In this document: positions 1 to 64,000 of the stretch, piece after piece
Numbering within the stretch: the first letter of the stretch is position 1
Layout of the letters: every line of letters starts with the position of its first letter
IMG/VR virus record: IMGVR_UViG_3300021960_000017
Strand: one strand, 5' to 3'
Length of the DNA: 64,000 nucleotides
Source of the DNA: a virus
Lineage: Duplodnaviria > Caudoviricetes
The notes under the pieces: generated by a model
What the model saw: only the letters and a program-made list of their open reading frames with translations
Databases searched by the model: none
What the model was told of the DNA's origin: nothing
Made by a program: the position numbers and the translations under genes

Positions 1-912
1 GAAGTTGCAGAGCAAAGACTCTGGGACATTATGGTACACAACATACAGGGCATAGAAAACTTAGTTAAATACGTGGGGAGTTTACCTGATGACTTACGAA
101 TGGTCCGCATTGGAAGTAATATCCTTCCTGCTTATACTGAGCCTAACTGGAGTTACTATTGGAAAGAACCTAGCGTTCAAAGGTATTGTGAGCGAGTATT
201 TGCAAAAGTTGGTGATGTTGCAAGGGCTCTTGATGTACGCCTGTCTATGCATCCTGGTCAGTTCACTGTTCTGGCAAGCGATAATCCTGATATTGTAGAG
301 CGTAGTCTAGAAGAGTTTGAATACCATACTGATATGATCAGATGGATGGGATATGGCAAACAGTTTCAGGACTTTAAATGTAATGTACATATCAGTGGCA
401 AACAGGGCCCAGCAGGCATTAAAGCAATACTACCAAAACTTAGCCCAGAAGCAAGAAACACAATCACTATAGAAAACGATGAAATGTCCTGGGGACTGGA
501 TGCAAGTCTAGAACTGGAACAGGATGTTGCACTAGTGTGTGACATTCATCATCACTGGGTAGCAACAGGAGAATATATTAATGCTAATGATGACAGGATT
601 AAGCGCATTCGCGACAGTTGGCGTGGTGTGCGTCCTGTTATTCATTTCAGTGTATCACGAGAAGATGTATTGGTTGGCTTCCCTCAGAATGTGCTTCCTA
701 GAATGCACGATCTATTAGAAATCGGTCACAAAAAAGCAAAACTTAGAGCACACTCGGATTACTATTGGAATCACAAGGTTAACAAGTGGGCCTGGAGTTT
801 TAAAGACGACTTTGATATTATGTGCGAAGCAAAGTGTAAGCAGGTTGCTAGTATTGACTTTTACAATCAGATGACAGGAAGTAATGTCAGTCCTTACCTA
901 GCAGATAAATAA
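1..912 (+). CDS. uvsE: UV damage endonuclease (UvsE/UvdE), 5' end probably outside window
   Basis: RLSMHPGQFTVL, ENDE, DIHHH, RAHSD and MCEAKCK motifs; frame is open back to base 1. Confidence 0.9.
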   Translation, partial: EVAEQRLWDIMVHNIQGIENLVKYVGSLPDDLRMVRIGSNILPAYTEPNWSYYWKEPSVQRYCERVFAKVGDVARALDVRLSMHPGQFTVLASDNPDIVERSLEEFEYHTDMIRWMGYGKQFQDFKCNVHISGKQGPAGIKAILPKLSPEARNTITIENDEMSWGLDASLELEQDVALVCDIHHHWVATGEYINANDDRIKRIRDSWRGVRPVIHFSVSREDVLVGFPQNVLPRMHDLLEIGHKKAKLRAHSDYYWNHKVNKWAWSFKDDFDIMCEAKCKQVASIDFYNQMTGSNVSPYLADK

Positions 913-982
913 ATTTAGCAACGCCGGTATAATCCGACGTCAGACCAAATGGACGCTATGGTAACTTCCATTTATCAATGAT

Positions 983-1011
983 TTGACATTGAAACGCCCT
1001 CTGTATATAAT
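983..1011 (+). promoter_or_regulatory. sigma70-type promoter for the tctA operon
   Basis: TTGACA-17-TATAAT. Confidence 0.7.
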
Positions 1012-1047
1012 TTATATTATTAGCACCCAACTGTTATAGGTTTAATT

Positions 1048-2379
1048 ATGTTAGAACTATCATATGTTGTTCTTAGCGGTATTTTTGTGGGTTTGGTTGC
1101 AGGGCTATTGCCAGGTCTTGGCTCAACGGCAATATTACTATTGGCTCTGCCAGTTCTCTATACGCTTCCGCCAGAACTTTGTATAATCTACTATGCAGTA
1201 GCAATACAAAGTTCACAGTTTAGTGGAAGTGTGAGTGCAATTAATTTTGGAATGATGGGAGAACTTACTAGTTATCCTGCCCTTATGGAAAGGCAAAGCA
1301 TTCTTAAAAACAATCTACAAAAAACTGCATTACGGTTTACTGCACTGGGAAGTGCTATAGCCTGTATTATTCCTGCCTTAAGTTTGTACTGGTTACTGGA
1401 ATGGTTTAAAGACCAGCATACTATTATGCGTACAGACTTTATATTCGGTATAACACTTGTTATAATATTATTTTGTTTACTTTATAAAAGCAACAAGAAA
1501 ATAGTAAATGCTATATTAATTTTACTTGGTATTATTATATCTCAAGTAGGTTTAAGAAATCAAGGAGCGGCAGAAAGAGAATTCCTAACATTTGGACAAC
1601 CATGGTTATATGGTGGTATCCCAATGATAAGTGTACTTGCAGGACTAATTGCGGTGCCTTTAGTAATTAGGTATATCACCTGGAAAGAAAATAACGATGT
1701 AATTGGCATAAGCAAAGTAACAGAAACTGCTCCTAGATTTCCGTTTGCAAGTGTTTTACGCGGAGGTATCCTAGGATTGTTTACTGGTTTACTTCCTGCT
1801 ATAGGCACACAAATCGGTAGTAACCTAGCATGGTATGTAGAAAAAAAACTAAAGCCAAGCAATAGTAATCAACATGTCATGGCTAGATTAGTTGCTGCTG
1901 AAACTGCAAATAATGGTAGTCAGATCACTGTTTTGGTTCCTTTGCTTATAATAGGTATTGCTATTGTTCCAAGTGAAATGCTCTTGTTAAGCATACTGGA
2001 AACAAAATTTTGGATGCCTGGCCAGAACACATTTGATATATTAGGGTTGAACTTTTACCAACTAATAATACTTTCATTAATAACTGCAAGTATTGTCTCA
2101 TATCTTAGTTGTTATACTTTTCTATCCTTAATCTATCGTTTCTTAAAAAATAATCTTATATTATTAAACCGATTAACATTAATAATAATGACCGTGGCAG
2201 TCGTATATTCAGGAAGTCTTGTAGAAGCAAGAATGTTTTTTCTTGCTACATTTATGGCTTTTGCTGGATTGGCTATATGGTTAAAAAATGTAGACTTTAT
2301 TCCTTTTGTTGCTGGATATTTTATTGGAGATATCTTTATTGACAGTTGGGTAATATTAAGTTACATTTATAGTAATTAA
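1048..2379 (+). CDS. tctA: Tripartite tricarboxylate transporter large permease (TctA family), divergent
   Basis: Multi-TM; duplicated GLLPGLG / GLLPAIG motif, AAETANN, PFVAGYFIG. Confidence 0.8.
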   Translation: MLELSYVVLSGIFVGLVAGLLPGLGSTAILLLALPVLYTLPPELCIIYYAVAIQSSQFSGSVSAINFGMMGELTSYPALMERQSILKNNLQKTALRFTALGSAIACIIPALSLYWLLEWFKDQHTIMRTDFIFGITLVIILFCLLYKSNKKIVNAILILLGIIISQVGLRNQGAAEREFLTFGQPWLYGGIPMISVLAGLIAVPLVIRYITWKENNDVIGISKVTETAPRFPFASVLRGGILGLFTGLLPAIGTQIGSNLAWYVEKKLKPSNSNQHVMARLVAAETANNGSQITVLVPLLIIGIAIVPSEMLLLSILETKFWMPGQNTFDILGLNFYQLIILSLITASIVSYLSCYTFLSLIYRFLKNNLILLNRLTLIIMTVAVVYSGSLVEARMFFLATFMAFAGLAIWLKNVDFIPFVAGYFIGDIFIDSWVILSYIYSN

Positions 2380-2397
2380 ACATTTAAGGAGTAACAT

Positions 2398-3258
2398 ATG
2401 TTTAATAAAATTATGACTGGAGCTCTAGTCATTTTAGGCTTATCACTTGGAAACGCAAGTGCTAGCGAAACAATCAACTTCTTTGTTGGACATGGCAATG
2501 GTGGTTTGTCTAGTGCATTTCAAACCAAAGTAGCTACAGGTTTAAAAGACAAGGGTTGGAATATTAATTTTAAAATCATTGGTAACTGCGGGAAAGTAAA
2601 AGCGGACCTTGATAGTTCAAACGAGCCAATGATTGCTGGCTGGGGTGCTGATTGGAATGCAGACAGTAAAAATGTTTGCTATAACCCACCATCAGCTGAT
2701 GCTTTTGTTGATGTGTTTGTTATTAGTCCACGCCTATTATGTGGGCCATTAGGCGACGCAAACTTCAAACTCGAAAAAGGTAAGAAGTATGTAGTAGGTG
2801 TTAATGAAGGACAGAATCACCAAGTATTACTAAACGATTTAGGTGCGAAGTTAGGTATAACTTTTAAAGTAGTTGAATATAGGAATTCAGGATTTATTAA
2901 ACGTGCGATGCAGGCAAAAGAAATTGATGCATGGTATACTACAAAAGGTCTAGTTGAACATCAATCCGGACAACAGAAATGTTTGTATGGTACTCTAACT
3001 ACACCACTAGATGGTATTACTCCATTAAATACTGTACTTAATACAGACAATGTTTACTCAAGTTTCGTAGGATATCTTATCACTAATAATAAGTTTAGTG
3101 CAGATACCCGCAAGAAACTAGTAGCAGACATTAATGACATTATCAAAAGTGCTGAGTACAGAAGTGCACTAAAGTCCACTGGTAGTTATGTAACTGACGA
3201 TAACAGTGAAGCACAGGTAGACTATGTAAAGGCTACAGCCAAGGCTTTTGCAAAGTAA
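2398..3258 (+). CDS. Periplasmic substrate-binding protein, TctC/Bug-like (divergent)
   Basis: Signal peptide, early GxGNGGxS segment, position after tctA; strong SD AAGGAG. Confidence 0.55.
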   Translation: MFNKIMTGALVILGLSLGNASASETINFFVGHGNGGLSSAFQTKVATGLKDKGWNINFKIIGNCGKVKADLDSSNEPMIAGWGADWNADSKNVCYNPPSADAFVDVFVISPRLLCGPLGDANFKLEKGKKYVVGVNEGQNHQVLLNDLGAKLGITFKVVEYRNSGFIKRAMQAKEIDAWYTTKGLVEHQSGQQKCLYGTLTTPLDGITPLNTVLNTDNVYSSFVGYLITNNKFSADTRKKLVADINDIIKSAEYRSALKSTGSYVTDDNSEAQVDYVKATAKAFAK

Positions 3259-3260
3259 GC

Positions 3261-3923
3261 ATGAAGTTTTTAGATTACGGTGATCAAGGCCTACTGGTAG
3301 ACTTTGGAGACACAGTCTCCCAAGAGTTAAACCAGGAAATCCTTGATTACTGTAATTTACTCAGGGAAAAAAACTTTCCTGAGATAGCATATGTTATACC
3401 TACTTATAACAAACTTACAGTATATTTTAAATCACCACTAAGCGATCAAAATCCTGTTAGAAACTTTTTAAGTTCTAAAAATATAAGCCTAGTTAGCGGT
3501 AAATCTAAAACAATCGAAATACCTGCATGTTTTGAACCCGAGTTTGGGTTAGATATACAACGGATAGCAGATTACTGTAACGTTACTTCCCATAAATTGA
3601 TAGACCAATTTTGCAGCAAGCCATATTATGTATATGGTTATGGGTTTTTGCCAGGCATGCCAAAATATGGTGACACAGATTTTATAGCACCCAAAAGATT
3701 AGATAAGCCCAGGGAAAATGTGCCCAAAGGTAGTATAGGTAGTGTAGAAAAATATTGTAGTGTTTACACTGAACAGATTTCTGGGGGGTGGAATATTATT
3801 GGCAGAACACCTGTGAAATTTTTTAACAAAGATAGTGAAAGCCCTTGTTTGGTAAATCCTGGAGATTTAATACAATATTTTCCTGTAACTTCCAAAGAAT
3901 ATAAAAATTATGCCAACAATTAA
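3261..3923 (+). CDS. pxpB: 5-oxoprolinase subunit B / allophanate hydrolase subunit 1 (KipI-like)
   Basis: YGDQGLLVDFG, IPTY, YGFLPGMP, RENVPKGSIG, GGWNIIGRTP, PGDLIQ. Confidence 0.9.
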   Translation: MKFLDYGDQGLLVDFGDTVSQELNQEILDYCNLLREKNFPEIAYVIPTYNKLTVYFKSPLSDQNPVRNFLSSKNISLVSGKSKTIEIPACFEPEFGLDIQRIADYCNVTSHKLIDQFCSKPYYVYGYGFLPGMPKYGDTDFIAPKRLDKPRENVPKGSIGSVEKYCSVYTEQISGGWNIIGRTPVKFFNKDSESPCLVNPGDLIQYFPVTSKEYKNYANN

Positions 3924-4815
3924 ATTTTTAAATGCAGGACTACATTGTAGTTTTCAGGATACTGGCAGACTAGGATATCAACATCTAGGTATTAGTCCCA
4001 GCGGATGTATTGATAATAAGATTTATAATTTAGTTGATACTGCATTAGATAACGCAGGCTGTGTTTTAGAGTTCGCTGAGATAGGGCCCAGTATACAAAT
4101 AATATCAGGTACTGTTGTAGTCTGTTTAATTGGAGACTTTAACTTTAATATTATTAAGCAAGGTAAAAATTATACTGGCGATATTTTTAAAATTTACCAC
4201 CTATACCCAGGAGATATATTAGAAGTAGGCAAAACTAAGGATTTAGTTTATGGTTATATAGGTTTCAAAAATAGTCCTGGTCATACTCCTAGTTTTGGCA
4301 GTTATAGTATGAATAAGTATAATAAATTGGGATATAACAATGGAAACAATTTTAGTAAAGATGACATCTTATTTTTAAAACCAGCAAAAGATTTTGAAAT
4401 TCTTAATCATGAACAAGATATTAGCCTTAGTAGTACAGATATCTTTGTAACACCTGGACCACAATTTAATAAATTTACATTAACCCAAATAGATAAATTT
4501 TTTAGCAGTCAATATACAGTAACAAACAAACGTGACAGAATGGGCATGTGGTTAGATGGACCAAAACTAAAGTATCAGATAACCCAGGATTTAATGAGTG
4601 AAGGCATTGTTAGGGGAGCAATACAAATAACCCCAAGCGGTGATTGTGTTACTCTTTTAAGTCACCATGGTGTCACTGGAGGATATCCTAAAATTGCTAT
4701 TGTAAGTAACATTAGTTTTAGAAATTTAGCTCAATGTAAAGAAGGTACTGATATAAAATTTGTATTAATTGATGAAATAGAAAGTAGACGTTTATATGAA
4801 CTTACCAGTAGATGA
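3910..4815 (+). CDS. pxpC: 5-oxoprolinase subunit C / allophanate hydrolase subunit 2 (KipA-like)
   Basis: SFQDTGRLGYQHLGISPSG, TPGPQ, DRMG, GAIQI, TGGYPKIA. Confidence 0.9.
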   Translation: MPTIKFLNAGLHCSFQDTGRLGYQHLGISPSGCIDNKIYNLVDTALDNAGCVLEFAEIGPSIQIISGTVVVCLIGDFNFNIIKQGKNYTGDIFKIYHLYPGDILEVGKTKDLVYGYIGFKNSPGHTPSFGSYSMNKYNKLGYNNGNNFSKDDILFLKPAKDFEILNHEQDISLSSTDIFVTPGPQFNKFTLTQIDKFFSSQYTVTNKRDRMGMWLDGPKLKYQITQDLMSEGIVRGAIQITPSGDCVTLLSHHGVTGGYPKIAIVSNISFRNLAQCKEGTDIKFVLIDEIESRRLYELTSR

Positions 4816-6040
4816 TCTTTATAAAATACCAGCTTTTGTCAGAAAGTTTGGTGTTTATAAACATAAAGACAAGTATTATACTAATAAGTATAGAGCATTA
4901 AAAGCTGCTGGTACTGATTATGTCCAGTGGATATTTAACGATGATGTTTACGCAAAATACGATTTTACAAAAGAACCAAGTGAAGACATATATAGTCTAT
5001 ATGCTAAAAGAGCTTGGCAAATCAGAGAAAAATTTGATAAAGTTGTTATTTATTTTAGTGGCGGTATAGATAGCACCTGTGTTCTAAGAACATTTGTAGA
5101 CAATAATATTCCTATTGATGCAGTAGTAGTGTGTGGCGCATGGTCAGGCGGCAAACACTCCGATATCAATACAGCCGAACAAACTAAAGTTGCCATACCC
5201 TATTTAAAAATGATAGAGCGGGAACGCAATATAAAACTTAATGTTCACTTTTTAGATGTAGTAAATGCTCATAGACATTATAATGAAGATTGGATTTATT
5301 CTAATAGTTATAACCTTGTACCAGCATGCATAGCTTATAACTATTATGATCAGGATCCCTTTTTACAAAATATAATGATGCAAGGCAATGCATGTACAGT
5401 ACGTGGAGTAGATAAACCACGTATTATATGTGAAGATGGCAAATGGTATCTAGCGTTTTTAGATGTTACCCTTGGCGGCGTTACTTCATATAGTAACTAC
5501 GAGGAAAAGCCTATACACTTAACTGATGAATTTTTTTATTGGTCACCTGATTTAGTAGAGTTAGTAATTAAACAAGCCCACGTTATAGTTGGTGAATTTG
5601 AGAGAAGATTTAGTAAAGAGGAATGTGAAACTAAGTTTACTAAATTGTCTAAATTTGACAAAATTGGATACGGTAATTTAGTAGAACCTATTGTATATGG
5701 CAGGTATGTAAGGCAAGCAATAGGTGCAGATAGGCCCTATTTTAGTCTTACTCCGCCGTATAGTAGTGTATACAATCCAAAATCCTGGTGGTTTTTCAAT
5801 GCTAAAGATGAGTTTAAAAAAGATGTGAGTTTATTTGTTGAGGGTATCAGTAATCTAACTAATATAATTGACCCAATGCATTTTAATAAAGTTCCTAATG
5901 ATAAAAAATTTAATACATGGATAAAAAATGCACCAATAGATAAATTTATTATCCCAGAAATAGGAAGCAATAGCCCTCTTTTTGGAACTGTTGGCTGTTG
6001 GAGCCCCTGGTACCATATTAAAGATTATGAATCACAATAA
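4796..6040 (+). CDS. PP-loop adenine nucleotide alpha-hydrolase (asparagine synthase-like) protein
   Basis: YFSGGIDS PP-loop; overlaps the pxpC stop. Confidence 0.6.
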   Translation: MNLPVDDLYKIPAFVRKFGVYKHKDKYYTNKYRALKAAGTDYVQWIFNDDVYAKYDFTKEPSEDIYSLYAKRAWQIREKFDKVVIYFSGGIDSTCVLRTFVDNNIPIDAVVVCGAWSGGKHSDINTAEQTKVAIPYLKMIERERNIKLNVHFLDVVNAHRHYNEDWIYSNSYNLVPACIAYNYYDQDPFLQNIMMQGNACTVRGVDKPRIICEDGKWYLAFLDVTLGGVTSYSNYEEKPIHLTDEFFYWSPDLVELVIKQAHVIVGEFERRFSKEECETKFTKLSKFDKIGYGNLVEPIVYGRYVRQAIGADRPYFSLTPPYSSVYNPKSWWFFNAKDEFKKDVSLFVEGISNLTNIIDPMHFNKVPNDKKFNTWIKNAPIDKFIIPEIGSNSPLFGTVGCWSPWYHIKDYESQ

Positions 6041-7102
6041 ACTTATTTGAATTTTGTTGAAGTCGGAGTCGCTCCAACGATAAGGATATTCGCAAGTTTG
6101 ATCTGAAGTTTGTATTCTATATACATCTAGGTGACGAGTTAGTATATTCTGAACTGTCTCTGAGTCTTTTGTCTCAAAACTCTTATTAAGATCTACTTGG
6201 GCTACTAATGGGTGCCCAATAGTTAAACTTGGATCTTTTGGATCCCATCCATGTTTTTTTAACCATTCTTTAAACTGATCTATACGTTCGTGTCTAGATG
6301 GCAAATCCTTTATAGATTTACTCCAACTAATGTCAAAGTCTGCAGCGGCTTCTATTTGCGGCCTAAGTGCAGTAGTTATAAGATCATCTATGTCTGCGTC
6401 GTTTTCATCATTAAACACTTCCCAGTGTGTCTTACTAACTGACTTGTTTACCCCTATATATACTTCACCTAAGTCCCTGTGTAAGGCATCTACACCAAAT
6501 AAATCATAGTCTTTTTCTGGATCTAATTTAAATCTAGGTGTATTCAAAAAGCAAAAAAGTTGATTATACTGTGCCCATTCAGGGACAGATAACCTTTTCC
6601 TTTCTGATAATGCAAAACTTTCTAGTTCATGACACAATAAATTTAACCGTCTAATACAATGTTTAATTGCTGGACTTGCTACATTATAGTAACTACTAAT
6701 ACTTCCGCTATGTCCTTGCAAGTCTTCAAAATATCTGTGCAGCCAATTAGTCTTATCGTGTATTAATCTATATCCGGGTTTTCCTGGTCCTACTTCCCCT
6801 GATGTAACTACATTATCAGTTGTAAACTCATCATTAATAACGTATGGCGTTATTCCAGGCCATTCATAGCAGTTAATTTGTGAAATACAATCATTGATTT
6901 CTTTGCAAATATATTCTAGGTTACGTTCTGTAAATCCCATCCAGTGATAGTTCTTTTCCAAGTGATAACCATTTTTTAATGTTGTATTTAAATTTGTAAG
7001 CCACTTATGACTAAGCGAGTTGTCCACCACATTAATGTATACTGGGCATAACTCTCCAGTTTTACTTCTTAGTGTAACTATAATTTGATCTAGTGTCTTC
7101 AT
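6032..7102 (-). CDS. Hypothetical protein
   Basis: 356-aa ORF, no recognisable motif. Confidence 0.75.
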   Translation of the reverse strand: MKTLDQIIVTLRSKTGELCPVYINVVDNSLSHKWLTNLNTTLKNGYHLEKNYHWMGFTERNLEYICKEINDCISQINCYEWPGITPYVINDEFTTDNVVTSGEVGPGKPGYRLIHDKTNWLHRYFEDLQGHSGSISSYYNVASPAIKHCIRRLNLLCHELESFALSERKRLSVPEWAQYNQLFCFLNTPRFKLDPEKDYDLFGVDALHRDLGEVYIGVNKSVSKTHWEVFNDENDADIDDLITTALRPQIEAAADFDISWSKSIKDLPSRHERIDQFKEWLKKHGWDPKDPSLTIGHPLVAQVDLNKSFETKDSETVQNILTRHLDVYRIQTSDQTCEYPYRWSDSDFNKIQISLL

Positions 7103-7104
7103 TC

Positions 7105-7132
7105 AAAAAAAAGGGTGACATAAAGTCACCCC
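7105..7132 (-). terminator. Rho-independent terminator
   Basis: GGGTGAC-TTTAT-GTCACCC stem-loop followed by T8 on the minus strand. Confidence 0.8.
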
Positions 7133-7262
7133 TCCTAATTTGTACTGCTTCCAGTTTTTATGATATGGGATAATTTCGCCATATGACAGTGGTTTATCCG
7201 GCACTGCCTCCAAACGTTTCATCGTTTCTTACTGTCTCTGATCCTCTAGGAAGTATAATTAT

Positions 7263-7550
7263 TTACTTCTTGGATCCAGTCTGGTTAACAAAATCATAAA
7301 ACTTTTCTGCTGCTTCAAGAATCTTCTCTGCACCTGGAACTTCAGGGGCTTCAAACTTTGTTACAACTTCGCCGTCTTGCTTCTCTACTGAAAGTGACCA
7401 AGCACCAAATCTTGAATGGTAATCATTCCAAACATGGTCCTTTGCCATTTCAAGAATCTTTGTACGAATCTCGTAACCATTCTTGTTAAAATTAACTTGG
7501 GGCATAAAGGCTTTCGCAGCCTGTGTAAACTCTTCTGGTGTTTTAAACAT
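7263..7550 (-). CDS. Hypothetical protein (start MFKTPEEF)
   Basis: ORF track; SD-like ACGGAG before the ATG at 7550. Confidence 0.7.
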   Translation of the reverse strand: MFKTPEEFTQAAKAFMPQVNFNKNGYEIRTKILEMAKDHVWNDYHSRFGAWSLSVEKQDGEVVTKFEAPEVPGAEKILEAAEKFYDFVNQTGSKK

Positions 7551-7610
7551 TTTTTTTCTCCGTCTGTTAGTGTGTGTTATGTTGCATCGCAACATATTAT
7601 TTATCTACAA

Positions 7611-7686
7611 TGGTGGAGATGAGGAGGATCGAACTCCTGACCTTCGGAATGCAAATCCGACGCTCTCCCAGCTGAGCTACATCCCC
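7611..7686 (-). tRNA. tRNA-Ala(UGC)
   Basis: GGGGATG acceptor, TCGGA-TTTGCAT-TCCGA anticodon arm, GTTCGA T-loop, CCA end. Confidence 0.95.
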
Positions 7687-7750
7687 ATTGTCCTTGTATT
7701 ATATGACAGAATTATTTATAATGCAATAAATTTATTTTTCACATTTTTGG

Positions 7751-7778
7751 TTGACTACCCGTATATCTGTGTTAATAT
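7751..7778 (+). promoter_or_regulatory. Early sigma70-type promoter
   Basis: TTGACT-16-TAATAT with TGT just upstream of the -10. Confidence 0.6.
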
Positions 7779-7808
7779 CATCATAGTTAAACAAACAGGA
7801 GCAAGCAC

Positions 7809-8147
7809 ATGGTAGGCATTTACAAAATCCACCAAATCGTGTTAGATGATGATCTTGTAGACCTCATTAATAAGGAAGGCTGGAAGTGTCATGTTAAGGC
7901 TCTTGCTTATATAGAAGCAATGGATAAAGGCGACGCCAAACTAGGTGTAATGCACGATTGCTACTCACATGTTGGAGATATTATTGCTGATGATTTAGAA
8001 CATGTGTTTGAAGTAGGCAATATTGGTCCTGAGGATAGGATCCAACGGCATGGTCGTATGCGTAGTGTAAGTGTTGGTGATATTGTTGAAGATCCCAATG
8101 GTGTTAAGCACGTAGTTGCCAAGTTTGGCTTTGAGGAGTTAGCATGA
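7809..8147 (+). CDS. Hypothetical protein, YodL-like motif
   Basis: RSVSVGDIV resembles the YodL signature. Confidence 0.5.
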   Translation: MVGIYKIHQIVLDDDLVDLINKEGWKCHVKALAYIEAMDKGDAKLGVMHDCYSHVGDIIADDLEHVFEVGNIGPEDRIQRHGRMRSVSVGDIVEDPNGVKHVVAKFGFEELA

Positions 8148-8245
8148 ACCTACTAAATGCTATAGTGCTCTATGGTTTAGGTTTGCAAAACATTGCTATT
8201 AATTATTCGCCAATAATTCAAACGTGGACTTAGAAAGGATTCGAT

Positions 8246-8497
8246 ATGGCTAGAACAGCAGGAAAAGACAAGCGTATTATGGATCTTAAGGCAAAAGCAC
8301 CTAAAGTTCCGCCTAATACATGTCCTTATATTAACTTTGTGCAAGAAATCATCGAAGATCATTTTAAGTATGATGATAGTGTGGATGAACACCGCAAGGC
8401 TACCTTGCTTGAAACTCTAGAGTATATTAGGAAAGCAAACGAAACTCTCAGAGACTCTTCACTTTATTGGTATCAACAGTACAAAAAAGTTGCATAA
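8246..8497 (+). CDS. Hypothetical protein
   Basis: ORF with SD AAAGGA. Confidence 0.7.
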   Translation: MARTAGKDKRIMDLKAKAPKVPPNTCPYINFVQEIIEDHFKYDDSVDEHRKATLLETLEYIRKANETLRDSSLYWYQQYKKVA

Positions 8498-8510
8498 ATT
8501 TGAAAAATGG

Positions 8511-8538
8511 TTGACTCCAGGTGTTTTTGTGCTATTAT
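8511..8538 (+). promoter_or_regulatory. Early sigma70-type promoter
   Basis: TTGACT-16-TATTAT, extended -10 TGC. Confidence 0.65.
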
Positions 8539-8571
8539 GATAATATGAAAACAAACACAAGGACCAAGCAA

Positions 8572-8913
8572 ATGAACAAGATTTATGCAGTTATCGAGGA
8601 CTTAGACAACAAGCGCAACGAGCTAGGCTTTGAAACTCGCTGGAGCATGTTCAACGAAGAGATTGTTAACCTCACAGATAAGGTTGTTGATGAAGAGCGT
8701 GAAACATATCGCATTACATATCGTGCATATGATGTGAACATGCAAGAATGCGAGTTCAGCCACTTCACACACGAAAACACTGTAGAAGGTTTTTGGAGAG
8801 CAGCAGAGTCAGTTTTCCAATCAGCCAAACGCCACTGTGGTGACTGGCATGTGTTTGTAGAAGGCTTCGAGCTGGTAGAAGACGGCAGCTTTAGAATGAT
8901 TGCTGGGTCCTAA
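8572..8913 (+). CDS. Hypothetical early protein (start MNKIY)
   Basis: AAGGACCA leader before the ATG at 8572. Confidence 0.7.
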   Translation: MNKIYAVIEDLDNKRNELGFETRWSMFNEEIVNLTDKVVDEERETYRITYRAYDVNMQECEFSHFTHENTVEGFWRAAESVFQSAKRHCGDWHVFVEGFELVEDGSFRMIAGS

Positions 8914-8923
8914 GGAGGACAGT

Positions 8924-9094
8924 ATGGAAATTGAAGTAGGTAGAGTTTGGCTAGTAGTTGATCGCAAGGACGGCAGCAACTACTTTGCAGAAGACGATGG
9001 CTCTCTGTCAGGTATGCTCAGTGCTACTGCTAAGAAAGCCAAAGGTGATAAACAAACCTGGGTAGATGAAGATAACTTCTATATCATGATGTAA
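8924..9094 (+). CDS. Hypothetical protein (start MEIEVG)
   Basis: SD AAGGAGG before the ATG. Confidence 0.6.
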   Translation: MEIEVGRVWLVVDRKDGSNYFAEDDGSLSGMLSATAKKAKGDKQTWVDEDNFYIMM

Positions 9095-9104
9095 GGATTG
9101 CGCT

Positions 9105-9335
9105 ATGAAAGTAGGCGACAAAATAGAACTCAAAGGCCGTAGCAAACACGGTAAAAACCGTATTCAAGCGTTTGGCTCTGAGTTTACAGTAGGTGAGATA
9201 CGTTCACGTATTCACACTATTACCCATAGACATATGCCAGGTCCGTTTGCGCTGGTGTTTAACTCTAAGGCTGACAGTATGCGTTGGATCGCTGTTGAGG
9301 ATGATCCTGATTTCGAGTTAGTTTCGGACAATTAA
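9105..9335 (+). CDS. Hypothetical protein
   Basis: ORF with SD AAGGA. Confidence 0.65.
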   Translation: MKVGDKIELKGRSKHGKNRIQAFGSEFTVGEIRSRIHTITHRHMPGPFALVFNSKADSMRWIAVEDDPDFELVSDN

Positions 9336-9346
9336 ACTAAATAGGG

Positions 9347-9559
9347 TTGTTGTTGCTAGGAGGTTGCGCCCAAATGTCTGTAAATTCAGTCGACTATGTC
9401 TATCTGACAGGATCCCGAGAATTATTAAACGAAGTAAAATACAAACAAGATTTAAGTTATCCCTGGGCCAGCCAGGATGTTGAGCATAATCGGCAAATTG
9501 TTAAAGAATATTTAGAATTTAGATACAAAACAGCGCAAGAAAAAATAGACAACGATTGA
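9347..9559 (+). CDS. Hypothetical small protein, start uncertain
   Basis: Fills the gap between flanking genes. Confidence 0.4.
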   Translation: MLLLGGCAQMSVNSVDYVYLTGSRELLNEVKYKQDLSYPWASQDVEHNRQIVKEYLEFRYKTAQEKIDND

Positions 9560-9583
9560 CTTTACTCCTTAACGTGCTATTAT
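9556..9583 (+). promoter_or_regulatory. Early sigma70-type promoter
   Basis: TTGACT-16-TATTAT, extended -10 TGC. Confidence 0.65.
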
Positions 9584-9613
9584 AGGCATATGATGAACGT
9601 TGAGGAGCGGATT

Positions 9614-9751
9614 ATGTCTAAACTGTATCGTAAAGCACGTAACACTGTTGCTACAAACCTTTTTATCAAAAATAGCCCGTATAAGCCACGAGTTGTTCAA
9701 AACAAAAAAGCCTATTCACGTAAAAAAAAGCACCGGGGGGAGGGCGAATAA
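9614..9751 (+). CDS. Small basic protein, ArfA-like (not in ORF track)
   Basis: 45 aa MSKLYRKARNTVATNLFIKNSPYKPRVVQNKKAYSRKKKHRGEGE; SD GAGGAG; TAATG coupling to the next gene. Confidence 0.6.
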   Translation: MSKLYRKARNTVATNLFIKNSPYKPRVVQNKKAYSRKKKHRGEGE

Positions 9752-10176
9752 TGTCCAGCCTTAACAGACTACAGAAGTTTGTTCAGCGCAATGACATGTA
9801 TGAGCGTAGGTTTGAGGCTAGCCAAGAACTAGCACTAGAAGCATATGACATGCTCAATCAGTATGTGTTTGATAACGGATTAGACCCCTGTCCTATTACG
9901 GTGCGACGCACAAGAGGGTATTGGGGTCTATGCGACGGCCGCATTGTGGACGACGAATGCCGTGTAAAGGAAATTACCCTTACCAAACGGTATCCATTTA
10001 AAGCGATGTTCATTAACACTCTAGCACATGAAATGGTGCATCAGTTTCAGTGGGAAGTATTAAGCAACGAGCGCATGGAACAGGGCAAAGCACCTATTAT
10101 GAGCCATGGCCCTAGTTTTTATTGCTGGAAACCTGCCCTAAAAGAATACAATATTATATTGACTCGAGAGTACTAA
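9751..10176 (+). CDS. SprT-like metalloprotease domain protein
   Basis: TLAHEMVH and SHGPSF. Confidence 0.8.
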   Translation: MSSLNRLQKFVQRNDMYERRFEASQELALEAYDMLNQYVFDNGLDPCPITVRRTRGYWGLCDGRIVDDECRVKEITLTKRYPFKAMFINTLAHEMVHQFQWEVLSNERMEQGKAPIMSHGPSFYCWKPALKEYNIILTREY

Positions 10177-10197
10177 TACTAGTATTATTAACAATAC

Positions 10198-10272
10198 GGC
10201 CCCATCGTCTAGCGGTTAGGACGCTGGCCTTTCACGCCGGAAACACGGGTTCGATTCCCGTTGGGGTCACCA
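10198..10272 (+). tRNA. tRNA-Glu(UUC)
   Basis: CTGGC-CTTTCAC-GCCGG anticodon arm, GTTCGA, CCA. Confidence 0.95.
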
Positions 10273-10286
10273 ATTCAGGTATTGTT

Positions 10287-10541
10287 ATGAGCGAATTTAA
10301 ACTTGGTATATTTAGACTATTAAAACGCATCATAGGTGGCAGCAGTGTCCTCCTTGCAGTTGTTTATACCATAGGACATATTTTTATTGCCATGCTCTGC
10401 AACAATTTAATTACTGGAGCAGAGTTTACACTAGCAGCACTAGATGCGATTATAGAGCCCTGCATTAACGGTGTATGGTTTTATGTTCTCCATAAATTAT
10501 GGAGATCATTTTATAAAGATGCTACTGTATTCGAAAAATAA
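10287..10541 (+). CDS. DUF2061-like small membrane protein
   Basis: YTIGHIFIA...IIEPCINGVWFYVLHKLW pattern. Confidence 0.6.
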   Translation: MSEFKLGIFRLLKRIIGGSSVLLAVVYTIGHIFIAMLCNNLITGAEFTLAALDAIIEPCINGVWFYVLHKLWRSFYKDATVFEK

Positions 10542-10549
10542 ATATTTGC

Positions 10550-11104
10550 ATGATTGGCTTACGAACTCTAGTCCTCAGCGCAAACTATATGCCGGTGAGT
10601 ATATTTCCACTGCATACTGTACCTGTAGAAGATGCTATAACAAGAATTTTTAACGGCAACATGCATGCCGTGTTTAATTACGATCGCAAAATTGGACACC
10701 CATTGCTAGATATGTACTGGCCCAGTGTAGTTGCTCGTAACAAGAGCACCCGCATAAAAGAGAGTGTCAGGTTTGCTAGAGACACTGTGTATTACAGAGA
10801 CCATGGCATTTGTCAGTACTGTGAAACTCCACTTGATATAAAGGAAACTACATATGATCATGTTATTCCCCGCAGTCGTGGTGGCGAGCATGTCTGGGAG
10901 AATGTAGTTATGAGTTGCCGTAGTTGTAACACTGCAAAGGGAAATAAGATGCCCCGGGATACCTTTGTTCCACGGCAAAGACCGTTTAAGCCTACCTATT
11001 GGCAGTTGTTAAACAATCGTCGTAAATTTCCTATCATGCTTGATCACCCTAGTTGGGTGAATTTCTTTGGCGATTGGGAAGCAGAGATATTAATATCAAA
11101 ATGA
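10550..11104 (+). CDS. HNH endonuclease
   Basis: RDHGICQYC, DHVIPRSRGG, ENVVMSCRSCN. Confidence 0.9.
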   Translation: MIGLRTLVLSANYMPVSIFPLHTVPVEDAITRIFNGNMHAVFNYDRKIGHPLLDMYWPSVVARNKSTRIKESVRFARDTVYYRDHGICQYCETPLDIKETTYDHVIPRSRGGEHVWENVVMSCRSCNTAKGNKMPRDTFVPRQRPFKPTYWQLLNNRRKFPIMLDHPSWVNFFGDWEAEILISK

Positions 11105-12552
11105 AATTTGAATGTTTAGAAAACATCAATGATGAAACACGCGATGTTGTTATAGTCACAGTTCCATGGACTGACAGTAGTATTCCACTAATGGCACCAG
11201 CACAACTTAAACCTATTGTTGAAAGTGCTGGCATGAGTTGCTTGGCAACCGATATAAATGCTGAAGTGTTTAGATGGACACAGACACACGAGAACGTTAC
11301 TCCGTTATTGGATTTTTTCTTTAATGAAAAATTAAGTGATGTTGTTAAAGATGACTTGTTTAATTTATTTAAAAATATAGCAGAGCAAATACTCGCTTGG
11401 AAGCCCAAGATAGTTGGACTTAGTTTGTTCAGTTATGTTTGTCAAACAAGTGCAAAATGGATATCATGGTTTATAAAAAAAATAGATCCCAATGTAAAAA
11501 TTATTATTGGTGGCGCAGGATGTCTTCCAACTTTTACAGGCCCTAGTGAGTTTGCAAAAAACACAATCGCAGCAGGATTAGTTGACTACCATATCCGTGG
11601 TGATGGTGAGCATGCACTATATCAATTTCTAATAGATAACAAACAATACATTGGAATCAATAGCCTTGAATGGCGTGAATTGTCTATAGATGAGATGCGA
11701 CAATTGCCAATGCCAGATTATGATAATTATAAATTTGATGTGTATAATAAAAAAGCGTTACCGTTAGTTGGTAGTCGTGGCTGTGTACGAAAATGTACAT
11801 TCTGTGATTATATTGCTAATTGGAAAAAATTTAATTGGCGAATGGCTGATGATATTTTTGCTGAAATGCAGAGTCAATATAAAAAATATGGGATACGATA
11901 TTTTAAGTTTCAAGACAGTTTAACAAACGGAAATATGAAAGAGTTTACAAAACTAACCCAATTGCTTAGTGAATACAATAGGACAAATCCTAATGAAAGT
12001 TTTAGGTGGAGTGGGTACTATATTTTTAGAGAACACAATGCAAATACTGCAAACGAATGGAAATTGGTATATGAAAGTGGTGCTGAAAATTTAGCAGTTG
12101 GCATTGAAAATCTTAATCAACGTATACGCTTTAATATTGGTAAAAAATTTAGTAATGAAGCCATTGATGTACACTTATCCTATGCAAAGAAATATAACAT
12201 TACTTTGCAGTTATTAAACATTGTTGGTTATGTAGATGAAACTCAAGACGATATAGACTATATTAAACAATGGTTGGTTAACCATGTTGAATACAAAGAC
12301 ACCTTGTTTATACAATGGGGAGGCACTTTAGGCATCTTTCCTAATACCTGGTTAGAACGCAATTTTGATAATCTAGGTATAGAAAAAATAGACGAATCGC
12401 CACAAGGATGGATAAACAAAAGTATAGACAGTACACCAGCAAAAAGAGCACAATGGGCAAAAGATCTAAATGAATTAAGCACTAGTTTAGGGTATAAAGT
12501 TGCTGATAACCTTGACAATCATTATCTTTTAGAGTTATTGATAAATGACTAA
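11101..12552 (+). CDS. B12-binding radical SAM enzyme
   Basis: N-terminal VGLS...IIIGG cobalamin-binding domain; SRGCVRKCTFC CxxxCxxC. Confidence 0.85.
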   Translation: MKFECLENINDETRDVVIVTVPWTDSSIPLMAPAQLKPIVESAGMSCLATDINAEVFRWTQTHENVTPLLDFFFNEKLSDVVKDDLFNLFKNIAEQILAWKPKIVGLSLFSYVCQTSAKWISWFIKKIDPNVKIIIGGAGCLPTFTGPSEFAKNTIAAGLVDYHIRGDGEHALYQFLIDNKQYIGINSLEWRELSIDEMRQLPMPDYDNYKFDVYNKKALPLVGSRGCVRKCTFCDYIANWKKFNWRMADDIFAEMQSQYKKYGIRYFKFQDSLTNGNMKEFTKLTQLLSEYNRTNPNESFRWSGYYIFREHNANTANEWKLVYESGAENLAVGIENLNQRIRFNIGKKFSNEAIDVHLSYAKKYNITLQLLNIVGYVDETQDDIDYIKQWLVNHVEYKDTLFIQWGGTLGIFPNTWLERNFDNLGIEKIDESPQGWINKSIDSTPAKRAQWAKDLNELSTSLGYKVADNLDNHYLLELLIND

Positions 12553-12967
12553 TTTCAATGAATGTAAAGTTAAAATTATTTTCAAATATCACAGTTGTAA
12601 TAACAAACTTATGACTGTATTAGTCGATGATATACTTCTCAAACCATCTGATGATAATTATGCCATTTTTGAAAAAGAGATAAATTTGCCAACAGAACTA
12701 GTTATAAAAACTGCTGGCAAGAATCACAAATACGATACAAAAATTGATGCGGCAGGGAACATATACGAGGATCTGGCTGTACAAATAGAAAGTATATCGC
12801 TGGACTCGTTTGAATTATCTGATGTGTATCTTCATCAAAAAATAAAAATTTTAACCGAATCTGGAGATGAATATACTACAAGTTATTTTGGATTCAATGG
12901 CACTATAATGTTAAATTTTTCAGAAAGCAATGTCTTTTCACAAGTTTTAAAGGAAAACACACAATGA
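12545..12967 (+). CDS. Hypothetical protein
   Basis: Coupled ORF; FGFNG C-terminal motif resembles 53381..53839 (LSWNG). Confidence 0.7.
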   Translation: MTNFNECKVKIIFKYHSCNNKLMTVLVDDILLKPSDDNYAIFEKEINLPTELVIKTAGKNHKYDTKIDAAGNIYEDLAVQIESISLDSFELSDVYLHQKIKILTESGDEYTTSYFGFNGTIMLNFSESNVFSQVLKENTQ

Positions 12968-13755
12968 ATAAAAATATATTAATTAGTGGATGTTCGTTGG
13001 CAATGGGATATGGTCTTCCTGAAACTAGAAATAATCCAAAAAATTGGCCTAATCAAGTAGTAAATACAATTTACCCGGAAGCACACATAACCAATATTGC
13101 AGAGCCTGGGTACAACAACGACACAATATTTCTCAAAACATCAGAAGAACTTTTAAAAAACAAATATGATTGTGTTATTGTAGAATGGTCAGAAACTACA
13201 CGGTTAAATTTTAACATAGGATTAGAAATATATAATACATTATCTAGGGTTGCTAATGACCATGACTTTAATTTAGTAAATGGACAAACAATTAAAGCAG
13301 ACTGGTTGTATAAAAATATTAAACAAAATATAGTTAGAATTTCTAACGATCATTGGTTCATTTTGAACATGGTAAGATATTTAAATATCTTAATCAGATT
13401 ACAAAAGCCACATGGTGAAATATTTTTTGTAAACGGCGGCGGCCATTGGCCTGACAATTATTTTAATAGACAGAAGTCCTGGTTCGATGCTGATGATGCT
13501 TATACAAAAAAAGAAATCCTACAAATGGATTTCAGAGATGATGAAGATATAGCAAAACTTTATAACAAAATACATGATGATTATGAAAATGCTGGCGGAA
13601 TCCATGAAGATCTTTGGCTTAATTTATATTGGTCATTGCATAGATCAAAAATAGATACAATATCTGATACAGATCTGCATCCAGGATTATTATCGCAAGA
13701 TAAATTTGCCAAAGAGTTTATTTTAAAAATTCAAAATATTTACCAAAATATTTGA
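12964..13755 (+). CDS. SGNH/GDSL-hydrolase-like hypothetical protein
   Basis: ISGCSLAMG, PGYNND, DLHPG. Confidence 0.5.
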   Translation: MNKNILISGCSLAMGYGLPETRNNPKNWPNQVVNTIYPEAHITNIAEPGYNNDTIFLKTSEELLKNKYDCVIVEWSETTRLNFNIGLEIYNTLSRVANDHDFNLVNGQTIKADWLYKNIKQNIVRISNDHWFILNMVRYLNILIRLQKPHGEIFFVNGGGHWPDNYFNRQKSWFDADDAYTKKEILQMDFRDDEDIAKLYNKIHDDYENAGGIHEDLWLNLYWSLHRSKIDTISDTDLHPGLLSQDKFAKEFILKIQNIYQNI

Positions 13756-13780
13756 CAGGTAGTAAATAATATAGTATTAT
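13752..13780 (+). promoter_or_regulatory. sigma70-type promoter for tRNA-Thr
   Basis: TTGACA-17-TATTAT about 9 nt before the tRNA. Confidence 0.65.
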
Positions 13781-13789
13781 TATAACAAT

Positions 13790-13865
13790 GCTGGCGTAGC
13801 TCAGTTGGTAGAGCAGGGGTTTTGTAAACCTCAGGTCCGCGGTTCAAGTCCGTGTGCCAGCACCA
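13790..13865 (+). tRNA. tRNA-Thr(UGU)
   Basis: GGGGT-TTTGTAA-ACCTC anticodon arm, GTTCAA, CCA. Confidence 0.95.
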
Positions 13866-13891
13866 CTTTTTTAACTTAATAGGCTTGTACT

Positions 13892-14095
13892 ATGGAAGAT
13901 GTAGTAAAAGGTGAGTTAGGCGACCTTATGGACGATAACGATTGGGCTATTATCTTTGACAAAGAAGGTAATGTTAGAGGTCTTTTTATTCCTGACGGAA
14001 TGCCTAATGGTGCAGTAGTTCCTGAAAACATTCTTAAAATTTTAGAAGAGGTTGGGATAGGTGAAGATGACTTTGCAGACCCTGTTGTGCACTGA
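13892..14095 (+). CDS. Hypothetical acidic protein
   Basis: ORF track. Confidence 0.6.
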   Translation: MEDVVKGELGDLMDDNDWAIIFDKEGNVRGLFIPDGMPNGAVVPENILKILEEVGIGEDDFADPVVH

Positions 14096-14535
14096 TGCGT
14101 AAAATTGTTCTTGCTTTTTTAGCATTATTTTTTATTAGTACTACTCCTGGATACAGTTTTGAAGTTATGGGTAGTAAGCGTGTGCCAACTGTTGTTCCAA
14201 GAGATACCTACCTTAGAGATCCACAATATGTAAGTGCTCCAGTCGTTAGTGCAGATCGTGCTTATGAAGTAACTTACTTTGATCAAATGGGGCATATTTG
14301 TGCTCATGAGCAAGTTCCTATTAACCCTGTAGACTATAGAAACTTTTGGGACCAATTGTTTAATCCCAGAGGCCCTGTATATACCGAGCCACAGTACAAC
14401 TGTTATGATACAGCAGAAAGACAAGAGCAACGAGTCTTTGTAGGGTATATGGTTACATTTGAATATCTTGGCGAATACTATACTAAACTAGTAGACTATC
14501 GCCCAGGAAAATATATTAGAGTTTTAATAAAATAG
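14095..14535 (+). CDS. Hypothetical exported protein
   Basis: N-terminal signal peptide. Confidence 0.65.
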   Translation: MRKIVLAFLALFFISTTPGYSFEVMGSKRVPTVVPRDTYLRDPQYVSAPVVSADRAYEVTYFDQMGHICAHEQVPINPVDYRNFWDQLFNPRGPVYTEPQYNCYDTAERQEQRVFVGYMVTFEYLGEYYTKLVDYRPGKYIRVLIK

Positions 14536-14536
14536 G

Positions 14537-14564
14537 TTGACGCATTCATAAAATTTGCTATAAT
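14537..14564 (+). promoter_or_regulatory. Early sigma70-type promoter
   Basis: TTGACG-16-TATAAT, extended -10 TGC. Confidence 0.7.
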
Positions 14565-14597
14565 AGGTATATTGTTAAAAACAAACATGGAAGGACC

Positions 14598-14780
14598 ATG
14601 ACGATGTTAGCGAATGATTTGGATTATGCAGCGAATGAGGCAATTCATGGCTTGCAACTTAACTGGAATGATGCAGTAAAGTTTGTTTGCCGTAATGCAA
14701 AAGTTGACCAGCGTGAGGCATCAAAAGCCCTAGAGTCTATTTTAACTGGTTACAAGCGGAAAGAATACGCAATTGACTAG
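14598..14780 (+). CDS. Hypothetical protein
   Basis: ORF with SD AAGGA. Confidence 0.6.
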   Translation: MTMLANDLDYAANEAIHGLQLNWNDAVKFVCRNAKVDQREASKALESILTGYKRKEYAID

Positions 14781-15006
14781 TCTTGATAATGTTATCAATG
14801 CACGGGTTGACTTTTTAGCCCGTGCAGTAATAGCAAAAATCGAAAGAATTTTAGACAAGCATGGAGATCTAGATAGATACGATGTCTATTGTGAATGGTA
14901 TGAAGACGATGCTACAGAGGATGATATTGAAATATGGCTACGTGATCGCAGCGATGATAGCCGTATCGGTCCTCTTGATCTTGCGTCCATGATGAGTAAA
15001 CAATAA
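14773..15006 (+). CDS. Hypothetical protein
   Basis: ORF overlapping the previous stop. Confidence 0.5.
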   Translation: MTSLDNVINARVDFLARAVIAKIERILDKHGDLDRYDVYCEWYEDDATEDDIEIWLRDRSDDSRIGPLDLASMMSKQ

Positions 15007-15016
15007 GAGTTAAATT

Positions 15017-15108
15017 GGATGGTTACCCAAGAGGCTGAAGGGGCGGGATTGCTAATCCTGTAGGGCGGTTTTGCTGTCGCGAGAGTTCGAATCTCTCACC
15101 ATCCGCCA
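15017..15108 (+). tRNA. tRNA-Ser(GCU)
   Basis: CGGGA-TTGCTAA-TCCTG anticodon arm, long variable arm, CCA. Confidence 0.93.
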
Positions 15109-15116
15109 TATTTTGA

Positions 15117-15191
15117 GCGGGCATCGTATAATGGCCATTACGTGGCGTTGCCAACGCTAGGATAGGAGTTCGATTCTCCTTGCCCGCTCCA
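15117..15191 (+). tRNA. tRNA-Gly(GCC)
   Basis: TGGCG-TTGCCAA-CGCTA anticodon arm, GTTCGA, CCA. Confidence 0.93.
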
Positions 15192-15196
15192 AAAAA

Positions 15197-15238
15197 ATTG
15201 GTTAGACTGCTAAATAAAATATAGGAGGTCTAACCAAT
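15197..15238 (+). promoter_or_regulatory. Translation-blocking hairpin with a late-promoter motif in its loop
   Basis: ATTGGTTAGAC / GTCTAACCAAT perfect 11-bp stem covering the spacer and the AT of the ATG; TAAATA and AGGAG in the loop. Confidence 0.7.
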
Positions 15239-15668
15239 GCCAAAGAGTAATTGTTTAAATTGTAATAAGGAAATTCATTACAATCCCAGCCAAAGAAGGG
15301 GATTATATTGTTCTAATGTTTGTCAACAAGAGTATCGTATAAACGAAGCAGTTGCCACTGGAACTTATACTAAAGCAAACGGATATAGTTGGTTCAAGAA
15401 GAATACAAAATATGAATGTAGTTGTTGCGGCATAAGTGAATGGCAAGGTAAAGAACTTCGTTTACAGATAGATCATATTGACGGCAACAATAAGAACAAT
15501 GTAATAGAAAACTTTAGATACCTTTGTCCTAACTGTCATACACAGACAGAAACATGGGGTGTCAAAAGTGCTAGTGATGAAGGTAAACAAAGAATTAAAG
15601 AGGCAGCCAAACTAGGGAGAGCAATACAACTTGGTAGGGTGCCAGAAGGAACAAAATTGGGGGTGTAG
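15237..15668 (+). CDS. HNH homing endonuclease inside the tRNA cluster
   Basis: CLNC...YCSNVC zinc knuckle; CSCCG, LQIDHIDG, NFRYLCPNCH. Confidence 0.85.
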   Translation: MPKSNCLNCNKEIHYNPSQRRGLYCSNVCQQEYRINEAVATGTYTKANGYSWFKKNTKYECSCCGISEWQGKELRLQIDHIDGNNKNNVIENFRYLCPNCHTQTETWGVKSASDEGKQRIKEAAKLGRAIQLGRVPEGTKLGV

Positions 15669-15735
15669 CTCAGTTGGTCAGAGCGCGAGCCTGTCACGTT
15701 CGAGGTCGCGGGTTCGAGCCCCGTCACTCCCGCCA
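15659..15735 (+). tRNA. tRNA-Asp(GUC)
   Basis: CGAGC-CTGTCAC-GTTCG anticodon arm, GTTCGA, CCA; first 10 nt overlap the HNH ORF end. Confidence 0.95.
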
Positions 15736-15883
15736 GTTAGTTAAGGGATCACCGCCTAATAGGTGCACGACAGGCAACTGTTAGCCTGAGGATCAAAAAA
15801 AGTTGAAAATAATATTGACTTAACAAGTAAGTTAATATAGACTTTAAAATGTAGTAACAATCGATTACAAAAAGGAGATATCA

Positions 15884-16147
15884 ATGACGACTACAGTATC
15901 AACCAAGCAGGACCGCGTTCTTGCCGCTCTTCGTAACGGTGAAGAACTCACCGGCAAGCAAATTCGTGCTCGCTTTGGCGTTGGCAATCCACGTGCCACC
16001 GTTTCAGCACTTCGCATGAAGGGCTTTGCTATCTATGCTAACGAGCGTACCGATAGCAAGGGCCGTACCAAGAGCTTTTATCGCCTTGGCACACCAAGCC
16101 GCGCAGTAGTTGCTGCTGGTTATCGTGCACTTGCTGCTAGCAAGTGA
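15884..16147 (+). CDS. Helix-turn-helix DNA-binding protein
   Basis: VLAALRNGEELTGKQIRARFGVGNPRATVSALR; SD AAGGAG. Confidence 0.75.
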   Translation: MTTTVSTKQDRVLAALRNGEELTGKQIRARFGVGNPRATVSALRMKGFAIYANERTDSKGRTKSFYRLGTPSRAVVAAGYRALAASK

Positions 16148-16169
16148 TCACAAATAACTGTAACTTGTG

Positions 16170-16205
16170 GGAGAAGGGGGCTTTATGTCCCCTTCTCCTT
16201 TTTTT
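16170..16205 (+). terminator. Rho-independent terminator
   Basis: GGAGAAGGGG / CCCCTTCTCC stem followed by T7. Confidence 0.85.
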
Positions 16206-16224
16206 GTATGTATAAATAACACTG

Positions 16225-16455
16225 ATGCCCAAAACAGACTTTACAGAATATGCCGGTTTAGTTACCAAGGTTGTACCCGGCGGTAAATTTTTAGTGAATT
16301 TACAGATAGATGAAAAAACCGTACACCCAATAACCGCTCATCTTAGCGGAAAAATGCGTATGCATAAGATAAACGTATTGGAGGGAGATCAGGTTACTGT
16401 GGAGGTATCTCCATATGATGTTACACAGGGCAGGATCACTTACAGAAAAAAATGA
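16225..16455 (+). CDS. infA: Translation initiation factor IF-1
   Basis: AHLSGKMRMHKINVLEGDQVTVEVSPYDVTQGRITYR. Confidence 0.92.
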   Translation: MPKTDFTEYAGLVTKVVPGGKFLVNLQIDEKTVHPITAHLSGKMRMHKINVLEGDQVTVEVSPYDVTQGRITYRKK

Positions 16456-16637
16456 ATAAAGACACACAGTTTGTTTGTAAAAAAACTAATAGAATTTACG
16501 GATACGAAAATTGTACTAGCTTCGTAGATCCAGATTTTGTGCCCGGTTGCGGATGCGTAGGATACTGTATGGAAAGCAAAGAAGAACTACAAAAACGTGA
16601 GCAAAAAGTAGAACAAGCAATTAGGGCTTTAAGTTAA
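16452..16637 (+). CDS. Hypothetical small Cys-containing protein
   Basis: ATGA overlap with infA. Confidence 0.55.
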   Translation: MNKDTQFVCKKTNRIYGYENCTSFVDPDFVPGCGCVGYCMESKEELQKREQKVEQAIRALS

Positions 16638-16638
16638 T

Positions 16639-16959
16639 ATGAATACTATTAAACTTACGGATAGTGCCAAAGGATATCTAGTTCAGATAACAAAAAAAGA
16701 AAACAAACCCTATGTGTCACTAGCAATTAAGGGCGGCGGGTGCAGTGGATTTCAATATGTTTGGGGATTGTCAGCTGATTATCCTGACGTAACATGGAGC
16801 GATCCAATTGACGACTGCCTTGTTGTAGATCCTATGGCAGAGTTAATGCTGTTTGGGTGCACTATCGATTATGTAACTGAACTTGGTGGTAGTTTTCTAA
16901 AAGTAATAAATCCAAACGCAACTGCATCCTGCGGTTGTGGGGAAAGTTTTAGCGTATAA
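16639..16959 (+). CDS. iscA: HesB/IscA family Fe-S cluster assembly protein
   Basis: GGGCSGFQY and CGCGESF. Confidence 0.9.
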   Translation: MNTIKLTDSAKGYLVQITKKENKPYVSLAIKGGGCSGFQYVWGLSADYPDVTWSDPIDDCLVVDPMAELMLFGCTIDYVTELGGSFLKVINPNATASCGCGESFSV

Positions 16960-16986
16960 TTCTAATAAATACCATAAACACAAGGA

Positions 16987-19488
16987 ATGTTTATGGTAGC
17001 ACCAGTATGGGTAACTCCCCCAGGGACACTAGGCACTATTGTTGAAGAAGAGTTTTATCAGATTCAACTAGATGCTACAAATGCAGCAACATACGAGCAT
17101 TTGAGCGGTTTTTTACCAGACGGAATTCGCATTACAATCTATGGGCAATGCGAAGGTTTTCCAAAAAATATAGATTACATTCAGGGTGTGCCTAAATCAG
17201 TAACAACTGACACTGTAAATCAGTTCACTGTTAGAGCTACTAGTGAGGATGGTTTAGTGGCTGACCGTGTTTTTACTTTAACAGTAACTGGTCCAGACGC
17301 TCCCATTATTAATGCACTACCAGCCAGTAACCTAGGTAGTTATTTTGATGGTGACCAAATAAATGTTCAACTTACAGCAACAGACGCTGATACAGCAGAC
17401 ACCCAAACATGGAAACTAATATCAGGGGAATTACCTGACGGAGTTACACTTAGTACATCAGGACTTTTAAGTGGTTGGATCACTCCTATGCCAACAGAAA
17501 CTGGGGACAGTGGCTGGGACGAAAATAACTTTGACATTGGAAGTTTTGACTTTACTACAGTAAGCACCAATGTAACATACAAGTTTAAGGTGCAGGTTAG
17601 CGATAGCGGCGGTCTAACAAGTAGTAAAGAATACACATTATTTGTTGCCAGTAGAAACACACTAACTGCTGATAGCACGGTATTCACAGCAGACACTTAT
17701 GCACCTACAGCAAGTTCAACTAGTATTGAGAGTAAGATTACTGCTGATTTAAATGATAAAAGAACACCATATTTAAAAACACAACCAGCAGACTTTGGTG
17801 AAATTTTACATGACAATTATTACAGTTTCCAGTTTGTTGGTGTAGATTTTGATGCAGACATTTTAGAATATAGTATAACGACTGGTGCTGGATTAGGGTA
17901 CGACGCTGATGGAGTAGGATATGATGCAGCAGCATTAGATAGAGGTGATTTAGAATTGCCTCCTGGTATGACATTAGATCCTAACTCAGGCTGGCTTACA
18001 GGTTACATACCTTCGCAGGCAGCAACTAAAAAAGACTATAAATTTGGTATACAAGTCCGTAAAAAAAATTATCCAGAGTATATAAGTGACATAACATTTT
18101 TTACACTTACAATTATAGGAAATATAGCAGGAACAGTTACTTGGCCAGCAGCAGACCTAGGAACTATTGACACTGGAGCAATAAGCGAACTAGATGTTCG
18201 TGCAACTATTAGCAATAACAAGAGTGTAAAATACGTTCTTAAAACAACGTATTCCAATAATCTCCCACAAGGATTGAGATTGGAACAAAATGGACTAATT
18301 ACAGGCCGTGTAAGTTTTAACCATCTTATGTTTGATACTGGATCTACTAGTTTTGACAAAAACAGTACACAGGTATCTGAAACAACCTTCGAAAGAAAGC
18401 ATACATTTACTGTAAGAGTCTTTAGTGACGACCTAACAATAGATACTTTTCAAACATTTAATATTGTAATTAAACCAAGCAGTTTTAAACCTTATGAGGC
18501 ACTTTATGCTAAAGCACTAATAAGCAGTGGACAAAAAGACATTCATAGCATTCTTATTAACAACAGTGATGATATCGACCCTAACAGTGTTTACAGACTT
18601 GGCGATCTAAACTTTGGCATACAGCAAAATATTAGAGCACTTGTTACAAGCGGACTTAATCCTGCTCTGTTAACTGATTATGTTGAAGCCATGGCTTATA
18701 ATCATCACAATAATATTTTAAGATTTGGTGATATTAAAGTTGCTACAGCATATGAATCCGACGGAACTACAAAAAAGTATGAAGTTGTCTATGTTACACT
18801 AGTTGACAAGAGCCTGGGTATAGATCCTACAACTAAACTCCCCAGTGCACCCAAGCAACAAATCGATTTAGCAAAACAACAGAGTGTAACTGCTATGAGC
18901 GGATTTAATAGACGTCTTAGTGTAGACAGTTTGGGGCTAAGTGCTGACAGCGGCGGGTTTACTGGTGATGAACACAATTACAGATATGCCTATCCAAACA
19001 GTATAGAAAATATGCGATCACGCATTAAGGATGGCATAGGATATGCTGTACTAGAAAGATTAACTTTACCACAGTGGATGCAGGACAAACAAATAGACAC
19101 TGGCGGCAATATATTAGGTTATACACTTGCGGTGCCATTGGTATTTTGTAAACCTGGATCTGGCAAAAAAGTTGCATATCTTATTGGCCAACGAATTAGT
19201 AGTAGTAATATAGATCTAAAGAAAATAAGTTTTGAAGTTGATAGATTTATTCTTGATAATAATTTAAGTCAGTACTATAATAAGACTACAGGTGCATGGT
19301 CAAGTGCAGGACAAACTACATTTGATGTTGCTACAACTGAAATGACATTAGATGGAGATGGAACCAGGTTTTTTGCAAATGCAGACCAATATGCAGATCC
19401 AGACCAAAATGACCAATATATCAAGTTCCCCAAACGAGACATCTTCCGCTATGATCGTGCCAGTTCAGGATTTGAATACAATATTTAA
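16987..19488 (+). CDS. Virion structural protein with repeated putative Ig domains
   Basis: Repeats GELPDGVTLSTSGLLSG / LPPGMTLDPNSGWLTG / LPQGLRLEQNGLITG; late motif upstream. Confidence 0.7.
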   Translation: MFMVAPVWVTPPGTLGTIVEEEFYQIQLDATNAATYEHLSGFLPDGIRITIYGQCEGFPKNIDYIQGVPKSVTTDTVNQFTVRATSEDGLVADRVFTLTVTGPDAPIINALPASNLGSYFDGDQINVQLTATDADTADTQTWKLISGELPDGVTLSTSGLLSGWITPMPTETGDSGWDENNFDIGSFDFTTVSTNVTYKFKVQVSDSGGLTSSKEYTLFVASRNTLTADSTVFTADTYAPTASSTSIESKITADLNDKRTPYLKTQPADFGEILHDNYYSFQFVGVDFDADILEYSITTGAGLGYDADGVGYDAAALDRGDLELPPGMTLDPNSGWLTGYIPSQAATKKDYKFGIQVRKKNYPEYISDITFFTLTIIGNIAGTVTWPAADLGTIDTGAISELDVRATISNNKSVKYVLKTTYSNNLPQGLRLEQNGLITGRVSFNHLMFDTGSTSFDKNSTQVSETTFERKHTFTVRVFSDDLTIDTFQTFNIVIKPSSFKPYEALYAKALISSGQKDIHSILINNSDDIDPNSVYRLGDLNFGIQQNIRALVTSGLNPALLTDYVEAMAYNHHNNILRFGDIKVATAYESDGTTKKYEVVYVTLVDKSLGIDPTTKLPSAPKQQIDLAKQQSVTAMSGFNRRLSVDSLGLSADSGGFTGDEHNYRYAYPNSIENMRSRIKDGIGYAVLERLTLPQWMQDKQIDTGGNILGYTLAVPLVFCKPGSGKKVAYLIGQRISSSNIDLKKISFEVDRFILDNNLSQYYNKTTGAWSSAGQTTFDVATTEMTLDGDGTRFFANADQYADPDQNDQYIKFPKRDIFRYDRASSGFEYNI

Positions 19489-19525
19489 TTGATAAATAAT
19501 AATGTTCCCATGGAGTTAACATAGT

Positions 19526-20257
19526 ATGGCTAGTAATATCAATGCAAATAATATAGACGGTACTTATCCTATCGCGGGTCAGGACAACGATAGTCAAGGC
19601 TTCAGAGATAATTTTACTAATATCAAAACAAACTTCACAAATGCAAAATCTGAAATAGAAGACCTCCAAAGCAAAGTTGTTCTTAAAAGCGCACTTATAG
19701 GCACAAGTTTAAGCAATGCCGGCGGTGGCTCTATTATGAGCGATTTCCAACTCCAGGACATGAGCGAAACCCGTGTGGCAAAGGGAACAACTAGCGGCAC
19801 AGTAACTATTGAATATACTAGTGGTGGGTATCAGACAGTAACAACTAGCGGAAATATTAGTCTTGAGTTTACTAATTTCAGCGCAAGTGGAACACTTAGC
19901 AGAGTAAGAGTAGAAATTACAATTGCAAGTGCTAGCCACACAGTGACACTTCCAAGTGCAGTCACAATTGGCGCTAACACACTACAAGGTATTGTTCCAG
20001 CAACCAAAGTTATTACCTTTGATGCTGCTGGTACATACATTTTCGAATTTACGACAGATGACTCGGGTACAACTATTGCAGTAAATGATCTTACCCGTAA
20101 CCGCACCCAAATGGATGTACGCACACCAGCAAACACTGGACAGAGCGGCGATGTTGCAGGCATGGCAGTAGTTGATAGCAGTTACATTTATGTTTGCACA
20201 GGAACATATGATGGATCTACAGTTATCTGGAAGCGTGTAGGTATTAGTGCCTACTAA
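19526..20257 (+). CDS. Virion structural protein (tail/fibre-like)
   Basis: Thr/Ser/Gly-rich beta-type sequence; C-terminal YIYVC...WKRV; ATAAATA upstream. Confidence 0.6.
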   Translation: MASNINANNIDGTYPIAGQDNDSQGFRDNFTNIKTNFTNAKSEIEDLQSKVVLKSALIGTSLSNAGGGSIMSDFQLQDMSETRVAKGTTSGTVTIEYTSGGYQTVTTSGNISLEFTNFSASGTLSRVRVEITIASASHTVTLPSAVTIGANTLQGIVPATKVITFDAAGTYIFEFTTDDSGTTIAVNDLTRNRTQMDVRTPANTGQSGDVAGMAVVDSSYIYVCTGTYDGSTVIWKRVGISAY

Positions 20258-20277
20258 GTTATACTAAGGTATAAACA

Positions 20278-21045
20278 ATGCAAGACGCAGAATTTGTTGT
20301 TAGTGCAGCTCAAGGCTGTTTTGGCAATCATTTGAGATGGCTGTTGTTACTTGACCCAAAATTTAATTTTAAATTTACTGACTTTAATTTACAACCTAGT
20401 AAATTTTATACATATCAAGATATGTATTTCCACAAGTATGGTCATCTAAACTACAATGACTTTAAAAATTTAAATCCTGATTCGATAGACCAAAAGTTGT
20501 TAACGGATTATGTTAATGATTTTGATTTACCTACACTAGACTTTACTTCAACCGAATCAAAAATTAAATCTATTGAAAATTATGTATATCCTAAAAGTAG
20601 AACTTGGCACAATTGGTTATACTTTGAATTTAAATTTAGGGAGATTATACAATGTATAACTTTTGACCATTTTATTCCAGATTTTAAATCAAATATAAAA
20701 TATTTAAGCCTAGTTCCAGACAATGTACATAATGCTTTTAAATGGTATGTAAAGTGGAATAGTGGCTTAAATGCTATATCTAAAGATGAACTGTTATGGG
20801 ACATTAATAACTTTAAAAATAATACCGTCAAATCAATGTCTACTAACCCAAATGTATGTATGTTAAATTCTGATATTTTGTATAATCATACATTAGATAA
20901 GGATATATACAAAAAGGCAATTAATCATTTTGGACTATCAGACTGTTATAATCAAGCAAATTATGTCCATGGTCTTTGGTATGAGTTGCATAAAAACTCA
21001 GAAAGACAAATGATAAGTGACTTAAAAGAGTTGTTTGAATTATAA
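20278..21045 (+). CDS. Hypothetical AT-rich accessory protein
   Basis: 255-aa ORF. Confidence 0.7.
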   Translation: MQDAEFVVSAAQGCFGNHLRWLLLLDPKFNFKFTDFNLQPSKFYTYQDMYFHKYGHLNYNDFKNLNPDSIDQKLLTDYVNDFDLPTLDFTSTESKIKSIENYVYPKSRTWHNWLYFEFKFREIIQCITFDHFIPDFKSNIKYLSLVPDNVHNAFKWYVKWNSGLNAISKDELLWDINNFKNNTVKSMSTNPNVCMLNSDILYNHTLDKDIYKKAINHFGLSDCYNQANYVHGLWYELHKNSERQMISDLKELFEL

Positions 21046-21071
21046 ATAAGTACATAACAGGAAACAAAACA

Positions 21072-21407
21072 ATGAATAATGATGAATTTAGATCACTGCA
21101 AAATAAACTAGCAAGCATCCAAGCACTAGGCGACATGCGTTTGTCTACACAACCAATTGTGGAAGACAAAGAAAATGCAAAAAGCGAACTATTAGCAATT
21201 CTTCATCAACTTGAAGATTTAAGCCGTGAAGCTTCTGCTATTATGCAGTCTAATTTCCCAAATTCTTATCGCCAAGCTCAAGCATATGGCTCACTACTAT
21301 TTGGTAAGAGCAAGAATCCATACGATACAACATTTGAACAACTTATTCTAAACCTAGATCAAGAAGATACAGACTTTGCTGACGACGACTACAGAGAAGA
21401 AGACTGA
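21072..21407 (+). CDS. Hypothetical late protein
   Basis: TATAAATA and SD upstream. Confidence 0.7.
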   Translation: MNNDEFRSLQNKLASIQALGDMRLSTQPIVEDKENAKSELLAILHQLEDLSREASAIMQSNFPNSYRQAQAYGSLLFGKSKNPYDTTFEQLILNLDQEDTDFADDDYREED

Positions 21408-21422
21408 GACCTATTATATAAA

Positions 21423-21464
21423 TTGACTTAATGAACTCCTGTAGTATAATAAACTATAGGAGTT
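21423..21464 (+). promoter_or_regulatory. sigma70 promoter whose -10 lies in the loop of an SD-sequestering hairpin (mazG)
   Basis: TTGACT-16-TATAAT; AACTCCTGTAG / CTATAGGAGTT stem. Confidence 0.65.
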
Positions 21465-21469
21465 TTTTA

Positions 21470-21874
21470 ATGACGCAAATCGACTTGAACAAGTATGCAG
21501 TATTTGTGACTGCTGTTACCAGCAACGAAAGTAAAAACAGTGCCGCTCTCGAGGCTAGCATCCGTGAATTGTCCAAACATGTTATTGTACCGCGGTTGCT
21601 TACAGCAAGTATTGGTCTAGCAAGTGAGACCGGTGAATTTAGCGAAATTGTGAAAAAGTGTTTATTTCAAGGCAAACCTGTAAATGAGGAAACATTATTT
21701 CACATGAAGCGTGAGTTGGGTGATATTATCTGGTATTGGATTCAGGGATGCTATGCATTGAACCTAGATCCTAACGATGTAATTGCAGAGAATGTAAATA
21801 AACTGAAAGCCCGTTATCCAGGCGGAGAATTCGACGCTTATTACAGCGAAAACAGAAAAGATGGAGATCTATGA
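21470..21874 (+). CDS. mazG: MazG-like nucleotide pyrophosphohydrolase
   Basis: GLASETGEFSEIVKK, ELGDIIWY, NVNKLKARYP. Confidence 0.9.
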   Translation: MTQIDLNKYAVFVTAVTSNESKNSAALEASIRELSKHVIVPRLLTASIGLASETGEFSEIVKKCLFQGKPVNEETLFHMKRELGDIIWYWIQGCYALNLDPNDVIAENVNKLKARYPGGEFDAYYSENRKDGDL

Positions 21875-22299
21875 AAGTACTAATTTACGGATTACCCGGT
21901 GCTGGTAAAAGCACCCTTGCAGAACCTTTCGCTAAACTAATTGGTGGTGTTTGGATCAATGCAGATAAAGTTAGAGAACGATATAATGACTGGGACTTTA
22001 GCCCAGAGGGTAGAATTCGTCAAGCACAACGCATGCGTCATCTGGCAGATGGTGTAGTAATGGCTGGCAAAACTGCTGTTGCTGATTTTGTTTGCCCAAC
22101 AGAACGAGCTCGTAAAGAGTTCGGTGCAGACTTTACTGTATGGATGGATACTATAGAAGCTGGCAGATTTGAAGATACTAATGCAATGTTTGAAAAGCCA
22201 GCCAAAGTAGACTACCATGTTAAGGCTTGGTTCGATGACACCCCGCAACAACTAATAGATGTTGTTAAAGTATGGATGGAGAGAAACGATGAGCTTTGA
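21871..22299 (+). CDS. cysC: Adenylylsulfate kinase-like P-loop kinase
   Basis: GLPGAGKST, INADKVR, FSPEGRIRQ, ADFVCP. Confidence 0.75.
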   Translation: MKVLIYGLPGAGKSTLAEPFAKLIGGVWINADKVRERYNDWDFSPEGRIRQAQRMRHLADGVVMAGKTAVADFVCPTERARKEFGADFTVWMDTIEAGRFEDTNAMFEKPAKVDYHVKAWFDDTPQQLIDVVKVWMERNDEL

Positions 22300-22762
22300 C
22301 TTCCAAAAACCAACCGTCCAAATGCTGGGCCGCTGGCAACCCTGGCACGATGGACATACGGCTCTGTTTAAGAAAGCATTAGCTATAACAGGTCAAGTAT
22401 GTATCATGGTGCGAGATGTAGGTGGTATTGTTGGTTCTGATGCCGGTGCCGGGCGCACCGCAACCGTACAAAGTGATAATCCTTTTGATTTTAAAACTGT
22501 AGTTGAGAACATTAAAATTGGTTTAGGCAAACATGGTTTTGCCTATTATGAAGAATATACAGTTATGCTAGTGCCTAATATTGTTGATATTAGTTATGGT
22601 CGCGGAGTAGGTTATACATTTACTGAACATGATCTAGGCGCAGCCGTACACGATATTAGTGCAACAAAGATTCGTGCTCGGATGCGTGAAGAAGGTACTC
22701 TTGCTAAAGTAGAAACACTACAAGTTGATCATGTAGCTGTAGTTGGCGGTGCTAACGATTAG
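22289..22762 (+). CDS. HxGH nucleotidyltransferase (cytidylyltransferase/ATP-sulfurylase-like)
   Basis: GRWQPWHDGH, NPF, ISATKIR. Confidence 0.75.
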   Translation: MSFDFQKPTVQMLGRWQPWHDGHTALFKKALAITGQVCIMVRDVGGIVGSDAGAGRTATVQSDNPFDFKTVVENIKIGLGKHGFAYYEEYTVMLVPNIVDISYGRGVGYTFTEHDLGAAVHDISATKIRARMREEGTLAKVETLQVDHVAVVGGAND

Positions 22763-22770
22763 GAAATGTT

Positions 22771-23016
22771 ATGCATCCACTAGCACCAAACTTTTCAGAC
22801 ATGTCAGACGCTGATTTAAATGAAAATATTAAAAAACTTCAAACTAGGTTAAGTCATGCTTATAGAACTAGTTCTAGTGTGGTGCCTCAAATTCAAATGT
22901 TATTGCAAGATTACATTGAAGAACGTGGACGCAGAGATAAAGAATCATTAGATAAACTCATGCAAAAAAGCAAGGACTCAGGAAATGACTGGGACGACAT
23001 TATTGACATTGGATAA
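22771..23016 (+). CDS. Hypothetical protein
   Basis: ORF track. Confidence 0.7.
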   Translation: MHPLAPNFSDMSDADLNENIKKLQTRLSHAYRTSSSVVPQIQMLLQDYIEERGRRDKESLDKLMQKSKDSGNDWDDIIDIG

Positions 23017-23019
23017 GTC

Positions 23020-23646
23020 ATGATTACACTTAAACATAAATTTTTAGCTACTATAATTATTGATGGACAAATTCTTCCCAACAGTTGGGACCTAAACATA
23101 GACATGGTTCCTAATCCTAGTGAGTCTACTCACGATATTAGTGTAGTTACTGATCGTGTAAATGTTTGGATAGAAAGTATGCTAGACAACAGTATGCTTG
23201 TTGGGCCTGGCGATATGCATTTGTTAAAAGAAATGGAATGTCCATTTAGCATAGGTGTTCATCCATTGCCTGATGAACCCTACGATAGAATGATTGCAAT
23301 TTGCTTATACACCAAGTTAAGTGCTATAATGGAAAAAAAGATGTTTATTAATAGCATCTGGTTAGAAAGTTATCAAAGTGAAGGCATCAGCCACACTTAC
23401 ACTAGTGAAGAAGGCGACGGCGATTTACTCAAGGCTCTAGCAGAACCTGGCAATGAAGAGTTTGCAAGTTATTGGTACAGAAAAGATCCAGTATTCTTTA
23501 GAGTAGACGCAGATGGTATGGAACTAAAAGAACAAACCTGGGGAGAACTAGGGCTGGCATTGAAGTCTGAAGAAGATGGCAAAGTTATTCCAATGCGGTT
23601 CAAGCCAAGAATAATTCCTGGTGACAAGGGAGATGATATTGCTTAG
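23020..23646 (+). CDS. Hypothetical protein
   Basis: ORF track. Confidence 0.7.
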   Translation: MITLKHKFLATIIIDGQILPNSWDLNIDMVPNPSESTHDISVVTDRVNVWIESMLDNSMLVGPGDMHLLKEMECPFSIGVHPLPDEPYDRMIAICLYTKLSAIMEKKMFINSIWLESYQSEGISHTYTSEEGDGDLLKALAEPGNEEFASYWYRKDPVFFRVDADGMELKEQTWGELGLALKSEEDGKVIPMRFKPRIIPGDKGDDIA

Positions 23647-24151
23647 TCTAGACAGTTATGGCAGACAAGTTTATAAAGAGCAGGATGCTATAAATTTACT
23701 GTATAGAAATCCAAATGTGGACTTACAGAGTCTAAACATAAAAGATGTAGAACAATTTAATCGCGCAAGTGAAATACTGTACGCTGGTTATAGACTAGAG
23801 AAGACAGCAGATTTGGATTGTACACCTGTAGAATATCATAAACAAAACCAACAAAACTGGCATATGCCACAAGAATATAAAGATCTAGATATAGCAAAAT
23901 GGTGTTTAGATCGTTGTACACACGCAGAACAGTTGCAAAGAGTTGGAACTGAACTATTACTGTATCAAGAACGGGACTTATTTCCCCTATTACAATTCCT
24001 ACTTTATATGGTTGACACCATGCGAGCAAATAGTATAATATGGGGAGTAGGACGTGGTAGTAGTGTAGCAAGTTATGTATTGTATCTTATCGGAGTACAC
24101 AAAGTAGACAGTTTGTATTACGATTTAGATATCACAGAATTTTTACGATAA
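23633..24151 (+). CDS. DNA polymerase III alpha-like fragment (GRGS region)
   Basis: WGVGRGSSVASYVLYLIGVHKVDSLYYDLDITEFLR then stop; SD AAGGGAG. Confidence 0.8.
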   Translation: MILLSLDSYGRQVYKEQDAINLLYRNPNVDLQSLNIKDVEQFNRASEILYAGYRLEKTADLDCTPVEYHKQNQQNWHMPQEYKDLDIAKWCLDRCTHAEQLQRVGTELLLYQERDLFPLLQFLLYMVDTMRANSIIWGVGRGSSVASYVLYLIGVHKVDSLYYDLDITEFLR

Positions 24152-24179
24152 ATATATGCGTATATTATAGGAGTTAATT

Positions 24180-24644
24180 ATGGCAAAAAGAACATATCGA
24201 TCAGCAAACGGAAAAATAGTTGATTTTGGCGGCTTGTTAAGTCAAAACGAAACTGTTCCTGCCCTGGGCAATATGAATGTAAATGCAAGAGGAGACGAAA
24301 TTACTCCAGACGGCACAATTACAAGAACTCGCGAACAAGTTATGCGTGAGTATCATCAAATGAGCAATGCTCAAGTGCCACAGGATGATCGCATACCTGA
24401 AAGTGCTGATGATACCTGGAGTGACTGGGAACCACGAGTAGAACCAGAACTAGTCAAAACTAGCGAGCCTGCTGTAGAAGATGTAGCAGATGAGCCAGTT
24501 ACTGAAGCAGCACCAAAACCAGCGGCTGCTGAGCCTAGGCCAAGTGCTGGACTTGCTAGTGCAGTAGCAGCAGCGAGAACAGTTACACCAACTGTAACTA
24601 CAAAACCCGACGCAAAAACAACCGCAGGAGTAACCAGATTATAA
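24180..24644 (+). CDS. Hypothetical protein with Pro/Ala/Thr-rich tail
   Basis: Late motif and SD AGGAG. Confidence 0.75.
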   Translation: MAKRTYRSANGKIVDFGGLLSQNETVPALGNMNVNARGDEITPDGTITRTREQVMREYHQMSNAQVPQDDRIPESADDTWSDWEPRVEPELVKTSEPAVEDVADEPVTEAAPKPAAAEPRPSAGLASAVAAARTVTPTVTTKPDAKTTAGVTRL

Positions 24645-24645
24645 T

Positions 24646-25008
24646 ATGCCAATATCAATTACAAATGTAACAGGAACATTTAAGCCATTACATGCTGGCG
24701 TTCTTGTAAGACAGATGAAATTCGATCAAATTACCACCAGTGGTGGAATTATTATTCCTGGCGATGATGGAGAGCTTAGAGGCATTCATCCACGCTGGGC
24801 AGAAGTTATTGCTATTGGTCCAGAGCAGACTGATGTAGTAATTGGCCAATGGGTATTAGTAGCACATGGTCGCTGGAGTAGGGGATTTACTCTCAATGGC
24901 GAAACATGTAGAACTGTAGACCCCAAGGACATATTAGGCGTAAGCGACGAAAAGCCTGTGGAAGATTTTGCACCTCCAACTATGGGACATGCGAGAGATG
25001 AGCACTGA
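24646..25008 (+). CDS. groES: Co-chaperonin GroES family
   Basis: FKPLHAGVLV, TSGGIIIP, AEVIAIGP, DILGV. Confidence 0.85.
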   Translation: MPISITNVTGTFKPLHAGVLVRQMKFDQITTSGGIIIPGDDGELRGIHPRWAEVIAIGPEQTDVVIGQWVLVAHGRWSRGFTLNGETCRTVDPKDILGVSDEKPVEDFAPPTMGHARDEH

Positions 25009-25120
25009 AGAAATTCTTAAACACAATGTAAGAGAATTACAAGAGCAACTCCAAAAAGCATATATTAGAATTAAAGAACTAAACGAAGAATTAGAACTTG
25101 AGAGAAACAAAACTCGTTAA
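24998..25120 (+). CDS. Small coiled-coil protein (not in ORF track)
   Basis: 40 aa MSTEEILKHNVRELQEQLQKAYIRIKELNEELELERNKTR. Confidence 0.5.
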   Translation: MSTEEILKHNVRELQEQLQKAYIRIKELNEELELERNKTR

Positions 25121-25865
25121 TACCAGACATGGTAACATGTTTATTTACAGTAATGATCCAACTATCGGCAAGAGTTTGGAGCATTATGGCGAGTATTGCT
25201 ATCCTGAAATAGAATTGTTATTGCCATTTTTAAACTCTGAAAGTTTTGTAATAGACATTGGGGCTAATATCGGCACTCATACAGTTGCACTTGCACCACA
25301 TGTAAGCAGACTAGTAGCCTTTGAGCCTGATCCTGAAAATCTAGATTTATTACAAAAAAATTGTGCTATGCAAGATAGCAAGGTAGCCAAGCGAATTAGT
25401 GTTAATCCTTTTGCTCTTAGCAATGAACAATTAATGGTTTCTACACAATTTGATTATGGAAAGACTAAAATAGTTCCTGGTGGCGATATTGTTACGGTGC
25501 CATTGGACGATATCAAAGGCTTCCCTCGTATTGATTTGATTAAGATAGATGTTGAGGGTATGGAATACAATGTACTGCTTGGTGCTAAAAATACACTAAT
25601 GTATTTTAGGCCAATACTGTTTATTGAAATGCAAGATGCCAGTATGAACAGCCTTGTGTTTGACTTTTTGGACAGTTTAGGCTATAATATGTTTTGGGCT
25701 CCATGTGCTACATATAATCCAAATAATCACAAAGGTAACACTGAAGATATATTTGGCAAGCAGCATGGCGTCCTCAACTGGCTTTGTACACCATATCAGG
25801 TTAGTACCGGGCTAGTGCCAGTAACAGACAGAACAGACACTATAGAGAAAGCAGTGCTTAGATGA
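25098..25865 (+). CDS. FkbM family methyltransferase
   Basis: IDIGANIGTHT, AFEP, IKIDVEGME. Confidence 0.9.
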   Translation: MRETKLVNTRHGNMFIYSNDPTIGKSLEHYGEYCYPEIELLLPFLNSESFVIDIGANIGTHTVALAPHVSRLVAFEPDPENLDLLQKNCAMQDSKVAKRISVNPFALSNEQLMVSTQFDYGKTKIVPGGDIVTVPLDDIKGFPRIDLIKIDVEGMEYNVLLGAKNTLMYFRPILFIEMQDASMNSLVFDFLDSLGYNMFWAPCATYNPNNHKGNTEDIFGKQHGVLNWLCTPYQVSTGLVPVTDRTDTIEKAVLR

Positions 25866-26779
25866 AAGAACTTTGGACAGAGAAGTACAGGCCAGACAAT
25901 CTAGAAGGGTATGTGTTTAGAGATGATGCTCAAAAGCACCAGGTAGAAGGCTGGATCAAAGCAGGTGCTATTCCACACTTGCTGTTTAGCGGTGCACCTG
26001 GCGTGGGCAAGACTACGCTAGCAAAGATTCTTATCAAACAACTACAAGTAAACGATCTGGATGTGTTAGAGATTAATGCAAGCCGTGAGAATAGTGTTGA
26101 CGCTGTTAGGGAAAAGATTACCAACTTCGTAGCAACTATGCCCTTTGGTGACTTTAAAGTTGTGCTACTTGATGAAGCAGACTATATCAGTCCAAACGGA
26201 CAGGCAGCATTGCGTGGTGTTATGGAAACCTATTCAAGCACTGCAAGGTTTATCCTAACTTGTAACTATCCAAACAAAGTTATTCCTGCACTGCATAGCA
26301 GATGCCAGGGCTTTCACATTGAGAAGATTGATACAACAGAGTTTACTGCTCGCATTGCAACAGTGCTCGTAACAGAAGGCGTGGAAATTGATATTGATAC
26401 ACTGGACAGTTATGTAAAGGCTACCTATCCAGACTTGCGTAAGTGTATCAATCTTGTACAGATGAACACTGTAGACGGCAAACTAGTACGCCCGCAGGAA
26501 TCAGACAGTGCAATGGCTGACTATAGGCTGGCAGTTGTAGACCTGTTTAAGGAAGGTAAACTACTTGAGGCTCGCAAACTCCTATGTAGCCAGGTTCGTG
26601 CAGATGAAATGGATGAACTGTTCCGCTGGATGTATGACAATCTGGAACTGTGGAGTAGCACACAAGAAGGACAGGATCAGGCAGTGTTGATTATTGCAAA
26701 AGGGTTGCGTAACATTCCGCTTGTAGCAGATCAAGAGATTAACTTGGCTGCTACTCTTGTTGAACTATGTCAGATATAA
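25862..26779 (+). CDS. Sliding clamp loader subunit (RFC-small / T4 gp44-like AAA+)
   Basis: LWTEKYRP, GAPGVGKTT, EINAS, LDEAD, LHSRC. Confidence 0.92.
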   Translation: MKELWTEKYRPDNLEGYVFRDDAQKHQVEGWIKAGAIPHLLFSGAPGVGKTTLAKILIKQLQVNDLDVLEINASRENSVDAVREKITNFVATMPFGDFKVVLLDEADYISPNGQAALRGVMETYSSTARFILTCNYPNKVIPALHSRCQGFHIEKIDTTEFTARIATVLVTEGVEIDIDTLDSYVKATYPDLRKCINLVQMNTVDGKLVRPQESDSAMADYRLAVVDLFKEGKLLEARKLLCSQVRADEMDELFRWMYDNLELWSSTQEGQDQAVLIIAKGLRNIPLVADQEINLAATLVELCQI

Positions 26780-27735
26780 ATCTTTTTAATAGACTTAAAT
26801 TTGGTGATAGTTTTTGTGTATTGCCTTTCATTCATAAGCATGTGGATACAGGAGGTGAACGACGTTTATGTTGTAATTCTGAACAATCTGTAACACAAGA
26901 TAGAATAAACAAAGTACGTCAGTTGATGTTAGCAGGTAATCCAGTAAGTGAATGTGAAAATTGCGTAGATTGTGAATCCACAAATAAAATAAGTGAAAGA
27001 CAAAATCAGTCTAAAGATTGGTTAAAAAATACAGATATTAAAAACTGGATCCAAAATTGCACTGAGGTAAGTTACGATTTCAGATATAGTAATCTTTGCA
27101 ACCTAAGATGTCAAACATGCGGCCCCCGTGCTAGCAGTGCTTGGGCGGAATTTTTGCAAAAAAATGATGTGTATAAAAATTGGGAACCGGATAGTATTGA
27201 TATAAATCCAGATGCTAAACGCATCTATCTCGCCGGAGGTGAACCCTTTCTTATTAAGTCTTTTAGTAGAGCTCTAGATAGTGTTACTAATACCAATTGT
27301 GAAATAGTAGTAAACACAAATGCTACTATTTTAACAAATCATATGATTGAAGCATTATCTAGATTTACAAATGTTTGCTTTGTGTTAAGCATAGATGGCA
27401 TAGGGCCTGTAATAGAACAAATACGCACCGGCTGTAATTGGAAAACAATACAGGATAATATAGTTAAACTCAGGAATAGACTTAATCCTAGTTTTATGGT
27501 CAACACGGTTTTACAAAAAGATAACATAGACGATATACCTAATATTGCAAATTGGATTGACAGTCAAAATTTATCTAATTGGCACGTAACTGTTTTAACT
27601 AATCCTAAGCAGTATCATTATAGTCTTTATAAAGGTATACCAAATTGGGATGAATTATGGTCAAAACACTGTGTACAAGCTAATCAGCAAGCACAGTCTG
27701 CTCTTAAAACAGTCTATAAAAATTTGTACATATAG
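26767..27735 (+). CDS. Radical SAM protein with N-terminal twitch/SPASM-like domain
   Basis: CVLPF...LCC...CENC; CNLRCQTC; LAGGEP; TNAT; SIDG. Confidence 0.85.
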   Translation: MSDINLFNRLKFGDSFCVLPFIHKHVDTGGERRLCCNSEQSVTQDRINKVRQLMLAGNPVSECENCVDCESTNKISERQNQSKDWLKNTDIKNWIQNCTEVSYDFRYSNLCNLRCQTCGPRASSAWAEFLQKNDVYKNWEPDSIDINPDAKRIYLAGGEPFLIKSFSRALDSVTNTNCEIVVNTNATILTNHMIEALSRFTNVCFVLSIDGIGPVIEQIRTGCNWKTIQDNIVKLRNRLNPSFMVNTVLQKDNIDDIPNIANWIDSQNLSNWHVTVLTNPKQYHYSLYKGIPNWDELWSKHCVQANQQAQSALKTVYKNLYI

Positions 27736-28328
27736 CGGCCCATTATACTCTGGCGTAGGTTACAAGGTATAGGATCACATCTATGCCAAGCAAATGCATC
27801 CACACGCATTATCCAACTGAAGTTTGGACGAAACGGAAACCGTTTTATTTCGTTATTTTGTTCGTCTGTTATACTTGTTCCCCATTGTTCACCACCGTCA
27901 CAGAACATATATATCTGCCAGGCAGTATCTATCGTATGAGCATCATAGTGATTGTTAACACCATAACCTTTATAGTCTTCCCATAAACTAGCAGTGGTCC
28001 AGCGATCTCCCTTGTACTCAAGTCCTTCTAAACCATATACTGCCTGTTGTATGTCTGTATGCTCCATAAAGTTATGAAAGTAATCCATCCAAAACTCTAT
28101 GTCTCCGCTCTCAGGTATGTATATTGCTCTATTTTGATTAAAGCCTTCTGGGTTTTTGCGTGTCATTTGTGTAGCCATATCTGGCCAGTTTTGCATACAA
28201 AGCTCGTACAGTTCAGGATGCAGTGTGTCCTCAATAACTACATGCCAATAGGGTTCCCATTCCACAGTGGCTTGTTGTAGTTTTGCAACAGTATATTTTC
28301 TATATTTTTCCCAAGAAATGGTAGACAA
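27714..28328 (-). CDS. 2OG-Fe(II) oxygenase-like protein (probable TTG start)
   Basis: HYD facial-triad motif, later WH and RQS; SD AGGA before TTG. Confidence 0.6.
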   Translation of the reverse strand: MSTISWEKYRKYTVAKLQQATVEWEPYWHVVIEDTLHPELYELCMQNWPDMATQMTRKNPEGFNQNRAIYIPESGDIEFWMDYFHNFMEHTDIQQAVYGLEGLEYKGDRWTTASLWEDYKGYGVNNHYDAHTIDTAWQIYMFCDGGEQWGTSITDEQNNEIKRFPFRPNFSWIMRVDAFAWHRCDPIPCNLRQSIMGRYMYKFL

Positions 28329-28349
28329 ATTTATATCCTGTGTTATTAT
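28322..28349 (+). promoter_or_regulatory. Early sigma70-type promoter
   Basis: TAGACA-16-TATTAT, TGT upstream of the -10. Confidence 0.5.
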
Positions 28350-28384
28350 AAGTGAATTGTTAACAAGGACCAAAAGGATCGAAC

Positions 28385-29125
28385 ATGGCCCGTAATGATT
28401 ACAATAGTACTTATGATGTCCGCGACGTAATGGCAGCGAGTGTGATGGCATATCGCATCAATGGTGATGAATACTGTGCTTTTACAGTAGGTGATGACGT
28501 TTGGACTGGCAGGGAATCGACTGAATACCGTATTGTTAAACAGGCAAACAAGCATCTGATGCAGTATAGTATGACAGATATGCAAGTGCCGGTAACTATT
28601 AGTTATCCAGTGGGCAACTATTATTTTGATATTGAAGCTGATGAGGAAGACTATGCTGTAGCAGACGAAATGATCAGCTACTACAGTGGGCTTATGCTCA
28701 AGGCAATTAGCGGTAAAATTAACGAGTTTGAAGAGCGTGTACTGGGACTTATAAAGACCGGCACAGTTTCTGTTAAAGACTTTGGTATTATTGCAAGTCT
28801 TCCCAAGAGTTATTTCCGTAGTTTGGAACGGGATGAGGTAGAAGAAAAGCAACGCCAGTTAAGTGACACTAGCGAGTTTATAGGACAAATTGGTCACACT
28901 GTTGATTTGATTATTAGAGTATTGCGGTGTAATTATATACAGAAACTGAGCTGCTATGTTGTTAATGCAGTCCATAACGGCAACCTAGTTGTATTTTTTA
29001 CCAGTACTGGAGAGTTTGAAAACATAGATAGTGTTAGGGTTAGGGCTCGTATAAAGCGGCACCAAACCAGTTCATATCATGGTGGTAAAGAAACTGTTTT
29101 AAATTATGTCAAAAAGATGGCATAA
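28385..29125 (+). CDS. Hypothetical protein with possible C-terminal OB-fold
   Basis: FIGQIGHTV...VRVRARIK...ETVLNYVK. Confidence 0.7.
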   Translation: MARNDYNSTYDVRDVMAASVMAYRINGDEYCAFTVGDDVWTGRESTEYRIVKQANKHLMQYSMTDMQVPVTISYPVGNYYFDIEADEEDYAVADEMISYYSGLMLKAISGKINEFEERVLGLIKTGTVSVKDFGIIASLPKSYFRSLERDEVEEKQRQLSDTSEFIGQIGHTVDLIIRVLRCNYIQKLSCYVVNAVHNGNLVVFFTSTGEFENIDSVRVRARIKRHQTSSYHGGKETVLNYVKKMA

Positions 29126-29163
29126 AAGTTATTAATACCAATCTCGGTATTAACACAAGGGTA

Positions 29164-29227
29164 GCTATGCCCGCTGACGGCCAGCCCAGAGGGTCAAACA
29201 CTAAGAGGGTGTGAGGGCGAAAATAGC
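29164..29227 (+). ncRNA. Candidate structured RNA
   Basis: GC-rich intergenic island; nested stems GCTAT/ATAGC, GCCC/GGGC, GCTG/CAGC, ACAC/GTGT; terminator follows. Confidence 0.35.
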
Positions 29228-29242
29228 AATTACGATAAACGG

Positions 29243-29270
29243 AAAAAAGCTCGTTTAGGCGGGCTTTTTT
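29243..29270 (+). terminator. Rho-independent terminator (possibly bidirectional)
   Basis: AAAAAAGCTCG-TTTAGG-CGGGCTTTTTT. Confidence 0.75.
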
Positions 29271-29282
29271 CATCTTAAATGG

Positions 29283-29310
29283 TTGACGTTATCGTATTCT
29301 ATGCTAATAT
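29283..29310 (+). promoter_or_regulatory. Early sigma70-type promoter
   Basis: TTGACG-16-TAATAT, TGC upstream of the -10. Confidence 0.6.
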
Positions 29311-29342
29311 GATAATATAGAAACTAAACAAGGACCAGACAA

Positions 29343-29600
29343 ATGCTCGGAATGAAATTTACAAATTCTAAAGACCTAGACTTTGATGTCCTAATGCCAG
29401 GGATTGTTGATGCTTGGTTTTCCTCTAACACTCCAGATGACATTGTTAGGATTTTTGAAACTGCAAGTGGCGATTTCGACTTATGGATAGGCCGCCAACA
29501 GTTTGCCGCTTTCGAAACATTTGAAGACGCCAAGCGTCATGCAGAGTGTTTCGTTACCGTAGAAATTACAGCAGAAGATTTAGGAGTTAAATTGATATGA
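29343..29600 (+). CDS. Hypothetical early protein
   Basis: AAGGACCA leader. Confidence 0.65.
   Translation: MLGMKFTNSKDLDFDVLMPGIVDAWFSSNTPDDIVRIFETASGDFDLWIGRQQFAAFETFEDAKRHAECFVTVEITAEDLGVKLI
29553..29587 (+). repeat. 35-bp direct repeat, left copy
   Basis: GTTACCGTAGAAATTACAGCAGAAGATTTAGGAGT, identical to 31076..31110. Confidence 0.95.
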
Positions 29601-30175
29601 ACGAAATTCAAAAAGTAGCAGATTACATTAATACTCATATGGACTTTCCTAGATTTGCAAGATTATGTGTTGCTTTAGGAAGTCAAGTAAATGATGCCCA
29701 ATTACGTTTTATAAAAGCATTGGTTTTTGAACGTAGTATGGAACAATATTCTAAAGGTAAAATTAAGTTTGTAGGTGAAGAAGGGTGTGACCTTATTATA
29801 CCAGAGTTAAATGTAAGAGTAGAACAAAAGTATACTGAAGACGCTTTGTTTACGCCTAAAAAAAAGACTCTCAGAGAAAACACTAAGAGTATTAAACTTA
29901 TGAACAGTATGGGGACCAATACCCATAATAAGTTGCCGGAAACCTATGCTGATTATTTAATTTTTATTGGGAACCAGGCAGCAATGTTATTCTCTAAACA
30001 AGATTTAGAGCAACATTTACAGGTTGGAGGAGATGGCATAAGTGCTAATATCCCGACACGCAAAGGAATCCTACTTGCATCGCCTATAGACATGGATGCT
30101 AACAATCAGACTCAAATAGATTTTATTTCAGGATTTATGAAGTATATTGACAGTTACATACAATCTGTTAAATAA
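29597..30175 (+). CDS. Putative PD-(D/E)xK nuclease (possible type II restriction endonuclease)
   Basis: GCDL...VEQK motif; directly upstream of a DNA methyltransferase. Confidence 0.5.
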   Translation: MNEIQKVADYINTHMDFPRFARLCVALGSQVNDAQLRFIKALVFERSMEQYSKGKIKFVGEEGCDLIIPELNVRVEQKYTEDALFTPKKKTLRENTKSIKLMNSMGTNTHNKLPETYADYLIFIGNQAAMLFSKQDLEQHLQVGGDGISANIPTRKGILLASPIDMDANNQTQIDFISGFMKYIDSYIQSVK

Positions 30176-30182
30176 TATAGAT

Positions 30183-31049
30183 ATGTATAAAGTAGAAAAC
30201 AAAGATTGCATTCAAGGCCTTAAAGATCTTGGAGATGGATCAATTGATTTAATATTCACTGATCCTCCATATGGAATTGACGGTGATAAATTAGATGCAC
30301 ACTACAACCGAGACGAAAGCAATGTAGTTCCTGGTTATGTTGAAGTGGCTCTCGAAACTTATGGAGAATTTAGTAAAAACTGGATTACAGAATGTGCTCG
30401 TGTTTTAAGGCCAGGCGGCAGTATGTACATAGTCAGTGGATATACTAATTTACATCATGTGCTAAATGCACTACATAGTACAGATTTACAAGAAGTTAAT
30501 CATATAATTGCAAAATATACATTTGCTGTTAGTACTACAAAAAAATGGGTTAGTAGTCATTATCATGTATTATTTTGGGCAAAGCCTGATAAGGGAAAAC
30601 AAAAGAGAACATTTAACACGAACGTTTTCTATACAGACCAAAAAGACAGTTATCATGATAGACTTACAGTCCAGGACTTGCCACGAGATTATAAACCTGG
30701 CCAGATAAAAAACAAAAACCAATTAAGTGAAGAGTTTATCAAGAAATTTATTTTATACAGTTCTAACAGAGGCGACACTGTACTAGATCCTTTTTGTGGA
30801 GGATTTACTACAGCACGTACAGCATTAAGGTATGGACGCAAATTTGTAGGTTTTGAATTAAATAGCAATGCGTATAATGCATTTTTACCTACCCTAGATA
30901 ATGTAATATCTATGGAAGATCCTATACCTGAACAACCAAATCCAGAAGAACTAGCAAGAAGAGAAAAGATGCGAGAAGGTTGGCGGGCTGATAGACGTAA
31001 GCGTAAGGAAAACCCTGTATATGATCCTGGAGGCGTTTTTAAAACTTAA
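30183..31049 (+). CDS. Site-specific N6-adenine/N4-cytosine DNA methyltransferase (beta class)
   Basis: FTDPPY before LDPFCGGFTT; RVLRPGG. Confidence 0.92.
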   Translation: MYKVENKDCIQGLKDLGDGSIDLIFTDPPYGIDGDKLDAHYNRDESNVVPGYVEVALETYGEFSKNWITECARVLRPGGSMYIVSGYTNLHHVLNALHSTDLQEVNHIIAKYTFAVSTTKKWVSSHYHVLFWAKPDKGKQKRTFNTNVFYTDQKDSYHDRLTVQDLPRDYKPGQIKNKNQLSEEFIKKFILYSSNRGDTVLDPFCGGFTTARTALRYGRKFVGFELNSNAYNAFLPTLDNVISMEDPIPEQPNPEELARREKMREGWRADRRKRKENPVYDPGGVFKT

Positions 31050-31075
31050 AATTGGTTGACAATACACATAAACAT

Positions 31076-31110
31076 GTTACCGTAGAAATTACAGCAGAAG
31101 ATTTAGGAGT
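31076..31110 (+). repeat. 35-bp direct repeat, right copy
   Basis: Identical to 29553..29587. Confidence 0.95.
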
Positions 31111-31146
31111 AAGCCCAATTTAGTAGCACCTTAGATAAATAGATGC

Positions 31147-31668
31147 ATGAAACACATGCATCATATTATCCCAAAACACGCAGGTGGCACTGACGATTCT
31201 AGTAATTTAATAGAACTTACTATAGAAGAACATTCAGAAGCACATCGTAACTTGTATGAACAGTATGGCAGACAAGAAGATTATCTTGCCTGGAAAGGAC
31301 TTGCTGGATTAATAGGCAAGGAAGAAATGTTAAAAGCAAAACTTTCGTTAAACTCGTCTCGTCCTGGAAAATTAAATACCTTTTATGGCATGAAACACAC
31401 AGAAGAAACCAAACGCAAAATATCAGAGAAGAAAAAAGGCGTTAGTATTAAAATGCCTCCAAAGTCTAAAGCACACAAGAAGAAACTTTCTGAGGCCAGA
31501 CGTGCAATGGCTAAACGCTATGTTTTTGAGCATAAGGATGGCAGCACATTTACGGGCACGACTCGTGAACTTTCTGAGATCACCGGCTCAAATCCAGCAG
31601 AACCATGGAAGTTAGTTGTTGGGCAATATAAGACACACAAGGGCTGGAAACTGATTGACTCATTGTAG
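31147..31668 (+). CDS. HNH/NUMOD3 homing endonuclease-like protein
   Basis: HHIIPKHAGG...NLIELTIEEHSEAH; FYGMKHTEETKRKISE. Confidence 0.85.
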   Translation: MKHMHHIIPKHAGGTDDSSNLIELTIEEHSEAHRNLYEQYGRQEDYLAWKGLAGLIGKEEMLKAKLSLNSSRPGKLNTFYGMKHTEETKRKISEKKKGVSIKMPPKSKAHKKKLSEARRAMAKRYVFEHKDGSTFTGTTRELSEITGSNPAEPWKLVVGQYKTHKGWKLIDSL

Positions 31669-31682
31669 ATTCATGCTATTAT
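31655..31682 (+). promoter_or_regulatory. Early sigma70-type promoter
   Basis: TTGACT-16-TATTAT, TGC upstream of the -10. Confidence 0.6.
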
Positions 31683-31687
31683 AAAGT

Positions 31688-32272
31688 ATGATAGAAAATA
31701 AGACAAAAATAATACTAACCGATTGTGATGGCGTACTTTTGAACTGGGAGTACGCCTTTAATATTTGGATGGAAGGTCATGGATATTCCATGGTCGAGAA
31801 CGGAAAGTTCATTTATAACATAGCAAAACGCTATGGCATAGAGCCTGAAGAAGGTGTTAAATGCATCCGCTTTTTTAATGAAAGTGCTACTATAGGCTTT
31901 CTACCAGCATTACGAGACGCAGAACATTATGTGCGTTTACTAGGTAACCTGGGATATAGATTCCATGTTATTACAAGTTTAAGCAAAGATCCCAACGCAC
32001 AGAGATTGCGTACACGCAACCTAGAAAAACTGTTTGGTAATGTGTTTGATAAGTTCATATACCTTGATACTGGTGAAGACAAAGATACTGTCCTAGCAGA
32101 GTATAAGGATAGTGGATTGTTATGGGTAGAAGACAAACCTGCAAATGCTGAAGTTGGTCTCGAAATGGGATTGCGGAGTGTGGTCATGGAACACGCCTTC
32201 AATTTACATTATGAAGGCGTGGCTCCGTTTGTTAAGAATTGGGCTGATGTATATAAACTAATTACTAATTAG
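31688..32272 (+). CDS. HAD-superfamily (5'(3')-nucleotidase-like) protein
   Basis: TDCDGVLLNW, VITS, WVEDK. Confidence 0.8.
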   Translation: MIENKTKIILTDCDGVLLNWEYAFNIWMEGHGYSMVENGKFIYNIAKRYGIEPEEGVKCIRFFNESATIGFLPALRDAEHYVRLLGNLGYRFHVITSLSKDPNAQRLRTRNLEKLFGNVFDKFIYLDTGEDKDTVLAEYKDSGLLWVEDKPANAEVGLEMGLRSVVMEHAFNLHYEGVAPFVKNWADVYKLITN

Positions 32273-32883
32273 GGATTATCACCAAATGTACTGTAACTAA
32301 TCTGTTCGTTAGGTACATGACTACGGAATTTTTCGGCTTCTGTAAATGCTATTTCATATTCAGCAAAACTACAAGTGATCTGCTGAGAAACTACTCCGCC
32401 TTCAATTGTGACACCAACATTATTACCATTAGTTTCATTTTCAGCAGTACTTGTATACTTGAAATTAAAAACAGTATTAAAATTTGTAATATCAGTAAAA
32501 TCTGTTATAGTTCCAGCTGGAGTTAAGTTTGGGCCATCAGTTGAACCCTCAGGTATGGGAGTGTTATATGCTGCACTAATAAAAGTATTGCTACTTGGAT
32601 TCTTATAAAGATATCCAATACGATGCAAACATAGGTTACGATCATCATCAGCATCTACATAGTTGTCGTTTAACAATTCTACTTTGATTGTATGCCAAGC
32701 ATCTGCTGCTGGAGTAACACTACTTGTTACATCATATACAAATAAATGTGGGGTAGTGTGATCATTGCTAGTAATTTCTACATTATCAGCAATTACAGCA
32801 CCGTTAAATGAAAATCTTGCAAGTGCATTTTCAGAACCATTTGAATCCTGGTGTAATTGGAAAGCAATTTTATAGTCTGCCAT
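32269..32883 (-). CDS. Hypothetical protein with CBM60-like carbohydrate-binding motif
   Basis: LLNDNYVDADDDRNL resembles the ND...DRNL Ca-binding CBM signature. Confidence 0.45.
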   Translation of the reverse strand: MADYKIAFQLHQDSNGSENALARFSFNGAVIADNVEITSNDHTTPHLFVYDVTSSVTPAADAWHTIKVELLNDNYVDADDDRNLCLHRIGYLYKNPSSNTFISAAYNTPIPEGSTDGPNLTPAGTITDFTDITNFNTVFNFKYTSTAENETNGNNVGVTIEGGVVSQQITCSFAEYEIAFTEAEKFRSHVPNEQISYSTFGDNP

Positions 32884-32915
32884 GTTATGACTCCATTTTT
32901 AAACTAGTTTATATG

Positions 32916-33632
32916 TTATTTATCGCCATATATAGACAATACTTCACTTACAACTGGGTGTCTTTCTATATCAGTGTAGTTAAATTTAACAAACTGAATA
33001 TATTGACTATTGGAATAGTTGTTAAACAAATTGCCAAAGTCTATAAGTCCATTCTGTGCTTCTCGGCGATCAGTTTGCTGAATATCACCAGTAACAGCCA
33101 TACGACTGCCTTCACCAATACGAGTTAACAGCATTTTCATCTGATTGGGCGTAGCATTCTGCATTTCATCAGCAATAATAAAAGCATTCTTAAATGTGCG
33201 ACCACGCATAAAGGCTAAGGGTGAAATTTCGATAACCATTTCTTCAATCATATGTTTGATTTCTTTAGGAGAAAAATACTCCTGTATAACGTCAAATATA
33301 GGACGAGTCCAGGGTTCCATTTTACTGTTTAAGTCTCCAGGTAGAAAGCCATGTTTTTCATCATCAACACCCACTGCTGGGCGTGTGATAACAATTTTGT
33401 CTATTGTGCGTTCTTTCAATTCTTTTATAGCAGTCAGTACTGCAAGCATTGTTTTACCAGTACCGGCAGGGCCCACTCCGAAGACTATTACATTATTTGG
33501 ATCTAATAGTTTGGATATGTAGGTTTCCTGATTAAGGCTTCTAGGTACCAGCAGCACTTTACCCTTGCGCTGGATATATTCGTCGATATTAATAATGTTA
33601 GTGTTTGGCTTTTGTCTGGTCTTGCGACTCAT
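32916..33632 (-). CDS. phoH: PhoH-like ATPase
   Basis: GPAGTGKT, ITRP, GFLPGD, FMRGRT, DEMQN, GDIQQTD, RHPVV. Confidence 0.95.
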   Translation of the reverse strand: MSRKTRQKPNTNIINIDEYIQRKGKVLLVPRSLNQETYISKLLDPNNVIVFGVGPAGTGKTMLAVLTAIKELKERTIDKIVITRPAVGVDDEKHGFLPGDLNSKMEPWTRPIFDVIQEYFSPKEIKHMIEEMVIEISPLAFMRGRTFKNAFIIADEMQNATPNQMKMLLTRIGEGSRMAVTGDIQQTDRREAQNGLIDFGNLFNNYSNSQYIQFVKFNYTDIERHPVVSEVLSIYGDK

Positions 33633-33705
33633 TAAGTTGTCCTCCGTTTGGAAATTGAGGACAAATGATCTCTGTAATGTAACAATAATAACGATCTGAG
33701 AGCAT
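33598..33705 (-). CDS. Putative leader peptide (uORF) overlapping the phoH start
   Basis: 35 aa MLSDRYYCYITEIICPQFPNGGQLNESQDQTKAKH; SD AAGGAGG; TAAATA upstream. Confidence 0.35.
   Translation of the reverse strand: MLSDRYYCYITEIICPQFPNGGQLNESQDQTKAKH
33637..33664 (-). promoter_or_regulatory. Hairpin sequestering the phoH SD
   Basis: TTGTCCTC / GAGGACAA 8-bp stem; GAGGA of the SD is in the 3' arm. Confidence 0.55.
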
Positions 33706-33757
33706 ATGCCCTCCTTTCGCCAAATATTTAACGCTGTAGATTAGGAATTATATGGTG

Positions 33758-34534
33758 TTATTTGAGTTTCTTGTTGGCAAATGTATACAAATAACTGTCC
33801 ACAAAATCCTGATGGGCTATTTCCTTAGGGTGTGTAGTGTAAAATGGATAGCCAGTGTCATGTGCCCATTTAAAAAATCCTGGAAAATGATAAAAGTTAT
33901 CATGATCTAGACTATCATATAAGTTTTGAATACTGGCGTCCCAGGCAACATTTTTGTTGAAGATACATTCATCTACATAGGTAAAAATATACTTCTTATT
34001 TTTTTGTTTTAGCCAGTTCTGTAGGTAAATCATTTCTTTGAGTGTAGAATAGACTTCCCAGTATTCGTTATCTCCAACATGTTTAAAATACATTTCACTA
34101 AAGTCTGCAAGTCCAGTACTCTGTGCTATTAACTGGCTCTTTTTATAATGATTAAAAATATTTTCCTTAAAGTTTTGAAATGCTTCTAGGATTACATTCT
34201 GGTCTCGCTCATGCGTCCATGGACTAATACTGTACCAGGGACTGTCTTTTTCTAGCGTATCATAGTTAAATCGAAACTCAAATCTAGTAGGAAAACTCCA
34301 CATAACTGCTACTACACTGTCAATGTTGCGTTTGTCCAGCTCACTGACTGTGTTAATAATATTTCTAGCAATAGCCGGATTACTCCATCCGCCTTGCGCT
34401 ACACAAATAAATTTCATTTTTAATTTGGCAGCTAAATACCCAGCCCAGGTTAACTCACTAGGAGACTGCGGCGTGCAATCCATAAGTTCATTGCCGTAGG
34501 TAAAACTATCCCCACCTGCTACAAAAATTGTCAT
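33758..34534 (-). CDS. SGNH/GDSL-hydrolase-like hypothetical protein
   Basis: GGDSFTYG, GGWSNPAI, THP. Confidence 0.55.
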   Translation of the reverse strand: MTIFVAGGDSFTYGNELMDCTPQSPSELTWAGYLAAKLKMKFICVAQGGWSNPAIARNIINTVSELDKRNIDSVVAVMWSFPTRFEFRFNYDTLEKDSPWYSISPWTHERDQNVILEAFQNFKENIFNHYKKSQLIAQSTGLADFSEMYFKHVGDNEYWEVYSTLKEMIYLQNWLKQKNKKYIFTYVDECIFNKNVAWDASIQNLYDSLDHDNFYHFPGFFKWAHDTGYPFYTTHPKEIAHQDFVDSYLYTFANKKLK

Positions 34535-34585
34535 TGATTCTTCAGTTATTATATGCTATTATTATAAATATTTAGTGGAGTTGCC

Positions 34586-35263
34586 ATGAACCTAAAAATT
34601 CTTAATGAAGTAGAACATATGTTACAGACTAGCCCACAGGCTGTTCGTAATCATCAAAAACTTAAACAATTAGTGCGTGGTATATTTGATGTAGAGTTAG
34701 AAAGCTCTATGTTTACCACTGTATATGATCTAACAGAAGAAATTGATAGACTTGTATTACACAAGTACTTTGGTGAAGTATGGCAGCCTGAAACTAAAAA
34801 GTTTAAGTATAGTGGCTTAAAAGTTGTAGAGGAAGTAAACAGTTTAAATCCTCGTGCGGTACTGGATATTGGTTGTGGTTATAACGAGTTTAAAACACAG
34901 ATTCCTAATTTGATAGGTATTGATCCCTATAATACAGCAGCAGATCTACAAGTTGATCTATTAAGTTTTAAAACCGATACGAAGTTCGATGTAGTAATAG
35001 CACTAGGTAGTATTAACTTTGGCAGCACAGACAAAGTGTTTGCTGAGTTAGAAAAAGCAGTAAGTCTATGTGCGCCAGGCGCTGTAATGTTCTTTAGAGT
35101 GAATCCAGGCCATCAGCACGACAAGCCTGAAGCCAAGTGGATTACATTTTATCCCTGGAACTCTAACTTTATTGTTAACTGTGCAGATCATTTCAATGTA
35201 GATGTGCTAGACCTTCGTAACGATTCAAATAATAGAATGTATTTTGTTTGGCGTACAAGGTAA
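34586..35263 (+). CDS. Class I SAM-dependent methyltransferase
   Basis: VLDIGCG, GIDP, FDVVIALGS. Confidence 0.8.
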   Translation: MNLKILNEVEHMLQTSPQAVRNHQKLKQLVRGIFDVELESSMFTTVYDLTEEIDRLVLHKYFGEVWQPETKKFKYSGLKVVEEVNSLNPRAVLDIGCGYNEFKTQIPNLIGIDPYNTAADLQVDLLSFKTDTKFDVVIALGSINFGSTDKVFAELEKAVSLCAPGAVMFFRVNPGHQHDKPEAKWITFYPWNSNFIVNCADHFNVDVLDLRNDSNNRMYFVWRTR

Positions 35264-35269
35264 TATTGA

Positions 35270-36124
35270 ATGGTATTTAAAAGAAAGTCACAAAATTTAA
35301 AATTATTAGTTGATCCTGTGCCGTTGCTAGAATTTAAAAAAAATCTAGTTACTAACTATTGCGGCTCTGACACATCTACTACATGTTTGGAACCGGATTG
35401 GTGGAAAACATGTCCTGTACAAGATTTTAATTATCAATTTAATAGTTGGGGATTTAGAGGACCTGAATATGACCAATATTTAGGAAAGCCAGTGAACATA
35501 TGCTTGGGGGATAGTGCTACCGTAAACATTGGTGGCCCAGTAGAACATAGCTGGCCTAGTCTACTACAGAAGCATTACGATATTCCATGTTTGAATTTTG
35601 GGATGGAGGCAGCAGGTAATGATGCAATAAAACTGGTTTATGATAGAGCTTGCCAGATATTTGATGTTAAAAAAACTTTTGTTGTTTATTCCTTCTTTCA
35701 TAGAAGACTAGAAAATAATATTTTTATTAGTGAACCACATAACCATGTAGATAACATAGCCCATTTTAAAAAACATTTTATTAAGGACGCCTATTATAAT
35801 TTTTTACCTTATTGGTTTTATAATGAAGAAGAATTAAATTATATTGGTAACTTATCACAGTCTTATTTAAGTATAGAAGAACAATATTGGGAGGACAGTA
35901 TTCCTAGAAGTTTTTGTCTAAAGAAACAGTATAATATTTTAAAAGGAAATGACTGGCCTTCTTATGAAGATTTTATTTTAGGAGCCACCCCACATCCTGA
36001 TATTTACACTACAGAATGTAGGTTGTTAACTTATTATTTAAGGAACAGGGACGGCGTCCATCTTAGTCTGTATGCAAACCATAAATTGGCAGACAACTTA
36101 TACGAGCAAAGTAAATTATGCTAA
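35270..36124 (+). CDS. SGNH-like hypothetical protein (paralog 1)
   Basis: NSWGFRGPE, CLGDS, AGNDAI, RDGVHLS. Confidence 0.6.
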   Translation: MVFKRKSQNLKLLVDPVPLLEFKKNLVTNYCGSDTSTTCLEPDWWKTCPVQDFNYQFNSWGFRGPEYDQYLGKPVNICLGDSATVNIGGPVEHSWPSLLQKHYDIPCLNFGMEAAGNDAIKLVYDRACQIFDVKKTFVVYSFFHRRLENNIFISEPHNHVDNIAHFKKHFIKDAYYNFLPYWFYNEEELNYIGNLSQSYLSIEEQYWEDSIPRSFCLKKQYNILKGNDWPSYEDFILGATPHPDIYTTECRLLTYYLRNRDGVHLSLYANHKLADNLYEQSKLC

Positions 36125-36960
36125 TCAATGATTTAGAATGTTTTGAAAGAGCATCACACTATATAAAAAAATATAGTCTATCAGACACCATCGATGGATG
36201 TATGGATAAGTATTGGTTTAAGAACTATCCTGTCCAAAACTATGATTACTATTATAACAGTTGGGGTTTTAGGGGACCAGAATATATTCAACATATAGGA
36301 AAACCAGTCAACTTATGTTTAGGAGACAGTTTTACAGTTAATATAGGCGGCCCTATAGAGCATAGTTGGCCCAGTTTGTTACAAGAAAAATATGACATAC
36401 CTTGTTTAAACTTAGGCATGGATGGCGCTGGAAATGACGCTATAAGATTAGTTTATAATAGAGCATGTAAGATATTCGATGTAAAGGAAACATTTGTAGT
36501 TTATAGTTTTTTTCACAGACGTTTAAAAAAATGTTTTTGGCAGCCATATGAATATAAGTTTTCAAGCCAACCTCATGATCATGAAGAAAATATTAAACAC
36601 TTTGAAACAAATTTTATTGATGAAGCACATTTTAATTTTGTACCTCCTTGGGGTTGGACAGAGGAAGAGTTACAGTATATTGAAAAACTATCTGAATGGT
36701 ACATTGAAGACCTTGTTAAAGACACTTACTGGAACAATGATCTGCCTAGAAAATATTGTTCAAAAGAGCATTATGATAATCTAAAAGGTGAAAATTGGCC
36801 GTCATATGAGAAATTTATTTTAGGTGCAGACCCACATCCAGATATATATGTTGAACCCTATAGAGTAAGATATCTAGAGCATTGTAATAGAGATGGATAT
36901 CATTTAAGTTTAGCGGCGAATCAAAAATTAGCCGACAACTTATACAACCAAACTAAATAA
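36118..36960 (+). CDS. SGNH-like hypothetical protein (paralog 2, tandem duplicate)
   Basis: NSWGFRGPE, CLGDS, AGNDAI, RDGYHLS; alignable by eye to 35270..36124. Confidence 0.6.
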   Translation: MLINDLECFERASHYIKKYSLSDTIDGCMDKYWFKNYPVQNYDYYYNSWGFRGPEYIQHIGKPVNLCLGDSFTVNIGGPIEHSWPSLLQEKYDIPCLNLGMDGAGNDAIRLVYNRACKIFDVKETFVVYSFFHRRLKKCFWQPYEYKFSSQPHDHEENIKHFETNFIDEAHFNFVPPWGWTEEELQYIEKLSEWYIEDLVKDTYWNNDLPRKYCSKEHYDNLKGENWPSYEKFILGADPHPDIYVEPYRVRYLEHCNRDGYHLSLAANQKLADNLYNQTK

Positions 36961-37016
36961 AGACGGTAACGCTGACTGTGGTCAAGTTCACCGACTATCT
37001 CAAAAAGGAAAAAATC

Positions 37017-37544
37017 ATGTTACCCCGAAGACATTTCTTCACGGGGGTGCCTGGTAGTCGCTGGAGTGGCGTTAGCCAAGAAATAGAGTCCAACGACCTC
37101 TACGACACATCAGACCGCACACCCGAACGCACTTATTCACATAGCGAATATTCAGGACATGTTGGAGCATACTTTGGCACTGGCATGGAATTTCCTGCAG
37201 ACCTCTCTCCGGAAAACTTGGACGCACCCTACACTGGCACTGGCTGTAGGTTGCATAAAAGTCATGAGTGGGCGTATAAACTCAACAAGATAGTAAAAAT
37301 GTATCCTGACTCCTGGATTACACTTGTATACAGACCAAACGAAGCAAGTTTTGATTGGTGGAAACAAGCAGGAGGATGGAATATTACATACCCCAATTAT
37401 GATTTTTATGTGGATGATGCAGGCATGCGTAGACACATAGCAATTATGAATGATTGTATTGCAAAGTTTGCGGGCAAGCACCATTTAAAATGGAAGCAAA
37501 TATTAAAACACAAGGATGTTTATGTAGCAACATGGAAACCCTAG
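37017..37544 (+). CDS. Sulfotransferase-like hypothetical protein
   Basis: N-terminal FFTGVPGSRWS resembles the PAPS-binding loop; HKSH; LVYR. Confidence 0.45.
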   Translation: MLPRRHFFTGVPGSRWSGVSQEIESNDLYDTSDRTPERTYSHSEYSGHVGAYFGTGMEFPADLSPENLDAPYTGTGCRLHKSHEWAYKLNKIVKMYPDSWITLVYRPNEASFDWWKQAGGWNITYPNYDFYVDDAGMRRHIAIMNDCIAKFAGKHHLKWKQILKHKDVYVATWKP

Positions 37545-38956
37545 TAGCACTCATAGCCGGAACCCTATACGGACTTGTAATTGGTATTATACCCAGTGCA
37601 GGTGCCACTACGGGTTTGGTTGCACTATTTGGGGTAATACATTACTTTGTTAGTGAGCCCTATTTGGGTGTAGTGTTTCTAATGGCAGTTGTTGCTGCAA
37701 GTACAACAGGTGATAGTTTTACAGGTATACTGCTGGGCATACCAGGTGCTAATAGTGCTGCTGCAACAATGGTAGATGGGTTTCCACTAGCACAACAGGG
37801 CAGAGCAAGTTATGCTATTAGTGCCGCAGTCACTACAAGCACTGTAAATGGTTTACTCTGGGGATGTTTGGTGTTCCTATTACTCCCCTGGTATAGCAAC
37901 TTACTAATGATATTAGGCATACCTGAATTGTGGGCATTTGTAGTTCTTGCACTTGCCACAGTAGGGTTTGTTAGTAATAGTTTTTGGATAAGAAGTTTAG
38001 TAGCAATAGGTGCTGGTATATTTTTAGGGCTAGTAGGTGTAGATCCAGAAACAAACGCTCCTCGTTTTACTCTGGGTTGGTTTTATCTACAGGATGGACT
38101 ACAGTTAATGCCGGTAGTTGCTGGACTTTTTGCTATACCAGAATTAGTAGCAGGACTACAGCGTACAAGTACGGCTAGAATTGTTCACAGTGAAATTTGG
38201 TTAGGAATGCGAGTAACCTGGGAAAACCGTTGGTTAGCCTTGCGTGGCGGCTTTATTGGTGCCTTTATTGGACTACTACCAGGACTAGGCGGCGCAATGG
38301 CGGACTGGATGGCATATGGTAGCGCAGTTGCAGCAAACCCTAAAGAACATTTTGGCCATGGAAATATCAAAGGTGTTATAGGACCAGAAGGTGCTAACAA
38401 TGCACAAAAAGCCACAAGTATGATACCTACAGTGTTATTTGGTATTCCTGGCGCACCATTTGCTGCGGTACTGATGTCATTGTTTATGTACTTAAACTTT
38501 GAACTAGGCACACCCGACATTGCTCAGGATATAGAATTTTTTACTAGTATGAGTTTTGGTTTCCTAGCAGCAACAGTACTAGTAGCAGTACTGTGTATAA
38601 TACTAATGAAACCAATTACAAGAATCTGCACAGTGCCCTACAAGTATTATTTTCCAGTGCTGCTACTGGTAATAGTTTGGGCAAGTATGCAGTATACAGG
38701 CGGATGGGAAGATTTTGCAATATTAGCAGCATTTAGTGTATTAGGTATATTATGTAAACATTATAAGTTTAGTAGGCCTGCACTTTTACTGGCTTTTATA
38801 CTTGCAGACAAGATTGAGAGTTTTACCCTACAACTCACAAGTCTTTACACGGTAGGGGATTTAATTACAAGGCCCGTGTTCCTAGTTATTATGCTGGCAA
38901 CCCTGGGCATCTTTGCATACAGTTTGAAGAGAAAAGGATCAATCAATTATGCGTAA
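37532..38956 (+). CDS. tctA: Tripartite tricarboxylate transporter permease (TctA family)
   Basis: GIPG...AATMVDGFPLAQQG, GLLPGLGG, GPEGANNA, FGIPG. Confidence 0.92.
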   Translation: METLVALIAGTLYGLVIGIIPSAGATTGLVALFGVIHYFVSEPYLGVVFLMAVVAASTTGDSFTGILLGIPGANSAAATMVDGFPLAQQGRASYAISAAVTTSTVNGLLWGCLVFLLLPWYSNLLMILGIPELWAFVVLALATVGFVSNSFWIRSLVAIGAGIFLGLVGVDPETNAPRFTLGWFYLQDGLQLMPVVAGLFAIPELVAGLQRTSTARIVHSEIWLGMRVTWENRWLALRGGFIGAFIGLLPGLGGAMADWMAYGSAVAANPKEHFGHGNIKGVIGPEGANNAQKATSMIPTVLFGIPGAPFAAVLMSLFMYLNFELGTPDIAQDIEFFTSMSFGFLAATVLVAVLCIILMKPITRICTVPYKYYFPVLLLVIVWASMQYTGGWEDFAILAAFSVLGILCKHYKFSRPALLLAFILADKIESFTLQLTSLYTVGDLITRPVFLVIMLATLGIFAYSLKRKGSINYA

Positions 38957-39992
38957 ATTATTATTAACACTAGCACTAGTGTTTGGTGTCTCACCAGCAC
39001 TAGCAGATTATACACTCGTTGTACCACAAAAGCCAGGTGGCGGTACAAGTGTCTGGGCACAAATTGTTGCCACAGAATGGGAAAAGCATCTAGGCGAAAA
39101 GATTGTTATTAAGCACATTCCAGGTGCTAGAGACATTCCAGGCTTTAATGAGTTCCATAACGAACTACAAAAAGACCCAAAGACTATTATGGTATCACAT
39201 GGGGGTAATGGCGTAAGTTTTCTACAGGAAAAAGTAGACTACAATTATGCTGAGTATGACAGCGTAGGTTTAATGAACTTGGATATTATTTCCGGTATTC
39301 GTAAAGACTACAAGGCTGGCGAAAAGATTAAGTTTGCGGCTGGATCAGGTATGGTACCAGAAGGACTTGCTATTGCACAGTTACTTTGTGGCAACTTGGA
39401 TAGTTTAGACGCATACACAGCCTGCTTTAACGAAAAAGTTACCTGGGTTCCAGGTATGAGTGGCGGAGAGCGTAGACTAGCATTCAAGCGTGGAGAACTA
39501 AACGGCACAAGAGAAAATCCAGCAGCATACAAGAAGCATGTAGAGTCCAACGCAGATGCACAACTTTGGTTTACACATGGCATTCTACAAAAAGATGGGT
39601 CACATGCTGATGACCCTAACTATCCAGGATACCAGTTTGAGATCTTATTTGAAAAGCAATGGGGAGAAAAGCCCAACAATGTGCTTTATCCTGCTTACAA
39701 ACTAGTTAAAAGTTTCCGTGATGGTTTACAAAAAGCATTTTGGGTTAGTAAAGACAATCCCAATTTGGACCATTTGCGTAAGACACTTACAGCAATGACT
39801 CGTGATCCTGCAAGTGCTGCCGCTATCCAAAAGAATGTTGGCAATTATGAATGGCTAGTTGGTGATGCTGGTAACAAACAGCGTGACACTCTAATGACAT
39901 TTATTACAGCAGATGCACTAAAAACACTAGTAGATTTTAACACCAGTGCTTTTGGTTTAGAAAGTGTTTACAAGCCAGAACTAGTTCAGTAA
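38949..39992 (+). CDS. TctC/Bug-like periplasmic binding protein
   Basis: Signal peptide; VVPQKPGGGT (PxxxGG motif), IPGA; follows tctA. Confidence 0.75.
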   Translation: MRKLLLTLALVFGVSPALADYTLVVPQKPGGGTSVWAQIVATEWEKHLGEKIVIKHIPGARDIPGFNEFHNELQKDPKTIMVSHGGNGVSFLQEKVDYNYAEYDSVGLMNLDIISGIRKDYKAGEKIKFAAGSGMVPEGLAIAQLLCGNLDSLDAYTACFNEKVTWVPGMSGGERRLAFKRGELNGTRENPAAYKKHVESNADAQLWFTHGILQKDGSHADDPNYPGYQFEILFEKQWGEKPNNVLYPAYKLVKSFRDGLQKAFWVSKDNPNLDHLRKTLTAMTRDPASAAAIQKNVGNYEWLVGDAGNKQRDTLMTFITADALKTLVDFNTSAFGLESVYKPELVQ

Positions 39993-40210
39993 TGGTAGTA
40001 TATATCAAGTATGCCAGTGCAGTGACCATCCTTTGTGCGATGGTCCTGCATGTTTCTGGTATTACACCCTGGAACAGCGTCCTACAAATGATAGGCGCAA
40101 GTGGTTGGATATATGTAGGCTGGCGCTGGAACGAAAAAGCAATTATTCTTAACTTCCTGCCACAGTTCTTCATTATAATTCCTATGCTGGTATACCTTTA
40201 CTGGGCATAA
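39992..40210 (+). CDS. Small membrane protein
   Basis: About three hydrophobic segments in 72 aa; TAATG coupling. Confidence 0.7.
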   Translation: MVVYIKYASAVTILCAMVLHVSGITPWNSVLQMIGASGWIYVGWRWNEKAIILNFLPQFFIIIPMLVYLYWA

Positions 40211-40237
40211 ATACACTTATAAGGCAGGTACATTACT

Positions 40238-40765
40238 ATGGACATTAAACAAGTTGTAGAAAACACCAAGAAAATATATATGAGTGAAAGTAGTCTTGAA
40301 TTGCTCATGGACTTTGAGCGTGTTCTTGACGAAGTAGACCTGTATGCGTTTAAAAACTGGAAGCGTGGAGAACTTGTTGAAGGGCCAATCAAAACTAAAC
40401 ACTGGGTAGAATGTACCTTTATGTACCCACAAAAGTTTATGCCTGATCCAGATGGTGGCAAGCGTTTATTGGGCTATCATGCTATTGTAGAGTACAGGAA
40501 AGATAAACTTACAACACCAGTAAAAGTTGAAGATTATAGTGATTTTAGACCTGGAACTAAAAAACCAAAACTAAAGGAAGATCCTGTTTGGTTAGTTAAG
40601 ATCCGTATGCCAGCAGAACTAGTAAAAGACGCACAAGAGGGCTTTGTAGAACTAGAGGGCAAAGAAATAGACTTGAGCGAACTAGACCAAGCATATGATG
40701 AGGGTGTTCAGGACAGTGGTGATATTATGAATCAACAACAAGTTACACCTGGAGTACCACAATGA
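40238..40765 (+). CDS. Hypothetical late protein
   Basis: ATAAATA upstream; coherent 175-aa ORF. Confidence 0.75.
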   Translation: MDIKQVVENTKKIYMSESSLELLMDFERVLDEVDLYAFKNWKRGELVEGPIKTKHWVECTFMYPQKFMPDPDGGKRLLGYHAIVEYRKDKLTTPVKVEDYSDFRPGTKKPKLKEDPVWLVKIRMPAELVKDAQEGFVELEGKEIDLSELDQAYDEGVQDSGDIMNQQQVTPGVPQ

Positions 40766-41310
40766 CCCAGATCACTGAAGGTTTAGAGCGTGATGATCTA
40801 GTAGACAGAGTGCAACCTAAAGTGCACTTTGACGAATTTGCTCCTAAAATGGGCAGTGATGATCAGGTTATTGTAAGCAGTTTTATGGTATTGGGCCAGG
40901 ATGCTGCATATGATTTAGAAAACTTTTTAGAAAAAGGTTATCCATGGATATTGGACGCCGAGACCAGTGCTGGCGAAAAAGAACCAGGTTACTATATTGT
41001 GTTTGTAGAAGCAGAGCGTAGAACCGGGTTTCCAGAAAAGTTCATGAGTTTAATAGGCGATTTACAAAACATTACTGGCATTAAACCTAGTGATTGGATT
41101 ATGAAATACTATCAGGGCACAAGACGTGATCCCAAGTATAAACTTACAAGCCAGAATATTATTACACACGTACCGCTAAGTCCGAGAAAATATAGACAAA
41201 ACAAAGAATCAGAAAACATGCTAGAGAGCATGCTAAACATAGCAAGAGTTCCACGAAAACAAGGTGATACACATGAATTTAGACAATCTCAGAAAACAGC
41301 TAGAAATTGA
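40762..41310 (+). CDS. Hypothetical protein
   Basis: ATGA-coupled ORF. Confidence 0.75.
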   Translation: MTQITEGLERDDLVDRVQPKVHFDEFAPKMGSDDQVIVSSFMVLGQDAAYDLENFLEKGYPWILDAETSAGEKEPGYYIVFVEAERRTGFPEKFMSLIGDLQNITGIKPSDWIMKYYQGTRRDPKYKLTSQNIITHVPLSPRKYRQNKESENMLESMLNIARVPRKQGDTHEFRQSQKTARN

Positions 41311-41713
41311 TGAAGGAGTAGTATACAAAGTATATTTAGACCACCTAGGGTATCCAACATTTGGCATAGGACATTTGATTAGGGAATCAGATCCAGAACA
41401 TGGCGAACCAGTAGATACTCCAGTAAGTGAAGACAGAGTTGTAGAGGCATTTGAACAGGATGTGCAATCAGTATTATCAGACTGTAATAAACTTTACGGA
41501 GACTTTGAAGACTTACCAGAGGAAGCCCAGGAAATAATTGCTAATATGATGTTTAACCTTGGATATCCAAGATTGTCCAAGTTTAAAGGAATGAAACAAG
41601 GAGTTGATACTAGAGACTGGAATAAGGCAGCAGATGAAATGATAGACAGTAACTGGTATCGTCAAGTGGGCGCAAGGGCCCAAAGACTCGTAGATAGAAT
41701 GAGAGCCATTTAA
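41273..41713 (+). CDS. Endolysin, T4-lysozyme-like (GH24)
   Basis: IDEG...YLDHLGYPTFGIGHL (E-D-T triad), MMFNLG, SNWYRQVGARA. Confidence 0.92.
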   Translation: MNLDNLRKQLEIDEGVVYKVYLDHLGYPTFGIGHLIRESDPEHGEPVDTPVSEDRVVEAFEQDVQSVLSDCNKLYGDFEDLPEEAQEIIANMMFNLGYPRLSKFKGMKQGVDTRDWNKAADEMIDSNWYRQVGARAQRLVDRMRAI

Positions 41714-41724
41714 GGAGCATAAAC

Positions 41725-41967
41725 ATGGCCACATGGAGAAAAGGACACGGCGTTGACCCTGTCGGAAACATTACTGAAGCAGACATTGATACATGGTATG
41801 CTAGTAAAGATCGCACTATAGTAGCAGGGCATGACGATGCTGACAGTTATGTTAGAAAAGTAATTGTTGCTGGCATTGGTGTAGGCCACACAGTAAAAAA
41901 CAAAGTTAAAGCAGGTAAGTTTTGGCTACAAATTTCAGGACCAACTATTAACAAAATTTGGCAGTGA
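41725..41967 (+). CDS. Hypothetical protein
   Basis: SD AAGGAG. Confidence 0.7.
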   Translation: MATWRKGHGVDPVGNITEADIDTWYASKDRTIVAGHDDADSYVRKVIVAGIGVGHTVKNKVKAGKFWLQISGPTINKIWQ

Positions 41968-41971
41968 GACA

Positions 41972-42583
41972 ATGCGAATTAAAGAAATTTTAGAAGCAGT
42001 AGCCCAGGGCACAATTCCCCCTCAAGCTCAAAGAAAAGTACCACAAGGCACTGGCGCAATGCCAGACGAGTTTGGCGCAAGAACTATGGGTCAGGGCACA
42101 GAAGTTAGTGCTAGTGGTAGACAAACTACCTATAACAAGGATGGTTCCAGTGTTAACACTAGTGCACAAGGTCAGTTTACTAGAGATAAACTTGGTCGTG
42201 TTACTCAGGTTCAAACTCCTCGTATAGCTGGTCTTCAACAAACAAACAAGTACGATCCGGGATCAATTGGCAATAAGCCTACTAGTCAGTCAACTAATTT
42301 TAATTATAAGTTGGGTAAAGCTGAAATAGACGCTACTATGCCTGGACCTGCTAGCCAGGCTGATATCAATAAAGCTACTGATATAAAAGTTAAGTATGGT
42401 AATGCTGGAATGCAAGCAACTAGAGGGCCTGATGGTAAACTTACTACTAGTACAAGTTATGATTTTGGGCCCAATAAAGTCTCTGCAAAAGACGATGGCA
42501 GTATTGACGTTCTTAATAAAAAAACAGGCCAAACTTATAAGACATCAACTGCCGCAATGGCGGCCGGTAAAGACGGAATTTAG
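41972..42583 (+). CDS. Hypothetical protein with MRIKEILE leader (possible internal virion protein)
   Basis: Gly/Thr/Gln-rich; leader shared with genes at 58.8-63.8 kb. Confidence 0.65.
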   Translation: MRIKEILEAVAQGTIPPQAQRKVPQGTGAMPDEFGARTMGQGTEVSASGRQTTYNKDGSSVNTSAQGQFTRDKLGRVTQVQTPRIAGLQQTNKYDPGSIGNKPTSQSTNFNYKLGKAEIDATMPGPASQADINKATDIKVKYGNAGMQATRGPDGKLTTSTSYDFGPNKVSAKDDGSIDVLNKKTGQTYKTSTAAMAAGKDGI

Positions 42584-42585
42584 GC

Positions 42586-43047
42586 ATGGGATTTAAATTA
42601 GCAGCAATTATGTTCGTTCTTATGCTCGCAATGGGTGGCGGTGCGTATTGGTATTATAATGATACACAAGAGCGCATGGCTATCCTTGCTGCTAACGAAG
42701 CAAAGGCTACTATGGCTGCCCAAACAGCAGAAGCAGCCACAAAAGCCTTGCAGGAAAGTTATCAGCGTATGAGTCAAGAACTTGACCGTATAAACACACA
42801 GTTTGCAGCAGCAAGAGCAAACAATCAAGTACTCTCAGATAAACTTGCTAGACATGATCTAGCAGTGCTTGGGGAGAAAAAACCCGATACAGTTCAACGC
42901 ATGATTAACAATGCAAGTGCAAAAGTATTAAGATGCTTTGAAATAGAAAGTGGTTCAAAATTAACGGAGGCAGAAACAAATGCTACGTCAGGTAAAGCGT
43001 TCAATAGTGAGTGTCCTTGGCTGTGGCCTGGTACTCCTAGCCCTTAG
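42586..43047 (+). CDS. Putative inner-membrane spanin (i-spanin)
   Basis: N-terminal TM helix then coiled coil; near endolysin; overlapped by a lipoprotein gene. Confidence 0.6.
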   Translation: MGFKLAAIMFVLMLAMGGGAYWYYNDTQERMAILAANEAKATMAAQTAEAATKALQESYQRMSQELDRINTQFAAARANNQVLSDKLARHDLAVLGEKKPDTVQRMINNASAKVLRCFEIESGSKLTEAETNATSGKAFNSECPWLWPGTPSP

Positions 43048-43459
43048 TGGATGTGGAAGTAAGCCCAAGGTCCTAGAGGTTAGTGCCAAGCCAGTCGAAA
43101 TTCCAAAATTAGTTCTGCCCAAAGCAGATGTTCTAAATTTACAAAGCAAACAAGTAACATGGCATGTAGTTACACTTGAAAACTATCAACAAGTATTTGA
43201 TATGATCCAAAAGTCTGGCAGACCCATGACGCTGTTTGCAATTACAGATAAAGGTTATAGCAACCTTGGCGAAAATTTAAGTGCTATTAGAGCATTTATC
43301 GAGCAGCAAAAGGCAATTATTGTTGCTTATGAAAATTATTACCAACAGAGTGATAAAGCTATCAAAGACGCCAATAAAGAAATAGAACAAACTAACGAAA
43401 ACATTAAGAAAAACAGAGAAGCATCCGAAGGCTTCGACTGGAAAGGATTATTGAAATGA
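42980..43459 (+). CDS. Putative outer-membrane lipoprotein spanin (o-spanin)
   Basis: Lipobox LSGC; start overlaps the i-spanin 3' end. Confidence 0.6.
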   Translation: MLRQVKRSIVSVLGCGLVLLALSGCGSKPKVLEVSAKPVEIPKLVLPKADVLNLQSKQVTWHVVTLENYQQVFDMIQKSGRPMTLFAITDKGYSNLGENLSAIRAFIEQQKAIIVAYENYYQQSDKAIKDANKEIEQTNENIKKNREASEGFDWKGLLK

Positions 43460-43920
43460 AGAAATACCTAGTAGCCGGAATTGCAGTAGTAGCACTTTTA
43501 GCAGCAGGTGGCGTTGGTTACGCAACAGTTAGCAACGATTGTGGTTATGACGAAAAAGGTCAATTCCACAAGGGAGGCAAAGTGTATGCATACGGTACAA
43601 TGGCTGATGCAAAGAAGTGTGCTGAAAAAGGTATACTTCCTGAAGTAATAGCCAAGCGTTTAGGCGCATGGGGCAATGCAAAAACAAAAGCAGAAGCTCA
43701 AGCAATTAAAGATTTAAATGCAAAAGTAATTGCAGATAAGAAAGCAGCAGAAGAAGCAGCAAGAGCCAAAGCAGAAGCTGAAGCAGCAGCAAAAAAGGCA
43801 GCTGAAGAAGAAGCAGCCCGTCAAGCGGCTGAGGCAGAAGCAGCTAAAAAAGCAGCAGCATTACTACTACTTCAAGAAGCAGCCAAAGCAAAGGCAGCAG
43901 CACCAGCAGAGGTAAAATAG
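43456..43920 (+). CDS. Membrane-anchored/exported protein with Ala-Glu-Lys-rich helical tail
   Basis: Hydrophobic N-terminus; TolA-like low-complexity tail. Confidence 0.65.
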   Translation: MKKYLVAGIAVVALLAAGGVGYATVSNDCGYDEKGQFHKGGKVYAYGTMADAKKCAEKGILPEVIAKRLGAWGNAKTKAEAQAIKDLNAKVIADKKAAEEAARAKAEAEAAAKKAAEEEAARQAAEAEAAKKAAALLLLQEAAKAKAAAPAEVK

Positions 43921-43924
43921 ACTA

Positions 43925-44113
43925 ATGACAGGATATTTTTGTAATAATTGTGGACGCCCAAGTCATTGTAGTGCCCCTTTATATGAAGATTATCGTAATT
44001 GGAAAATGGAGTACATGGGACAACTAAGAGTATGTGATAATTGTAGTTGTCCAGCATGTACACAAAAACTGGATGATCTAGAACTTCCTCATCCAGGAGA
44101 TATAGGTTGTTAA
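43925..44113 (+). CDS. Small Cys-rich protein
   Basis: CNNCGRPSHC ... CDNCSCPAC. Confidence 0.6.
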   Translation: MTGYFCNNCGRPSHCSAPLYEDYRNWKMEYMGQLRVCDNCSCPACTQKLDDLELPHPGDIGC

Positions 44114-44244
44114 CACAGGAAACAAAACCTGTGTGTCAGAATTGCGGTCACCCCTGTCATTGTGATACACTAGTTTGTGTTGAGTGTCATTGTATAGCAT
44201 GTTTGCACAATGACGAGGAGACAAATCATGTTAGACATGATTGA
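44107..44244 (+). CDS. Small Cys/His-rich protein (not in ORF track; TTG start)
   Basis: 45 aa including CQNCGHPCHCDTLVCVECHCIACLH; SD GGAG. Confidence 0.5.
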   Translation: MLTQETKPVCQNCGHPCHCDTLVCVECHCIACLHNDEETNHVRHD

Positions 44245-44527
44245 GCGTATGGCGAGCGATCGCCTCTGGATTTATACAAGTATTGCGGGTAGTATTGCAG
44301 GTGCTGCCTGTTTAGCCTATTTAAGCACTACACGCATAGGCTTGTGGGGATATGCACAGTTTGATAAACTTGTGGATTATCTTGTTGCTCGTTGGGGACT
44401 TACATGGCTAGAACAGCCCGACGATGCTTGGCGTAAACGCTATCCAAAAATTACTGCTAAGATTGATGAACTTGAAGCTCGTCTTGCTAGCCTCGAAAGA
44501 CCCCCAAAAACAACTAAGAAAAAATAA
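44228..44527 (+). CDS. Hypothetical membrane-anchored protein
   Basis: SD GAGGAG; TM segment IYTSIAGSIAGAACLAYL. Confidence 0.65.
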   Translation: MLDMIERMASDRLWIYTSIAGSIAGAACLAYLSTTRIGLWGYAQFDKLVDYLVARWGLTWLEQPDDAWRKRYPKITAKIDELEARLASLERPPKTTKKK

Positions 44528-44563
44528 CATAACTTTAACAAAAGTGTAACAGGAATGTAACAT
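44524..44563 (+). promoter_or_regulatory. Pho-box-like array (four half-sites, 11-bp period) upstream of pstS
   Basis: TAACA at 44525, 44536, 44547 and 44558. Confidence 0.65.
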
Positions 44564-44607
44564 ACTCGTGTTTAAATAGTGGTATCATACACACAGGGAG
44601 ACACAGT

Positions 44608-45618
44608 ATGAAAAACATTTTAATAACCTTAGCAGCCCTTGTATTGGCTGCAACAACAACACAAGCAGTTGCAAGAGATCAAATCAAGACCGTAGGCTCA
44701 TCTACGGTTTTTCCTTTTGCAACTGTAGCTGCTGAAACATTTGCCAAAAACGGCAACAAAGCACCTATTATTGAATCAACTGGCACAGGTGGTGGCATGA
44801 AGCTATTTTGTGCTGGCATAGGCGTACAGCACCCAGACTTGACAAACGCAAGTCGTGCAATTAAAAAGAACGAAGTTGAAACTTGTAAAAAAAATGGCGT
44901 TACTCCATTAGAAGTTAAGATAGGTTTTGATGGCATTGCAATTGCAAACTCTAAAGAAGGTGCAAAAGTTTCATTGACCCTTAAAGATGTATTCCTAGCA
45001 CTAGCAAAGAATGTGCCAGATGGTAAGGGCGGAATGATACCAAATCCATACAAAACATGGAAAGACGTGCGTAGCGATCTCCCCAACCAGCAGATCGAAG
45101 TTTTAGGGCCACCACCAACATCAGGTACAAGAGATGCATTTGTAGAAATTGCAATGGAAGGTGGAGCAAAGCAAATTCCAGAATTAGCAGAACTTCGCAA
45201 GTCCAAGAAAAAAGTATTTCAAGCAATAGCACACACACTTCGTGAAGATGGTGCTTTTATTGAAGCAGGCGAAAACGATAACCTGATTGTCCAAAAACTA
45301 GTGGCTAACCCAAAAGCATTTGGTGTTTTTGGTTTTAGTTTCTTAGACGCTAACGGTGACAAGATTCAAGGTGCAACTGTAGAAGGTGCACAACCAACAT
45401 TTGAAAACATTGCAAGTGGCAAATACAAAGTAAGCCGTTCACTTTACTTTTATGTAAAGAAAGAACACTTAGCCAGCATTCCAAACCTAAAAGAATATGT
45501 ACAATGGTTTGTAAGCGAAAGAACTATTGGTGAAGAAGGTACAGCGGTCGATAAGGGACTTATTCCTTTACCAGCAGCAGATCTTAAAAAACTTCAACAA
45601 ACAGTTGACGCAATGTAA
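44608..45618 (+). CDS. pstS: Phosphate ABC transporter substrate-binding protein
   Basis: Signal peptide; VGSSTVFP, ESTGTGGG, ASR, GPPPTSGTRDAF, SRSLYFYVK. Confidence 0.95.
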   Translation: MKNILITLAALVLAATTTQAVARDQIKTVGSSTVFPFATVAAETFAKNGNKAPIIESTGTGGGMKLFCAGIGVQHPDLTNASRAIKKNEVETCKKNGVTPLEVKIGFDGIAIANSKEGAKVSLTLKDVFLALAKNVPDGKGGMIPNPYKTWKDVRSDLPNQQIEVLGPPPTSGTRDAFVEIAMEGGAKQIPELAELRKSKKKVFQAIAHTLREDGAFIEAGENDNLIVQKLVANPKAFGVFGFSFLDANGDKIQGATVEGAQPTFENIASGKYKVSRSLYFYVKKEHLASIPNLKEYVQWFVSERTIGEEGTAVDKGLIPLPAADLKKLQQTVDAM

Positions 45619-45644
45619 AACTTGTGTTACATTGATACATAAGG

Positions 45645-45669
45645 ATAGGGAGGAACCATTCCTCCCTAT
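45645..45669 (+). terminator. Stem-loop after pstS (terminator or stabiliser)
   Basis: ATAGGGAGGA-ACCAT-TCCTCCCTAT, weak U tail. Confidence 0.55.
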
Positions 45670-45687
45670 TTCCTTAAGGAATATTCG

Positions 45688-45990
45688 ATGAGCACAGACA
45701 AAGTCAAAACCAGATACATCACCGCATTTTACACAGTATTTTTAGCAAAACTAAAGCGCATTGAAGAACGCATAGAAGCAGGCACTGCAGACGACGAAGA
45801 CCTTAAAGATCATCAAAGTCTAACCAAGACACTAGCAAAAATTGAAGCACAGGAAAACGGCGTAGAGGCAGGTGACAAAGATGATAAAACACTTGCTCGT
45901 GAACTACTAAAACAGGCAGAAAAACTCACTGCACAAGCATATAGATTAGATCCGTCCTTAGACCCGGCAAATAAACTTAAGGTAGCTTAG
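45688..45990 (+). CDS. Hypothetical protein
   Basis: SD AAGGA. Confidence 0.7.
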   Translation: MSTDKVKTRYITAFYTVFLAKLKRIEERIEAGTADDEDLKDHQSLTKTLAKIEAQENGVEAGDKDDKTLARELLKQAEKLTAQAYRLDPSLDPANKLKVA

Positions 45991-46552
45991 ATTTAATTAA
46001 GTCAACAACTCTTTGGCTTTGAACAATCTCATAGTGGTTACGATCTATTTCAACATGATCCATATCACTACGAGATTTCATACTTGCATGTGTGCAAATA
46101 CCATCGTTTCTACCCGTTAACCAACTAACATCTCCAGCAGTTGATACTACCTGTGTCCAGGGAACATCAATTTTAATAGTCCTGCTGTCTCTTATAAAAC
46201 TACTCTGAGGTGTAATGTCTCTAAAAAGTTGAACGCCGGGATTCATAAATCTACCCCAGGTTGCTATTTCACTACCATTATATGGTGTACTTAAAGTTAT
46301 GCCTCCTATAACTTTATGTCTGTATTCTCTTAAAAGGTATAGGCTATAAATACCGCCCAAACTATGTCCCACAAAGAAGAAGTCTTCTTCGTATTCTCGC
46401 AACTCATCTATAAATCTCTCTATATTTCGGTGTGCACTGCATTCATTACTGTCGTATATGCAGTAATGTATTTTATCAAACTGTAAGCTCTGCTGTATAA
46501 ATGCAAAACTACGCTCGCTTGCATTTGCTCCGTGTGTGTATATGATTCTCAT
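45977..46552 (-). CDS. Alpha/beta hydrolase
   Basis: YTHG, GHSLGG, LSTPYNGS, NDG, NH triad pattern. Confidence 0.85.
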   Translation of the reverse strand: MRIIYTHGANASERSFAFIQQSLQFDKIHYCIYDSNECSAHRNIERFIDELREYEEDFFFVGHSLGGIYSLYLLREYRHKVIGGITLSTPYNGSEIATWGRFMNPGVQLFRDITPQSSFIRDSRTIKIDVPWTQVVSTAGDVSWLTGRNDGICTHASMKSRSDMDHVEIDRNHYEIVQSQRVVDLIKSKLP

Positions 46553-46555
46553 CAA

Positions 46556-46569
46556 ATATTTATAAATAT
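46556..46569. promoter_or_regulatory. Palindromic back-to-back late promoters
   Basis: ATATTTATAAATAT gives TATAAATA on both strands between divergent genes. Confidence 0.6.
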
Positions 46570-46595
46570 GCAAAGTAAAGTTGAGGAGTGCTGAT

Positions 46596-46931
46596 ATGTC
46601 AGACGAAGAAAGAGCCCCAATACGTCAAAAGATAGAACTAGAAGTTGAACTAGACACTAGTGAAAAGGTTGTCCTACCAAACAAATATCAGAATGTTATT
46701 GATCTTGCTAAAGCAGTTGATGCATGGAGAATTTTCCCAAGATTGTTCCTAACAGTTTATATTATTCTACTGTACAAGACCGTTATTTGGTTCATGGCAT
46801 TGCAAGATCCAAATGTAAACCAAGCAGGGTTAATCTCTGTTGTAGTTGGAGCAGGCGCAGCATGGTTTGGTTTGTATACTGGCAGCAGCAAAAAGTTTGA
46901 CGGTGCACCACCAGCAGCACCCAAAAAATAA
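46596..46931 (+). CDS. Small two-TM membrane protein (holin candidate)
   Basis: AVDAWRIFPRLF plus two TM helices; late motif; SD GAGGAG. Confidence 0.5.
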   Translation: MSDEERAPIRQKIELEVELDTSEKVVLPNKYQNVIDLAKAVDAWRIFPRLFLTVYIILLYKTVIWFMALQDPNVNQAGLISVVVGAGAAWFGLYTGSSKKFDGAPPAAPKK

Positions 46932-46937
46932 TAACTA

Positions 46938-46965
46938 TTGACAACTAGATTTCTGCATGTATAAT
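46938..46965 (+). promoter_or_regulatory. sigma70-type promoter for dnaJ-clpA
   Basis: TTGACA-16-TATAAT. Confidence 0.65.
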
Positions 46966-46972
46966 TATATGT

Positions 46973-47830
46973 ATGAACTACTATGATCTCCTTGGTGTAG
47001 AGAAATCTGCATCCGCTGACCAGATTAAAAGTGCTTTTAGGACCAAAGCCAGAAGCACTCATCCTGATGCGGGCGGAGATCCTGAGGATTTTAAGCGTCT
47101 AAATGAAGCATACGAAACACTTAAAGATCCAGGCAAACGTGCTGAATATGACCACGCTAGTAGTGGTGCTGGGCGTATACATGTAAACATTAACGGCAGT
47201 CATCATGACATTTTTAGTAATATTTTTAGAGACATGCACAATGTTTTTGGACAGGAACAGGGACCTTTTGCTGGAACAAGAACATACAGGCGCCAACAAC
47301 GCAATAAAGATTTAAGTATAGAGTACACTTGCAAATTAGAAGACACACTTGCAGAGCAGGTAAAGCAAGTTAGTGTAAAACAAATAAGCGGCGATCGTAG
47401 ATTAGTAGAAATAAAAATACCAATTGGTGTAAAAAATGGTCAGACAATAAGGTATCATAAACTTGGTGACAATACATTTAAGGAGTTGACGCCAGGCGAT
47501 TTACATGTTAAAATTAATATTATTCCAACAAGATTTGAAATTGAAGGGAATAATTTACACTTAAATCATACTATAGACTGTTTTGAAGCAATACTGGGCA
47601 CAACTATACAGGTTAGGACACTGGAAGGCAAAACTCTAAATACAAACATTCCGCCTGGCATACAGCATGGTATGAGCATGGGATTAAAAGGTCATGGGTT
47701 GTATGAGTTTAACAACCCTGGTAACAGAGGCGCATTGCTGGTAAAAGTAAACATCAAAATACCTGAGAACCTAACTCAAGAACAATTAAATATGATTAGA
47801 GCCATTAAGGAAGTTACAGTTGAAACATAG
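46973..47830 (+). CDS. dnaJ: DnaJ/CbpA-like co-chaperone (no Zn finger)
   Basis: J-domain with HPD; C-terminal DnaJ domain (PGDLHV, GALLVKV). Confidence 0.9.
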   Translation: MNYYDLLGVEKSASADQIKSAFRTKARSTHPDAGGDPEDFKRLNEAYETLKDPGKRAEYDHASSGAGRIHVNINGSHHDIFSNIFRDMHNVFGQEQGPFAGTRTYRRQQRNKDLSIEYTCKLEDTLAEQVKQVSVKQISGDRRLVEIKIPIGVKNGQTIRYHKLGDNTFKELTPGDLHVKINIIPTRFEIEGNNLHLNHTIDCFEAILGTTIQVRTLEGKTLNTNIPPGIQHGMSMGLKGHGLYEFNNPGNRGALLVKVNIKIPENLTQEQLNMIRAIKEVTVET

Positions 47831-50087
47831 TCCTCAAATTGACAAAATTGTAGAAATTACAATGAAGGAAGCAAAAAAACGCAATCACAAATATGTGACT
47901 AGCGAACACTTGCTTTATGTACTACTGGGCAACGAACATATATCCGGAATTCTTATAAAATTTGGTGTCCAATTGGACTTGTTTATTGCAGAAGTTCAGG
48001 AATATCTGGACAATAAACTAAAGCCAGAAGAGCAACCTGTAAACGAACCTAAAAAAACACATACTATTGACAGAGTATTCAACCGTGCGTATTCACAAGT
48101 ATTGTTTAGTGGACGCAATGAACTATTAGTAATGGATGTATTAATTAGTTTACTTGCTGAAGCAAACACTATGAGCAGTTATTTTCTACTCAAATACAAT
48201 GTTAACAAAGAAGAACTAATAGAATTTATTACTGTAAATTTTGCCAAAGACTTGTATAATGATCAGGCAAGCAAGTATTATGAAAAGTTATTAGAAGAAT
48301 ATACAACTGACTTTACTAAACTAGCAAAAGATGGTAGTATAGATCCTGCTATTGGTAGAGATTCAATAATAGATGACATTTGCCAGACTATGGCTAGACG
48401 CAACAAAAGTAATGTATTAATGGTTGGAGATCCTGGTGTAGGTAAAACTGCTATAGCAGAAGGTTTGGCAATTAAAATAGTAGAAGATGATGTTCCTGTA
48501 TACCTCAAGGATCATAAAGTTTACAACTTGGATATTGGCGTGTTACTTGCTGGTACTCAGTATAGGGGTCAGTTCGAAGAGCGTGTAAAAGAAGTAATGG
48601 AAGCGTTAATGAACGAGGGTAAATGTATCTTGTTTATTGACGAAGCACATACAATGAAGGGTGCTGGTGCTGGATCCAGCGGCGGTACTGACTTTGCAAA
48701 CATGCTCAAACCATATTTGGGCCGTGGTAAACTTAAAGTTATTGCAAGCACTACCTGGGAAGAATACACAGAGTCATTTGAAAAAGACCGTGCTCTAATG
48801 CGACGCTTCTATCGTGTTACTGTAGATGAGCCAACACCTGCACTAGCAAAGCAAATACTTAATGGTACAGTAAAGTACTATGAAGATTTCCATAATATGG
48901 ATATTTCACCTGACAGTATTGACAGTGCTGTAGATTTAAGTGTCAGATTTATGACTGACAAGCGTTTACCTGACAAGGCATTTGATCTAATTGACAGTGC
49001 CTGTGCAAGACAGAGACTACTGGGTGTAGAACAACCTACAATTACCAAGGAACTTATTGAACTAGAGTGCAGTAAAATTACTGGTATCCCATTGGATCAA
49101 TTAAGCGATACAGTGACTAAAAGCGTAAACCTCATAAAGGTTGAGGAAAAGATCAAGAGCAAAGTTTATGGTCAGGACGAAACTGTAGAAAAGGTAATGG
49201 AAAAAGTTTATGTTAGTAAAGCAGGGCTTGCTCCTAATGATAAACCAATTGGCGTATTCCTTTTCCTAGGCCCAACTGGCACTGGTAAAACAGAACTTGC
49301 TAAACAACTTAGCCAAAGACTTACAATGCAACTGTTACGCTATGACATGAGTGAATATCAGGAACGTCACAGCGTTGCCAGATTTATAGGCGCACCTCCT
49401 GGCTATGTTGGATATGATGATAGCAGTTTAGGCGGCGGGTTATTAATTAGAGATATAGAGCGCAATCCTAACAGCGTTGTCCTGTTTGACGAAATAGAAA
49501 AAGCACACCCTGATGTAACAAATGTTCTCTTACAACTTATGGATGAAGGGTTTATTACTGCTACAAACGGCAAGCGTGTAGACTGTCGTAACACAATTGT
49601 TATTATGACTAGTAACCTGGGTGCACAGGAAATGGAACGCGAGCCCATTGGTTTTGGTAGAACTTCTCGTTCAGGCGAAGATGACAAAGCAATGCAAGAG
49701 TTTTTTAGACCAGAGTTTAGAAACCGCATTGATGCTGTTTGCAAGTTTAACAAACTTGATGCACTTACAAAACGCAAGATTGTTATAAAGTTCGTACAGG
49801 ACTTTACCGACCAATTACAGGAAAAAGGCATCAGTTTACATATAGACGAACCAAGTGTAGATTATATCCTAGATAGAGGATTCGATGAAAAGATGGGTGC
49901 AAGACCTGTTGCTAGAACTGTAGACAAATTACTAAGAGTTCCAGTTAGTAAGGAGTTAGTGGTTGACAACTCGCTAAAAGGCTGTAAAATAAAGGTTAGA
50001 GTTAATAAACATGGTTTACTCCTTAAATTTGTAAGGCAAAATGATGACGAATCTAAGTCAGTTAGAGAAATTAACGTCAAAGTATAA
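47820..50087 (+). CDS. clpA: ClpA-type Clp ATPase with two AAA+ modules
   Basis: Clp-N (EHLL), GDPGVGKT, FIDEAH, RLPDKA, GPTGTGKT, PPGYVG, FDEIEKAH, IGF loop, RPEFRNRID. Confidence 0.92.
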   Translation: MKHSPQIDKIVEITMKEAKKRNHKYVTSEHLLYVLLGNEHISGILIKFGVQLDLFIAEVQEYLDNKLKPEEQPVNEPKKTHTIDRVFNRAYSQVLFSGRNELLVMDVLISLLAEANTMSSYFLLKYNVNKEELIEFITVNFAKDLYNDQASKYYEKLLEEYTTDFTKLAKDGSIDPAIGRDSIIDDICQTMARRNKSNVLMVGDPGVGKTAIAEGLAIKIVEDDVPVYLKDHKVYNLDIGVLLAGTQYRGQFEERVKEVMEALMNEGKCILFIDEAHTMKGAGAGSSGGTDFANMLKPYLGRGKLKVIASTTWEEYTESFEKDRALMRRFYRVTVDEPTPALAKQILNGTVKYYEDFHNMDISPDSIDSAVDLSVRFMTDKRLPDKAFDLIDSACARQRLLGVEQPTITKELIELECSKITGIPLDQLSDTVTKSVNLIKVEEKIKSKVYGQDETVEKVMEKVYVSKAGLAPNDKPIGVFLFLGPTGTGKTELAKQLSQRLTMQLLRYDMSEYQERHSVARFIGAPPGYVGYDDSSLGGGLLIRDIERNPNSVVLFDEIEKAHPDVTNVLLQLMDEGFITATNGKRVDCRNTIVIMTSNLGAQEMEREPIGFGRTSRSGEDDKAMQEFFRPEFRNRIDAVCKFNKLDALTKRKIVIKFVQDFTDQLQEKGISLHIDEPSVDYILDRGFDEKMGARPVARTVDKLLRVPVSKELVVDNSLKGCKIKVRVNKHGLLLKFVRQNDDESKSVREINVKV

Positions 50088-50682
50088 TCTACGCCTAATT
50101 AAAAGCGATAGAAAATTCTATAAAAAATATTGTTACAAATTAGCCTATTATGTGTATAGTGCAAAGTATCCAAACATGGATTACTTTGACAAAATACTGG
50201 ACAAACGAGTATATGCATTCCGTAACAACATGCACATTAGACGAGAGCAGGGCAAGATCAATGTGTATGCTACTAACATTGAAGATTTACAACAGTACAT
50301 TAACGAATTTTCCGAAATGGATTATGTAGAATTAGCATACTTCCCTGAAGATGTTCCAGTAAATGTTAAACTACGAAAAACCCAACCAGAGTATCCGTAT
50401 GAAGTAAAGTTACGCCGGCATGTTAAAAAAGAAACATTACAAACATTCTGGCAAACACATTGTGATAAAATGTGGATCAATAAAGACAGTAAGTATGAAT
50501 TGGATTTAGCGCCAGAACTTAAACAGTTTATCCTATGGATACCAAAAGTAACCCGTACTAAAACTTGGCTAAGTACAACCTGGCGATTTAATGATGAGGA
50601 TGTAAAAAACTTATTTGTGTTCACATTTGGCGAGCATGTACAGCAAGAAACCCTATACAAAAAGGAAAGCACAGATGAATAA
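50041..50682 (+). CDS. Hypothetical protein
   Basis: ORF overlapping the clpA end. Confidence 0.65.
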   Translation: MMTNLSQLEKLTSKYNLRLIKSDRKFYKKYCYKLAYYVYSAKYPNMDYFDKILDKRVYAFRNNMHIRREQGKINVYATNIEDLQQYINEFSEMDYVELAYFPEDVPVNVKLRKTQPEYPYEVKLRRHVKKETLQTFWQTHCDKMWINKDSKYELDLAPELKQFILWIPKVTRTKTWLSTTWRFNDEDVKNLFVFTFGEHVQQETLYKKESTDE

Positions 50683-50944
50683 AAATCTATTGAATACCCT
50701 TGTAGAGCGTAAACTTGTTACTACAGAGACTGTAGTTAAGGCACGAGTACCAACTCGTGGTTTCCATACTGGTGTGTTTATGAGTGTAAAAAACATTCAC
50801 TGGGATCCACGAATGAGTGCAGATAACATAATTGATATTGAAGGTATGGAACCAGAACGGTTTGCTAAAAGTTATGACATTAAGCCTGATGGTACTGCAA
50901 AAGTATACAAAAAACGCGGCAGAAAGCCTAAACTTAACGCATAA
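50675..50944 (+). CDS. Hypothetical protein (start MNKNLL)
   Basis: SD AAGGA; ends with a KKRGRKPK basic hook. Confidence 0.7.
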   Translation: MNKNLLNTLVERKLVTTETVVKARVPTRGFHTGVFMSVKNIHWDPRMSADNIIDIEGMEPERFAKSYDIKPDGTAKVYKKRGRKPKLNA

Positions 50945-50963
50945 ATACTCCTATAAGGAGTAT
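50941..50963 (+). promoter_or_regulatory. Late-promoter motif overlapping an SD-sequestering hairpin
   Basis: ATAAATA overlaps the 5' arm of ATACTCCT / AGGAGTAT. Confidence 0.55.
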
Positions 50964-50967
50964 ACCT

Positions 50968-51132
50968 ATGGCCAAACTCAATGAAGAAATGGTTGTTATC
51001 AAGATTAGTAAACTCTGTAGAGACAATGAAGAAATTGTAACTATGCTTGATGATGATATGACAGCCAGTTTAGAAGCAGTAATTCAAGAACTAGCAGGTC
51101 CTGATAAACTTGTAGAAGTGATTAAAGAATAA
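50968..51132 (+). CDS. Small hypothetical protein (not in ORF track)
   Basis: 54 aa MAKLNEEMVVIKISKL...LVEVIKE; SD AAGGAG; TAATG coupling. Confidence 0.7.
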   Translation: MAKLNEEMVVIKISKLCRDNEEIVTMLDDDMTASLEAVIQELAGPDKLVEVIKE

Positions 51133-51506
51133 TGACAGCAACAACCACAGTAACACTATTACCAACAACAACATTTGGCACTGCTACAGGAAATTATGAT
51201 GGTAGCAGCAGTTCCTTTAACAGCGACAAAGTTAAGGGAGATGGTTACTATGGTTTCGCAGACGGTGTTCATACTATCCAGACACGAGTAACAGGATTGA
51301 TTGGAACAGTAAAAATTCAGGCAACACTCGCAACAGACCCCGCTAGCACAGACTGGGTAGACATTAGTAGTGTAGTTACAAGTGATGGAAGTACAACAGT
51401 AACCAACAGTTACTTTACTAACTTTACTGGCAACTATACCTGGATCAGAATTGCTGTAAGTTCATTTACAGCAGGAACTATAAACAACATTTACCTAGCA
51501 CACTAG
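51132..51506 (+). CDS. Probable virion structural protein
   Basis: Thr/Gly-rich beta-type sequence in a late operon. Confidence 0.6.
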   Translation: MTATTTVTLLPTTTFGTATGNYDGSSSSFNSDKVKGDGYYGFADGVHTIQTRVTGLIGTVKIQATLATDPASTDWVDISSVVTSDGSTTVTNSYFTNFTGNYTWIRIAVSSFTAGTINNIYLAH

Positions 51507-51514
51507 GGCATAAC

Positions 51515-52729
51515 ATGATAACATGGTTATTTGATAACCGTAATCAGTATGGCTATTTGCCAAATCTTGTAAAAGATAATACACTTCAGCCAGGTACTGA
51601 TGCCTGGTATGATCTGTGTATTAAAGAGCCCTACAGTTACGAGTTTAGATTTTTAAAATACTGCATACTAGATAGAGTACCATTTAAATGTGCTCTTGTT
51701 AACAGTGAAATCTGGGAAGGGCCTGCTTACTATCCCGTAAATCTAAACTTTTTTGATCCTGAAATAGATTACTTTAGCCTAATGGATCCACAAAGCCTTG
51801 CAAAATTACAGCAGGGCAGATTTAAGTTTTTGTTTTATTACAGTGAAGGTGATGACATTCACGCTAGTGGTATAGAGTATGCCATAAAAACAATGATGAC
51901 CCGGCATTCAGTAAGTTTAGAAAATGTTGTTTTTATTACTGCAAATGCTAGGATAGGTGGGAAATATCCTTATTTTTATTTCCCGGACGACGAACTTTAT
52001 TATAGATACCTGCACATTAGAAATAAGGATTGGGTACAACAAGTACAACTAGAAACTAAACCCTACAAATTTACATACCTAAACCGTGCAGATAAAGTAT
52101 GGCGCAGAGTATTAGCAAGTAGGTTGCAAGCATTGGGTTGCTTAAAGGATGCACAATTTAGTTATACTGGATATCAGTATGAAACAAGTAGCGTAGAAGA
52201 AGACTCGCCAGAAAATTGGAGTCGTAATTTAAACAGTGAAATATTTAATAGTGTGTATTCTGCATTTGGATTAAGAATACCCTATACATGTGATGACTTG
52301 AGTTTAACAGAACACAATGATCACAAAATTATACATAAACCTCATTTTACTGACAGTTACTGGCAGCTAGTGGCAGAAACACACTTTCATCAAGATACAG
52401 TGTTCTTGACAGAAAAGACATTTAAGTGTATATTAAACTTACAACCTTTCGTAATAGCTGGCAATCCACGGAGTATGCTGCTATTAAGAAAACTTGGTTA
52501 TCAGACATTTGACAGTATAGTGAATGAAAGTTACGATAAAATGGAGGATCCCTTTAGGCGTATGGATGAAATTATAAACATCGTTTACAGTTTAAATGAT
52601 AGATCTCACGAAGACCATGTAAAAATTTTAACGGTTGCTAGACCAATTATTGAGCATAACCAAAGACATTTTCTTGCCCCCAAAGTAGGCAGAATTCAAG
52701 GCTTACTTAAAAGATTGGATTATACATGA
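51515..52729 (+). CDS. Glycosyltransferase-like accessory protein
   Basis: WQLVAETH...FLTEKTFK...QPFVIAG...GYQTF pattern. Confidence 0.45.
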   Translation: MITWLFDNRNQYGYLPNLVKDNTLQPGTDAWYDLCIKEPYSYEFRFLKYCILDRVPFKCALVNSEIWEGPAYYPVNLNFFDPEIDYFSLMDPQSLAKLQQGRFKFLFYYSEGDDIHASGIEYAIKTMMTRHSVSLENVVFITANARIGGKYPYFYFPDDELYYRYLHIRNKDWVQQVQLETKPYKFTYLNRADKVWRRVLASRLQALGCLKDAQFSYTGYQYETSSVEEDSPENWSRNLNSEIFNSVYSAFGLRIPYTCDDLSLTEHNDHKIIHKPHFTDSYWQLVAETHFHQDTVFLTEKTFKCILNLQPFVIAGNPRSMLLLRKLGYQTFDSIVNESYDKMEDPFRRMDEIINIVYSLNDRSHEDHVKILTVARPIIEHNQRHFLAPKVGRIQGLLKRLDYT

Positions 52730-53394
52730 TACATTTTTTTACGCCTTGCTATGGGGGACAAATTAGCGAAGTCACATTCCAAGGATATATCCAATGGACC
52801 GTGATGGCTGTACAACACGACATACCATCTAAAATAGATACACTTAGTAACGAAAGTAATGTAAATCGTGCCCGCAATAGTTGTGTCGCTAAATTTTTAG
52901 CAGGCAGTGGTAGTCATCTTATGTTCGTTGATGCTGACATAAAATGGCGACCTGAACAAGTTGTTAAACTTGCAAGTGCAGACAAAGACATAATTGGGGG
53001 TCTATATCCTCAAAAAATAATTCCTCCTCGTTTAGTGGTTAATACAATACCCGATGCAGAGCGTGAAGGTGACCTACTAGAAGTAGGCACTATTGGCACA
53101 GGTTTTATGCTTATTAAGCGCACAGTATTTGAGCAAATGATAGAAAATGGTGCACCAAAATATACAGATAACATAGGGCTTGGCAGTGAGTTTAGCGATT
53201 ATCAGTATGATTTCTTTAACTGCACTATAGATCCTAAAGGTAGATACTTAACAGAAGACTGGAGTTTTTGTTATAATTGGCGCAGCATGGGCGGCAAGAT
53301 CTGGGCAGATACTAGTATAGAACTAGGACATGTAGGGTACCATAGGTTTATGCCAGATATGGAAGCATTTAGGAAAGAATATGGAATCAGTTGA
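52726..53394 (+). CDS. GT-A fold glycosyltransferase-like protein
   Basis: TPCY, RARN, LMFVDADI (DxD), GTGFMLIKR, TEDWSFC. Confidence 0.75.
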   Translation: MIHFFTPCYGGQISEVTFQGYIQWTVMAVQHDIPSKIDTLSNESNVNRARNSCVAKFLAGSGSHLMFVDADIKWRPEQVVKLASADKDIIGGLYPQKIIPPRLVVNTIPDAEREGDLLEVGTIGTGFMLIKRTVFEQMIENGAPKYTDNIGLGSEFSDYQYDFFNCTIDPKGRYLTEDWSFCYNWRSMGGKIWADTSIELGHVGYHRFMPDMEAFRKEYGIS

Positions 53395-53839
53395 AGTTAA
53401 ACTTGAATTAACTGGTGTAGGTTTTGATAATCGCTGGCCCAGATGCAGAGTTCTAGTAAATGAAACATTATACTTTGATGATGTTGTGCAAGGTACAAAA
53501 GAAATAGTATTCAATGCCGATCTTGAAGATGACACTCAGAATAAACTAATAGTAGATTATTATAATAGAGATTTCAGAAAAGATGTTATTTTAGGTCCAG
53601 ATGGCCTGCCTGAAAAGGCTACTTCTGTTACAGTACAAAATTTATCCATGGATGGTATTGAACTTGAACACCTCCCATATATGCACTCATATCAAGAAAT
53701 ATACGAGCCCTGGTATTTAGATCAGGATAGAGAAGAGTTTCCTAATCCTCGTAGAGAAGATATGCAACTTAGTTGGAATGGACGTTGGACACTTGATTTT
53801 ACAACACCATTTTACATCTGGTTATTAGAAAATTTGTAA
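53381..53839 (+). CDS. Hypothetical protein
   Basis: ORF; resembles 12545..12967 in C-terminal NG-hydrophobic motif. Confidence 0.7.
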   Translation: MESVEVKLELTGVGFDNRWPRCRVLVNETLYFDDVVQGTKEIVFNADLEDDTQNKLIVDYYNRDFRKDVILGPDGLPEKATSVTVQNLSMDGIELEHLPYMHSYQEIYEPWYLDQDREEFPNPRREDMQLSWNGRWTLDFTTPFYIWLLENL

Positions 53840-53854
53840 CAAATAAATACATGT

Positions 53855-56809
53855 ATGAAAATAAATGAAGCAGTTCAGCAGGTTGTAGCCATATATCCTG
53901 GCAGATTTCACCCTTTCCATAAGGGTCACGCCAGCGTCTACAACTATCTTCGCAACAAGTTCGACACTGTTTTCATTGCTACAAGTGATAAAGTAGACCC
54001 GCCACGCAGTCCTTTTAGTTTTGCTGAAAAGCGAGAAATGATGATTGCTGCTGGTATTCCGCCCAGTGCTATTGTCCAAACTAAAAATCCTTATCAAGCA
54101 CAAGAAATACTACAAGCATACGACCCAGCAACAACCGCAGTTGTGTTTGCTGTTAGCGAAAAGGATATGGCTGAAGATCCTAGATTTAGTTTTGCTAATA
54201 AGAAAGACGGGTCCCCAAGTTATTTCCAGCCTATGGCGCCAAACGCAAAACAAATGCAGTCCTTTGACAAGCATGGTTATATTACTACAGTGCCTACACT
54301 AGATTTTACTGTAGCAGGCGAACCCATGCGTAGTGCTACAGAGCTACGCCGCAACTTTGCAAATGCTGATCCCGAAACTCAAAAGACAATGGTCAATGAT
54401 TTGTATGGTGCGTATAATGATAGAGTTTACCAAATACTAAGCAGCAAACTTGCAGAAAGTTTAATGTTAGAAGACTATGCTAAACTAACCAATATTATAA
54501 ATCGTATCTGGCAACTAGACCTAGAACGTCCACTAAACGAAGAAGTTAAACGCAAAGTTCTAGCAAACATAAAGTTGGCTACAGAAGCCTGGAGCGAAAA
54601 GTACAAGCGTAGCATAAACTGCAACAATCCAAAAGGATTTAGCCAACGAGCTCATTGTCAGGGTCGCAAAAAGAACGAAGACATAAATGAAGCATTTGAT
54701 AGTCCTTATCCACTGGAATGGCAAGTCGAAGCACCCAATGAGTATAGTGCTTGGGCAAAAATTCCTTTTCAAGGTGGCGATTTTAGCTGGTTAAATGTGG
54801 ACTTTGATCAACCAACACAGGGCAATTTTGCTATTGAATTTACACTAGGCGGCAGAACCAAAGCATCAGGGAAAGGAGATGAGTTTAGGATTTTCGCTAC
54901 TGTTATAGAAGCAATTAAGCAGTGGTGGAAAAAAATAGATCAACGATTTGTTGATAGCATATACTTTAGTGCATCAAAAGATCCTAACGACAGCGAACGC
55001 AGACATGTATTATATTCAAGATTTGCTAAACAACTTGCTAGCCAGATTGGTTATACACTTGACGTAACAGATAAAGGCAGATCAGTATCATTTCTTTTAA
55101 CCGCACCAAAGAGAACGTATCAAGTTAAAGAAGAGAGCGGACCTGAGGTCACAATGTGGACTAACCCAGACTGGTTTGGTGCAGATGTAGACACTGACTA
55201 TTGGAATAAACAGCCTGTTAAAGTAATAGACATAGACAAGCTCGTCCCTTATGAACCAGAAGATAAGATGCAGGATCCCAAGTCTGCTGCTAATATGCAG
55301 GCTATTGCTAAAAGGATTCAAGCAGGCGAAAAGATAGATCCTATTGTTATCAGCAAACATGAAGGCAAATGGTTGATACTAGATGGGCATCATAGATACT
55401 TTGCTAGTAAATTAGCTGGTGCTAAAAAAGTAAGAGTGGTAGTAGTAGATCCTAAATATATCACATGGCGTGATGATGTGCCAGATGAGGATTATTATAA
55501 CGAAGTATTAGAGAACCAATACAGCGACCTGGAACTAGCAATCATGGAAGGCGGCCACAGTCTAGAAGAAGGTGTTGGGCGTGATGTTGCTAACTGGGCA
55601 AAGAGACAGTATAGAAAAGTAGTACCCTTTACACAAGCAGATACAAAAGACATGATTGACAACATTGCTAAAGAAAAGGGTATAGATCCTCGTGTTATGC
55701 AAGCAATGGCAGACAAAGAATCTTCTTATAATACTGGCGCAATTGGCGACAAGGGCAAGTCACATGGGTTATTCCAGTTACAAAATATTGCAGTAAAAGA
55801 CATCAATGACTGGTATAAAACAGATTATACTGACAGTGATAGAATGGATCCTGAGACCAATGCTCGTATGGCTGCTATGTATTTACAATTAGCAAAAGAC
55901 AAATACGGTGCTAAAAATGATGCGGAAGCTATCGCTATGTTTAATGGCGGACCCAAGGCCTTAACTAACCGAAATGCAATAAATTATGCCAGAGATGTTG
56001 TAAGCAGAATGAAACGCAACCAACAACGAGTGGTTAGAGAAGCAGGCGTAGGCAAGATTACCAAACAAAATGCAACCAAAGACGCTCCTATTGGCAGCGA
56101 GTTTGCTAATGTTAAAAAGTTAGGTTTGGGTAGCGGCAAGCCACCTGAACTACACAAAAAGGCTCGTAAGAACAGCGACCCAAATACATTATTCAATATT
56201 GGATTGGCGGAAGGCAAAGAAGGCAGTTACCTACTACAACTAGAGCGTGACGATGATCTGCTAGTATTACACATTACACATAGCAGAACAGGCAAGCGCA
56301 CCGAAGTGCGTGGCAAACCAGATTACGAGGGTGATGGATACGATCCCAATGATCAACTGCACCAATTGCTTGACAAGATTGGTAAGGCAGCAAGCATTAG
56401 CGACTTAATGAATGGCGAACTAGTAAGCATCAACCCTGTTCATCCACAGGGCCCAAGTGCTAAAGCACATGCTGAAAAAGCATTTGTAAGTGAGGACTTT
56501 GCTCAAGACCTAGAAGCAGAATTTCCTGGATTAGACTTAGATTTGTATACGACACGATCAGGTTACATATTGAGCAAGATTGTTCTTCCAGTAGGTGAAC
56601 GCAACGAAGGCACTGGCAGCAAAGTAATGCAACGAATTGTTGACATGGCTGATCAGGAAGGAAAACTTATTGCACTAACACCTGATACTGCATTTGGTGG
56701 CACAAAGAGTAGACTAATAAAGTTCTACAAGCGTTTTGGTTTTGTGCCCAACAAGGGACGCAACAAGACTTTTGATTTTAGAGAAATAATGGTTCGCTAT
56801 CCAAATTAA
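53855..56809 (+). CDS. Modular protein: HxGH nucleotidyltransferase + ParB/Srx-like + lytic transglycosylase (SLT) + GNAT
   Basis: YPGRFHPFHKGH; ILDGHHRY; AMADKESS...GLFQL...AMFNGG; GTGSKVM...RLIKFYKRFGF. Confidence 0.8.
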   Translation: MKINEAVQQVVAIYPGRFHPFHKGHASVYNYLRNKFDTVFIATSDKVDPPRSPFSFAEKREMMIAAGIPPSAIVQTKNPYQAQEILQAYDPATTAVVFAVSEKDMAEDPRFSFANKKDGSPSYFQPMAPNAKQMQSFDKHGYITTVPTLDFTVAGEPMRSATELRRNFANADPETQKTMVNDLYGAYNDRVYQILSSKLAESLMLEDYAKLTNIINRIWQLDLERPLNEEVKRKVLANIKLATEAWSEKYKRSINCNNPKGFSQRAHCQGRKKNEDINEAFDSPYPLEWQVEAPNEYSAWAKIPFQGGDFSWLNVDFDQPTQGNFAIEFTLGGRTKASGKGDEFRIFATVIEAIKQWWKKIDQRFVDSIYFSASKDPNDSERRHVLYSRFAKQLASQIGYTLDVTDKGRSVSFLLTAPKRTYQVKEESGPEVTMWTNPDWFGADVDTDYWNKQPVKVIDIDKLVPYEPEDKMQDPKSAANMQAIAKRIQAGEKIDPIVISKHEGKWLILDGHHRYFASKLAGAKKVRVVVVDPKYITWRDDVPDEDYYNEVLENQYSDLELAIMEGGHSLEEGVGRDVANWAKRQYRKVVPFTQADTKDMIDNIAKEKGIDPRVMQAMADKESSYNTGAIGDKGKSHGLFQLQNIAVKDINDWYKTDYTDSDRMDPETNARMAAMYLQLAKDKYGAKNDAEAIAMFNGGPKALTNRNAINYARDVVSRMKRNQQRVVREAGVGKITKQNATKDAPIGSEFANVKKLGLGSGKPPELHKKARKNSDPNTLFNIGLAEGKEGSYLLQLERDDDLLVLHITHSRTGKRTEVRGKPDYEGDGYDPNDQLHQLLDKIGKAASISDLMNGELVSINPVHPQGPSAKAHAEKAFVSEDFAQDLEAEFPGLDLDLYTTRSGYILSKIVLPVGERNEGTGSKVMQRIVDMADQEGKLIALTPDTAFGGTKSRLIKFYKRFGFVPNKGRNKTFDFREIMVRYPN

Positions 56810-56824
56810 AAAAAGAGACCATCA

Positions 56825-57823
56825 ATGAAAAAAACATTGTTAATTACATTTGGTTGTAGTTGGGTCTACGGCGTTGGCGTTAATTATGAAGAAGGCATGT
56901 CCCGGGAAGATTATCAGCTGAATGCGTGGAATCCTGAACTATGTGATGAATACAGTTTTAGAGGTTTAATTAAAAAAAATTTAAATATTGATACTAAGAA
57001 TTTTTCCTTAGGTGGCAGTAGCAATCAAATGCAATTTAGAGAGGCAAAACAATATTTTTTCTCTCAACAATTTATAGACCACAAAGATAGTTACGATAAC
57101 ATTATTGTTTTATGGGGTATTACCTCAACTGCCAGAAATGAGTTTTATTCTGTAGAGGACAAAACATTCCTAAACGTCCTTTACAATACATTTTTTGATA
57201 AATTTGACCCACTTGCTAAAAGCATAACGAAAAAAAATTATGACCTTATAAAACGTCCTAACTGGCCTTCGTGGGAAGATTATAATAATCTTAACCTAGA
57301 CAATATTGATTTAGAAACTTTAAAACAAATTGTTATATCTGAAAAATTACATTTACGAGATATGCAAAAATCTACTACTTTTAGACATCTGTTGGAACAC
57401 ATATTAGGAAAATTTTCCTGGGACGTGGATGCAGCAATATATGAACTTTCGCTAGAGATTAAACTTTTTAATAGTTTTTTCGAAAGTAGTAACATAAAAT
57501 TTTTATGGTATGATTTGTTTAATCACCATGATTATAAAAAAAGTTTTAAAAAATTTGTTGATCCAAGGGCAGAGTGGTTCGAACTAAAAAATTTTTTACA
57601 GTATGATAACAAATCAAGAGACATATTATCCTTAATATTAAAAAATAATAATAGTTTTGTAAAGGACATAGCATATCATTTATCTGAGTGGAAAGATGAC
57701 AATAAAAAAATAAATATGGGTGTAAAGAAAAAGTTATTAAATCCAATTAGTTTTCATCCTACTAAATTGGGGCACGTAGAGATAGCAAAAGTCTTACAAC
57801 CAGAAATAGAAAGGTTTGTTTGA
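56825..57823 (+). CDS. SGNH-like hypothetical protein
   Basis: FGCSWVYG, GGSSN, SFHPTKLGH; internal WPSWEDY module. Confidence 0.55.
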   Translation: MKKTLLITFGCSWVYGVGVNYEEGMSREDYQLNAWNPELCDEYSFRGLIKKNLNIDTKNFSLGGSSNQMQFREAKQYFFSQQFIDHKDSYDNIIVLWGITSTARNEFYSVEDKTFLNVLYNTFFDKFDPLAKSITKKNYDLIKRPNWPSWEDYNNLNLDNIDLETLKQIVISEKLHLRDMQKSTTFRHLLEHILGKFSWDVDAAIYELSLEIKLFNSFFESSNIKFLWYDLFNHHDYKKSFKKFVDPRAEWFELKNFLQYDNKSRDILSLILKNNNSFVKDIAYHLSEWKDDNKKINMGVKKKLLNPISFHPTKLGHVEIAKVLQPEIERFV

Positions 57824-58308
57824 TGTCCAAAGAAAAAGATGTAATAATACACTTTGTACGATTCTGCAAAGACCAACTAAAATTGCCTACAGTGCCCAAA
57901 ATTATTATTAAAGACAAAATTGACGACACAACATTTGGCCAATACAATACGCTAAAGAAAGACATTAGTATACGCACTGGCGACAGACATATTATGGATG
58001 TCTTGAGAACCCTAGCACACGAGCTAGTGCACCATGGCCAGAGACTAATTACACCAGACCTAGATGGAAGCGATGGAAGCGCACATGAAAATCAAGCCAA
58101 TGCTATCGCTGGAGTATTACTTCGTAAATATGGTGAGGACAATCCCAAACTCTACGAACATCTAGAAGAAAGAGCAAGCATAGGAGTACCATTAAGTAGT
58201 GGACTTACGGTAACTATTGCGCCACACAGAGCTCTGAAAGTTAAAAAATCCACACCGGGGAGGCATAGCTATGGAAACCCTAAACCTAAAAGAAAAAATT
58301 CTAAATGA
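57820..58308 (+). CDS. HExxH metallopeptidase-like protein
   Basis: TLAHELVHH ... HENQANA. Confidence 0.7.
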   Translation: MMSKEKDVIIHFVRFCKDQLKLPTVPKIIIKDKIDDTTFGQYNTLKKDISIRTGDRHIMDVLRTLAHELVHHGQRLITPDLDGSDGSAHENQANAIAGVLLRKYGEDNPKLYEHLEERASIGVPLSSGLTVTIAPHRALKVKKSTPGRHSYGNPKPKRKNSK

Positions 58309-58594
58309 GGAGAAACTATATGAAAACAAACTACAACAGTGTCTTGAAGAACTTGAACAACTCATTGAAGATTTTAAAGGTCGTGCCAAACCAGGTAGTA
58401 GACCAGGCAGTCTAAAGCGTAAAGCAAGTCAGTATCTGGGCAAAGGAGTAGGCAATAAATTAAGTAAAAGTGAACTAAGACGACTAAGAGCAAAGGCAAA
58501 CAAGATGCGTACCAGTGGTAATAAAGCTGAACGCAAGCGTGGCATACAGCTAGGTCGTCAAGTAAGTTTTGCTTTCAATATGCGGAAAGAATAA
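58271..58594 (+). CDS. Basic hypothetical protein
   Basis: Acidic N-terminus, very Lys/Arg-rich C-terminus. Confidence 0.65.
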   Translation: METLNLKEKILNEEKLYENKLQQCLEELEQLIEDFKGRAKPGSRPGSLKRKASQYLGKGVGNKLSKSELRRLRAKANKMRTSGNKAERKRGIQLGRQVSFAFNMRKE

Positions 58595-58857
58595 TGAAAC
58601 TAGAGTGTGAGATATTAACAGAAGACTATAGTAACACCCCTGCTTACAGGGTATTTGTTAATGGCGAGCTAATGACTGAACGTGATTATGTTGTACCACC
58701 AGGCGAAGTAGGACATTACAATTTTATGTGTTACTTAACTTTGCCCGGTGGTGAAAATAAACTTGAAATTCAAGGAATAGGTCATAAGTTTAATATAGGC
58801 ACGATGTGGTTAGATGACAAACAAATAGCTCACAACCAAGGAGTATTTCAGATATGA
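58594..58857 (+). CDS. Hypothetical protein
   Basis: TAATG coupling. Confidence 0.65.
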   Translation: MKLECEILTEDYSNTPAYRVFVNGELMTERDYVVPPGEVGHYNFMCYLTLPGGENKLEIQGIGHKFNIGTMWLDDKQIAHNQGVFQI

Positions 58858-59060
58858 GAATAGACGAATTATTAGAAACAGCAAGCGCAGGTGCTACAAG
58901 CAGCGGCAATATTGCCACTGTGGCAAACCCTACAGTTGCTAGAGGCAAAGGCAAACCAAAAATGCAAAAACCTACTGATAATGCTCTGGATATGGATGCT
59001 AATTTGTTTAGTGGCGGTGCTATTAAGAGAAACACTTCAAAGCCATTAGGTGCTTTGTAG
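58854..59060 (+). CDS. Putative internal virion protein
   Basis: MRIDELLE leader. Confidence 0.6.
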   Translation: MRIDELLETASAGATSSGNIATVANPTVARGKGKPKMQKPTDNALDMDANLFSGGAIKRNTSKPLGAL

Positions 59061-59095
59061 CATAAATACATATATAATCTTTTAAAGGTACAACT

Positions 59096-60190
59096 ATGAG
59101 ATTCCGCGATTTTAAACCAGTTGTTAAAGAGAGCAAAACTCCAGAGCAAATTAAACTTGACTACTGTAGAGGGCTTATTACAAAAGAAGACGCGGTTTCT
59201 AGTCTTAAAAAGTTAGCGGAAGAAACTGACGCTGAAAAAGAATTTAATGCAGCATTTGATAAAGAATACAAAAAAGCATTTGGCGACAAAAAGCCAGCAC
59301 AATCTAAAAGAGAGCCTGAAAAATTTGGTGGTCTCGGAAGCCAGCAAGCATACGACGAATATAAACAAGATTTAGAAAAAAGACAAGCATCTATGCTTAT
59401 GCGCCGTGCCAAACCAGGCGACGCAATGGATCCTTGGGATCCAGATGATGGTAATGTATATAAAGACGAAACAACATGGCATTTAGATCCGAATTTTTCA
59501 GGATCACCAGGCGACTTTGAGCAACCTTGGATGAAAGTAAACACAAAATATACAGTAGGCCCAGATGGTCGTATAGATTTTGGGCAGCGTAAACCCTACA
59601 AAGACGACAGACCTCCTCAATACCAAGAATTATCAGATAAAGAATGGGCTGCATTTAAAAAATCTCAACTAAGAGTAGATTATCCAAATACTCCTAATGA
59701 CAAATTGCCATGGTACTTAAGAAAGGACGATCCAGATTTTGTACCATATATGAGCGGCAAAAAACCATCAGGTGGTGATGCAGATCCAGCTGGTATGACT
59801 GGTGCTACTGCCGCTGGTACTCCATCAAGGGGTGGTGATGCAGATCCAGGCGGTATGACTGGTGCTGATGCTGCTGGTACTCCAGCAAAACCATCAGGCA
59901 AAGGACCTAACTTACAAACTAATTTAGGTAGAAGTAGAACTGACAAATCAAATCAGTCTGACGATACTGGGCCAGATGATAAAGAAGCAGCCCGTATTGC
60001 AAAAAGATCAGAAAAAAGACAAGCAGCGAAACAAGATAGTTTAGACGACTTGAGTTTTGGCAACGCATTTAAAAGAGCCCGTAAAGCACATGGCGGCGCC
60101 GGCGGCATATTTACTTGGCGTGGTAGAAGATACCAAACAAATATAAAAGGCGAACGATATGTTAAGAATCCAACGCCGGTACAAATATAA
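59096..60190 (+). CDS. Putative internal virion protein with 20-aa tandem repeat
   Basis: MRFRDF leader; late motif upstream; C-terminal SFGNAFKRARK...FTWRGRRYQT. Confidence 0.65.
   Translation: MRFRDFKPVVKESKTPEQIKLDYCRGLITKEDAVSSLKKLAEETDAEKEFNAAFDKEYKKAFGDKKPAQSKREPEKFGGLGSQQAYDEYKQDLEKRQASMLMRRAKPGDAMDPWDPDDGNVYKDETTWHLDPNFSGSPGDFEQPWMKVNTKYTVGPDGRIDFGQRKPYKDDRPPQYQELSDKEWAAFKKSQLRVDYPNTPNDKLPWYLRKDDPDFVPYMSGKKPSGGDADPAGMTGATAAGTPSRGGDADPGGMTGADAAGTPAKPSGKGPNLQTNLGRSRTDKSNQSDDTGPDDKEAARIAKRSEKRQAAKQDSLDDLSFGNAFKRARKAHGGAGGIFTWRGRRYQTNIKGERYVKNPTPVQI
59771..59890 (+). repeat. Two in-frame 60-bp tandem repeat units
   Basis: GGDADPAGMTGATAAGTPSR / GGDADPGGMTGADAAGTPAK. Confidence 0.9.
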
Positions 60191-60202
60191 CTAGGAAAAA
60201 AC

Positions 60203-60748
60203 ATGAAAGACATACTTAACAAACTTGATAAAATCTTAAATGAAGGCATGCTAGGCGACATGGCACATGCCTGTGAAGCAGATCATGAAGTTCAGATGGC
60301 TCGTGCAGATCTTTTCAAGATTGCAAAGTATGCTATTAAACTACATGACATGATGAAAAATGTTAGCGAAATGGAAGGCATCCAGGGCTGGCAGCAAGCA
60401 AAGATTACAAAGGCTGCTGATTATTTAAGCAGCGTTTATCACAATTTAGACTATGAAATGAGTCCACTTAACCAAGCTCCAGAAGGTTCAGACACTGATG
60501 AAGTTATGGCACAGATGGCTTATGATCTTGCCGCTGATGATGAAATTGAAGAAGATAAAGTTCCATTGCCACCAAAGCGTCCAGAACCAAAGGCAGCGTC
60601 ATACACTGATGCACAGAGAAAATCAATGGACGATGCAGTAGACGTAATTACAAAGTCAGCAGAAGAAGAAGATGCAAAAAAGCGTAGAAACGAATCTACA
60701 GACTTAGGTAGAGCAACTAGAAAATTCAGCGATTGGGGAAAAAGATGA
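60203..60748 (+). CDS. Putative head-associated protein
   Basis: DHEVQMARADL...WQQAKITKAADYLSSVYH core; Glu-delimited segments. Confidence 0.65.
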   Translation: MKDILNKLDKILNEGMLGDMAHACEADHEVQMARADLFKIAKYAIKLHDMMKNVSEMEGIQGWQQAKITKAADYLSSVYHNLDYEMSPLNQAPEGSDTDEVMAQMAYDLAADDEIEEDKVPLPPKRPEPKAASYTDAQRKSMDDAVDVITKSAEEEDAKKRRNESTDLGRATRKFSDWGKR

Positions 60749-61263
60749 ACGACTTTACAAGCCTAGTTAAAAAACTAAACGAGATTAGTGACAGAGCAGA
60801 AGTTACTACAATTAATGAAAGTGTAGAACAGCCTGTAGCACGAACATCTAGTGATGTGAAGTCAACAGCAAAAATCCTACGCAAGTTTAGTGAAATTGAA
60901 TCTGAAATCGTTGCTGAAGAAGCTCAAGCAAAAGAAGATGTTACTAGCGATATCAGCAATCGTTTTAGAGAGTTTATGAAAAGCGAAGTTGGTCAGGGTA
61001 ATGACCTTGAATCAGTAAACACTGCTGTTCACGAAGCCCACACAACTGCAACTATTTTATCAGGAAGCATAGGTGTACTAGCTGACAGTTTAAAGCGTCA
61101 ACTAGAAGCTACAAAAGAAGGTGGCGTATTACAACGCATGGTAGAACGTGAAGGTGGCGATACAACTCACATTGCAAAGGCATACGAAGCTCTTAAATTA
61201 GCCGCAGAGGCTCTTGACGCAGCACATATGTATGCAGTAAAATTAGACGACCAAAAGAAGTAG
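60745..61263 (+). CDS. Putative head-associated/scaffold-like protein
   Basis: Helical, Glu-rich; KKLNE leader. Confidence 0.6.
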   Translation: MNDFTSLVKKLNEISDRAEVTTINESVEQPVARTSSDVKSTAKILRKFSEIESEIVAEEAQAKEDVTSDISNRFREFMKSEVGQGNDLESVNTAVHEAHTTATILSGSIGVLADSLKRQLEATKEGGVLQRMVEREGGDTTHIAKAYEALKLAAEALDAAHMYAVKLDDQKK

Positions 61264-61273
61264 AGAAAAAATT

Positions 61274-61927
61274 ATGAGAGCATTTGAGTTTACCAACGAA
61301 CAAACAAAAGTTGCCCCGTTAACCAGAGTTGCACCACTCACTAGAGTTGCTCCTGGTACCCGTGTTACAGGAAGTGAACCTAGTAGATGGGCAAAAAGTA
61401 TGGGTAGCGATGCTGCTGCTAATGAAAAGAAACGAGCAGAAATATTAGCTCGTATGGAACGAGAACGCCCTGATTTCGAAAGAGCTGTACAAGGTCTGTC
61501 TGATACAGAATTAGCTGCTGCCAGAGAAAAGTATGCACAAAGTTTAGGACTAAGAAATGCACAGGCTATGATAAACCTAGCAACAGGTTATGAAGCAGGC
61601 ACAGGACAAATTAATCCAGATTACGACAAAGAACTACAAGCAAACAAAGCAGCCAATACTCAGGATATGACACAATATGGTGCTGCCAGAAGAGGTAACG
61701 CAAGTGTGCAATCTCCTTTTATAAGTTCACAACCTAAAAAGGCTGAGCCTGCACCTACACCAGCAGCACCTACACCTGCTCCGAAAGCAGATGCAGATGA
61801 TAACCAAGGCCAATCTCAGGTTGATGCTGTTGCTAAACAAGGACGTTCACAAGTTAATGCTGTTGCCAAATCAGGCATGGATGCTGTAAATGCATTAATG
61901 AGGAACGCTGGTTTAAGAGTAAGATAA
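61274..61927 (+). CDS. Putative internal virion protein
   Basis: MRAFEF leader; VAPLTR x2 / VAPGTR micro-repeat. Confidence 0.6.
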   Translation: MRAFEFTNEQTKVAPLTRVAPLTRVAPGTRVTGSEPSRWAKSMGSDAAANEKKRAEILARMERERPDFERAVQGLSDTELAAAREKYAQSLGLRNAQAMINLATGYEAGTGQINPDYDKELQANKAANTQDMTQYGAARRGNASVQSPFISSQPKKAEPAPTPAAPTPAPKADADDNQGQSQVDAVAKQGRSQVNAVAKSGMDAVNALMRNAGLRVR

Positions 61928-62118
61928 TGCGAGCAAAAGAGTTTCAACCTAAAGCATTGACTGAAGCAGAATTTGACGAAGCAGCAGGTGAAAAGGATGC
62001 TTGCTATCGTAAAGTTAAAGCTCGTTACAAAGTATGGCCCAGTGCATATGCTAGTGGTGCTCTAGTAAAGTGTCGCAAAGTGGGTGCTGCCAACTGGGGA
62101 AACAAGAGTAAAAAGTAA
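61927..62118 (+). CDS. Small basic Cys-containing protein
   Basis: MRAKEF leader; DACYRKVKARYKVWPSAYASGALVKCRK. Confidence 0.7.
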   Translation: MRAKEFQPKALTEAEFDEAAGEKDACYRKVKARYKVWPSAYASGALVKCRKVGAANWGNKSKK

Positions 62119-62372
62119 TGCTTATTACAGAAGTAGTACAAGAGGATCTACGAAAATGGTTCAAAGAGAAATGGGTTCGCTTTGGTCCTGACGGTAAGAT
62201 ACGTGGAGATTGTGCTAGAGGTAGTGAAAGCGAAGGTAAGCCTAAATGTTTGCCACAAAAGAAAGCACACGCATTAGGTAAAAAAGGGCGCAAGACGGCA
62301 GCAAGTCGTAAACGCAGGGAAGATCCCGATAAAAACAGACGCGGCAAAGCAAAAAACGTCGCTACAAAGTAG
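62118..62372 (+). CDS. Small basic Cys-containing protein
   Basis: MLITE leader; LRKWFKEKWV...KPKCLP. Confidence 0.7.
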   Translation: MLITEVVQEDLRKWFKEKWVRFGPDGKIRGDCARGSESEGKPKCLPQKKAHALGKKGRKTAASRKRREDPDKNRRGKAKNVATK

Positions 62373-62381
62373 AAATAAACT

Positions 62382-63287
62382 ATGCTATTTTTAAATTACG
62401 CTGAGTTTTATTTAACCAACGTATGTAATTTGTCATGTCCAGGCTGTAACAGGTTTAACAGTTTTAATTTTAAAGGGCATCAACGTTGGTCAGATTTAAA
62501 AGACACTTATACTAAATGGGCTAAAGTTTTACACCTAGGCAATTTTGGGATTTTGGGCGGAGAACCATTACTAAATCCTAATTTTATGGATTGGTTAATT
62601 GGAACAACTGACTTATGGCCCAAATCAACATGTAGGTTAACTACAAATGGTTTTAGACTTAATAAAGTCAAAGGCTTGTACGATGTATTAAAAAGTCGTC
62701 CTAAAATTCAAATGTCAGTTGGTATTCATAATAAAATGCACAAGCGGGAAATAATGAATATTTTAGAAGAATTCCTTGCTGGGCCGCTTAAAATAGAACA
62801 CGATAATTCTAATAAATATCAGCAAAAGTTGTATATCACCGATTCTAATGATGTAAAAGTTAGAGTAGAATATAATTGGTGGTTTCATCAGGGAGCAATC
62901 ATTCCTAACGATCAAGGAAAGTTAACTTTGCATAACAGTGATCCAGATAAAGCGCATAGTATTTGCCACAGTTCAGAATGTCATCATTTTGCATATGGCA
63001 AATTATACAAATGCGGCGCCAGTGCGCTGTTTTCAGAGTTTGACGAACAGATAGGTTTAGAACTAGATTCTAAAGATAGAGAATTAATTAATAATGTAAA
63101 TTCATTATCAGTGGATGACGATTTAGAAACACAAAAACTGTTTATAGAAAATATAAAAAACCCTATACCACAATGTAAATTTTGTCCTGAAGTTTATATT
63201 GGAGATCAAATTTTTGCCTTAAAGAAAAAGGATATATTGGCCCAGCAACGAGAGAGTACAAATGAGATTTTCCGAGTTAACACATAA
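62382..63287 (+). CDS. Radical SAM protein
   Basis: CNLSCPGC, LGGEPLL, TTNG, C-terminal CHS..C..C / CKFC. Confidence 0.88.
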   Translation: MLFLNYAEFYLTNVCNLSCPGCNRFNSFNFKGHQRWSDLKDTYTKWAKVLHLGNFGILGGEPLLNPNFMDWLIGTTDLWPKSTCRLTTNGFRLNKVKGLYDVLKSRPKIQMSVGIHNKMHKREIMNILEEFLAGPLKIEHDNSNKYQQKLYITDSNDVKVRVEYNWWFHQGAIIPNDQGKLTLHNSDPDKAHSICHSSECHHFAYGKLYKCGASALFSEFDEQIGLELDSKDRELINNVNSLSVDDDLETQKLFIENIKNPIPQCKFCPEVYIGDQIFALKKKDILAQQRESTNEIFRVNT

Positions 63288-63819
63288 ACCTACACCAGTA
63301 GAATTAGCAATTAAAGAACATATTGCAAGAGGCGTTCCTTTTAGCGAATGCATGTTTCGTCCAGGTAGTAAAGCGTTTACAGAGTTCTATAACACCCTAA
63401 GAGAAATGCGTGATACTCTAGAGTTAGATTGGCAGGATCAGGAACTACTTGATACAGATATTGGCGAATGTGTTGTTATTGAAGGTGAACGTGTTCCTCT
63501 TGATGTTCCTATTGAAGAAGAAGTTGAACTTGATGAAGCAGAATATCAGGGCAAGCAAGTTAAACTTAATTCTCCAAAGCGTGGCGGAAGCAAAAAGTTC
63601 TATGTATATGTAAAGAACCCAAAGACTGATCGTGTTAAAAAAATTAGTTGGGGTGACACAACGGGCCTAAGTGTAAAGGCCAAAAACCGCGGCGCAGTTC
63701 GTAGTTTTGTTGCACGACATAAATGTATGCAAGCCAATGACAAACTTACTGCAAGATACTGGAGTTGCCGCACACCACGCTATAAAGCACTTGGTGTTAA
63801 AGGCGGAGCTTGGTGGTGA
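63262..63819 (+). CDS. Putative internal virion protein with basic C-terminal domain
   Basis: MRFSEL leader; KKFYVYVKNP...ARHKC...ARYWSC. Confidence 0.7.
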   Translation: MRFSELTHKPTPVELAIKEHIARGVPFSECMFRPGSKAFTEFYNTLREMRDTLELDWQDQELLDTDIGECVVIEGERVPLDVPIEEEVELDEAEYQGKQVKLNSPKRGGSKKFYVYVKNPKTDRVKKISWGDTTGLSVKAKNRGAVRSFVARHKCMQANDKLTARYWSCRTPRYKALGVKGGAWW

Positions 63820-64000
63820 GCCCTTATACAGAGTCCCGCAAAGACAATGTAATTACAAGAAAATTTTCTCCTAACGTTGACAGTGACGAACTTGTCTGGC
63901 ACAGAGACAGGCGTGACCGTAGCATTACTATAGTTGAAGGTACTGACTGGAAACTACAAATGGATAATGAACTTCCAGTAACATTAAAGCCTGGTGATAG
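63816..64000 (+). CDS. Small cupin-like protein, truncated by the window end
   Basis: GTG start overlapping a stop; ELVWHRD...WKLQMDNELPVTLKPG. Confidence 0.6.
   Translation, partial: MSPYTESRKDNVITRKFSPNVDSDELVWHRDRRDRSITIVEGTDWKLQMDNELPVTLKPGD

Follow-up and report, generated by a model that had tools for sequence, protein, structure and literature searches.

A cluster of leader-headed genes

The window analysed here is the whole 64,000-nt stretch of DNA, from an uncultured marine T4-like phage. Towards its end lies a cluster of genes, several of which begin with a short shared N-terminal sequence, here called the leader, and further genes upstream also bear on it. The genes and features are given below, with leader-profile scores in bits.

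41972..42583, + strand: 203-aa Gly/Gln/Thr-rich protein; leader MRIKEILE, best score (21.8)
53855..56809, + strand: 984-aa polyvalent polyprotein; borderline leader MKINEA (8.5)
57823..58308, + strand: 161-aa HExxH module, without leader
58854..59060, + strand: gene for a 68-aa basic peptide; leader MRIDELLE (18.8), then the conserved body AGATSxGNIA ... KPKMQKPTDNALD
59061..59068, + strand: possible T4-type late promoter core CATAAATA, 35 nt upstream of 59096; function putative
59096..60190, + strand: 364-aa charged, low-complexity protein; leader MRFRDF (15.3)
60203..60748, + strand: 181-aa protein; longer variant leader MKDILNKLDKILNE
60745..61263, + strand: 172-aa protein; possible variant leader MNDFTSLVKKLNE
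61274..61927, + strand: 217-aa low-complexity protein; leader MRAFEF (19.6)
61927..62118, + strand: 63-aa DUF5872-like module (phrog_727, E = 3.9e-25); leader MRAKEF (16.8)
62118..62372, + strand: 84-aa module, detached from the preceding gene, of which it was the second half; MLITEV (0.8)
62382..63287, + strand: radical-SAM gene (PF04055), inserted in the cluster
63262..63819, + strand: 185-aa two-domain protein; leader MRFSEL (11.0)

The 68-aa peptide has 78 homologues, and in every one the leader ends in Glu immediately ahead of the conserved body. The orthologue of the 59096 protein in two related loci (L081 and L084) begins MRFNEF, and the sole homologue found for the 61274 protein begins MRAKEF. 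The body of the 60203 protein follows a canonical leader in distant homologues (MREKDLKE, then GLG..DHE), and its first ~14 residues are missing where the module is internal. A weaker case is the 60745 gene, whose ATG shares letters with the stop codon of the gene before it; MNDFTSLVKKLNE is possibly a variant leader, and orthologues begin MSDFASLVAKLNE and MNNSFSDLVRRLNE. The MLITEV start at 62118 was ruled out as an independent leader, as a 17-nt insertion relative to L081 creates the TAATG that joins the 61927 and 62118 ORFs and has split a single 130-aa gene. In the AlphaFold2 model of the 63262 protein, which is moderate overall (pLDDT 73), residues 1-10 have a mean pLDDT of 55 and the fold begins at residue 12; a Foldseek search of this model against the PDB returned nothing at E <= 0.001.

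Outside the cluster, the 41972 protein is almost invariant in its N-terminal 40 residues across four orthologues and divergent in its C-terminal half. The 53855 polyprotein contains cytidylyltransferase-like, ParB-like and SLT domains and a PLxRFG-type C-terminus; its MKINEA departs from the leader pattern at position 6, and orthologues begin MRIHEA or MKIYEA. The 57823 HExxH module, whose ATG overlaps the stop of an inserted SGNH-like gene (TGATG), is a C-terminal polyprotein module in relatives. Pfam and PHROGs gave no function for most of the cargoes, and neither megablast of the cluster nor tblastn of the 364-aa and 68-aa proteins found a match in the phage collection.

The cluster is located among replication genes. 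The exact TATAAATA motif is absent from it, only CATAAATA being found, and a scan of 50-64 kb for sigma-70 promoters and terminators stayed at background. In related loci 23% of leader genes, versus 12% of other genes, have ATAAATA in the 70 nt upstream. Late promoters for the cluster are weakly suggested by these motifs.

The leader in the window and in related viral loci

Six-frame translation of the 64 kb gave seven matches to M-[RK]-x-x-[ED]-[FLI], six of which are the first Met of ORFs of 63-364 aa (41972, 58854, 59096, 61274, 61927 and 63262); all but 41972 are packed within 5 kb. About one match per 100 genes is expected by chance, as computed from the position-wise residue frequencies of the remaining window genes, and the binomial probability of six or more is 4.5e-4. 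Among called genes the pattern heads 4 of 8 in 58.2-63.9 kb versus 1 of 91 elsewhere (Fisher p = 9e-5), and 5 of 10 in that interval once the 61927 gene, overlooked by a crude gene caller, is added. The leader is therefore commoner than chance, as had been supposed. When the leader profile was run across the window genes, the six leader genes scored 11-22 bits against a window median of -9, and the top score of any gene outside the two leader-gene neighbourhoods was 5.5.

All eight N-termini listed in the original prediction are present in the window where it had placed them. Six of them belong to the family, MKINEA is borderline and MLITEV falls outside; with these two corrections the shared N-terminal pattern is confirmed. 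The claim that the cargoes are otherwise unrelated also holds, the best pairwise E beyond the first 12 residues being 0.098. A hydrophobic-x-Glu (h-x-E) ending at residue 8 is present only in MRIDELLE and MRIKEILE, and the remaining four window leaders have a hydrophobic-x-Glu at residues 3-5 or 10-14 (V-K-E at 10-12 in the 59096 protein, L-T-E at 11-13 in the 61927 protein).

Across 80 related viral loci, 226 of 1,581 genes (14.3%), all on the cluster strand, start with the pattern; the figure for 80 control loci is 3.1%. Positions that played no part in selecting the leaders are biased as well: I, A, L or F stands at position 3 in 82% and a hydrophobic residue at position 7 in 64%, and Glu is frequent at position 8 or 9. 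A hydrophobic-x-Glu with its Glu at residues 8-10 is found in 66% of leader proteins versus 10% of others, and the leader contains two tandem h-x-E motifs. The leader is a genuine element, confined to protein N-termini and able to head unrelated cargoes. A 372-kb relative has about 25 leader genes scattered far from clpA; among ten of their products searched with Pfam, only PG_binding_1 and DUF5591 scored above cut-offs, with two weak sub-threshold hits.

Cargo modules and their glutamate joints

The modules of 58854, 60203, 61927, 62118, 63262 and 57823 are fused in varying orders in other phages. The modular combination of leader and cargo proposed from the sequence is borne out by these polyproteins, nearly all of which are leader-headed; those with an internal 68-aa module begin with the leader or a close variant in 21 of 22 cases. 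In all 52 contexts of the 68-aa module, N-terminal and internal, the residue directly ahead of it is Glu, and P3 is hydrophobic in most of them, giving a hydrophobic-x-Glu of the type of the T4 gp21 protease site. Melnitz has the 63262 body at the C-terminal end of a 650-aa polyprotein beginning MKKFSEIIE. The podophage copies of the 63262 C-terminal domain (HTVC026P and CRP-2) and of the DUF5872-like domain (CRP-2) are without leader. Owing to domain shuffling the leader proteins fall into one single-linkage component, and hence cargo families are not countable.

The cargo recalls the polyvalent proteins of phages and conjugative elements (Iyer et al. 2017, PMC5512222): the 984-aa neighbour likewise combines ParB-like, transglycosylase and other small domains, and the small window genes are stand-alone copies of modules fused in other phages. 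The window cargo, as distinct from the leader, is an array of recombining small domains of this type. As far as searched, that work describes no T4-type N-terminal tag or hydrophobic-x-Glu joints and instead invokes autoprocessing by a metallopeptidase domain (PMC5512222).

Proposed capsid targeting and alternative readings

In T4, unrelated cargo is likewise tagged at the N-terminus with some ten residues: the internal proteins IPI, IPII and IPIII carry MKTYQEFIAE, and Alt and gp24 have propeptides that gp21 cleaves. Residues 4 and 7 of this tag govern targeting and residues 8 and 10 processing, with cleavage after L/I-x-E; its wide use among T4-like phages is a matter of speculation in the T4 literature (PMC9026906). 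The leader shares with it the Met-Lys/Arg start, hydrophobic residues three apart and, in full among the window leaders for MRIDELLE and MRIKEILE, a following hydrophobic-x-Glu, and both occur in phages with a gp21-type protease, here the relatives: Peptidase_S77 (gp21) was found above the curated cut-off in all seven genomes or contigs searched (T4, Melnitz, HTVC008M, S-CREM2 and three large related contigs). Compared with the T4 tag the pattern is shifted by one residue, hydrophobic residues standing at 3 and 6/7 and Glu at 8 or 9. The window leaders fall one residue short of the T4 length and favour Arg at position 2. Forms between the two are seen in cyanophage cytidylyltransferases (MKSFFQFLSE, MKKFSAFLKE, MKNFSSFLTE) and in Melnitz MKKFSELTSE beside window MRFSELTHK. 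Unlike in T4, the tag heads far more genes (at least six in the window, ~25 in the 372-kb relative) and also multi-module polyproteins with putative internal cleavage joints.

The resemblance to T4 internal-protein targeting sequences, which the original prediction had pointed out, was reproduced by a profile trained on 196 leaders from related marine viral contigs only: among 1,580 T4 ORF starts it ranked ipI, ipIII and ipII 3rd, 4th and 5th, gp24 12th and Alt 17th. The scan is topped by UvsY, a non-head protein, and the leader motif by itself is therefore insufficient.

The capsid-targeting reading implies that tagged proteins reach virions, and in the cultured relative S-CREM2 (Kyanoviridae) five of the six ORFs matching the T4 rule M..h..hh.E are present in the published virion proteome (PMC10665884; Fisher p = 0.005, a small sample). 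The five include three regulatory enzymes, an NMNAT-like cytidylyltransferase, a SAM hydrolase and an APH/ChoK-like kinase, which belong to the six virion proteins classed by the authors as non-structural, with the warning that such proteins could be purification carry-over (PMC10665884); NMNAT is contained in virions of S-SCSM1, also of the Kyanoviridae, as well (PMC9602691). The first ten residues of each of the three S-CREM2 enzymes agree with the T4 tag at every position, so that they have the T4 length rather than the nine-residue window form. S-CREM2 gp160, also detected in virions, carries homologues of two window modules, its C-terminal module being 65% identical to that of 61927 and its residues 141-211 homologous to that of 62118. 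No targeting signal is proposed in the S-CREM2 paper (PMC10665884), and in the indexed literature searched, no open-access paper containing 'cyanophage' discusses capsid targeting.

Taken together, the leader scores like the T4 tag, module boundaries have a conserved Glu, relatives encode the protease and virions of a cultured relative contain proteins with the T4-type tag. The capsid-targeting reading is supported by these findings, and we put at about three in four the probability that M-[RK]-h-x-[ED]-[FLI]-h-(x)-E is the capsid targeting sequence of this lineage, working by a T4-like packaging mechanism. As the six window genes start with what appears to be a shortened T4-type head-loading tag, their products are most likely capsid-packaged proteins that are injected together with the DNA; they would be a new instance of an already known T4 mechanism, predicted for this phage. 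By analogy with T4, the amphipathic leader would bind tagged proteins, late in infection, to the scaffolding core of the assembling prohead, where a gp21-type protease would cleave after the Glu of hydrophobic-x-Glu, stripping the leader and separating polyprotein modules. The mature cargo would remain in the head and enter the host together with the DNA. Observations counted against packaging are the setting among replication genes, the weakness of the late-promoter signal, the leaderless HExxH module at 57823, the rank of UvsY, the position of h-x-E off residue 8 in four leaders and the carry-over caution for S-CREM2.

Among other explanations, the leader could be a mere protease-cleavable hydrophobic-x-Glu linker or propeptide, with packaging brought about otherwise, for example by affinity for DNA or for another packaged protein. 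The tandem h-x-E motifs would suit such a role, and internal junctions resemble the leader minus Met-Arg: S-CREM2 gp160 has ..TEISE where L081 has MRFTEIIE, each before GKKDACY, and KALEQIEE precedes TATAG. We consider this unlikely, since Met-[RK] and the hydrophobic residues 3 and 6 correspond to the targeting and not the cleavage residues of T4 (PMC9026906) and the full leader is kept at the extreme N-terminus of nearly all polyproteins. More improbable is a shared N-terminus serving expression or turnover, as a translation start, an RNA repressor site or a degron for the phage ClpA. The codons after the leader-gene ATG are AT-rich, and the cluster is preceded by dnaJ and clpA both in the window (clpA ~9 kb upstream) and in several relatives, but the leader genes of the 372-kb relative are far from clpA, tagged proteins are present in S-CREM2 virions and the same kind of tag is experimentally proven to be capsid-targeting in T4. 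Moreover, codon choice at the conserved positions selected for the pattern (Arg as AGA, CGT and CGA; several codons for Leu and Ile) follows body usage, which argues that selection acts on the peptide and that the RNA is not the conserved entity; the RNA-motif reading was rejected on this ground.

The radical-SAM gene lies between two leader genes and its homologues adjoin leader genes in two related loci (L124 and L132), which raised the thought of the leader as a RiPP-like recognition sequence for the enzyme. This is largely refuted and very improbable: the syntenic relatives L081-L084 have leader genes with no radical-SAM gene at this spot, just 2 of the 80 leader loci contain a homologue, and no leader-pattern gene is present in 54 of the 80 radical-SAM loci. 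In those 80 loci the enzyme sits among glycosyltransferase, SGNH and SPASM genes. The T4 tag of the same kind targets, and the published T4 pathway has no radical-SAM enzyme. Consistent co-occurrence with the tag was not found, and the gene was rejected as part of the leader system and regarded as an unlinked insertion. Chance resemblance might be suspected for a short pattern defined after looking, but is refuted by the counts; the pattern is restricted to N-termini, occurs in clusters and persists in orthologues, and the bias extends to positions outside the selection rule.

In phiKZ-like giant phages, too, a distant homologue of gp21 trims many head-internal proteins after a Glu (PMC9026906). 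Their ejection proteins are cut after S/A-x-E, unlike the window motif, and the lineage is unrelated. These proteins are not known to share a short N-terminal tag. Within the T4 superfamily, we give even odds to one portable 'address-and-cut' element, an N-terminal tag plus hydrophobic-x-Glu joints, which would range over T4, cyanophages, Melnitz, HTVC008M and these marine jumbo phages. If so, dozens of small effector modules could shift freely between genes and polyproteins, these phages would inject a large, fast-evolving protein kit, and the conserved 68-aa basic peptide would count as a novel, abundant protein of the head interior.

If the mechanism is T4-like, a simple sequence rule would predict which proteins of abundant marine phages, relatives of those infecting SAR11, OM43 and cyanobacteria, reach the host with the DNA. 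It is with such proteins that a phage first counters host defences and begins the take-over. The rule would also explain the cytidylyltransferase, SAM hydrolase and kinase in cyanophage virion proteomes, and the short tag would then be a means of getting proteins of choice into such capsids.

The leader in the window and its relatives

The window carries the co-directional genes of a large uncultured phage, with a T4-type clamp loader, dnaJ and clpA present, and no close relative of it was found in a search of the phage collection. The pattern M-[RK]-x-x-[ED]-[FLI] (the leader, followed by the cargo) has only seven matches in the six-frame translation of the 64 kb, and in six cases the match begins at the initial Met of an ORF of 63-364 aa, at 41972, 58854, 59096, 61274, 61927 and 63262. 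Position-wise residue frequencies in the other genes predict about one match per 100 genes; the leader is commoner than chance (binomial P(>=6) = 4.5e-4), and is concentrated in the cluster as compared to the rest of the window (Fisher p = 9e-5). The six genes score 11-22 bits against the leader profile, the window median being -9 and the best gene outside both leader-gene neighbourhoods reaching 5.5 bits. The cargoes had been called otherwise unrelated, and indeed the six bodies are mutually dissimilar beyond residue 12 (best E = 0.098).

Selected genes in and upstream of the leader cluster
56825-57823, SGNH-like gene, exactly at a polyprotein module boundary
57823-58308, HExxH module without leader, a separate ORF downstream of the SGNH-like gene and coupled by TGATG
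58854-59060, 68-aa peptide gene, family of 78 homologues (alignment A1)
61927-62372, split 130-aa gene, 63-aa and 84-aa ORFs with TAATG stop-restart overlap; 17-nt insertion relative to the syntenic locus L081
62382-63287, radical-SAM gene (PF04055) between two leader genes, overlapping the start of the 63262 gene by 26 nt

All N-termini named in the original prediction could be located in their places, and most stand as leaders. MKINE (53855) is a borderline case, MKINEA scoring 8.5 bits with orthologues that begin MRIHEA or MKIYEA. MLITE (62118) has to be withdrawn, since MLITEV arises from the 17-nt insertion that splits the 130-aa gene; this split may be a real functional one or an assembly error.

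We collected 80 loci, viral contigs found by searching with the 68-aa protein family, and, as controls, a further 80 loci of similar phages. The pattern heads 226 of the 1,581 genes in the former (14.3%), every one on the cluster strand, as compared to 3.1% in the controls. Positions that had not been selected are also skewed: 82% of leaders have I, A, L or F at position 3, 64% have a hydrophobic residue at position 7, and Glu is frequent at position 8 or 9. In eight loci (L081-L084, L086, L102, L141 and L143) the cluster recurs, mostly between clpA upstream and a DNA polymerase gene downstream, and starts in these syntenic clusters include MRFNEF, MRFTEI, MRFSEI, MRAKEF, MRLFEF and MRITDL. 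Orthologues retain the leader while the remainder of the protein diverges. The leader is a genuine element at the peptide level, and a portable one. In the family of the 60203 gene, close relatives begin MKDILDKLDNIINE and distant ones have a canonical MREKDLKE followed by the same body; judging from these starts, the longer N-terminus of the 60203 gene is a variant at the leader position.

Upstream of the 59096 gene, CATAAATA lies at a distance of 35 nt, and ATAAATA is two-fold enriched upstream of leader genes in the related loci. A general promoter and terminator scan gave no signal above background, and a late-promoter reading of the cluster is tentative.

Cargo modules and cleavage-type joints

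The original prediction of a modular leader-plus-cargo system is supported by the recurrence of window cargo bodies inside larger proteins: those of the 58854, 60203, 61927, 62118, 63262 and 57823 genes are found elsewhere as internal modules. The HExxH module, for example, is in the syntenic loci L081 and L082 the C-terminus of a 1,526-aa or 996-aa polyprotein. For the 68-aa module we gathered 30 N-terminal and 22 internal contexts. Glu directly precedes the module in all 52, and in most of them I, L, V or M stands two residues before this Glu, which is the motif of gp21, the T4 prohead protease. Among the 22 polyproteins hosting the module internally, 21 start with the leader or a near variant.

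Of the leader proteins, 66% have a hydrophobic-x-Glu with its Glu at residues 8-10, as against 10% of the remaining proteins, a difference partly due to selection at position 6. In gp160 of the T4-like cyanophage S-CREM2, the internal joint ..TEISE before GKKDACY is almost identical to the leader MRFTEIIE before GKKDACY in the L081 orthologue. In the AlphaFold2 model of the 185-aa protein (gene at 63262), residues 1-10 are of low confidence and lie outside the fold, and a disordered linker (82-90) followed by L-D-E separates its two domains.

The 68-aa family has an invariant core, AGATSxGNIA followed by KPKMQKPTDNALD, and ends in IKR. It is without annotation and gave no match in the cultured-phage collection; the peptide is a candidate for an abundant internal head peptide. 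The 59096-60190 and 61274-61927 proteins are of low complexity with short tandem repeats (GGDADPxGMTGAxAAGTP x2; VAPLTR units) and look intrinsically disordered.

Alternative roles of the leader

The radical-SAM gene sits inside the leader cluster, and the leader could be the recognition sequence of its enzyme, as in RiPP-like systems. However, syntenic relatives lack the gene at the same spot, only 2 of the 80 leader loci contain a homologue, and 54 of 80 loci with viral radical-SAM homologues have no leader-pattern gene, the neighbours of these 80 homologues being glycosyltransferase, SGNH and SPASM radical-SAM genes; this reading fails. Synonymous codons at the selected leader positions match body usage and therefore the peptide is conserved, not an RNA site; codon usage at the conserved positions rules out an RNA-level or translational signal.

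A tie to clpA, which lies upstream, is unlikely: leader genes are spread over the whole of the complete 372-kb relative G002, and the same kind of tag serves capsid targeting in T4. About 25 ORFs of G002 (240-321 kb) start M[KR]I.E[IL][IL].E, in several clusters on both strands and distant from the clpA-linked cluster. It is less probable that the element would only cut than that it would both address and cut.

Resemblance to the T4 capsid tag

In the T4 tag MKTYQEFIAE (PMC8442874), residues 4 and 7 govern targeting and residues 8 and 10 processing, and gp21 cuts after L/I-x-E (PMC9026906). The window leader aligns with this tag once one residue is removed. As a blind test, 196 distinct marine leaders were turned into a nine-position profile which, with one extra residue allowed after position 2, was run on all 1,580 ATG-started T4 ORFs of at least 40 aa. 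In line with the resemblance originally proposed, this marine-only profile ranked the internal proteins ipI, ipIII and ipII 3rd, 4th and 5th, gp24 12th and Alt 17th. First was uvsY (NC_000866: 114914-115327; MRLEDLQEEL), a false positive; rI.-1 (58819-59205; MKFSDF) was 6th. The second-ranked gp61.1 (18966-19130; MKTFKEFIKE, 54 aa, uncharacterised) might be an unrecognised tagged protein.

Cyanophage cytidylyltransferases begin MKSFFQFLSE, MKKFSAFLKE, MKSFSKFFSE, MKKFSAFLTE or MKNFSSFLTE; other forms are MKKFSELTSE and MKKFSEIIE in Melnitz, MKTLKELLRK in HTVC008M and MRFSELTHK in the window. Such intermediates connect the T4 tag with the window leader. The T4-like cyanophage cytidylyltransferase has matches in 527 phage records, and it bears a T4-type tag in 5 of 5 cyanophages sampled (L216-L219 among the loci).

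Peptidase_S77 (gp21) passed its curated cut-off in T4, Melnitz, HTVC008M, S-CREM2 and three large leader-cluster contigs. Podophages have copies of cargo domains without the leader: the C-terminal domain of the 63262 protein in HTVC026P and CRP-2, and a DUF5872-like one in CRP-2.

The S-CREM2 virion proteome comprises 52 proteins (PMC10665884). The rule M..h..hh.E, taken from T4 mutational work, matched 5 of the 199 called S-CREM2 ORFs, four of them in the virion proteome; with a GTG-started kinase included, the count is 5 of 6 (Fisher p = 0.005). The ten-residue starts of these five virion proteins (OR473000 ORFs 6, 13, 14, 136 and 154; loci L220-L228; MK.F..FL.E) agree position by position with the T4 tag. 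Among the five are a SAM hydrolase, an APH/ChoK-like kinase and a cytidylyltransferase, three of the six virion proteins regarded as non-structural by the authors, who caution that such proteins are possibly purification carry-over and propose no targeting signal for the tagged ones (PMC10665884). NMNAT-like proteins have been found in virions of several other cyanophages (PMC9602691). Two further S-CREM2 proteins detected in virions are related to the window: gp160 contains a homologue of the 61927 module at 65% identity (E = 2e-20) and one of the 62118 module (E = 2e-4), and gp15 starts with MNFSEF, which has the form of the window leader.

In the indexed literature, 'capsid targeting' and 'cyanophage' occur together in a single paper, where cyanophage stands in the reference list alone, and the tag was not found linked to marine phages, pelagiphages or jumbo phages; a T4 review does no more than speculate on its wide use among T4-like phages (PMC9026906). 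The proposed leader mechanism is that of T4, and packaging, cleavage and late timing in the window phage are predicted by likeness.
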